A stretch of DNA of 32,000 nucleotides from Candidatus Nanopusillus sp. Lineage in GTDB: Archaea > Nanobdellota > Nanobdellia > Nanobdellales > Nanobdellaceae. The notes beneath the pieces were generated by a model that had not been told where the DNA came from, did no database searches, and worked only from the letters and a program-made list of their open reading frames with translations. A program made the position numbers and the translations under genes. This document shows, piece after piece, positions 1-32,000 of this stretch (positions are counted from its first letter, which is position 1; the number at the start of each line of letters is the position of its first letter). The stretch covers positions 196 to 32,195 of the forward strand of contig JAWDMD010000002.1 in the NCBI GenBank assembly GCA_046536775.1, read 5' to 3'.

Positions 1-271
1 TATTAGAATTTAATGTAAAAGCCGAAAAAAGGATCAATATTGATATAAATAATGAAATTATATAACCATATAAATTATCTTTTCTTATTAAATAGATTGA
101 AGATATCGATAGTAAAAAAATTATAAATAAGAAAATATTGATTGAAATATTAATATAATCTGGAAAAATTGATGGATATATAATAAAGGATATTAAGTCC
201 AAAAATGTTTCTACAGAAAATAATAGTAAAAGCGTGTATAGAAATTCCTTCATTATATCTATATTATTCAT
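1..271 (-). CDS. Partial CDS, N-terminal part of a hydrophobic membrane protein that runs off the left edge of the window
   Basis: Hand translation of the minus strand from the ATG at 271-269 stays open to position 2 (about 90 codons: MNNIDIMKEFLYTLLLLFSVETFLDLISFIIYPSIFPDYINISINIFLFIIFLLSISSIYLIRKDNLYGYIISLFISILILFSAFTLNSN...). It is absent from the ORF track, presumably because no stop lies inside the window. The sequence is strongly hydrophobic and I recognise no family. Confidence 0.35.
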   Translation of the reverse strand, partial: MNNIDIMKEFLYTLLLLFSVETFLDLISFIIYPSIFPDYINISINIFLFIIFLLSISSIYLIRKDNLYGYIISLFISILILFSAFTLNSN

Positions 272-794
272 ATTTTTTGAATTATAGAAAAATTTAAAAA
301 CTAATTATTATGGCTTCCTAAGCACAATCCTAATGCTTTTGACATAAGCTTTCTATTTTCTTTAAATTTATCTTTCTTTATGTTGTTTAATTATGTCTAT
401 TAATTTATAATCACAATTATAAGGTTCTTAATTAAATTGTCAGTTCTTTTATTATTTATATTATTATTGCAATTTTCTATTGATCTTTTTATATCATTTA
501 TTGATATTTGAGGAAATTTGTTTTTCGATTTTTCATTACAATTAATCTAATATTCATTTTTATATAATGATTTATTAATGGAGTTTCTTCAACTCTTTCT
601 ATAATATCCTTAGGAGCTTTTATTATAATTTTCTATAATTCTCTTTGATTTATTGATAATACATTTCCTAATGCAAAATCTATGAATTTATTTTTATTTT
701 CTCTTATAATTTGGGATTTACAATATCTTCTAAAGAAAAAATTGAGATTAGTTTTTAATATCTTTTCTGTAAAATTCGAAATTGTAATAAATAA

Positions 795-1715
795 TCAATC
801 ATTATTTATTCTTAATCTTATCTCGCATGCTCTACAAATTTCTCTAGTAGTTGGATATCCGCAAATTTTACATTTTCTTAATTTTATAATATTTATCTTT
901 TTATAATCGCTTTTAGCTTTATATATTATTTCTAAAATATTTCTTAAGAAATTTCTATGAAATCCTGGATATTTATCTTCTAACTTGTATAATTTTGATC
1001 TGATTATATCTCTAAATTCACCAACAATAAAAGGACATTCTCCAAAAGGCGGTTCTAAATTATTTAATATTGAATATAGCAGATTTTCTTTTTCTGTATT
1101 GAAATAGAAAGGTTTAATTCTAGGAATAAAATCTTCTTCAACTATTCCCACATATGGACCTTCCTTCAACAGATCTTTTAAATTTCCTTCAAAAATATTC
1201 ATTAAGATTGTTTGAACTTCATCGTTTAAATTATGTGCGGTTGCAAATTTATCTAGATTTAGATCTTTTGCAGCTTTCCACATTAACCATCTTCTCCATA
1301 CACCGCAAATTGTACATGATTTGTATTCTTTTGATATTTTTACAGCCCGATCTAATCTAATATTAAAATATTCAGTAAATTTATATATTTTTATATTTAA
1401 ATTATATTTTTTTGAAATTTCTAATAACTTTTCTGTATCTTTATCCCTATAACCCTTTATTCCTTCGTCAATATGAATCCCAAAAACCTTAATATTAAAA
1501 TATTCACTATATTTATTTAAGAAAAATAATAATGCATTCGAATCTTTTCCTCCAGAAACCCCAACACCAATTCTTTCTCCAGGTTTTATCAATCTATATC
1601 TTTCAATTGTATTTATTGTCTTCTCTTCAAAATATTTTATAAAATGGTCTCTGCAATAATAATTTCCATCAATATCTTTATATATTGCATTATTACTACA
1701 AAAACTGCACTTCAT
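795..1715 (-). CDS. ttuA: PP-loop ATPase of the TtuA/Ncs6 (NcsA) type, a tRNA 2-thiolation enzyme
   Basis: SGGKDS PP-loop motif in GVGVSGGKDSNALL. N-terminal Cys cluster CSFC...CRDH and C-terminal zinc ribbon CKICGYPTTREICRAC. Central CTIC plus GECP cysteines fit the Fe-S ligands of TtuA/Ncs6. The TtuA versus NcsA split cannot be decided from sequence by eye. Confidence 0.75.
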   Translation of the reverse strand: MKCSFCSNNAIYKDIDGNYYCRDHFIKYFEEKTINTIERYRLIKPGERIGVGVSGGKDSNALLFFLNKYSEYFNIKVFGIHIDEGIKGYRDKDTEKLLEISKKYNLNIKIYKFTEYFNIRLDRAVKISKEYKSCTICGVWRRWLMWKAAKDLNLDKFATAHNLNDEVQTILMNIFEGNLKDLLKEGPYVGIVEEDFIPRIKPFYFNTEKENLLYSILNNLEPPFGECPFIVGEFRDIIRSKLYKLEDKYPGFHRNFLRNILEIIYKAKSDYKKINIIKLRKCKICGYPTTREICRACEIRLRINND

Positions 1716-2728
1716 TTATTTATTTCTCTTATGAAATAATCTTTTATTGCAGGTACTGCATCATATATGAATTTACCCTTTACTTTTGTCCTAATCAATA
1801 TTTTACTTTCAGTCATTCTTTTTAATATATTTGATATTGCATGAATTGTTGTATCAGAATATCTCTCCTTAAATAATTTTAGCAATTCATTAACTGTTTT
1901 TGGACCATATTTTGTTATTAATTCCACTATATATCTTTGTTTTTCTGTTAATTTTAATAAATCTATTGGAGGTTTCTTTGATTCATATATCTTATCTACA
2001 ACATCTTTATCGACAATATTTTTCCTTTCTCTATACGCAATTAATAATGCTTCATACGAGTGTTTTAATATTTCTCTTGGTAAACCTCCAGATAAATTAT
2101 ATATTTCTTCTATTGCATCATCTGTAAATAGGTCTGGACTACCTGCAAGTTCCAATCTTTTTTTAATTAATAATCTACCGCTTTCAGGATCAAGAGATTT
2201 TAAATATATTTTTGTGATAATTCTTTCATATAATGTCCTGTGTTCTTTTAACAATCTTTCTTCAAATTCTGGCAAGCCTGCTAATATAAATGTGCAATTT
2301 GTTTGATCCGATATAACTTTTATCCATTCTAAAATATTATCATCACAAAATGTAGCTTCATCTAAAAATATTATTAAATTTTTCTTATTTAAATATTCCA
2401 CTAAATTAAATTTCTTAAATTTGTATACTATCCTTTCAAAAAAAGATAATCTATCAATAAAGTACTTTTCAAATTCTTCCTTTTTTTCAAGAGGTCTATA
2501 AATATATATTTTATTCTTTGTTTTAAGATTATTGTATATCAACAATAATAATGTTGTTTTTCCTGCTCCAGTAGGACCAGAAACTAAAACAATTTTTTCT
2601 TTATTATTTATAGAATTTAGTAATTTTGTTTTTTCTAAATCATATCCAACAAAAGTTTCTAAAATTACTTCTAGTTTAAAAGGATTATCTCTCAATTTAA
2701 AAAAATTAAGCATTTCAGTATCATTCAT
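1712..2728 (-). CDS. AAA+ ATPase of the ExeA-like (AAA_22) type with a C-terminal winged-helix domain
   Basis: N-terminal FKLRDNPF resembles the ExeA-type FGL..PF start. Walker A is SGPTGAGKTTLL and Walker B is IIFLDEA. ILAGLPEFEERLL...LSGGLPREI parallels the ExeA GQPEL...SGGIPR pattern. The C-terminal LTEKQRYIVELI...ILKRMTESKILIR looks like a wHTH. An Orc1/Cdc6-like relationship is not excluded. The start overlaps the downstream PP-loop gene by 4 nt. Confidence 0.55.
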   Translation of the reverse strand: MNDTEMLNFFKLRDNPFKLEVILETFVGYDLEKTKLLNSINNKEKIVLVSGPTGAGKTTLLLLIYNNLKTKNKIYIYRPLEKKEEFEKYFIDRLSFFERIVYKFKKFNLVEYLNKKNLIIFLDEATFCDDNILEWIKVISDQTNCTFILAGLPEFEERLLKEHRTLYERIITKIYLKSLDPESGRLLIKKRLELAGSPDLFTDDAIEEIYNLSGGLPREILKHSYEALLIAYRERKNIVDKDVVDKIYESKKPPIDLLKLTEKQRYIVELITKYGPKTVNELLKLFKERYSDTTIHAISNILKRMTESKILIRTKVKGKFIYDAVPAIKDYFIREINK

Positions 2729-2783
2729 ATAAAATTTTTTAATAAAAACATTATTAAATTTAAAGAATATGATATGCTTATAT

Positions 2784-2856
2784 AGCCCCGTCGTCTAGTG
2801 GTCTAGGATTCAGGGTTTTGGTCCCTGAGACCGGGGTTCGAATCCCCGCGGGGCTA
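2784..2856 (+). tRNA. tRNA-Gln (anticodon UUG)
   Basis: Hand-folded cloverleaf: acceptor AGCCCCG/CGGGGCU, anticodon stem CAGGG/CCCUG with loop UUUUGGU, T arm CGGGG-UUCGAAU-CCCCG, discriminator A. No CCA is encoded. It is a GC-rich island in AT-rich DNA. Confidence 0.9.
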
Positions 2857-3184
2857 CTTTTAATTGAGATAATATGGTTCCTCTAATTTTGTATCAAGAA
2901 TATAAATATTTAAAGATTAAATAAAAGATTTTAATTATTGTTTCAACAATTTTTGATCCAAAATTTTAATAAATTTTGTAAGAGCTAAAGAGAATATAAA
3001 TACAATAATTATAATAATTAGATGAATCATTTTATATTATTTAAATCCAACTTTTATAGAGGAATATAAAAATAAAAATATTTTAATGATCTTTTTTAGT
3101 AGTAAGGCTGTCTTACTATTTAAAAGTTATGTCAATTTTAGTAGGACCATGTATTTATAAATTATCATTTTTTTAGATAATATT

Positions 3185-3805
3185 ATGCTAGAAAGCATGA
3201 TCAACCAAATACTCCAAATATTTAACTATAATATATTAAAAATAATAGTAATTTCTGCTTCTATTATAATAATTGGATATTTTATAGGAAAACTTATAGC
3301 ATTAATACTTAAGATAATACTGAAAAAGGTCCTTGGTCTTGATAGATGGTTATATGATAAACAGATAATAACCACATATTCCCTTACAGATTTAATAGTA
3401 AATGTAACTAAGTTCTTTATATACTTTTATTTTATTGGATTTGCATTTTATATTGTTCCATATACTAGTAATATAGGAACCCTAATTTTTAATATACTAA
3501 GTAGTTTATTAATAATAATAGTAGTAATAATAATTTCATATGCAATGATGGAATTTATATTGAGATATTTTTTATATCCAGCAATCCAAAATTTTAAGTA
3601 TGTAAACTTTATATTGGGTTCAATAAGATTTATTGTTTTATTTTTTATGTTAGTATTAACACTTAGCTATTTAAATCTTTTATCTCCTGTTCTTCTCTAC
3701 ATGTTTATAATACTCTTTGGCGGAATAGTTATATCTATTTCAATTGCTATAGGCATAGCTTTATCAGATATATTAAAAGAAAGATTTAGAGATATAATAA
3801 AATGA
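3185..3805 (+). CDS. Hypothetical polytopic membrane protein
   Basis: 206-aa ORF with several long hydrophobic segments and a short basic C-terminal tail. No diagnostic motif. The stop overlaps the next start (ATGA). Confidence 0.5.
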   Translation: MLESMINQILQIFNYNILKIIVISASIIIIGYFIGKLIALILKIILKKVLGLDRWLYDKQIITTYSLTDLIVNVTKFFIYFYFIGFAFYIVPYTSNIGTLIFNILSSLLIIIVVIIISYAMMEFILRYFLYPAIQNFKYVNFILGSIRFIVLFFMLVLTLSYLNLLSPVLLYMFIILFGGIVISISIAIGIALSDILKERFRDIIK

Positions 3806-4968
3806 ACTATAAAGAAAAAATTATTATAATTAGTAATAGTTTAGTTGGGGGAATGTTAAATAGTTTATTCTTTGTTTATCCATATTATTTTAATTTTTCA
3901 TCTAATGTATATTATTCTTTAATTTCCATATCTTATATAGGATCGATAATAAGTTCAGCAATATTTGGAAATATTAAAATAAATGAAAAAAACTATATTA
4001 ATATTGCAGTAATTGGTGTAATAGGACCTCTTTTATCTTCTATACTGTTAGTTTATCCAAATGTTTATTTATTAATATTATCATTCTTATTGTTTAATAT
4101 TACATACTCATCTACATACTTTTCTTTTTTATTATATTATAAAGATGTAGGTTTAAACTTTCATTTTAATATTTATTGGACTTTTGGAGAAATAATACCA
4201 CAAATTTCTCTTCTTTTTCTTTCTTTAATCTATAACATATATATTGTTTCTATTTTGTTATTATTATCTACAATATTTATTATATATAGGAGATTATATT
4301 TATTCTTGTTTTCATCAGAATATGAATTAAATTTATTGAATAGAATTGATAAAATATTTTCAGTTGCAGAAAATAATATAGATAAATTTGGAGCTGTATA
4401 TCCAATATTTGAAGGTTTAGTATTCCCATTGAATATAAAAAAGTTAAGAATTGGATATCTAGAATTGTATAATCTATTTGTTTTGGTTGGATTTTCATTA
4501 GTTTGGACAGCTTTGGTTTATTCTGTAAATATGTTTTCTTTATCTACAATTTTTCCATTTTTATTATTTATAAATGGGTTATATACTTCAATCTTATATA
4601 AGATATATAAAAGGGAAACTAATTTTAGAAATATAAAAATCGGAATACTTTCTAGATTTTTAATAGGTATTATAATATTATTATCTCTAATATTGTCTTT
4701 ATCAAAAATATACAATGCTATGGTACTATTAGTATTATTTATACTAGCTGCATTTTCATGGACAATGTTTCAATATTTCTTTGATAATTATATAATATTA
4801 AATTATCCACAGAGATTTGGAAATATATACTTATTTAGAAATCTTGGTGGTACAATAGGATCATTATTACTCTATTATATTTCAGTTCAATATGGTTTAT
4901 TTTTATCATTCATTATTTTAGGTATCTCTTTCTTTTTCTTAAATTATGCTTTAAAGAATTATAATTAA
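3802..4968 (+). CDS. Hypothetical polytopic membrane protein, possibly a transporter
   Basis: 388-aa ORF, hydrophobic nearly throughout with roughly 10 or more predicted TM segments. It is translationally coupled to the preceding membrane ORF. A transporter role is only a guess from topology. Confidence 0.5.
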   Translation: MNYKEKIIIISNSLVGGMLNSLFFVYPYYFNFSSNVYYSLISISYIGSIISSAIFGNIKINEKNYINIAVIGVIGPLLSSILLVYPNVYLLILSFLLFNITYSSTYFSFLLYYKDVGLNFHFNIYWTFGEIIPQISLLFLSLIYNIYIVSILLLLSTIFIIYRRLYLFLFSSEYELNLLNRIDKIFSVAENNIDKFGAVYPIFEGLVFPLNIKKLRIGYLELYNLFVLVGFSLVWTALVYSVNMFSLSTIFPFLLFINGLYTSILYKIYKRETNFRNIKIGILSRFLIGIIILLSLILSLSKIYNAMVLLVLFILAAFSWTMFQYFFDNYIILNYPQRFGNIYLFRNLGGTIGSLLLYYISVQYGLFLSFIILGISFFFLNYALKNYN

Positions 4969-4977
4969 TAATATTTT

Positions 4978-6420
4978 ATGGATATAAAGCTAAGAAAAAT
5001 ATCTGAAAATATATATGAAATACCCCAAGAAAAAGGAATGAATGTTCCGGTTAGAGTATATGCAAATGACAAGTTAATAGAAAAGATGAAAGAAGATAAA
5101 ACATTAATACAAGGAAAGAATGTCGCTAGTTTGCCAGGAATACAAAAATATTCTATTGTAATGCCAGATGGACATGAAGGTTATGGATTTCCAGTTGGTG
5201 GAGTTGCAGCATTTGATATAAATGAAGGGATAATCTCTCCAGGTGGAATAGGATATGATATAAATTGCGGAGTAAGATTACTAAGAACAAATTTAAAATA
5301 TGAAGAGATAAAACCAAAATTAAAAGAAATTGTGAATGAAATATTTAGAAATGTACCTGCAGGAGTTGGAGAAACCGGAAAAGTTGTTTTATCTGCCGGA
5401 CAATTTAAAGATGCAGTAGAAGAGGGTTTAGAATGGAGTTATAGAGAAGGTTATGCATGGAAAGAGGATTTGGAACATGTAGAATCTTATGGTAGATTAA
5501 AAGATGCTTCAATAGAACATATATCAGATTTATCAATTAGGAGAGGAATGGATCAATTAGGAACTATAGGGTCTGGAAACCATTTCATTGAAATACAAGT
5601 AGTTGATAAAATATTTGATAAGGATATAGCAAACAAATTGGGAATATTTGAAGAAGGACAAATAACAATATTAATTCATACAGGTTCTAGGGGTTTTGGA
5701 CATCAAATTGCATCAGATTATATAGATTTAGGATTGAAAAAATATAGGGAAGAAATAAATAAATTACCAGATAAAGAATTGGTATATTTACCCTTTCAAT
5801 CTGATGACGGAAATAATTATTGGAAATCAATGAGTGCTGCAGCAAATTTTGCATGGAATAATAGACAAATAATAACATATTTTATTAGAAAATCATTCCA
5901 AAAAGTATACAATCATTCAATAGAAGATATTGGATTAAATATTGTATATGATGTTGCTCATAATATTGCAAAAATTGAAGAATATAAAGTTGATGATAAA
6001 AGGAAAAAATTAATTGTTCATAGAAAAGGTGCTACTAGAGCATTTCCATCAGGTTCGGAAGAATTGGTTGAGGATTATAGAAAAATTGGACAACCAGTAT
6101 TAATCCCAGGTTCAATGGGAACAGCATCATATGTATTGATAGGATCTGAAAAATCCATGGAATTATCTTTTGGATCTTCTGCGCATGGTGCTGGAAGAAA
6201 TATGTCGAGAGCTGCTGCGAAAAGGTCATTTAATTATAATGAAATAATTAAAAATTTAGAAGAAAGAGGAATTTATGTAAAATCTACAACAAAAGAAGGT
6301 GTAGTTGAAGAGGTACCTGAAGCCTATAAAAATGTTGATGAAGTTGTAAAAGTAACTGATGAATTGGGTATTTCTAAAATTGTTGTAAGATTAAGACCAA
6401 TAGCAGTTATAAAAGGTTAA
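4978..6420 (+). CDS. rtcB: RtcB RNA 3'-phosphate ligase (tRNA-splicing ligase)
   Basis: Full-length 480-aa protein with characteristic RtcB blocks: PDGHEGYGFPVGGV, GYDINCGVR, GSGNHF, HTGSRGFGHQ, HRKGATRA, PGSMG, SSAHGAGR. Confidence 0.95.
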   Translation: MDIKLRKISENIYEIPQEKGMNVPVRVYANDKLIEKMKEDKTLIQGKNVASLPGIQKYSIVMPDGHEGYGFPVGGVAAFDINEGIISPGGIGYDINCGVRLLRTNLKYEEIKPKLKEIVNEIFRNVPAGVGETGKVVLSAGQFKDAVEEGLEWSYREGYAWKEDLEHVESYGRLKDASIEHISDLSIRRGMDQLGTIGSGNHFIEIQVVDKIFDKDIANKLGIFEEGQITILIHTGSRGFGHQIASDYIDLGLKKYREEINKLPDKELVYLPFQSDDGNNYWKSMSAAANFAWNNRQIITYFIRKSFQKVYNHSIEDIGLNIVYDVAHNIAKIEEYKVDDKRKKLIVHRKGATRAFPSGSEELVEDYRKIGQPVLIPGSMGTASYVLIGSEKSMELSFGSSAHGAGRNMSRAAAKRSFNYNEIIKNLEERGIYVKSTTKEGVVEEVPEAYKNVDEVVKVTDELGISKIVVRLRPIAVIKG

Positions 6421-6450
6421 ACTTTAATTAATATTTTGCAATAATTTTTT

Positions 6451-8871
6451 ATGAAAATATTTGTATTAGATTTTGATCATGATAAAGAAAAAATTTATAT
6501 TTATGGAAGAGATGAAAATGGAAAAAAAGTAAGAATAGAATATGATCAACCATTTTATGTATATATAATATTAAAAGATGAAAAATATTTAGAAGAAATA
6601 AAAAATAAATTGAAAGATGAAAAATATATAAAAAATCTTGAAATTCTAAAGAAAAATTTTATAGGAAAAGAATATAATGTAATAAAAGTTTATTTGAATC
6701 AAGATGATTATGATAAAATAAAAAATTTTGCTGATAAGTTAAAAGAAGAAGGAAAAATAATTGGAAAAAAAGAAGGTGATATTAATATAATAAAAAAGTT
6801 TCAAATAGATAATGATATATATCCATTATATACATATGATTTGGAATTAGAATTAATAAAAAAAGGAGATAATATAGATTATTACAAATTAAAGAAAAAT
6901 AATGGAGTTGTTGAAAATAAATATAGGTTGAAGGTTATATCCTTTGATATAGAAACTGCTTCTAATAAATCCATAATATCACCAGAAAAAGCAAATATAT
7001 ATATTATTTCAATATACGATGGAGAAAAATATTATTCAATTTTTTGGGGAGGAGAATCAAATGAAGGGATGAAAGTAAATAACGAATTGGAATTATTAAA
7101 AAAATTTAATGAGATAATTAAAAGTTTAGATCCGGATGTAATTGTTGGATATAATTCAAATAATTTTGATTTATATTTTTTGTATGAAAAAGCAAAAATG
7201 TTGGGATTTAATTTTGATTTTGGATGGGATGGAAAAGGAATAATATATACTAAAAAAAGGGAGGAAGATAAAAAATATAGGATAGTTGGAATACAAAATG
7301 TTGATTTATATGATATTGTCACAACGATATTTGCTCCTCAACTAAATTCTGAAACATATTCTTTAGATGAAATTGCTATGGAAATATTGGGAGAGGGAAA
7401 ATTAGATATGAATTTAAATAAAATGTCAGATATAATTTATAATAAAAAAGATTTTAGTTACTTAATAAAATATAATAGAAAAGATGTAGAATTAACCTAT
7501 AGACTATATAAACATTTTGAAGGAATTTTATTAGAGTTAGCAAGATTGGTTGGAATTACATTATACGAGTTATCTGGAAGTACATATGGAATCCTTGTAG
7601 AAAATTATCTAATAAAAAGGGCAAAAGAATTTAATGAAATAATACCAAATAGACCAGATCCGAATGAGGTAGAGAATAGAAAAAGGAAAACATATACTGG
7701 TGCTATTGTATTAGAACCAAAACCTGGTTTGTATAAAAATATTGCGGTTTTTGATTTTAGATCTTTATATCCATCAATAGTAATTAAATATAATATTTCT
7801 CCCGATACATTGAAATGTGAACATGAAGAATGCATGAAAGATAAGATAATTATTGAAACTAGTTTCGGAAAATCTGAGGTATGGTTCTGTAAAAAGAAAA
7901 AAGGTTTTATATCTGCAGTATTAGAAAAGGTATTTGAAGAAAGAGCAAATTTAAAGAGAGATTTAAAAAGTTTAGATAAAAATTCTGAGGAATATAAAAT
8001 AATTGATAGTAGGCAGACAGCATTAAAATATATAATAAATTCTACATATGGTTATTTGGGTTTTCCAAATTCTAGATGGTACTGTTTAGAATGCGCGGCT
8101 TCAGTAACTGCTTTAGGAAGAAAGCACATATTAGAAGTAAAAGATTTTATTGAAAAAAATGGATATAAAATTTTATATGGAGATACAGATTCTATATTTG
8201 TTATTGTAGACAATAAAGAAAATGCTCTAAATTTATTAAACAAAGTAAATAATATTTTGCCAAAACCATTGGAAATGGAATTTGAAGATTATTATATATC
8301 TGGAATATTTGTGGAAAAAAGATCTGGAGAAGGTGGCGCTAGAAAAAAATATGCATTACTATCTGAAAATAAGAATATTAAATTAAGAGGTTTTGAGGTT
8401 GTTAGAAGAGATTGGTCAGAAATTGCTGGGGAAGTTCAAGAAAAGGTGATTAGGTTAGCTCTAGAAGGAAAAATAAAAGAGATAAATGATTATTTATCAG
8501 AAGTTATTAAAAATATAAGAAATCATGTTTATCCTAAAGAGAAATTTATACTAAAGGAACAATTAAGAAAAGATCCATCAGAATATGAAGTTACGGCTCC
8601 ACATATTATAGCAGCAAAGAAATATAAAGAAAGAGGTTATGATGTTAGAAGAGGGTTCATAGTTGAATATATAATAACAAAAGGTGGTGAAAAAATTTCT
8701 GACAAAGTCAGAATATTAGATGAGGTTAAAGATAATGAATATGATCCAGAATATTATATATATAAACAGGCTTTGCCAGCTATAGAACCGATATTAAAAG
8801 CATTAAATATATCTGTAGAAAATATAGGAAAAGCTCAAAAAGATATATTATCATTTTTTAAAAATGGATGA
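6451..8871 (+). CDS. polB: Family B DNA polymerase, uninterrupted
   Basis: Exo I FDIET, Exo II YNSNNFDL, Exo III YNRKDVELTY. Polymerase motif A DFRSLYPSI, motif B KYIINSTYGY, motif C YGDTDS. It is one continuous 806-aa ORF with no intein-like insertion visible. Confidence 0.95.
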   Translation: MKIFVLDFDHDKEKIYIYGRDENGKKVRIEYDQPFYVYIILKDEKYLEEIKNKLKDEKYIKNLEILKKNFIGKEYNVIKVYLNQDDYDKIKNFADKLKEEGKIIGKKEGDINIIKKFQIDNDIYPLYTYDLELELIKKGDNIDYYKLKKNNGVVENKYRLKVISFDIETASNKSIISPEKANIYIISIYDGEKYYSIFWGGESNEGMKVNNELELLKKFNEIIKSLDPDVIVGYNSNNFDLYFLYEKAKMLGFNFDFGWDGKGIIYTKKREEDKKYRIVGIQNVDLYDIVTTIFAPQLNSETYSLDEIAMEILGEGKLDMNLNKMSDIIYNKKDFSYLIKYNRKDVELTYRLYKHFEGILLELARLVGITLYELSGSTYGILVENYLIKRAKEFNEIIPNRPDPNEVENRKRKTYTGAIVLEPKPGLYKNIAVFDFRSLYPSIVIKYNISPDTLKCEHEECMKDKIIIETSFGKSEVWFCKKKKGFISAVLEKVFEERANLKRDLKSLDKNSEEYKIIDSRQTALKYIINSTYGYLGFPNSRWYCLECAASVTALGRKHILEVKDFIEKNGYKILYGDTDSIFVIVDNKENALNLLNKVNNILPKPLEMEFEDYYISGIFVEKRSGEGGARKKYALLSENKNIKLRGFEVVRRDWSEIAGEVQEKVIRLALEGKIKEINDYLSEVIKNIRNHVYPKEKFILKEQLRKDPSEYEVTAPHIIAAKKYKERGYDVRRGFIVEYIITKGGEKISDKVRILDEVKDNEYDPEYYIYKQALPAIEPILKALNISVENIGKAQKDILSFFKNG

Positions 8872-9184
8872 AATAAATGAATATGAGAAAATAATAGAAG
8901 ATTTAGAAAATAAAATTAAAGATTTAAAAGAGGAATTGGAAAAAAATAAGAAAATGAAAGATGAAATTTATGATAAATATTTAAAATTAAAAAATACATT
9001 CGATAAGAATAATGAATATAATAAATTATTGGATGAATTAAAGATAATTCTAATGGAAATAAACTTAAAATTTAAAGATATAGATGATATTAAAAAAAAG
9101 GTATATAATTTAGAATTAAAATATGATATGATAAAGAAAGAAATTGACGACATAAGAAAAGAATTATTAAAAAATATTTGGTAA
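8864..9184 (+). CDS. Hypothetical coiled-coil protein (106 aa)
   Basis: K/E/L/I/N-rich sequence with heptad-like periodicity. The start overlaps the polB stop by 8 nt. No family recognised. Confidence 0.45.
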   Translation: MDEINEYEKIIEDLENKIKDLKEELEKNKKMKDEIYDKYLKLKNTFDKNNEYNKLLDELKIILMEINLKFKDIDDIKKKVYNLELKYDMIKKEIDDIRKELLKNIW

Positions 9185-9216
9185 GTTTAATAAAATTTAT
9201 TATAAATAATTAGTTT

Positions 9217-10380
9217 ATGGATTTAAATAAAGATGTAGATCTAATCGATGAGTTTTTCTCGTATGTAAAAAATTTTAATAATAGAATATTCGAAATAAAA
9301 AGAAGTTTGAATAATTTTGTAAATAGAGAAGAATTTAATAATCAATTAAAAGCTTTGAAAGAAGAATTAGAAAATGTAGAAAAAATATTAGATAATTATA
9401 AAGAAATATTAAATGAAGATTTACTCAATAAAGTAAGATATTTAAATGATTTAAAATTAAAAATAGATGTATTAGAAAACAATCAGAAAAACTTTATTGA
9501 TTATTCTACTATAGTAAACATAAAATCAAAAATAAATAAATTAGAACTTGATATAAATTCTCTAAGTAATAAAATAACAAAATATGAAGATGCTATAAAT
9601 AGTATAAAAGAATTAAGTAATAAAATAAAAGATTCGACAGATAGATTAAGTAAAATAGAAGATTCATATACAAATATTAATGATTTTAATGATCTGAAAG
9701 AAAAAGTGGCTAATTTAACGAATTTAGTATCTAAGACAATAGACAATTTATCTAAAGATTTATTACAATATAATAAAATATCTGAAATGATAAATGAGAT
9801 AAAAGAAAAAGATCTATATAATATTAATAGTAAATTGGAAGAGATAGAAAAGAAACATGAAGAAAAATATTCTGAAATTAGTAATAAAATAAGCAATATG
9901 AACTATCTATTGCAATTAACAAATGATGATATTAAAAATATAAAACAATTTAAAACTTATGAAGAATTATATAACAAATATATAAACTTCGAAAATAGAT
10001 TAAATAGCATATATGCATTATTTGAGGAATTAAATAATCTGGTTGTAGATTTAAGATCTAAAGTAAATGAAATGGACAAAATTGAAGAAATTAATGAAAA
10101 ATATAATAAATTGGAAGAAAGTTTAAACAATATTAGGGAAGAAATAAGAAATGTAAAAACAGAATTGTACGATTCTAAAGATATACTAGAATCTGTATTA
10201 TCCGATTATGAAAATTTAATGAATAAAGTAAAGAAAATAGAGAACTTTATTGATTTAGCTAACCTTGAGTATATAATAAATGAAGTAGAAAAAATAAAAA
10301 TAATGGAAAATGATATAGAAAATATAAAGAGATTATTATTATCTAAAAATATAAAAGAAGAAGAGGAATATAAGTACTAA
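9217..10380 (+). CDS. Hypothetical long coiled-coil protein (387 aa)
   Basis: Coiled-coil-like composition nearly throughout (N/K/E/L/I) with no TM segment and no NTPase motifs. It is the longest ORF at this locus; the antisense ORF 9501-9896 mirrors its low complexity. Confidence 0.5.
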   Translation: MDLNKDVDLIDEFFSYVKNFNNRIFEIKRSLNNFVNREEFNNQLKALKEELENVEKILDNYKEILNEDLLNKVRYLNDLKLKIDVLENNQKNFIDYSTIVNIKSKINKLELDINSLSNKITKYEDAINSIKELSNKIKDSTDRLSKIEDSYTNINDFNDLKEKVANLTNLVSKTIDNLSKDLLQYNKISEMINEIKEKDLYNINSKLEEIEKKHEEKYSEISNKISNMNYLLQLTNDDIKNIKQFKTYEELYNKYINFENRLNSIYALFEELNNLVVDLRSKVNEMDKIEEINEKYNKLEESLNNIREEIRNVKTELYDSKDILESVLSDYENLMNKVKKIENFIDLANLEYIINEVEKIKIMENDIENIKRLLLSKNIKEEEEYKY

Positions 10381-10733
10381 TAGACTTTTTTAATTTTATC
10401 TATTATATCTGCAAGCCTACTTATTATATCATATAATTTTATTAGTTTTTCTTTTTCTATATTTTTATGATCTAATCCTTTTTCTATATCTAAATAATCA
10501 AATACTTTATCAGATTTAACAATATATAATTCATCAAAGAAATTTCTTCCTTCCAATTCTTTTAATATTGATATAAATTTTAACGATTCATTAAGATTGT
10601 TTAAATCTATTTCTTTTTTTAATACTAAAGTTATTTTTCCACTCTCCCCCTTTTCTAATTTTTTAATTTTATTATCAAGTTGTAATAATTTCCTTCTTTT
10701 AGCATATTCTGGGGATGGTATTATTAATGGCAT
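10377..10733 (-). CDS. Hypothetical protein (118 aa)
   Basis: ORF with lysine-rich composition typical of this window and no recognised motif. Its stop overlaps the stop of the convergent coiled-coil gene by 4 nt. Confidence 0.4.
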   Translation of the reverse strand: MPLIIPSPEYAKRRKLLQLDNKIKKLEKGESGKITLVLKKEIDLNNLNESLKFISILKELEGRNFFDELYIVKSDKVFDYLDIEKGLDHKNIEKEKLIKLYDIISRLADIIDKIKKVY

Positions 10734-10763
10734 AATAAATATTAATATATGGAAATTTAAAAA

Positions 10764-10813
10764 TCAGCAGTTACTCCTCTCATCATTAATTCAGATTGTG
10801 TCCACGTCATCAT
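10764..10813 (-). ncRNA. C/D box sRNA (2'-O-methylation guide), box-to-box core
   Basis: The minus strand reads 5'-AUGAUGA (C) CGUGGACACAAU (12 nt) CUGA (D') AUUA AUGAUGA (C') GAGGAGUAACUG (12 nt) CUGA (D)-3', followed at once by UUUUU. All four boxes are perfect consensus and both spacers are the canonical archaeal 12 nt. It lies in the divergent intergenic region between 10733 and 10852. The exact 5' and 3' ends are not determined. Confidence 0.85.
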
Positions 10814-10851
10814 AATATTTATTTATAAGAATTGTATTTTTTATTTTTTAT

Positions 10852-11835
10852 ATGAATGAAATGCTTCCTTTATTGGTATTTGATATAATAATATTGGCAT
10901 ATTCTTCATACCAGGATATAAAATATAAATCTGTAGATGATATAATAATATATATTTTATTGATATTTAATGTATTCTATTTTTTATATTTAATTGTCCA
11001 AAATATTTATCCAGGAAATTTTATATTTTCATATTATATTCTCTTATTTTTCACTTTATTATATCTATTTAGGTTGCTGGCCATTGGAGATCTATTTATT
11101 TTCTTTTCAATATTCTTTCTATTATCCTTCTTTTCTCTATATAAGATGTTATTATTTTTATTTTATTTAGTATTATTTGGATTTATATTCCACAATATAG
11201 AGGCTATTAAGGCATATAAAGAAAATAGAAAAAGATATTATATTTTCATTTTTAATATTATCTCAATATTGGTTTCTATATATTTTATCAACCTTTTTGT
11301 TTTATATTTTGATATTTATTATCTATTAATTTCTCTAATTTTCATATATATTCCATATTTTCTATTTAGATATATATCAAAGGATTTAGAGGAAAAATTA
11401 ACGTTTATGAGAAATGTAAATGAATTGGTTGAAGGAGATTGGATAGAAGATGGAATAGAAATTAATAGTATAAAGAAAGAAGATAAAGAAATATTAGTTA
11501 AATATTTCGATATTTATGAAAATGAGAATAAATACGTATTAAAATTTAAGAATAATAATAAATTAATAAATTCTCTTATTATCTTAATAATCTCAGTTTT
11601 ACCATTAATATTTTATTTTTTAAATGAAATTTTCTTTTATTATTCTATGCCATTTATCATAATATTTTATCATATATTTCAAAATAAACTGTTTATTGGA
11701 AGATTTGGTCTTTCAAAAGAAGAAATTAATATATTAAAGAAATTGGGAGAATATAATGATATAAAAGTAAAAGTAAAAGAAGGAGCACCATTTATTCCTC
11801 CAATATTCCTTTCTTTCATATTCTTACTAATATGA
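10852..11835 (+). CDS. A24-family aspartic peptidase (prepilin/prearchaellin peptidase, FlaK/PibD-like)
   Basis: Polytopic membrane protein. The first candidate catalytic Asp is in SSYQDIKYKSVDD near the N-terminus and the second is in LAIGDLFIF (a GxGD-like motif). The C-terminal GAPFIPPIF resembles the conserved PF.P element of A24 peptidases. A soluble insert (about residues 175-235) sits between TM blocks, as in FlaK. Confidence 0.6.
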   Translation: MNEMLPLLVFDIIILAYSSYQDIKYKSVDDIIIYILLIFNVFYFLYLIVQNIYPGNFIFSYYILLFFTLLYLFRLLAIGDLFIFFSIFFLLSFFSLYKMLLFLFYLVLFGFIFHNIEAIKAYKENRKRYYIFIFNIISILVSIYFINLFVLYFDIYYLLISLIFIYIPYFLFRYISKDLEEKLTFMRNVNELVEGDWIEDGIEINSIKKEDKEILVKYFDIYENENKYVLKFKNNNKLINSLIILIISVLPLIFYFLNEIFFYYSMPFIIIFYHIFQNKLFIGRFGLSKEEINILKKLGEYNDIKVKVKEGAPFIPPIFLSFIFLLI

Positions 11836-12848
11836 AATATGAAATAATAGATAAGAAAATAATAAAAATTAAGATAGAGGATGAAGTGGATTTATTATAT
11901 TTGTATAAAATAGTTAATGTAGGTGATATTATAGAAGGATATGATTATAGAACATTAAAATTTGAGAATGAGAAAGAAAAGAAAAAAATAAAAATAAAAA
12001 TAGAGATTGAGAATATAAAATTTTCTGAATATAAGGATTCATTGAGGATCTCTGGAAAAATAATTGATTCAAATGATAAAGATTCTATTGGACACTATCA
12101 TACATTTGATATAAGAATATCTACAGAATTTACATTATATAAAAAAGAAGAAATAAAAAAATATGAAGAAAAAATATTAGAGAAATCTTCTAGAAAAAAA
12201 GAAGATATTTTTGTAATATCAATAGATAATAATGATATAGCTCTAGGCATAATAAATAATGGGATAAAAATTATAAAGGAAGAATACTATAAGATAAATA
12301 AGGGAGATCTGGAAGAAAAAACAAAGTTATATAAAATATTTTCAGAATTTTTAGATACAATAAGGGATTATGATATTAAATTTCTATGTATAATTGGTCC
12401 ATTATTTTATCCTGAAGAATTTTATGATTATATAAAGGACAAATTAAATATAAAAAATATAAAAATATATAAGGTATCTAATGGAGGTGTAAATGGTATA
12501 TATGAATTTGTTAGGAGAACAGAATATTATGAAACATTAAAAAATTTAGAAATTTTAGAAATAAATAAATTAATTGAAGAAGTATTATATTTAATGCAAA
12601 AAAATATGGTAGTATTTGGATACGATGAAGTATACAATAATGCAATGTATAATAATATAGAATATGTTTTAATATCTGAAGAATGTTTTAAAAAAATGAA
12701 AGAAGAAAACAATATTGATAAAATTATAAATTTATTTAATATTCTGGATAGAATAGATGCAGAAATATATTTTGTAAATAATAATGCCAATAATTTTGAA
12801 TTAATTGATAGATTTTGTATTGTTGGAAAATTAAGGTATAAATTATAA
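11832..12848 (+). CDS. pelA: Pelota (Dom34 homologue), mRNA surveillance and ribosome rescue factor
   Basis: The N-terminus MKYEIIDKKIIKIKIEDEVDLLYLYKIVNVGDIIEG matches the Pelota pattern (pE..DDLW.L..ii..GD). LRISGKI follows, and the C-terminal region is eRF1-like. Length 338 aa is typical. Confidence 0.75.
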   Translation: MKYEIIDKKIIKIKIEDEVDLLYLYKIVNVGDIIEGYDYRTLKFENEKEKKKIKIKIEIENIKFSEYKDSLRISGKIIDSNDKDSIGHYHTFDIRISTEFTLYKKEEIKKYEEKILEKSSRKKEDIFVISIDNNDIALGIINNGIKIIKEEYYKINKGDLEEKTKLYKIFSEFLDTIRDYDIKFLCIIGPLFYPEEFYDYIKDKLNIKNIKIYKVSNGGVNGIYEFVRRTEYYETLKNLEILEINKLIEEVLYLMQKNMVVFGYDEVYNNAMYNNIEYVLISEECFKKMKEENNIDKIINLFNILDRIDAEIYFVNNNANNFELIDRFCIVGKLRYKL

Positions 12849-12873
12849 ATATTAAGGAATATTTTATTAAAAT

Positions 12874-13923
12874 ATGAAAAAATTGCAAACGACAGGTTTA
12901 GGTATATTCTTTATATTATTGGGTATGGTAATTTTTGTATATTGGATAATTCTCCCATATCAGTATAGACAATCTTTAATACAACAATTAATTAATGGAA
13001 CTAATATGACATTATATTTTCCTTCAAATTCTTCAAATATAAGTACTAGTAATCAAATCTTTCAAAATATACAATTATCAAAAAGCCAGAATTATTATTA
13101 TATAGCAAGTAATTATACAATAGGAAGTTATACTCCAGTATATTATATTAATTTGGGAACTTTAAATTTTGAAACAAACATATTTTATGGAACAGTTAGT
13201 AAAAGCTTATATTTCTATTATTCTGACAATTATAATGGAATAAATATTACTGCATATTCTACATGTAATGATGGGAACTTTGATATATATGTAAATAATT
13301 ATGAATTATATTCTGGATGTCAAAATGGTGAAATAAGCATTTTCGTTTCTCCAAATTATTTAAATAATGGAGATAACGAATTAAAAATAGTATTTTCCCC
13401 ATCTAGTATAATATTCGGTGGGAATGGAATATTGAATAACATAAATATAAATTATCTAGAGTTTTCATCATTAAATTTTAACTATTATTATATATCTGGA
13501 GATGTATATATGTTCTATGATTTTTGTCCATATTCTCCTCAAAATGTAGAATTGATTGTAAATGGGTTATCAATTCCACTATCTTCATGTTCTAACTTAT
13601 TTTATCTAACCCCATATTTAAATGTTGGAGAGAATACAATTAGTCTGATCTCATCTTATCCAGTTAATATAAATAATTTATATATAGAATCAAAGAGCAA
13701 TATATTTTATATAGCATTTCCAAATAATTTAACAAATTATATATTGGATATTGTAGTCAGTCAAGGCTCTGGAGAAGTTATAATAAATAATAATTGTATA
13801 TATGATATAAGTTCATCTGTTGGAGCTTATGCAATAAATATATATAATTGTTTATTGCCAGAAAATCTGTTAGAAATAAAAACAGACAGTTATCTTAAGA
13901 TAGATTATTTACAGATATCTTAA
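12874..13923 (+). CDS. ORFan N-anchored or secreted surface protein with three Cys-pair modules and many N-X-S/T sequons
   Basis: N-terminal MKKLQTTG followed by the hydrophobic LGIFFILLGMVIFVYWIIL. The rest is N/S/Y/I-rich with many sequons (NGT, NMT, NSS, NIS, NYT, NIT, NLT). There are three tandem units of the form C-x17/20-C-x(10-13)-YL, two of which carry YLN[NV]G[DE]N[ET]. Confidence 0.55.
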   Translation: MKKLQTTGLGIFFILLGMVIFVYWIILPYQYRQSLIQQLINGTNMTLYFPSNSSNISTSNQIFQNIQLSKSQNYYYIASNYTIGSYTPVYYINLGTLNFETNIFYGTVSKSLYFYYSDNYNGINITAYSTCNDGNFDIYVNNYELYSGCQNGEISIFVSPNYLNNGDNELKIVFSPSSIIFGGNGILNNININYLEFSSLNFNYYYISGDVYMFYDFCPYSPQNVELIVNGLSIPLSSCSNLFYLTPYLNVGENTISLISSYPVNINNLYIESKSNIFYIAFPNNLTNYILDIVVSQGSGEVIINNNCIYDISSSVGAYAINIYNCLLPENLLEIKTDSYLKIDYLQIS

Positions 13924-13945
13924 AAATTTATAAATAAAGAAATTT

Positions 13946-14320
13946 ATGATTCATCATATGAAGAAAAGGGGAGCTAGAAGATCCAGTGGTGGATTAGTTT
14001 TTTTATTAATTTTAATAATTTTGGCAATGGCGATTTATCTATATTATAATCAGATTCTTGGATATTTAGAAAATAATCAAATGTTCCAAACTATCGAAAA
14101 TATTACAATGCAATTTATCAATGAAAGTCAACAAGCTTTTAATATTATTCAAAATTCCTTAAATGGAAATATTAGTATAAATAATTTATATACATCTAAT
14201 AATCAAAATAATACAAATACTTTAAGTAATGTAGGTCAAAATTCTTCAAGTATAACTAGCTCAACTCAGACTTATATTGGTGGTGGTAGTAGTTCTAATG
14301 GTAGACATCTTATTCGTTAA
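13946..14320 (+). CDS. ORFan small N-anchored protein; carries copy 1 of the 183-bp repeat
   Basis: MIHHMKKRGARRSSGG followed by the hydrophobic LVFLLILIILAMAIYLYY, then an N/Q/S-rich tail. An alternative start is at 13958 (MKKRG...). KRG|A resembles a class III signal, but the hydrophobic segment starts late. Confidence 0.45.
   Translation: MIHHMKKRGARRSSGGLVFLLILIILAMAIYLYYNQILGYLENNQMFQTIENITMQFINESQQAFNIIQNSLNGNISINNLYTSNNQNNTNTLSNVGQNSSSITSSTQTYIGGGSSSNGRHLIR
14040..14222. repeat. Direct repeat, copy 1 (183 bp, inside CDS 13946-14320)
   Basis: Base-by-base reading matches 14421-14603 with no mismatch seen. Identity starts at tatattataatcag and ends at aatacaaatactt. Confidence 0.85.
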
Positions 14321-14420
14321 TTGTAGCATAAATTATAGCATATTATATATAACTTTAATACAATGCTTATAAATATCTAAAAACTTTATTTTGTATATAG
14401 GTGATAAGCAACCAAACATT

Positions 14421-14603
14421 TATATTATAATCAGATTCTTGGATATTTAGAAAATAATCAAATGTTCCAAACTATCGAAAATATTACAATGCAATTTATC
14501 AATGAAAGTCAACAAGCTTTTAATATTATTCAAAATTCCTTAAATGGAAATATTAGTATAAATAATTTATATACATCTAATAATCAAAATAATACAAATA
14601 CTT
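14421..14603. repeat. Direct repeat, copy 2 (183 bp), an intergenic gene fragment
   Basis: Identical to 14040-14222 and offset by exactly 381 bp (127 codons). In the homologous frame there is a TAA at 14405-14407 upstream and a TAA at 14604-14606 right after the repeat, so only a roughly 47-codon fragment from an internal Met could be read. Confidence 0.85.
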
Positions 14604-14615
14604 AAAGTTAATATC

Positions 14616-15629
14616 ATGATAAAATTTTTAATTAATAAAGTAAATATATATTTAATGAAAGCTGGAAGATTTGTGTATTTGCTACCAATATTATTTACAG
14701 GTACTACTTTGTTTTATTTTTCTACATGTCCAATTGGTAATATTGGCTCTGGAAATTTGGGATTTTTAAATGGTGGAAATTCCAATTTATATCAACCTTC
14801 ATGGGCATTAAATCAACCTGGAAATGTATATTTATATATCCAGGCTCCCTCCTCATTAAATTATAGCGAATCAAGCGGTTTAAATTATAACTTACCTCTT
14901 ATTTATGTTAATAACATTTATACAATGTCAAATTCCCAGCTAGGAGTTTCATATTATGTTTATAGTTATGCCTTATCTTCTCCTTATTCAGGTAATTTTA
15001 ATGCAGAACCGGCAGTTTATAATTCTTCTTCTAATCAACTTTCTCCTTCAAATTCTACCATTGGAAATCTTAAAGTTTCTCTGAGTTCCGGTCTTCAAGC
15101 AGTACCACCCCAAATACCAATAGTTGTAGAATATAATATATCAAATGTTGTTACTAATGTATTAATTCAATTACAATTAAATTATTCTAACAGTCAGATA
15201 ACATTAAGTGAACCTGTGTATTATTCGTCATCCCCAATAACTCCATCATCTTCTAATGTTAATGTGAATGAAACCAATGGAAATATATATTTTTCAATAG
15301 CTTTCCAAGATTCTGTTGGATGCTTTAGTAATGTATATTCTAGTAATCAAGCTACTTTTAATATAAATGCTGAATTAAGTATTATTGGAGCAAATCAAAT
15401 AAATATACCAAATGGGGAAGAGGGTTTCTCATGTAATCCAACACAAAATGTTCCAATGAATTCATCTACAATATCATGTAGCATAAATATACAGCAATTA
15501 GCAAAAAATAATCAAGAAATTCAAAATCTAATAAATTCAAATCTGGTACTACCTGCATATGTTCTAATGAATCTTTCATATAATTGCTATGAAGAAGATA
15601 TATATAATATTCCAGTAACTGAAACTTAA
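14616..15629 (+). CDS. ORFan N-anchored or secreted S/N/Y-rich surface protein
   Basis: A hydrophobic N-terminal segment (FVYLLPILFTGTTLFYF) follows MKAGR. An alternative and perhaps better start is at 14655. The mature part is S/N/Y/P-rich with many sequons (NYS, NSS, NST, NIS, NET, NLS) and five Cys. No family recognised. Confidence 0.5.
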   Translation: MIKFLINKVNIYLMKAGRFVYLLPILFTGTTLFYFSTCPIGNIGSGNLGFLNGGNSNLYQPSWALNQPGNVYLYIQAPSSLNYSESSGLNYNLPLIYVNNIYTMSNSQLGVSYYVYSYALSSPYSGNFNAEPAVYNSSSNQLSPSNSTIGNLKVSLSSGLQAVPPQIPIVVEYNISNVVTNVLIQLQLNYSNSQITLSEPVYYSSSPITPSSSNVNVNETNGNIYFSIAFQDSVGCFSNVYSSNQATFNINAELSIIGANQINIPNGEEGFSCNPTQNVPMNSSTISCSINIQQLAKNNQEIQNLINSNLVLPAYVLMNLSYNCYEEDIYNIPVTET

Positions 15630-15673
15630 AACTGTATATAAATTTAATAAGTATTTTTAATATATTTTAAAAA

Positions 15674-16450
15674 ATGTATAAGAGAAAAGATTCTCCAAAG
15701 GTGAATGATTATGTTATATGTACTGTAAATAATATATCAGACGTAGATGTAAAGGTTAGTTTAGATGAATATGAGAATTTTAATGGAATAATTCCGATAG
15801 ATGAATTATCAAATAGAAGAATTACAAATCCACGAATTTTGGTTAGAGAAGGTAAAAAGATTGTATGTTTAGTACTTGATGTAGATGTACAGAATAGATT
15901 GGTTACTTTATCGTTAAAGAGAGTTGATAAAAATAAACAAAAAGCGAAAATCTCAGAATATAAAAGAGAGATGGTTGCTTATAATATATTGAAAATAATG
16001 AGTGAAAAGGAAAATATAGATATGAGTAAATTGGAAAGGGATATAATATTTAAAATTGTTCCAGAAAACAAGCTTTATAGCGCATTTTTAGAAGCTTATA
16101 TAAATGGAAAAGGTGTTTTAGATAAATATAAAATAAGTAAAAAATATTCTGATCTATTATATAAATATATAGTTGATTATCTAAATCCACCAAAATACGA
16201 GTTTACGTATATAATGCAGGCTTATTGTTTAGATGGAGATGGAATATATAAAATAAAGGAATTTCTTAAAAAGATAAAGGATCTAAATATAATGATAAAA
16301 TATATGGGATCACCTACATATATGTTAAAATATGTTACTATAAGTCCATCTGATTTACAAAAAAAAGAAAAAGAAATGCTAGAATTGATAAATAAAGAAG
16401 CTAAAGATTATAATATAATTTATGAAATAAATAAATATGAAAGAGATTAG
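15674..16450 (+). CDS. eif2a: Translation initiation factor aIF2 alpha subunit
   Basis: N-terminal S1/OB domain: PKVNDYVICTVNNISDVDVKVSLDEYENFNGIIPIDELSNRRI...REGKKIVCLVLDVDVQNRLVTLSLKRV. Length 258 aa. It is followed by Nop10 and a PAC2-like gene, the conserved archaeal order. Confidence 0.85.
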   Translation: MYKRKDSPKVNDYVICTVNNISDVDVKVSLDEYENFNGIIPIDELSNRRITNPRILVREGKKIVCLVLDVDVQNRLVTLSLKRVDKNKQKAKISEYKREMVAYNILKIMSEKENIDMSKLERDIIFKIVPENKLYSAFLEAYINGKGVLDKYKISKKYSDLLYKYIVDYLNPPKYEFTYIMQAYCLDGDGIYKIKEFLKKIKDLNIMIKYMGSPTYMLKYVTISPSDLQKKEKEMLELINKEAKDYNIIYEINKYERD

Positions 16451-16613
16451 AAAATGTAAAAATTGTAAAATATATACATTTAAAGAAGTCTGTCCAATTT
16501 GCAGTAATAAGACATCTAGAATAATACCCCCCAAATTTTCTCCAGATGATAAATGGGGTGATTACAGGAGAAAAATGAAAAAAGAAATCTTATATAAAAA
16601 TAATATATTATAA
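16437..16613 (+). CDS. nop10: Nop10, H/ACA RNP protein (58 aa, below the ORF-track cut-off)
   Basis: Hand translation gives MKEIRKCKNCKIYTFKEVCPICSNKTSRIIPPKFSPDDKWGDYRRKMKKEILYKNNIL. It has the CxxC...CPxC zinc ribbon, the YT motif and P.KFSPDD...YRR typical of archaeal Nop10. It overlaps the aIF2-alpha 3' end by 14 nt. Confidence 0.85.
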   Translation: MKEIRKCKNCKIYTFKEVCPICSNKTSRIIPPKFSPDDKWGDYRRKMKKEILYKNNIL

Positions 16614-16619
16614 TATATT

Positions 16620-17417
16620 ATGGAATTCATAATTGATAAAGAAAAAATAAGAAATATGAATAATATAGTTTTTCTTTATTCAATAGGCGGAGGATTTGGA
16701 AATTTGTCAAAAATAGTTGGAAAAAAACTGATAGAAACTTATAAAGGAAAAGTTGTTGGAAGAATAATAACAGATTTCTTTCCTGATGTAGTTAAAATAG
16801 ATAAAAAAGGATATATATCGGATAATATAAGTTATAAATTATATTCTGTTCCAATTGGTAACTATAATTTTCTAGTATTATATGGGGATTTCCAGATAAT
16901 GATCCTAGAAGATCCGGGATTATCTTTATACTTTAGATATAAATTCATGAATAAACTATTTAGAATAATAAATAAATTTAATTTATTGGAATTAAGTATA
17001 ATTGGTGGAATAGGTTCACATCAATTAGAACCGGAAAATCCAAATTACCTGTTTTCATTAAATAAATACTATGATATAAATAAAATAAAGGAAAAATTGG
17101 GAGAACCAGAATTATATAAATCAAATACTGTTGTTGGAATGAGTGGATTATTTTTATATTATTCTCAACTATTTAAAAAACCAGCTTATTTATTGTTAGT
17201 TGAAACATATTTATCAAATCAAATCAATGGATATTTTGGTGCTTCAAAGGCATTAGAAATATTGGGTAAGTTATATGGATTTCAAGTTGATACGACTGAT
17301 CTAAAGGAAAAAGGCAAGAAACTAAAAGAAAGACTAGAAAAAGATCTAAATATGATTAAGAAGTTAGAAGAAGAAAATAAGAAAAGAGAAAAAAGTTCAG
17401 GATACTATTACGGATAG
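16620..17417 (+). CDS. PAC2-family proteasome assembly chaperone-like protein (PbaA/PbaB type)
   Basis: It occupies the position after aIF2-alpha and Nop10 where archaea usually carry a PAC2-family (PbaA/PbaB-type) gene. The N-terminus has a glycine-rich SIGGGFGNLSKIVG. A coiled-coil tail ends in YYYG, which fits a C-terminal HbYX proteasome-docking motif. Confidence 0.5.
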   Translation: MEFIIDKEKIRNMNNIVFLYSIGGGFGNLSKIVGKKLIETYKGKVVGRIITDFFPDVVKIDKKGYISDNISYKLYSVPIGNYNFLVLYGDFQIMILEDPGLSLYFRYKFMNKLFRIINKFNLLELSIIGGIGSHQLEPENPNYLFSLNKYYDINKIKEKLGEPELYKSNTVVGMSGLFLYYSQLFKKPAYLLLVETYLSNQINGYFGASKALEILGKLYGFQVDTTDLKEKGKKLKERLEKDLNMIKKLEEENKKREKSSGYYYG

Positions 17418-17422
17418 AAATT

Positions 17423-17893
17423 TTATTTTATTTTTAAATTTGTTAGCGATTGATTATCTGGTCCTTTAGAATCTTTTTTAACTTGTGCAAGATATATATT
17501 TAATAATGCAGATACTTTCATATTTATAGCTTGAGGTATTTGATTTAATAATAGATTAATCTTTTCTTTGTTATATTTTATTTCATTGTCTTTTGTTATA
17601 ATTTTCATTTCTTTTATATCTTCTATATCAATTCTTGATGGTGTATAAAATAGGATAAAATCTACTAATGAATCGAAATCTTTGAAATCTGCATATATTT
17701 CTAAATAAGAAGACCATCCATTCATAGTTTTTCCATCTGGGGTTTTTATATCTTTTGTTATAGGATCGACAATTTTTTTATCTATTATTTGGAAATTTTT
17801 GAATTTTGATACGGCCTCAAATGTTTTATTTAAAAATTCTATTAATTTATCCTTATCATTAGAAAATGCTTCAAAATATAGTTTTGACTTCAT
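17423..17893 (-). CDS. Hypothetical protein (156 aa), coupled to L44e
   Basis: The start overlaps the rpl44e stop by 4 nt (ATGA). No recognised motif and no zinc ribbon, so it is not S27e. Confidence 0.4.
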   Translation of the reverse strand: MKSKLYFEAFSNDKDKLIEFLNKTFEAVSKFKNFQIIDKKIVDPITKDIKTPDGKTMNGWSSYLEIYADFKDFDSLVDFILFYTPSRIDIEDIKEMKIITKDNEIKYNKEKINLLLNQIPQAINMKVSALLNIYLAQVKKDSKGPDNQSLTNLKIK

Positions 17894-18204
17894 CTTATTG
17901 CAGTTGATAGCTCTAACTTTTTGTGTCTACCCTTTATTTCCCAAATAGTTTGTTTTTTGCATACATTGCATTCTAATCTTATATCAGCCCCTTTAGATGA
18001 TTTTATATTACCCCTCTTTCTTTGTGATAAAGGTTTCTTACTATATTTTCCTTTATTTCCTATTCCCTTTTTTCCTTCTCTTGCTCTTCTAGCACCCCAA
18101 ACCAAACCAGTCCTAGCTTTTATATTTTTTACAATGATTACTTTATGTTCCGTGACTTTTCTACAATGTGGACAATATTTATTAACGGTTTTTGGTAATT
18201 TCAT
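17890..18204 (-). CDS. rpl44e: Ribosomal protein L44e (eL42)
   Basis: MKLPKTVNKYCPHCRKVTEHKV...LECNVCKK has two CxxC pairs forming the L44e zinc ribbon. The composition is very basic and the length is 104 aa. Confidence 0.85.
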   Translation of the reverse strand: MKLPKTVNKYCPHCRKVTEHKVIIVKNIKARTGLVWGARRAREGKKGIGNKGKYSKKPLSQRKRGNIKSSKGADIRLECNVCKKQTIWEIKGRHKKLELSTAIR

Positions 18205-18236
18205 TAAAGATAATTATATTAAATAATTTTATAAGT

Positions 18237-18836
18237 TTAATTAACTATTTTTCCTATTCCAGTATTTTCTAATTTTTCAGCAAAGTTATTATTTAATATT
18301 ATTATATCTCCAACTTTAAAAGGTCCATATATTTTTCCATTTGGGCCAACAATCTTTGGTAGTTGATTTTTAATAACAACAATATTCTTATCTATTTTAT
18401 TTTGATATAATGAGACATTTATATTTATATCTGAAAAGAATTTGTTAATATCTATTTCTTCTCCATTAATAATCTTGTTTTGTATATTTTCTTTATATGA
18501 TTTTAATATTTTTTTTACAAGAGAATATAATAATTTTTCTTCTTCTTCTAAAAAATCTTCTGATATTATATTTAGATCTTCTTTAACCTCTAATACCGTA
18601 TTATTTATTATTTTACTAGTTCTTATATTAATTAATTCCGATAATGATTCTTTTAGTCTGTCCATTGTTGCAATAACCTCTCTATATTCTTTGCTATCAG
18701 ATTTATATGCTTCTAATTGTTTTTTATATTTTTTTAATAGTTCAGATACTTTAACATAAAAATCTTTTTGTAAATTTAGTAATGTTTTTTTCTCTTTTTC
18801 TTTTTGTAAGTAGGTAATTATATCTGATATATCCAT
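18237..18836 (-). CDS. GINS subunit (Gins51/Gins15-like)
   Basis: The N-terminal helical domain follows the archaeal GINS pattern: LNLQKDFYVKVSELLKKYKKQLE...LINIRTSKII...EEEEKLLYSLVKKILKSYK. The small C-terminal B-domain-like segment is VVIKNQLPKIVGPNGKIYGPFKVGDIIILNNNFAEKLENTGIGKIV. Confidence 0.55.
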   Translation of the reverse strand: MDISDIITYLQKEKEKKTLLNLQKDFYVKVSELLKKYKKQLEAYKSDSKEYREVIATMDRLKESLSELINIRTSKIINNTVLEVKEDLNIISEDFLEEEEKLLYSLVKKILKSYKENIQNKIINGEEIDINKFFSDININVSLYQNKIDKNIVVIKNQLPKIVGPNGKIYGPFKVGDIIILNNNFAEKLENTGIGKIVN

Positions 18837-18877
18837 AATAGAATATTTTTAAATTAATTTTTAAAATAAAAGAAAGT

Positions 18878-20650
18878 ATGGATTACATTCCTTTATATAT
18901 AAAAAATTTATGTTTTAATTGTAATAAATTAATTTCTTCCTATAGACTTTCAAATGGTCTTCCTTGTGAAAATGATTTAGATGATAACGAAATATTAGAA
19001 TTATTAAATATAAAGGATGAAAACACCTTTAGAGAGATTTTATACAAAAGATTATCTGAAAAGGGGAAATTAAGAGATTATTCAAATATTTATAATTTAT
19101 ATAAAGAAGTTAATAAATTTTCTGAATTCTTTAAAAAAATATTGAATTCTAATCCGTGGAAAGTACAAATAATGTGGTTTGAGAGATTATATAAAAATAA
19201 TAGTTTTTCTATGATAGCACCAACAGGTGTTGGAAAATCAACATTTATTATAGTTTCATCTATTTACTTCTCTAGTGAATATAATAAAAAAATACTAATA
19301 ATATCACCTACAAGATTGCTTGTAAAACAATTTAGTGATTTATTTGATAAATTTATAAATAGTCTAAATCTAAATATAAAGTTTATAGCATATTATGGTG
19401 GTAATAAAAAAGAAATTAAAGAAAAAATAAAGAATGAGGAATTTAATATATTAATTATTTCAAATCAATTCTTAACTAAAAATTTTGAAATATTAAAAGG
19501 TAAAAAATTCGATATTGCTTTTGTAGATGATGTAGATTCTTTTTTTAAAGGATCAAAAAATATCGAGAAACTGTTTATTTTAATTGGTTATAGTGAGGAT
19601 GATATAAATGTTGCTAAAAAAGTAATAGATCTAAAATTGACTGGTAAATTAGACTTTAATAGTGATTTATATAAAAGATTTTTAGAAATTAAAAATAAAA
19701 ACCATGGGATAGTTGTTTTATCTTCTGCTACTGGTAGTTTAAGGGGAAAAAGAGTCGGATTATATAGAGAATTGGCAAACTTTACTATTGGAACTGGAAG
19801 TTCAAAGATTAGAAATGTTGTAGATGTATATTATTTTCCCAAGAGAGATATAAAAGAGGAATTATTGGATCTTTTAAAAGAGTTAGAAGATGGCGCATTA
19901 ATATTTGTTCCGAAAGAAAAAGGAATAGAATATATGAAAGAAGTTTACGATTATCTAATATCAAATAATATAAAAGTTGGTTTAATATATTCAAAAACAA
20001 AAACAAAAGAAATTGAGAGTATATTAAATGATTTTTATGAAAGAAAAATAAATTTCCTAATTAGTATTACAGATCCATATGGAGTATTAACTAGAGGAAT
20101 TAATATGCCCGAAAGAATAAAATATGCAATATTCTTAGGAATACCAAAGATAAAAATAAATATTAAAAATCTTGAGAGAAATATAATGAATATAATTATT
20201 CTATCTAATTTAATTATACCATATATATCTGATATAGAAAAAAATAGAATAATGAAGACTCTTACAAGATTAAGAAAAAATATGAAAAAATTATCTGCAG
20301 GAGATCTAAAATTAATTTCTGATTTTTTAAATGAAAATAAGGTGAAGTTGGTCGGATATTTAAAATCCTTTACCGATGATATATTAACATTATATAATAT
20401 TTTGAAAATTTATATTGATAGGACAGAAATATTGGATAAATTAAAGGAAAATCCAGATGTTTCTATAGAAATAGATACAAATAAAAATATATATCTAAAT
20501 ATTGTAGATCTTAAAACATATTTACAGGCTTCCGGAAGAACTTCTAGATTATACTCTGGAGGGATATCAAAAGGATTATCTATAGTTTTTGTAGATGATC
20601 AAAAATTATTAAAATCGCTTGATATGAAATTAAGATATTATTTACTTTAG
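18878..20650 (+). CDS. rgy: Reverse gyrase, N-terminal helicase-like half only (split gene)
   Basis: N-terminal Cys-rich segment CFNCNK...LPCE. PWKVQIMWFERL...SFSMIAPTGVGKSTF (Walker A), FVDDVD (DDVD box), SSATGS, and motif VI YLQASGRTSRL...SKGLSIVF. The ORF stops about 25 aa after motif VI. No Toprim or topoisomerase IA domain follows in any frame. Confidence 0.85.
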   Translation: MDYIPLYIKNLCFNCNKLISSYRLSNGLPCENDLDDNEILELLNIKDENTFREILYKRLSEKGKLRDYSNIYNLYKEVNKFSEFFKKILNSNPWKVQIMWFERLYKNNSFSMIAPTGVGKSTFIIVSSIYFSSEYNKKILIISPTRLLVKQFSDLFDKFINSLNLNIKFIAYYGGNKKEIKEKIKNEEFNILIISNQFLTKNFEILKGKKFDIAFVDDVDSFFKGSKNIEKLFILIGYSEDDINVAKKVIDLKLTGKLDFNSDLYKRFLEIKNKNHGIVVLSSATGSLRGKRVGLYRELANFTIGTGSSKIRNVVDVYYFPKRDIKEELLDLLKELEDGALIFVPKEKGIEYMKEVYDYLISNNIKVGLIYSKTKTKEIESILNDFYERKINFLISITDPYGVLTRGINMPERIKYAIFLGIPKIKINIKNLERNIMNIIILSNLIIPYISDIEKNRIMKTLTRLRKNMKKLSAGDLKLISDFLNENKVKLVGYLKSFTDDILTLYNILKIYIDRTEILDKLKENPDVSIEIDTNKNIYLNIVDLKTYLQASGRTSRLYSGGISKGLSIVFVDDQKLLKSLDMKLRYYLL

Positions 20651-20651
20651 T

Positions 20652-20774
20652 TTAACATTTATTTAACATATTTAATTAACATCTTAACACTATTTAATTA
20701 ATGTTTATCTATTATTTAATATTCTATTAACAAAATGTTTTAATGTTTTAACGTCATTTAATACAACTTTAACA
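20652..20774. repeat. Cluster of TTAACA hexamers in the rgy-tmcA intergenic region
   Basis: TTAACA occurs at 20652, 20663, 20676, 20684, 20727 and 20769, and TTAACG at 20748, all on the plus strand. A tandem ATGTTTTA ATGTTTTA lies at about 20735-20750. Function unknown; it may be regulatory. Confidence 0.5.
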
Positions 20775-20826
20775 AAAAGTTAATATTTTATTAAACAAAT
20801 ATAAGTAGTTGGTTAATATCTTATAT

Positions 20827-23139
20827 ATGGATATATCGAATGATTATAATAAACTATTATGTAAAATAATCAGAAATAATCATAGAGGAATTGTTGTTTT
20901 ATCTGGCAAAGATTATTTTGATACTCTATCTAAATTTTTAAAAATATATTATGAAAAAATTAAGAACTTTAAAGATAATATAAAGATTTTATATGTCTCT
21001 GAAGATTTTAATGGTGATTATTTATATAGATTTCAAAAATTAAAAGAAAAGATAGATTTTTTGGATATAGAAAAAATTAAATATAAAGATTCTAAAAAAA
21101 TTTTGGGAAAGACATACGATATATTAATTTTAGATATGTATAAGTCTCTAACTCCAGATTATATAGGTAGAATTATTGAAACTTTATCTGGAATTGGTAT
21201 AGCATTCTTCTTAATTAAAGATTTTGAACATTTTGAGGAAAATTATACAACTTTTCACGAGCATTTATTAACCCCTCCATATAAGCTAGAAGATGTAAAA
21301 AAATATTTTGAACATAGATTCAAAAATAAATTAATCCAATATGATAATATAATTATATATGACATAGAGAAGGGATTAATAAAGGGAATAAATGATGAAT
21401 GTGTGTTAGAAGAAGCATACCCACCGGGAAGAAAAAAGATATTATTGTCAGATAATAGAAAGTTTTCAGATAGAATATATAAATTATGCTTAACTCAAGA
21501 TCAGGCAAATGTTCTTTCTCTTTTAGAAAATTTATTAAATGATGAAAAATCAATATATCTAATTATTGCAGATAGAGGAAGGGGAAAGAGTGCCTCTCTT
21601 GGTTTAGCAATTGCCGGAATTTCCGAGATATTATTAAATAGTAAAAAGGTATATGATATTGGTATAACATCACCAGAATTTAATAATGTAGAAACGTTAT
21701 TTGAATTCTTAAAGTTGGGATTAAATAGAAATAATATAAAATATAAAGAAATAAGTGAGAAAAAAATAGTAATAAACAATAAGATATACATTGAATATAG
21801 AAAACCATCTGAAATATTTAGAAAAAAATATGATATATTATTTGTTGATGAAGCTGCAGGTATTGGTATAAATATATTATTGGATTATATCAAAAAATAT
21901 GATAAAATTATATTTTCATCTACAATTCATGGATATGAAGGAGCTGGTAGATCTTTTTCTGTCAAATTTTTAAAATATCTAAATTCTCTGAAAGATTTTA
22001 AGATATATAGATATAATATGGTTGAGCCAATTAGATATAATGAACAAGATCCAATTGAAAAATGGCTATATGATACACTATTATTAGATTCTGAATCTTC
22101 AGAAATTAATGAGAGTGATAAAGAGTTAATAAAAAATAAAGATGTAAGATTTTATAAAATACCAATGAAAGAATGGTTTTATAATGATGATCCAAAATTA
22201 AAGAATTTTGTTGGAATATATATATTAGCACATTATCAAAATAGACCGAATGATGTTGTAATGCTTGCTGATGCACCACATCATGATGCTTTTGTTTTAG
22301 AATTATCAAATGGAAAGATTGTAAATGGAATACATGTTGCATATGAAGGTGGCATAGATGATGATACAATCAATAAAATGTTAAAAGATTATAAACCAAA
22401 AGGAAATATAATACCAGATATAATAGTAAAACATTATAGAATAAAAGAATTTGCTAAATTAAAAGGATTAAGGGTTGTTAGAATTGCTACAATACCAGAA
22501 ATTCAGGGGATGGGTTTGGGATCTGTATCATTGGATAAACTATGTAATTGGGCTAAAGAGAATAATTATGATTGGATAGGTTCTAGTTTTGGTATAACTT
22601 ACGAATTATTGAATTTCTGGCAAAAAAATAATTTTGCATTAGTTCATTTATCTCCAGAAAAAAACAATGTTTCTGGAGAGTATTCTGGTATAGTAATAAA
22701 ACCCCTAAACGAAGAATCAGAAAAAATAGTTAAAAAGTTAAATTATGAATTTAGGTGGAGATTAATAAATCAAATATCTGATGTATATTTTGATTTATCT
22801 CCAGAATTAATATTAAAAATGTTAGAGACTCCATATGCATTTAAACCACATTATAAATTAAATTTGACAGATAATCAGGTAGAAAGACTGGAAGGTTATT
22901 TATCCTCACCTATGACATATGAAGCTGCTGCAGATGTTGCAAAATTATTATATATCTATTATTTATTATATACAGAAAAGGATAAACCAAAAATAGATAA
23001 AGAAGAATTGTTGATAGGAAAATTTTTATTATCATGGAGTTTTGGGAAAATATCAAATTATTTTAAAATTGAGAAGTTTGGGGCTAGAAGGTTGATAAAG
23101 AAAGATATAAAAATAATATATAATTGGCTATTTAAGTGA
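20827..23139 (+). CDS. tmcA: tRNA(Met) cytidine acetyltransferase TmcA (Nat10/Kre33 homologue)
   Basis: Walker A IADRGRGKSASLG and Walker B ILFVDEAA. HGYEGAGRSF block. GNAT acetyl-CoA site RIATIPEIQGMGLGS. The ORF track starts at a TTG (20809); the first ATG is at 20827. Confidence 0.85.
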   Translation: MDISNDYNKLLCKIIRNNHRGIVVLSGKDYFDTLSKFLKIYYEKIKNFKDNIKILYVSEDFNGDYLYRFQKLKEKIDFLDIEKIKYKDSKKILGKTYDILILDMYKSLTPDYIGRIIETLSGIGIAFFLIKDFEHFEENYTTFHEHLLTPPYKLEDVKKYFEHRFKNKLIQYDNIIIYDIEKGLIKGINDECVLEEAYPPGRKKILLSDNRKFSDRIYKLCLTQDQANVLSLLENLLNDEKSIYLIIADRGRGKSASLGLAIAGISEILLNSKKVYDIGITSPEFNNVETLFEFLKLGLNRNNIKYKEISEKKIVINNKIYIEYRKPSEIFRKKYDILFVDEAAGIGINILLDYIKKYDKIIFSSTIHGYEGAGRSFSVKFLKYLNSLKDFKIYRYNMVEPIRYNEQDPIEKWLYDTLLLDSESSEINESDKELIKNKDVRFYKIPMKEWFYNDDPKLKNFVGIYILAHYQNRPNDVVMLADAPHHDAFVLELSNGKIVNGIHVAYEGGIDDDTINKMLKDYKPKGNIIPDIIVKHYRIKEFAKLKGLRVVRIATIPEIQGMGLGSVSLDKLCNWAKENNYDWIGSSFGITYELLNFWQKNNFALVHLSPEKNNVSGEYSGIVIKPLNEESEKIVKKLNYEFRWRLINQISDVYFDLSPELILKMLETPYAFKPHYKLNLTDNQVERLEGYLSSPMTYEAAADVAKLLYIYYLLYTEKDKPKIDKEELLIGKFLLSWSFGKISNYFKIEKFGARRLIKKDIKIIYNWLFK

Positions 23140-24483
23140 TTAACCAAATCCTCCAATTTCTTCTATTTCCAATTCTAGAAGTTTTTTAATTCTCATTTGA
23201 TAAGAGGGTGGAAAGTTTTTTAGAATATCATCTGCAAACCCCATATATATTAATCTTTTAGCTTTCTTTTTATCTATACCTAAACTTTGTAAATAAAGTA
23301 CCTTTTGATCATCAATTTTTTCAGTTTTTGCTTCATGATTATAATAATTTTTATTGTTGTAAATTTCCATTCTTGGTATAGATTCTGCTATTCCTTCACC
23401 TTCTATTAAAGAATCACATTTAGATATAACTTTTGAATTTTCAGAATTATTAAATATTTTTATATCTATTCTATTTACCGCCTTTCCATTTATTGATATA
23501 GATTTTGTTACAATGTATCCTTTTGAGTTTTTTCCGTTTACTAATATTCTTCCACCAGTATCTATTACCTGATTTTCATTTGCAATTGATATTGTATAAA
23601 TCTCTCCCATAGAATTTTCTTCTAAAATTAATCCTGGATATAGCATTGTTACTTCGCTTCCAAATTCAGCAGATATCCATTTAATTTTAGCATTTTTATA
23701 TACTCTTGCTCTTTTTGTTACTAGATTATATATATTCCTCGACCAGTTTTGTATTGTAGCATAAGTAACTTCTGAATTTTCTTTTGCAAAAACTTCTACT
23801 ACCGCAGCATGTAACGAAGATATATTATATATTGGAGCTGTACATCCTTCTATATAAGTTACCCTAGAATTTTTATCTGCTATTATTAATGTTCTTTCAA
23901 ATTGTCCCAGATTTTCTGTTCCTATCCAAAAATATGCCTGTAACGGAAAATCTACCTTAACATTTTCTGGTACATAAATAAATACACCACCACTCCATAC
24001 TGCTGTGTTTAATGCTGCAAATTTATTATCCCCAAAAGAGATAACTTTTCCGAAATATTCCTTTACAATTTCTGGATAATCTCTCACTGCCTGGGATAAA
24101 GGCATAAAAACAATACCTTCTTGATCTAGATATTTTTTTATTTCCTTATATACTGAAGAAGAATCATGTTGATATAATAATCCTGATAAAAACTCTCTTT
24201 CAAATTCTTTTTTTAATCCCAATTTTTCTATTCTATTCTTTATATCATCTGGTAGATCTTCCCAGCTCTTTGGTTTATTTTCTTTAATTATACTTCTATA
24301 GTATATCATATTATCAAAGTCAATATTATTTATTTCAGGTCCAAAATTTGGTAAATCTAATTTATTAAAATAGTTTAATCCTCTTAATCTTATATCTGTC
24401 ATCCAATCGGGTTCATTTAATATTTCAGATATTTTTTTGATTTTTTCTTCATCCAAAGGACCTCTTATAGTTATTTCTTGCAT
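23140..24483 (-). CDS. sufB: Fe-S cluster assembly protein SufB
   Basis: Typical SufB blocks: FAALNTAVWSGGVFIYVPENVKV, GQFERTLIIADKNSRVTYIEGCTAP, LHAAVVEVFAKENSEVTYATIQNWS, YNLVTKRA, and the C-terminal HEAKTEKIDDQKVLYLQSLGI. It abuts the tmcA stop with zero spacing in convergent orientation. Confidence 0.9.
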   Translation of the reverse strand: MQEITIRGPLDEEKIKKISEILNEPDWMTDIRLRGLNYFNKLDLPNFGPEINNIDFDNMIYYRSIIKENKPKSWEDLPDDIKNRIEKLGLKKEFEREFLSGLLYQHDSSSVYKEIKKYLDQEGIVFMPLSQAVRDYPEIVKEYFGKVISFGDNKFAALNTAVWSGGVFIYVPENVKVDFPLQAYFWIGTENLGQFERTLIIADKNSRVTYIEGCTAPIYNISSLHAAVVEVFAKENSEVTYATIQNWSRNIYNLVTKRARVYKNAKIKWISAEFGSEVTMLYPGLILEENSMGEIYTISIANENQVIDTGGRILVNGKNSKGYIVTKSISINGKAVNRIDIKIFNNSENSKVISKCDSLIEGEGIAESIPRMEIYNNKNYYNHEAKTEKIDDQKVLYLQSLGIDKKKAKRLIYMGFADDILKNFPPSYQMRIKKLLELEIEEIGGFG

Positions 24484-24542
24484 ATTATCTATATATACAT
24501 TATATTTTTAAATTCATAACATTGTTATAAAATTTAAACAAA

Positions 24543-24550
24543 ATTTATAT
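24543..24550 (+). promoter_or_regulatory. Putative TATA box for tRNA-Glu
   Basis: TTTATATA is centred about 30 nt upstream of the mature tRNA 5' end (24577) and is preceded by an A-rich, BRE-like stretch. The AT-rich background makes this weak evidence. Confidence 0.35.
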
Positions 24551-24576
24551 AATATTATTTACAAGTAAAATAAATA

Positions 24577-24651
24577 CGCCCCTGTCGTCTAGTCTGGTCT
24601 AGGATATAGGGTTTTCGTCCCTATGACCCGGGTTCAAATCCCGGCGGGGGC
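24577..24651 (+). tRNA. tRNA-Glu (anticodon UUC)
   Basis: Acceptor GCCCCUG/CGGGGGC, anticodon stem UAGGG/CCCUA with loop UUUUCGU, T arm CCGGG-UUCAAAU-CCCGG, discriminator A. No CCA is encoded. Confidence 0.9.
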
Positions 24652-24681
24652 AAAAATTAACATTATTGATTAGCAAATTCC

Positions 24682-24689
24682 TATAAATA
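24682..24689 (+). promoter_or_regulatory. Putative TATA box for the archaellin gene at 24710
   Basis: TATAAATA is centred about 25 nt upstream of the ATG, which suggests a leaderless or near-leaderless transcript. Confidence 0.3.
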
Positions 24690-24709
24690 AGAAGAGTGTT
24701 TAATAAGGT

Positions 24710-25303
24710 ATGAAAGGTCAAGGAGGATCTGGTTTTTCAGCAATGGTATTATTTATAGCAGCAGCATTGACAGCAGCAATAGCAGCATTAGTAATCATTG
24801 GAGCAACAACTAGTGCACAAGGACATGCAGCAGCTGCAGCACAACAAACAGTACAAACATCTGGTACAACTGTAGAAGTTGTAAGGGTAGAAGGTATAAA
24901 CGTTAATACAACAGCACAAACAGTACAAGAGTTCTTAGTATATACAAGATTAGCACCAGGATCACAGCCAATATTATTCAATCAAACAGCAGTAATATTC
25001 TATTCTCCAGCTGGTAGAGAAATATTTGCATATGGAGGGGCTGTAGCAAATTCTTCATTAGTAACAGGATATACAGGATATTATTATATTGATCAACATG
25101 ATTCAGTAGATAATTCAGGATTATTATACAATGGAGTATTAGGACCAAATGATTTAGCAGCATTATTAGTATATGCTAATGTATCATTAGCAACATCACA
25201 AACATGGGAGTTCTCTATAATACCACCAAATGGACAACCATATGATTTATCTGGTGTAACACCGGCAGCAATGATATATCCAACAGTAATATTATATGGC
25301 TAA
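24710..25303 (+). CDS. arlB: Archaellin (archaeal flagellin, ArlB/FlaB-like), short form
   Basis: Class III signal MKG|QGGSG followed by the hydrophobic helix FSAMVLFIAAALTAAIAALVIIGATT. Archaellin-like blocks include VEVVRVEG and FLVYTRLAPGSQPILFNQTAVIFYS, and the C-terminus is SIIPPNGQPYDLSGVTPAA...VILYG. It is visibly more GC-rich than its neighbours because of GCA Ala codons. Confidence 0.7.
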   Translation: MKGQGGSGFSAMVLFIAAALTAAIAALVIIGATTSAQGHAAAAAQQTVQTSGTTVEVVRVEGINVNTTAQTVQEFLVYTRLAPGSQPILFNQTAVIFYSPAGREIFAYGGAVANSSLVTGYTGYYYIDQHDSVDNSGLLYNGVLGPNDLAALLVYANVSLATSQTWEFSIIPPNGQPYDLSGVTPAAMIYPTVILYG

Positions 25304-25304
25304 A

Positions 25305-25913
25305 ATGAAAGGACAAGCCTTTCAATCACTTTTTTTATTTATATTTTTGGTTGCATTAGCTGCAATAAGTACATATATAATTGTTGATGTTTATTTAAAA
25401 AGTGCTGGATATTCAATTACAAAATTGCAATTAAATCAACAACAATCTGCAGTACCACAATTTACAATTCATGATATTGAATATTCTGAATTTGGAAGTG
25501 TAGCAACAATTTCATTTACATTATATAATTTGGGACCAACAAATATACCATTAAATGGATGGTTTATTGACTTTACAACCCCAGATGGTGATGTAGTATG
25601 TACAACTCCAGTATTTGAAAGTGTAGCTGATGCTGCAAATATTGGTATATCAGAATCTGTATATGATGCAACATATAATGAAACATTAAGTTATGGACAA
25701 GCGATACCAGGAAATTCAATAGCAAATGTTAATTTAACAATTATTGGAGGACCATGTTTAAATTCAACAATAAACTATTCTGTAAGTAATTTACAAATGG
25801 GATTTAGAGTAATAATCCCACCAACTCAATATTATGATATAATGCAGTGTTCTGTAAATCCAGATACAGGTTATTCTTCATGTAGTACTTTAGGCTATCA
25901 ATCATATCAATAG
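25305..25913 (+). CDS. Type IV pilin-like or minor archaellin-like protein with a class III signal peptide
   Basis: MKG|QAFQSLFLFIFLVALAAISTYII has the same MKGQ start as the preceding archaellin. The ORF track starts 9 nt earlier (25296, MAKMKGQ), overlapping the upstream gene. The mature part has four Cys and NxS/T sequons. Assignment beyond pilin-like is uncertain. Confidence 0.55.
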   Translation: MKGQAFQSLFLFIFLVALAAISTYIIVDVYLKSAGYSITKLQLNQQQSAVPQFTIHDIEYSEFGSVATISFTLYNLGPTNIPLNGWFIDFTTPDGDVVCTTPVFESVADAANIGISESVYDATYNETLSYGQAIPGNSIANVNLTIIGGPCLNSTINYSVSNLQMGFRVIIPPTQYYDIMQCSVNPDTGYSSCSTLGYQSYQ

Positions 25914-25952
25914 ATTTTTGATCTTTAAAATTTTATTTTTAAATAATTCTTA

Positions 25953-27062
25953 ATGTTATGTAAGCATTTTCCAAAGTGTGGCGGTTGTCAAATTCAAAAT
26001 TTATATTATAATGAACAAATAGAATATAAAATAAAGAAATTTATTGATATATTTAAGAGGGAACCAGATGAAGTTATAAAATCACCGAAAATAATTTATT
26101 ATAGAAATAGAATGGATTATGCTGTTGGTCCTAATTATGAAGTGGGATTAAAGGAATATGGAAAATGGTATTCATATGTAAATGTTGAAGAATGTTTTTT
26201 ACAATCTCAAGAATCAAATATAATAAGAAATAAATTTAGAGAATTTATAATAAACAAAAATTTAAAACCATGGGATACAAAAAAATATACAGGTTTTGTA
26301 AGATATATTGTAATAAGAGAAGGAAAACTTACAAATGAGAGAATGATAAACATAATAACTTATAAAACAGATAATTTTGAATATTATAAAAATATATTTT
26401 TAGAATTTTATAGTCAAATTAAAGATCATGTTAATTCATTTTATTGGTCAATAAATGATACAATTTCAGATGTTTCATATGGAAATATAAATTATTTATT
26501 ATTTGGGGAAAAATATATTAAAGAAAAAGCCTTAGATAATTTTTATTATATTTCATCAAATAGTTTTTATCAGCCAAATAGCTATACAGCAGAAATATTA
26601 TTAAAATATGTAAGAGAATTTACAAATCCAAATGAAAAAGATGTAATCTATGATTTATATTCTGGTTCTGGTTTTTATGCAATAGAAATTGGGAAATATT
26701 CTAATTATGTATATGCCGTAGATAATAATAATGGAAATTTTGAAATGTTTAATTTAAATAAAGAGATAAATAATATAAAAAGCGTGAGATTTTTATTATC
26801 TAATGTAGAAAATTTAGAAAAAATAAATGCAGATAAAATAATTATAGATCCGCCAAGGCCAGGAATAAATAAAAAAGTAATAAGAAAAATATTGGAATCT
26901 AATGCAAGGAAAATCATTTATGTTTCTTGTTATCCAGAAACACAAAAGAGAGATATAGATATTTTAATAAATAAAGGAAATTATAAATTGGAAAATATGA
27001 TTTTGGTCGATCAATTTCCACATACATATCATATGGAGACAATTGCTTTATTAAATAAATAA
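25953..27062 (+). CDS. RNA (uracil-5)-methyltransferase, RumA/TrmA family
   Basis: N-terminal Fe-S Cys cluster CKHFPKCGGCQ plus a later Cys. SAM motif I DLYSGSGFYA, motif IV IIDPPRPG, catalytic Cys in YVSCYPET, and the C-terminal DQFPHTYHMETIALL. Confidence 0.85.
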   Translation: MLCKHFPKCGGCQIQNLYYNEQIEYKIKKFIDIFKREPDEVIKSPKIIYYRNRMDYAVGPNYEVGLKEYGKWYSYVNVEECFLQSQESNIIRNKFREFIINKNLKPWDTKKYTGFVRYIVIREGKLTNERMINIITYKTDNFEYYKNIFLEFYSQIKDHVNSFYWSINDTISDVSYGNINYLLFGEKYIKEKALDNFYYISSNSFYQPNSYTAEILLKYVREFTNPNEKDVIYDLYSGSGFYAIEIGKYSNYVYAVDNNNGNFEMFNLNKEINNIKSVRFLLSNVENLEKINADKIIIDPPRPGINKKVIRKILESNARKIIYVSCYPETQKRDIDILINKGNYKLENMILVDQFPHTYHMETIALLNK

Positions 27063-27079
27063 CTACCTTTTAGGTAAAA

Positions 27080-27087
27080 TTTATAAT
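27080..27087 (+). promoter_or_regulatory. Putative TATA box for the archaellin gene at 27110
   Basis: TTTATAAT is centred about 27 nt upstream of the ATG, consistent with a leaderless transcript. Confidence 0.3.
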
Positions 27088-27109
27088 GTTTAAAATCTTT
27101 TAATTCATT

Positions 27110-27961
27110 ATGGTAAGGGCACAGTTTGGTTTGTCAACATTAATTATATTAATAGCAATAATAGTAACGGCAGCAGTAGCGGCTGGTGTAATAATATATA
27201 CAGCAAGTTCTCTCCAATCAAAAGCACTACAAACAGGTGCACAAGCTGAGCAAAGAATAACAACAGGTATGCAAATTACACAAGTATTTGGATATCAATA
27301 TGATCCATCAAGTGGCCAATTAAATAATTATTTACAGCAAATAACCGCTTTAGGACCGGTTGTATCATTAATGCCAGGTTCTAATCCAATTAATTTTGAA
27401 TATGTAAGTACTTTAATTACAGATAGCAATGGAGATGTATATTCATATGCACCTTCACAATATGAGCCTACAGCAATATATGGTGTACTGCAAGGAGGAA
27501 GCTTTATAATAACAGGATTTATGTTTAATGATCAGGTAAATGTATTAAATGTAACAATAAACAATTCACAAGAATGTTCTGCACTAAATAATCTTACAAA
27601 TCAATATATATACACAAACTTTACATATATAAATGGAACTTTAGTTTCATGTATAATAGGATTAAATTCTTCAATAATTGGATATCCATTGAGTATAAAT
27701 CAAGTATTCCAAATATTGCAATCAATGAATGAAGCCGGAATTCAAAACCCATATGCAGTAATCGGGTTATCTGTGAGTCAGGAAAGTGTATATTTAACAA
27801 CTGGAGAATTATATGAGATAATATATTATCTATCTAATGGATTATCAACAAACGAAAACTATAATATACAAATAACACCAGTAAATGGATATACATCTCA
27901 ATATGGTGGAGCTATACCAGCAGTCTTATCCCAATCAGTAGTTTCTTTGGGAGGAAGTTAA
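27110..27961 (+). CDS. arlB: Archaellin (archaeal flagellin, ArlB/FlaB)
   Basis: MVRA|QFGLSTLIILIAIIVTAAVAAGVIIYTASSLQSKALQTGAQAEQRITTGMQITQVFGY closely follows the canonical archaellin N-terminus (GIGTLIVFIAMVLVAAVAA..LI.T.G.LQQKA..TG.E...QV.SGLQV). The C-terminus is QITPVNGYTSQYGGAIPAVL. Multiple sequons are present (NVT, NNS, NLT, NFT, NGT, NSS). Confidence 0.85.
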   Translation: MVRAQFGLSTLIILIAIIVTAAVAAGVIIYTASSLQSKALQTGAQAEQRITTGMQITQVFGYQYDPSSGQLNNYLQQITALGPVVSLMPGSNPINFEYVSTLITDSNGDVYSYAPSQYEPTAIYGVLQGGSFIITGFMFNDQVNVLNVTINNSQECSALNNLTNQYIYTNFTYINGTLVSCIIGLNSSIIGYPLSINQVFQILQSMNEAGIQNPYAVIGLSVSQESVYLTTGELYEIIYYLSNGLSTNENYNIQITPVNGYTSQYGGAIPAVLSQSVVSLGGS

Positions 27962-27996
27962 AGATTTTAACTTTTTTAATTATCTTATAATTTATT

Positions 27997-28069
27997 GCCG
28001 CCGTAGCTCAGCTGGTAGAGCGGTGGACCTGTAATCCACAGGTCGTGGGTTCAAGCCCCACCGGCGGCA
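27997..28069 (+). tRNA. tRNA, read as Thr (anticodon UGU) with non-canonical C33
   Basis: Clean 73-nt cloverleaf: acceptor GCCGCCG/CGGCGGC, D arm GCUC-AGCUGGUA-GAGC, anticodon stem GUGGA/UCCAC, loop CCUGUAA, T arm GUGGG-UUCAAGC-CCCAC, discriminator A, followed by T5. With a standard 7-nt loop, positions 34-36 are UGU and position 33 is C rather than the near-universal U. Confidence 0.75.
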
Positions 28070-28101
28070 TTTTTATATATTTTTTACAATTTAAGATTTA
28101 G

Positions 28102-28530
28102 ATGAAAAGAGTATTATATAAAGATAAGGTATTTTTATCAGAAGATAAGATTTTATATTTCTATGAAGTTTTATATTTATTAGAAAAAAAAGAAATTGAA
28201 GTATATGATGAGAAAAATAATAAATTAGATATAGATTATTTTCTAGAAGATGAAAAAATTGAGTTATATTATGATGTATATAAGTATTTTAGAGAAAAAA
28301 ATTATTATTTGGGTACGGGATTAAAATTTGGTGGTATATTTAGAATATACGAAGATATCGAAGAACATTCAAAATGGGTTGCTATTCCAATAAATATTAA
28401 TGAAAAAATAGATATATATGATTTTTTAGCAAAAAATAGAGTTGCACATAGTACTAGAAAAAGAATTTTATATTGTGTAAAGGATAATAATAATTATAGG
28501 TTTTTAGAAATAAGATGGAAAAAATTGTAG
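28102..28530 (+). CDS. endA: tRNA-splicing endonuclease, catalytic (alpha) subunit
   Basis: GLKFGGIFRIYEDIEEHSKWVAIPI...RVAHSTRKRILYCV aligns by eye with the EndA catalytic domain (GLKYGADFRLYE...HS.YLV...RVAHSVRKKLL). The Tyr/His/Lys triad is retained. Confidence 0.8.
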   Translation: MKRVLYKDKVFLSEDKILYFYEVLYLLEKKEIEVYDEKNNKLDIDYFLEDEKIELYYDVYKYFREKNYYLGTGLKFGGIFRIYEDIEEHSKWVAIPININEKIDIYDFLAKNRVAHSTRKRILYCVKDNNNYRFLEIRWKKL

Positions 28531-28985
28531 TTAGAGAATTTAATAATAAATTTATTTTAAATAAGGAATTTTATGATAAAATAGGAAGAATTGGGAAAAT
28601 GGATAAAGATCATATTATTTTAGAACCGGAAGAGTCTTTATATTGTATAAAAAAAGGATGGATAAAATTAGAAGGAATAAATAACTTTTTGGATTTTATT
28701 AAAAAATACGAAAATATTCTAAATATGAAGAAATTTTATGTATTCGAAGATTTAAGAAATAAAGGATATTATCTAGATATAGAAAATGACTCAATTATCC
28801 TATATACAGATTATAAAAAAGAAAAGATCTTATACTATGTTTATCCAATATATGAAAATGAATTCTTATATATTAAAGATATTTTAAATTTTATGAATTC
28901 AAAGAATCTAAATAAAATTTTATTGGCAATAATTGATATAGAAAATGATATAGTTTATTATGAAATAAATGAATTGTTTTTATAA
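28515..28985 (+). CDS. tRNA-splicing endonuclease, structural (beta) subunit
   Basis: YVFEDLRNKGYYL and the C-terminal LLAIIDIENDIVYYEI match the EndA fold (LLIAIVDADGDIVYY). The catalytic His and the S.RK element are missing. It overlaps the alpha gene by 16 nt. Confidence 0.6.
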   Translation: MEKIVVREFNNKFILNKEFYDKIGRIGKMDKDHIILEPEESLYCIKKGWIKLEGINNFLDFIKKYENILNMKKFYVFEDLRNKGYYLDIENDSIILYTDYKKEKILYYVYPIYENEFLYIKDILNFMNSKNLNKILLAIIDIENDIVYYEINELFL

Positions 28986-29007
28986 AACTTTTTAACTATT
29001 TTTCTTA

Positions 29008-30378
29008 ATGGAAAGAGACCATATAGATATTGGAGATGATTTGGATATATTGGTAAAGCATGACAGGAGGATAGAAAAGTTAAATAGGAATTTTGGTGAT
29101 CTTTTGGGAAAAGGTTTACAATTATTTTCTTTAGGAGGTGGATTAACATATTATATATTATCTCAAATATTGACAGATTTTCATCTTAAAAGAGGATACT
29201 ATTTGGTAAGAACCCCCTTTATTACAAATACATTATTATATCAGATTTCAGGTCATCTTTCATATTATAAACAAAATATGTACATATTTAATATAGAAGA
29301 TGAAGAATTTGCAATTAAACCAATGAATTGTCCACATCATATATTAATTTTCACTAATTTATTAGAAAAATATAGAAAAATAAAATTACCTTTTAGAACA
29401 TTTGAATTAGGTACTGTACATAGATATGAACCTTCAGGAAGTGTTTATGGATTATTAAGGGTGAGATCTTTTACACAAGATGATTCTCATGTATTTATTA
29501 CTCCAAATTTATTGGAAAAGGAAATTGAAAAGTTAATGGATGAAATGATAATATTATATGAGAAAGTATTTAATATAAATTTAAAATCATCAGAATTTAA
29601 GGTAAGATTAAGTTTACATGATCCAAATAAGATGGATGAATATTCTGGTTCTAAAGAAGATTGGGAATATGTTGAAAATGTAATGAGAAATGTAATAAAT
29701 AAATTATCAAACAAATATAATTTTTCTACTTATGAAGGAATTGGAGAAGCTGCATTTTATGGTCCAAAATATGATTTTACATTAAAAATTGGGGAAAAAG
29801 AATGGCAATTAGGTACTATACAATTAGATTTCAATTTACCAAAGAACTTTAAACTTATTGAATTAGTAAAGGATTATTTTGGAATAGATAATTTATATAT
29901 AATTCATAGAGCCTATTTAGGATCTATAGAAAGATTTATTGGTGCATATTTAGAATCATTTAAGGGAAGATTACCATTTGTATTAACTCCAATTCAGGTT
30001 GCAATATTAGATATATTTACTGGAAATAAAGAAAAAGATAATAAAATAAAAGAATATGCAATGAAAATATATAATAATTTGAAAAATAAAGAGATTAGAG
30101 TTGTAAATATTGAAACTACGAAAACACAATTGAGTAATATGACAAGAATACTAGAATCAACATATAAACCATATATTATAATATATATTGGAGAAAAAGA
30201 AGTAAATGATAATATATATTCAATAAGATATTATAATATAAATAGTAAAAATATTGAGGAAAAGAAAATAAAAGAAGAAGAAGTATATAATTTAATTGAA
30301 GGATTTGAAAAGCCATTGGAAGAATTAAATAATAAGAAATATAGAATATTTGAAGATTTTAACTTTATATTTGAATGA
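29008..30378 (+). CDS. thrS: Threonyl-tRNA synthetase, catalytic core plus anticodon-binding domain only (no editing domain)
   Basis: It begins at the RDH..(I/L)G element that opens the class II core. Other blocks are YYLVRTPFI, SGHLSYYKQNMY, IKPMNCPHH and HRYEPSGSVYGLLRVRSFTQDDSHVF. The 456-aa length leaves no room for TGS or editing domains. Confidence 0.85.
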   Translation: MERDHIDIGDDLDILVKHDRRIEKLNRNFGDLLGKGLQLFSLGGGLTYYILSQILTDFHLKRGYYLVRTPFITNTLLYQISGHLSYYKQNMYIFNIEDEEFAIKPMNCPHHILIFTNLLEKYRKIKLPFRTFELGTVHRYEPSGSVYGLLRVRSFTQDDSHVFITPNLLEKEIEKLMDEMIILYEKVFNINLKSSEFKVRLSLHDPNKMDEYSGSKEDWEYVENVMRNVINKLSNKYNFSTYEGIGEAAFYGPKYDFTLKIGEKEWQLGTIQLDFNLPKNFKLIELVKDYFGIDNLYIIHRAYLGSIERFIGAYLESFKGRLPFVLTPIQVAILDIFTGNKEKDNKIKEYAMKIYNNLKNKEIRVVNIETTKTQLSNMTRILESTYKPYIIIYIGEKEVNDNIYSIRYYNINSKNIEEKKIKEEEVYNLIEGFEKPLEELNNKKYRIFEDFNFIFE

Positions 30379-30932
30379 AAAAGATTGATGAAGGTTGGCA
30401 TTCTGAGATTTTTTTAACAGAAAATGGTACAATAATAAAAAAATTTAGGAATAAATTATATAAAAACTACGAAAAAGAAAAATATTTTTTAGATTTTTTA
30501 AGTAATTATGGTTTTGTTCCAAAAATAATCTCTTATAATGATAAAAATTTGGAAATAGAAATGGAATATATTGACGGGAAAAAATTTGAAGATTTAGACA
30601 TAGAAGAAAAGAAAAAATATTTAGATAGTATTTTAGATATTTTATTTTTATTAGATAGATTAAAAATTGAAAAAGGAGAAATGGGAAGGCCTTATCAACA
30701 TATAATTATTAAAGATAATAAAATTTATTTAATAGATTGGGAAAGAGCAAGATTAAAGGATAATCCCTCAAATATAACACAATTTATACAATATTTAATA
30801 AGTGATAAAATAATCAATATTAATCAGGATTTAATAAATTTATTAAGAGAATATAAAAAATTTTATTCTGAAGAAATATTTAATAAAATTAAAGAAAAAA
30901 TTAAAAGTATATTAAATAATAGAGGATATTAA
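30375..30932 (+). CDS. Small atypical protein-kinase-fold protein (RIO/Bud32-like)
   Basis: 185 aa. The N-terminus GWHSEIFLTENGTIIKKF resembles a glycine-loop plus Lys region, with MEYIDGKKF as the hinge. EMGRPYQHIIIKDNKIYLIDWERA resembles the catalytic/DFG-equivalent region of small archaeal kinases, and NPSNITQF follows. I cannot separate Bud32 from other small kinases by eye. Confidence 0.45.
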   Translation: MKKIDEGWHSEIFLTENGTIIKKFRNKLYKNYEKEKYFLDFLSNYGFVPKIISYNDKNLEIEMEYIDGKKFEDLDIEEKKKYLDSILDILFLLDRLKIEKGEMGRPYQHIIIKDNKIYLIDWERARLKDNPSNITQFIQYLISDKIININQDLINLLREYKKFYSEEIFNKIKEKIKSILNNRGY

Positions 30933-31003
30933 GCCTCCGTGGTGTAGTGGCAGCATACGGGACTGTCGATCCCGCGACCCGGGTTCAAATCCCGGCGGGG
31001 GCG
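30933..31003 (+). tRNA. tRNA-Asp (anticodon GUC)
   Basis: Acceptor GCCUCCG/CGGGGGC (one G-U pair), anticodon stem CGGGA/UCCCG with loop CUGUCGA, T arm CCGGG-UUCAAAU-CCCGG, discriminator G, followed by T6. It starts on the base right after the stop codon of the upstream CDS. Confidence 0.88.
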
Positions 31004-31020
31004 TTTTTTAATAAAAATGA

Positions 31021-31893
31021 TTAAAATTCATTCAATATATATCTCTTAGCAATTTCATTTGCAAATAACAATCTATCTTTATTATCTAAATTCTTTAGAT
31101 ATCCGTGGAAATTTCCAGCATTCCAAGTATCGCCTGCACCTGTTAATATCATTGGTTTAACTTTCTCAATTTTTATATATATCTCTGATGGTAAAGAATA
31201 AACAAAATCTGAAGAATGAATGTCTAGATGTTCTATATTTAATATTTTATATAATTTATTTGCTAGATCTAACAAATTTTCATAATTCAATTTAAGGAAG
31301 TTTCCTAAATATTCCAATTCATATTCATTTAAACTTAAAACCCAAATTTTATTTTCTTTCAATATTTTAATTAATTCATTTAAATTTTCAATATTTATTG
31401 AAGGATCACCTATATCCAAATAAATTTTAGCATCTCTATTTAAATTAATTATATATTTTAATAATTCATTGGATTTTTTATTATTATTCCAATTTCCAAA
31501 GAATATATATTTTGTTTTCTTTAATATTTTTTCATATTTTTCTATTTCATCAATTCCAATTTGAATACCTTTTGGATCTGTTACCATAATTCTATCATCA
31601 TCTTCTAAACTAATAGTAATGGAAATATCTGTATATATTGGTAAAAATCTTATCTTTAATTTTCTATCTTTTATATATTGTCTAAATATTAATTCTGAAA
31701 TTTTATTACATCCAGCTATTAATTTATTTTTAATTCCAATTTTACTTAATGCAATTGAAAAATTTGCAGCATTCCCTCCAATTTTTAATTTGATCTCCTG
31801 ATTTATGTTCCCAGTATTTTTATTTATATCTATTCTCTTTGTAATTATATCTAAAAATAGATCTGGAAGGGATATTATTGAATTTTGTTTCAT
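31021..31893 (-). CDS. PfkB-family carbohydrate kinase (ribokinase-like fold)
   Basis: N-terminal GGNAANFSIALSKIG and the C-terminal TGAGDTWNAGNF (the GAGD anion-hole motif) are the two PfkB signatures. Length 290 aa. The substrate is not inferable. Confidence 0.8.
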   Translation of the reverse strand: MKQNSIISLPDLFLDIITKRIDINKNTGNINQEIKLKIGGNAANFSIALSKIGIKNKLIAGCNKISELIFRQYIKDRKLKIRFLPIYTDISITISLEDDDRIMVTDPKGIQIGIDEIEKYEKILKKTKYIFFGNWNNNKKSNELLKYIINLNRDAKIYLDIGDPSINIENLNELIKILKENKIWVLSLNEYELEYLGNFLKLNYENLLDLANKLYKILNIEHLDIHSSDFVYSLPSEIYIKIEKVKPMILTGAGDTWNAGNFHGYLKNLDNKDRLLFANEIAKRYILNEF

Positions 31894-32000
31894 ATATAAT
31901 ATAACTTATTAATCCAATATATACATTTGCTAATATTGCTGAAGCAATTGCTCCAGATAGTTTAAAGTTTGATATTAATATAATATCTGTAATTATTGAA

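Follow-up and report, generated by a model that had tools for sequence, protein, structure and literature searches.

A probable RNA gene in a divergent intergenic spacer

Does the short spacer between two divergent open reading frames of a Candidatus Nanopusillus genome carry a gene of its own and, if so, what would its product do? The spacer lies in a 32,000-nt stretch of genomic DNA with a G+C content of 23.5%, referred to below as the window. Protein homologues place its heat-loving source within the Nanopusillaceae, near Ca. Nanobsidianus stetteri. A first-pass annotation, made from the letters of this DNA, had read the minus strand of the spacer as a C/D box sRNA gene, and this reading was backed by the box anatomy, the conservation, the orthology and the complementarity to 23S rRNA at the N+5 position. 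We conclude that the locus very probably holds a dual-guide archaeal C/D box sRNA gene of ~55 nt on the minus strand, orthologous to sR14 of Nanoarchaeum equitans and predicted to serve as a methylation guide for two sites in 23S rRNA. The anatomy, the non-chance occurrence, the conservation with purifying selection, the orthology and the rRNA complementarity with its co-variation were all computed or compared in this work. The features of the locus, in window coordinates, were as follows.

10764..10813, minus strand: C/D box sRNA core from box C to box D, 50 nt; based on sequence and conservation, and not seen in shuffles
10807..10813, minus strand: box C, AUGAUGA; invariant in the 22 contigs of the species complex
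10795..10806, minus strand: D′ guide CGUGGACACAAU, 12 nt; core invariant in the population, with only positions 1 and 12 varying
10791..10794, minus strand: box D′, CUGA; invariant
10787..10790, minus strand: D′-C′ linker AUUA, 4 nt; 3 nt in some relatives
10780..10786, minus strand: box C′, AUGAUGA; invariant across the orthologues, including L005 and L153
10768..10779, minus strand: D guide GAGGAGUAACUG, 12 nt; position 4 (10771) is A in the window clade only, G in relatives
10764..10767, minus strand: box D, CUGA; invariant
10756..10763, minus strand: UUUUUAAA; U5 run at 10763-10759 overlapping TTTAAA at 10761-10756
10377..10733, minus strand: 118-aa ORF of unknown function; same-strand downstream neighbour, kept in all relatives
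10852..11835, plus strand: 327-aa polytopic membrane protein; divergent neighbour, weakly like type IV prepilin (A24) peptidases
10822..10828, plus strand: TTTATAA, candidate TATA box of the membrane-protein gene, with its centre 27 nt before the ATG at 10852
10836..10852, minus strand: A/T-rich stretch with candidate sRNA TATA elements, TATAAAA at 10852-10846 and TAAAAAAT at 10843-10836

The element showed the characteristics of the C/D class, with a box C (RUGAUGA) near the 5′ end, a box D (CUGA) near the 3′ end, and the box order C-D′-C′-D with a short linker (kink-loop). Both spacers were exactly 12 nt long, in keeping with the 12-nt spacer rule stated for archaeal C/D sRNAs (Yang et al. 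2020), and the 50-nt core agreed with the expected ~50–60 nt. Every figure first reported for the minus strand (four boxes, 12/12-nt spacers, 4-nt linker and U5 run) proved right, as did the two distances, box D ending 30 nt before the ATG of the 118-aa ORF and the ATGs at 10733 and 10852 being separated by a 118-bp spacer. The mature RNA probably extends a few nucleotides past the core at each end. Folding gave no sign of a stable structure of the RNA by itself (z = 0.72), as expected of a guide RNA whose guides have to remain single-stranded.

The box arrangement is unique in the window and not expected by chance

A strict regular expression found the full C-D′-C′-D arrangement once in the window, in which TGATGA occurred 12 times per strand. 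None of 2000 dinucleotide-preserving shuffles of the window contained the arrangement, and its analytic expectation was ~3 × 10⁻⁶ per window. A permissive pattern, derived from the variant boxes seen in published N. equitans sRNAs and recovering 23 of the 25 published C/D sRNAs of that organism, also returned this site only, with 0.003 sites expected from shuffles. Since both scans gave the same single site, the initial claim that no other place in the window carries the arrangement holds.

At the gathering threshold, Rfam matched four tRNAs only in the window and nothing at the site, consistent with the description of the element as unlisted. Below this threshold, 24 of 27 weak matches came from C/D families, most of them located at 10762–10817 on the minus strand (~55 nt). 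All of these matches fell far short of the gathering threshold, the best (sR2) scoring 24.1 bits against a threshold of 42. The box order, spacing and length of sR2 (RF01139), sR20 (RF01140), sR11 (RF01150) and snoPyro_CD (RF00095) aligned end to end with the element, whereas their guides were unrelated to it, which explains scores so far under the threshold; the element belongs to none of these four families and to no other curated Rfam family.

Conservation and purifying selection in relatives

Proteins related to the divergent membrane protein showed 90% identity in Ca. Nanobsidianus stetteri, ~60% in YN1 and a Nanopusillaceae MAG, and ~40% among more distant metagenome proteins, and the gene order RtcB, PolB, two coiled-coil proteins, 118-aa ORF (reverse), membrane protein and Pelota was kept at all these loci. 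The sRNA was present in the same spacer at every relative locus recovered: in N. stetteri, in YN1, in GCA_049974095 and in a JGI contig with a neighbouring protein of only 39% identity. It was also present on about 25 further metagenome contigs. A metagenome scan with the boxes and the D-guide core held fixed gave 34 additional loci, of which some two-thirds belong to the species complex of the window. In the most distant relative, L005, box C reads GUGAUGU.

Within the species complex (22 contigs, from lineages ~90–92% identical), nucleotide diversity was 0.17 at the third codon positions of both neighbouring genes, with 54–61% of these positions varying, compared with 0.034 in the sRNA. Not one of the 22 box positions varied among these contigs, and four of the five substituted sRNA positions were guide positions 1 or 12, the core pairing region being positions 3–11 upstream of box D or D′ (Yang et al. 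2020). Fixed boxes, with changes falling mostly outside the core pairing region, are the pattern of constraint expected of a working guide, and the sRNA is under purifying selection.

Low diversity extended over the whole 118-bp spacer (π 0.025–0.034), which must hold at least two promoters. This would also be seen if the spacer were conserved promoter or regulatory DNA of the flanking genes, with coincidental box-like words and no RNA gene. We regard such an explanation as extremely improbable: the full arrangement is not expected by chance and persists in L005 and L153, whose flanks have diverged completely, and, as described below, these guides recur in an abundant N. equitans RNA whose gene has other neighbours, and the spacers match rRNA at the N+5 uridine and co-vary with it.

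Orthology to N. equitans sR14

On sequence evidence, the element is the Nanopusillaceae orthologue of N. equitans sR14. This RNA, represented by 29,900 RNA-seq reads, has the structure AUGAAGA-GAAAGCACAAU-CUGA-AUA-GUGAUGA-AAGGAGUAGCUG-CAGA (Randau 2012, Genome Biol 13:R63, Additional file 2), that is, the same succession of box C, ~12-nt guide, CUGA, 3–4-nt linker, box C′, 12-nt guide and box D as in the element. Its D guide was matched at 10 of 12 positions by the D guide of the window and at 11 of 12 by that of N. stetteri, AAGGAGUAGCUA. PLEXY gave sR14 no target in 2012 (Randau 2012). It is listed as “sR14: 23S U2712 / NP” by Dennis et al. (2015, BMC Genomics 16:632), with N14 marked above the N. 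equitans row GACGGAAAAGCUACUCCGGGGGUAACAG of an alignment whose E. coli ruler equates position 2712 with E. coli U2438 and position 2826 with U2552; among the seven species compared there, U2712 is addressed by N. equitans sR14 only. The same nucleotide, 23S U2712 (E. coli U2438), is the predicted target of the element, and it corresponds to the U of AAGC[U]ACUCC in the 23S of Nst1, RSNP5, L160, L162–L165 and N. equitans.

The two RNAs also differ. The boxes of sR14 are degenerate (AUGAAGA, GUGAUGA and CAGA), whereas all four boxes of the element are consensus. No target is predicted for the sR14 D′ guide, which makes ~5 bp with the N. equitans A-loop, in contrast to 8–11 bp for the Nanopusillaceae D′ guide with theirs; the sR14 guide shares only its last 6 nt, CACAAU, with the D′ guides of the window and Nst1 type, and YN1, L004 and L005 have CACCCC there. 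The genomic contexts are unlike, with tRNA-Gly, sR14 and NEQ370 in N. equitans, and the 118-aa ORF, the sRNA and the membrane-protein gene downstream of PolB here, and comparison of the flanking genes revealed no shared neighbourhood. C/D sRNA genes are known to move between genomic contexts (Randau 2012; PMC7994747), so this difference weighs little against orthology.

The D′ guide of the element has its counterpart in another N. equitans RNA. The D′ guide of sR10, AGUGAACACCCU, targets 23S U2826 (E. coli U2552), the same nucleotide as that of the element, and GUGAACAC of sR10 differs from GUGGACAC of the element at a single position, which matches a U-to-C difference in the A-loop. However, sR10 is a different gene, with a D guide that targets U2880 (E. 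coli 2606) and not U2438. The A-loop and helix 74 guides are thus carried by one RNA in Nanopusillaceae and separately by sR10 and sR14 in N. equitans, and the sole departure of the element from the role of sR14 would be the use of its D′ guide as an A-loop (U2552) guide. Two further RNAs, Iho sR425 and Mka sR16, target 23S C2715, which follows U2712 by 3 nt in the 3′ strand of helix 74 (Dennis et al. 2015), which makes this strand a recurrent methylation site in hyperthermophilic archaea; they differ from the element in the nucleotide addressed, and their guide sequences are unrelated. The literature that we searched contained no paper on C/D sRNAs of Nanopusillaceae.

Predicted targets in 23S rRNA and co-variation with the guides

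The genome-collection matches listed, at least 120 and mostly from bacteria and other archaea, included at least two complete 23S genes, those of Ca. N. stetteri Nst1, which comes from the same genome as one of the orthologues (L001), and of Ca. Nanopusillus RSNP5. In each of them, AAGCUACUCCGG in the 3′ strand of helix 74 is followed at a distance of 114 nt by GGGGUGUCCACC in the A-loop. The D guide core GGAGUA.CU pairs with 23S AG.UACUCC, AGCUACUCC, in the 3′ strand of helix 74, where the A at guide position 5 is paired with the nucleotide corresponding to E. coli U2438. The D′ core GUGGACAC (positions 4–11 upstream of box D′) pairs with GUGUCCAC in the A-loop, where the A at position 5 lies opposite the equivalent of E. 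coli U2552. In Nst1 numbering, these two nucleotides are U2494 and U2608. The extent of pairing depended on the guide type.

Nst1 (guide and 23S from one genome): D–helix 74, 9 Watson-Crick bp, positions 2–10; D′–A-loop, 8 bp, positions 4–11
YN1 and L004 guide types: D–helix 74, 9 bp plus 2 G·U; D′–A-loop, 11 bp

A uridine faced position 5 in every guide–target pairing, and the helix 74 and A-loop sites ranked top in the whole 23S for these guides. For the 9-bp and longer matches, shuffled guides reached the same run length in 13–27 of 2000 trials. Of the tRNAs, which had also been suggested as a place to look for targets, the four in the window gave at most 7 of 10 pairs, and none of them fits.

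According to Hansen et al. (2002), as cited in PMC7994747, the A-loop is modified at U2552 and/or G2553 in every archaeon and bacterium examined. Comparison of the aligned sequences indicated that guide and A-loop variants co-vary between lineages, as follows.

N. equitans: A-loop GUGUUCAC; guide, sR10 GUGAACAC
Nanopusillaceae: A-loop GUGUCCAC; guide GUGGACAC
Divergent lineage: A-loop of the L165 23S GUGCCCAC; L153-type guide GUGGGCAC, the pair not being from one contig or genome

In unrelated archaeal sRNAs that share the D core, a P-loop (G2251) reading of the D′ guides was withdrawn, as the Nst1 23S, used as a proxy, did not confirm it.

If the RNA behaves like the archaeal C/D RNPs that have been characterised, a kink-turn (boxes C/D) and a kink-loop (boxes C′/D′) would form and recruit L7Ae first, and Nop5 and fibrillarin after it. 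The two 12-nt spacers would base-pair with 23S rRNA as it is made, placing opposite the fifth guide position, counted upstream from box D or D′, the nucleotide whose 2′-OH fibrillarin would methylate. The D guide is predicted to direct the methyl group to the equivalent of E. coli U2438 in the helix 74 3′ strand AAGCUACUCC, and the D′ guide to the equivalent of U2552, which carries a modification in every domain of life, in the A-loop of helix 92, GGGGUGUCCACC. These sites both belong to the peptidyl-transferase region of domain V, at a distance of 114 nt from each other, so the RNA may in addition keep them together while the rRNA folds. L7Ae, Nop5 and fibrillarin are present and abundant in N. 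equitans (Randau 2012; Seistrup et al. 2016), and it is by analogy with this organism that we take them to be present in the window lineage; a motif scan for the three proteins gave no match in the nanoarchaeal DNA recovered, which is a small part of any genome. It is on the comparisons described above that we infer expression in the window organism, RNP assembly and methylation, as well as the promoter and terminator assignments given further below.

Weaker guide pairing in the window clade

The window and five contigs each at least 96.8% identical to it (L135, L140, L141, L156 and L161) form a clade in which both guides are weaker than in relatives. As a consequence, the literal 12-mer targets that were first predicted, AUUGUGUCCACG and CAGUUACUCCUC, were absent from the rRNA examined: neither occurred in any 23S of the lineage or in the 16S and 23S of seven published archaea. 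The accompanying expectation of at least 9 bp of rRNA complementarity was narrowly missed by the window copy, with 8 bp for D′, but was borne out by the orthologues, which make 9–11 bp at the same two sites.

In the D′ guide of the window, positions 1–3 (AAU) face GGG, leaving the 8 bp, and the ΔG of the duplex with the A-loop at 37 °C was −14.9 kcal/mol in the window clade versus −23.1 kcal/mol in YN1. By run length alone, an 8-bp D′ pairing was reached by 205 of 2000 shuffled guides. The same pairing characterises the whole Nst1/window species complex; the invariance of the D′ core there indicates that these 8 bp are evidently maintained by selection.

At position 4 of the D guide (10771), the window clade has A and all other lineages have G. 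Co-variation of guide and 23S at the corresponding E. coli position 2437 (Nst1 position 2493) was probed through a spurious ORF lying over the 23S. A C lies opposite position 4 in all eight Nanopusillaceae 23S variants recovered (Nst1, RSNP5 and L160–L164 as DNA, and further members of the spurious-ORF cluster, all reading KATPGV), none of which is assignable to the window clade, the samples being different ones. With C in eight of eight variants, the likeliest reading is an A·C mismatch adjoining the D target nucleotide, so that the D guide of the window clade probably pairs at 8 of 9 bp. The calculated ΔG of the D–helix 74 duplex is −10.1 kcal/mol with the mismatch, compared with −16.7 kcal/mol before the G-to-A change. 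Alternatively, with a chance of about one in four by our estimate, the 23S of the window clade carries an unsampled C-to-U change that restores 9 bp (ΔG −14.4 kcal/mol). Activity of the D guide in the window organism is the least certain step of the proposed explanation.

The fixation of the G-to-A change in the window and the five contigs, the C in all eight family variants and the drop in duplex stability raise the possibility, which we consider real but rather unlikely, that a genuine C/D sRNA is partly decayed or shifting in this clade, its D guide being non-methylating and the RNA working through D′ only or as a non-modifying folding chaperone. Non-productive guide–target interactions and chaperone roles have been described (Dennis et al. 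2015), and guide decay does happen in this family, as the lack of a predicted target for the sR14 D′ guide in N. equitans indicates. On the other hand, the variant is stable in six independent sequences with the remaining guide intact, one A·C mismatch may do little harm, and the clade could have U at this position of its 23S, as in Sulfolobus, Ignicoccus, Pyrobaculum and Thermoproteus, with 9 bp restored.

It is also improbable, by a wider measure, that the D guide of the window clade was retargeted to 16S rRNA, to a tRNA or to the 23S domain II hairpin CUUACUCCUC near position 855 (RSNP5 numbering). Nucleotides 851–862 of the RSNP5 23S (AGCUUACUCCUC) do form 9 Watson-Crick bp with positions 4–12 of the window D guide, and two of the three window-specific substitutions improve this pairing. 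However, RSNP5 is not tied to the window clade, and the hairpin differs in Nst1 and L160, so the domain II site is not conserved; moreover, the D guide core is common to lineages that lack this site, the window tRNAs pair poorly (at most 7 of 10), and the 16S and 23S of seven archaea contained no full-length target.

As a separate observation, the D guide of the window, GGAGUAACUG, has, in the same sense, exactly the sequence that forms the 5′ strand and loop of helix 69 in the 23S of N. equitans, which makes it the complement of the N. equitans sR11 D′ guide. A role as an “anti-guide”, acting by sRNA–sRNA pairing, was considered and dropped, since the guide in its conserved form, GGAGUAGCU, matches helix 74, to which sR14 is assigned by Dennis et al. 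(2015).

Possible guide consolidation and minimal pairing

The division of labour between the two lineages suggests, tentatively, a wider scenario, in which guides were consolidated or reshuffled in the course of genome reduction: one Nanopusillaceae sRNA would guide both U2552 and U2438, whereas in N. equitans sR10 serves the former and sR14 the latter, with the D′ guide of sR14 unused. In the same speculative scenario, the window clade would be losing helix 74 methylation or co-evolving with an unseen rRNA change, and the RNA might act mainly as a clamp that joins helix 74 and helix 92 while domain V folds.

The locus adds a previously unannotated RNA gene to Nanopusillaceae genomes and links it to an sRNA seen experimentally in N. 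equitans, the guide having been retained across the phylum. It names two specific nucleotides of the ribosomal catalytic centre as predicted methylation sites, in an organism with one of the smallest known genomes. The orthologues also form a natural series bearing on the pairing needs of the archaeal C/D RNP at ~80 °C, with 8- versus 11-bp D′ pairing, G versus A at D position 4, and three matched A-loop/guide pairs. The finding is unsurprising and leaves the understanding of C/D guides unchanged; its use lies in annotation and in the question of minimal guide pairing.

Neighbouring genes and putative transcription signals

The divergent gene had been labelled a peptidase. The 327-aa membrane protein did show similarity to Pfam Peptidase_A24 (E = 0.0023), but this falls below the curated cut-off, so the label stands as a weak resemblance. 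On the other side of the element, the 118-aa ORF lies on the same strand 30 nt downstream, and the pairing of element and ORF is kept across the family. L7Ae-mediated translational regulation has been proposed in archaea (PMC5539422), and the box motifs might on these grounds be taken for a cis-acting, L7Ae-binding kink-turn in the 5′ leader of the ORF that regulates its translation, and not for a free guide. We consider this highly improbable. A conserved TTTAAA stands at a leaderless distance between box D and the ATG, and box D is followed by the U5 run; the N. equitans orthologue lies beside tRNA-Gly and accumulates as a discrete small RNA; and a cis-acting kink-turn gives no reason for two 12-nt spacers to be conserved, to match rRNA and to co-vary with it.

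TTTAAA is the N. equitans box A consensus (Randau 2012). At 10761–10756 on the minus strand, ~26 nt upstream of the ATG of the 118-aa ORF, it overlaps the U5 run, is conserved in the orthologues and represents a candidate TATA box of the ORF; the U5 run at 10763–10759 is a candidate oligo-T terminator of the sRNA. A sigma-70/intrinsic-terminator scan, which is not meaningful for archaea, served only to locate TTTAAA. At the position of the candidate TATA box of the membrane-protein gene, TTATAAA is conserved in L001, L002 and L004. The TATA-like elements of both neighbours would fit leaderless mRNAs. The original proposal that three transcription units are squeezed into the spacer is plausible insofar as TATA-like elements lie at the right distances; the units themselves are a deduction from these elements, and co-transcription through read-through from the sRNA into the 118-aa ORF is possible. 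In DNA of 77% A+T, the TATA element of the sRNA itself is not precisely assignable. L153 has a clean TTTAAA ending 23 nt before box C, a spacing that would be expected for a transcript starting at box C.

Predicted helix 74 guide in unrelated archaea

The D-guide core of the sRNA, GGAGUA(A/G)CU, was common to C/D sRNAs with perfect boxes on metagenome contigs of unrelated, more G+C-rich archaea (L126, L130, L133, L138, L143, L145, L148, L149, L154, L157 and L159; 31–55% G+C). The D′ guides accompanying this core differed greatly, as exemplified by GACCGUUCCAGU and GGUUAUCCCCGU, which, taken together with the shared core, argues that the predicted helix 74 U2438 guide is widespread and paired with varying partner guides. 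The best match of the D′ guide type GGUUAUCCCCGG was CCGGGGGUAACA, directly adjoining the D target. A P-loop target was tried as a reading for the other D′ type and was not confirmed.

A-loop of nanoarchaeal 23S rRNA

The following features were located on L089, a sequence carrying 23S rRNA:

3835-3846, A-loop (23S 2604-2615)
3699-4007 (+), spurious ORF over 23S rRNA

Comparison with further DNA sequences (L072 and L160-L165) showed that the A-loop of nanoarchaeal 23S rRNA is unusual. Its sequence is G-UGUCC-A in Nanopusillaceae, whereas N. equitans carries UGUUC in place of UGUCC, and the L165 lineage has UGCCC. The C-G closing pair (E. coli 2551/2557), present in the 6 other archaea of a published alignment (Dennis et al. 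2015), is replaced by G and A, and the otherwise conserved U2555 by C. RRNA variants were found using as handles the proteins of cluster P0044/P0109-P0114, which derive from sense-strand ORFs of nanoarchaeal 23S rRNA; labelled "hypothetical proteins" in public collections, they are annotation artefacts.

Other genes of the window

2784-2857, 24578-24652, 27996-28070 and 30933-31003, tRNA genes
6451-8871 (+), family B DNA polymerase
4978-6420, RtcB ligase
28102-28530 and 28515-28985 (+), tRNA intron endonuclease matches
25953-27062 (+), tRNA (uracil-5)-methyltransferase family gene

The four tRNA genes have a G+C content of 59–69%, against 23.5% for the genome, and the 23S rRNA of the relative Nst1 has 58%; G+C-rich tRNA and 23S rRNA in A+T-rich DNA are typical of hyperthermophiles. 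The polymerase is encoded by one undivided 806-aa ORF; that of N. equitans consists of two separately encoded halves joined by a split intein. Because both adjacent, overlapping genes match tRNA intron endonuclease, the sequence suggests a splicing endonuclease of two subunits. The N. equitans counterpart of the methyltransferase gene, NEQ053, overlaps a C/D sRNA gene (Randau 2012), and a C/D sRNA beside the methyltransferase gene was looked for in the window and not found.

Genes flanking the sRNA, and archaellin-family genes

10377-10733 (-), 118-aa ORF adjoining the sRNA
10852-11835 (+), membrane protein, weakly A24-peptidase-like, also neighbouring the sRNA
24710-25303 and 27110-27961 (+), archaellin-family genes

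The 118-aa ORF, which lacks a Pfam match, is kept beside the sRNA in every relative at a length of 118–121 aa. A prepilin/pre-archaellin peptidase role of the membrane protein would fit the presence of two archaellin-family genes elsewhere in the window.
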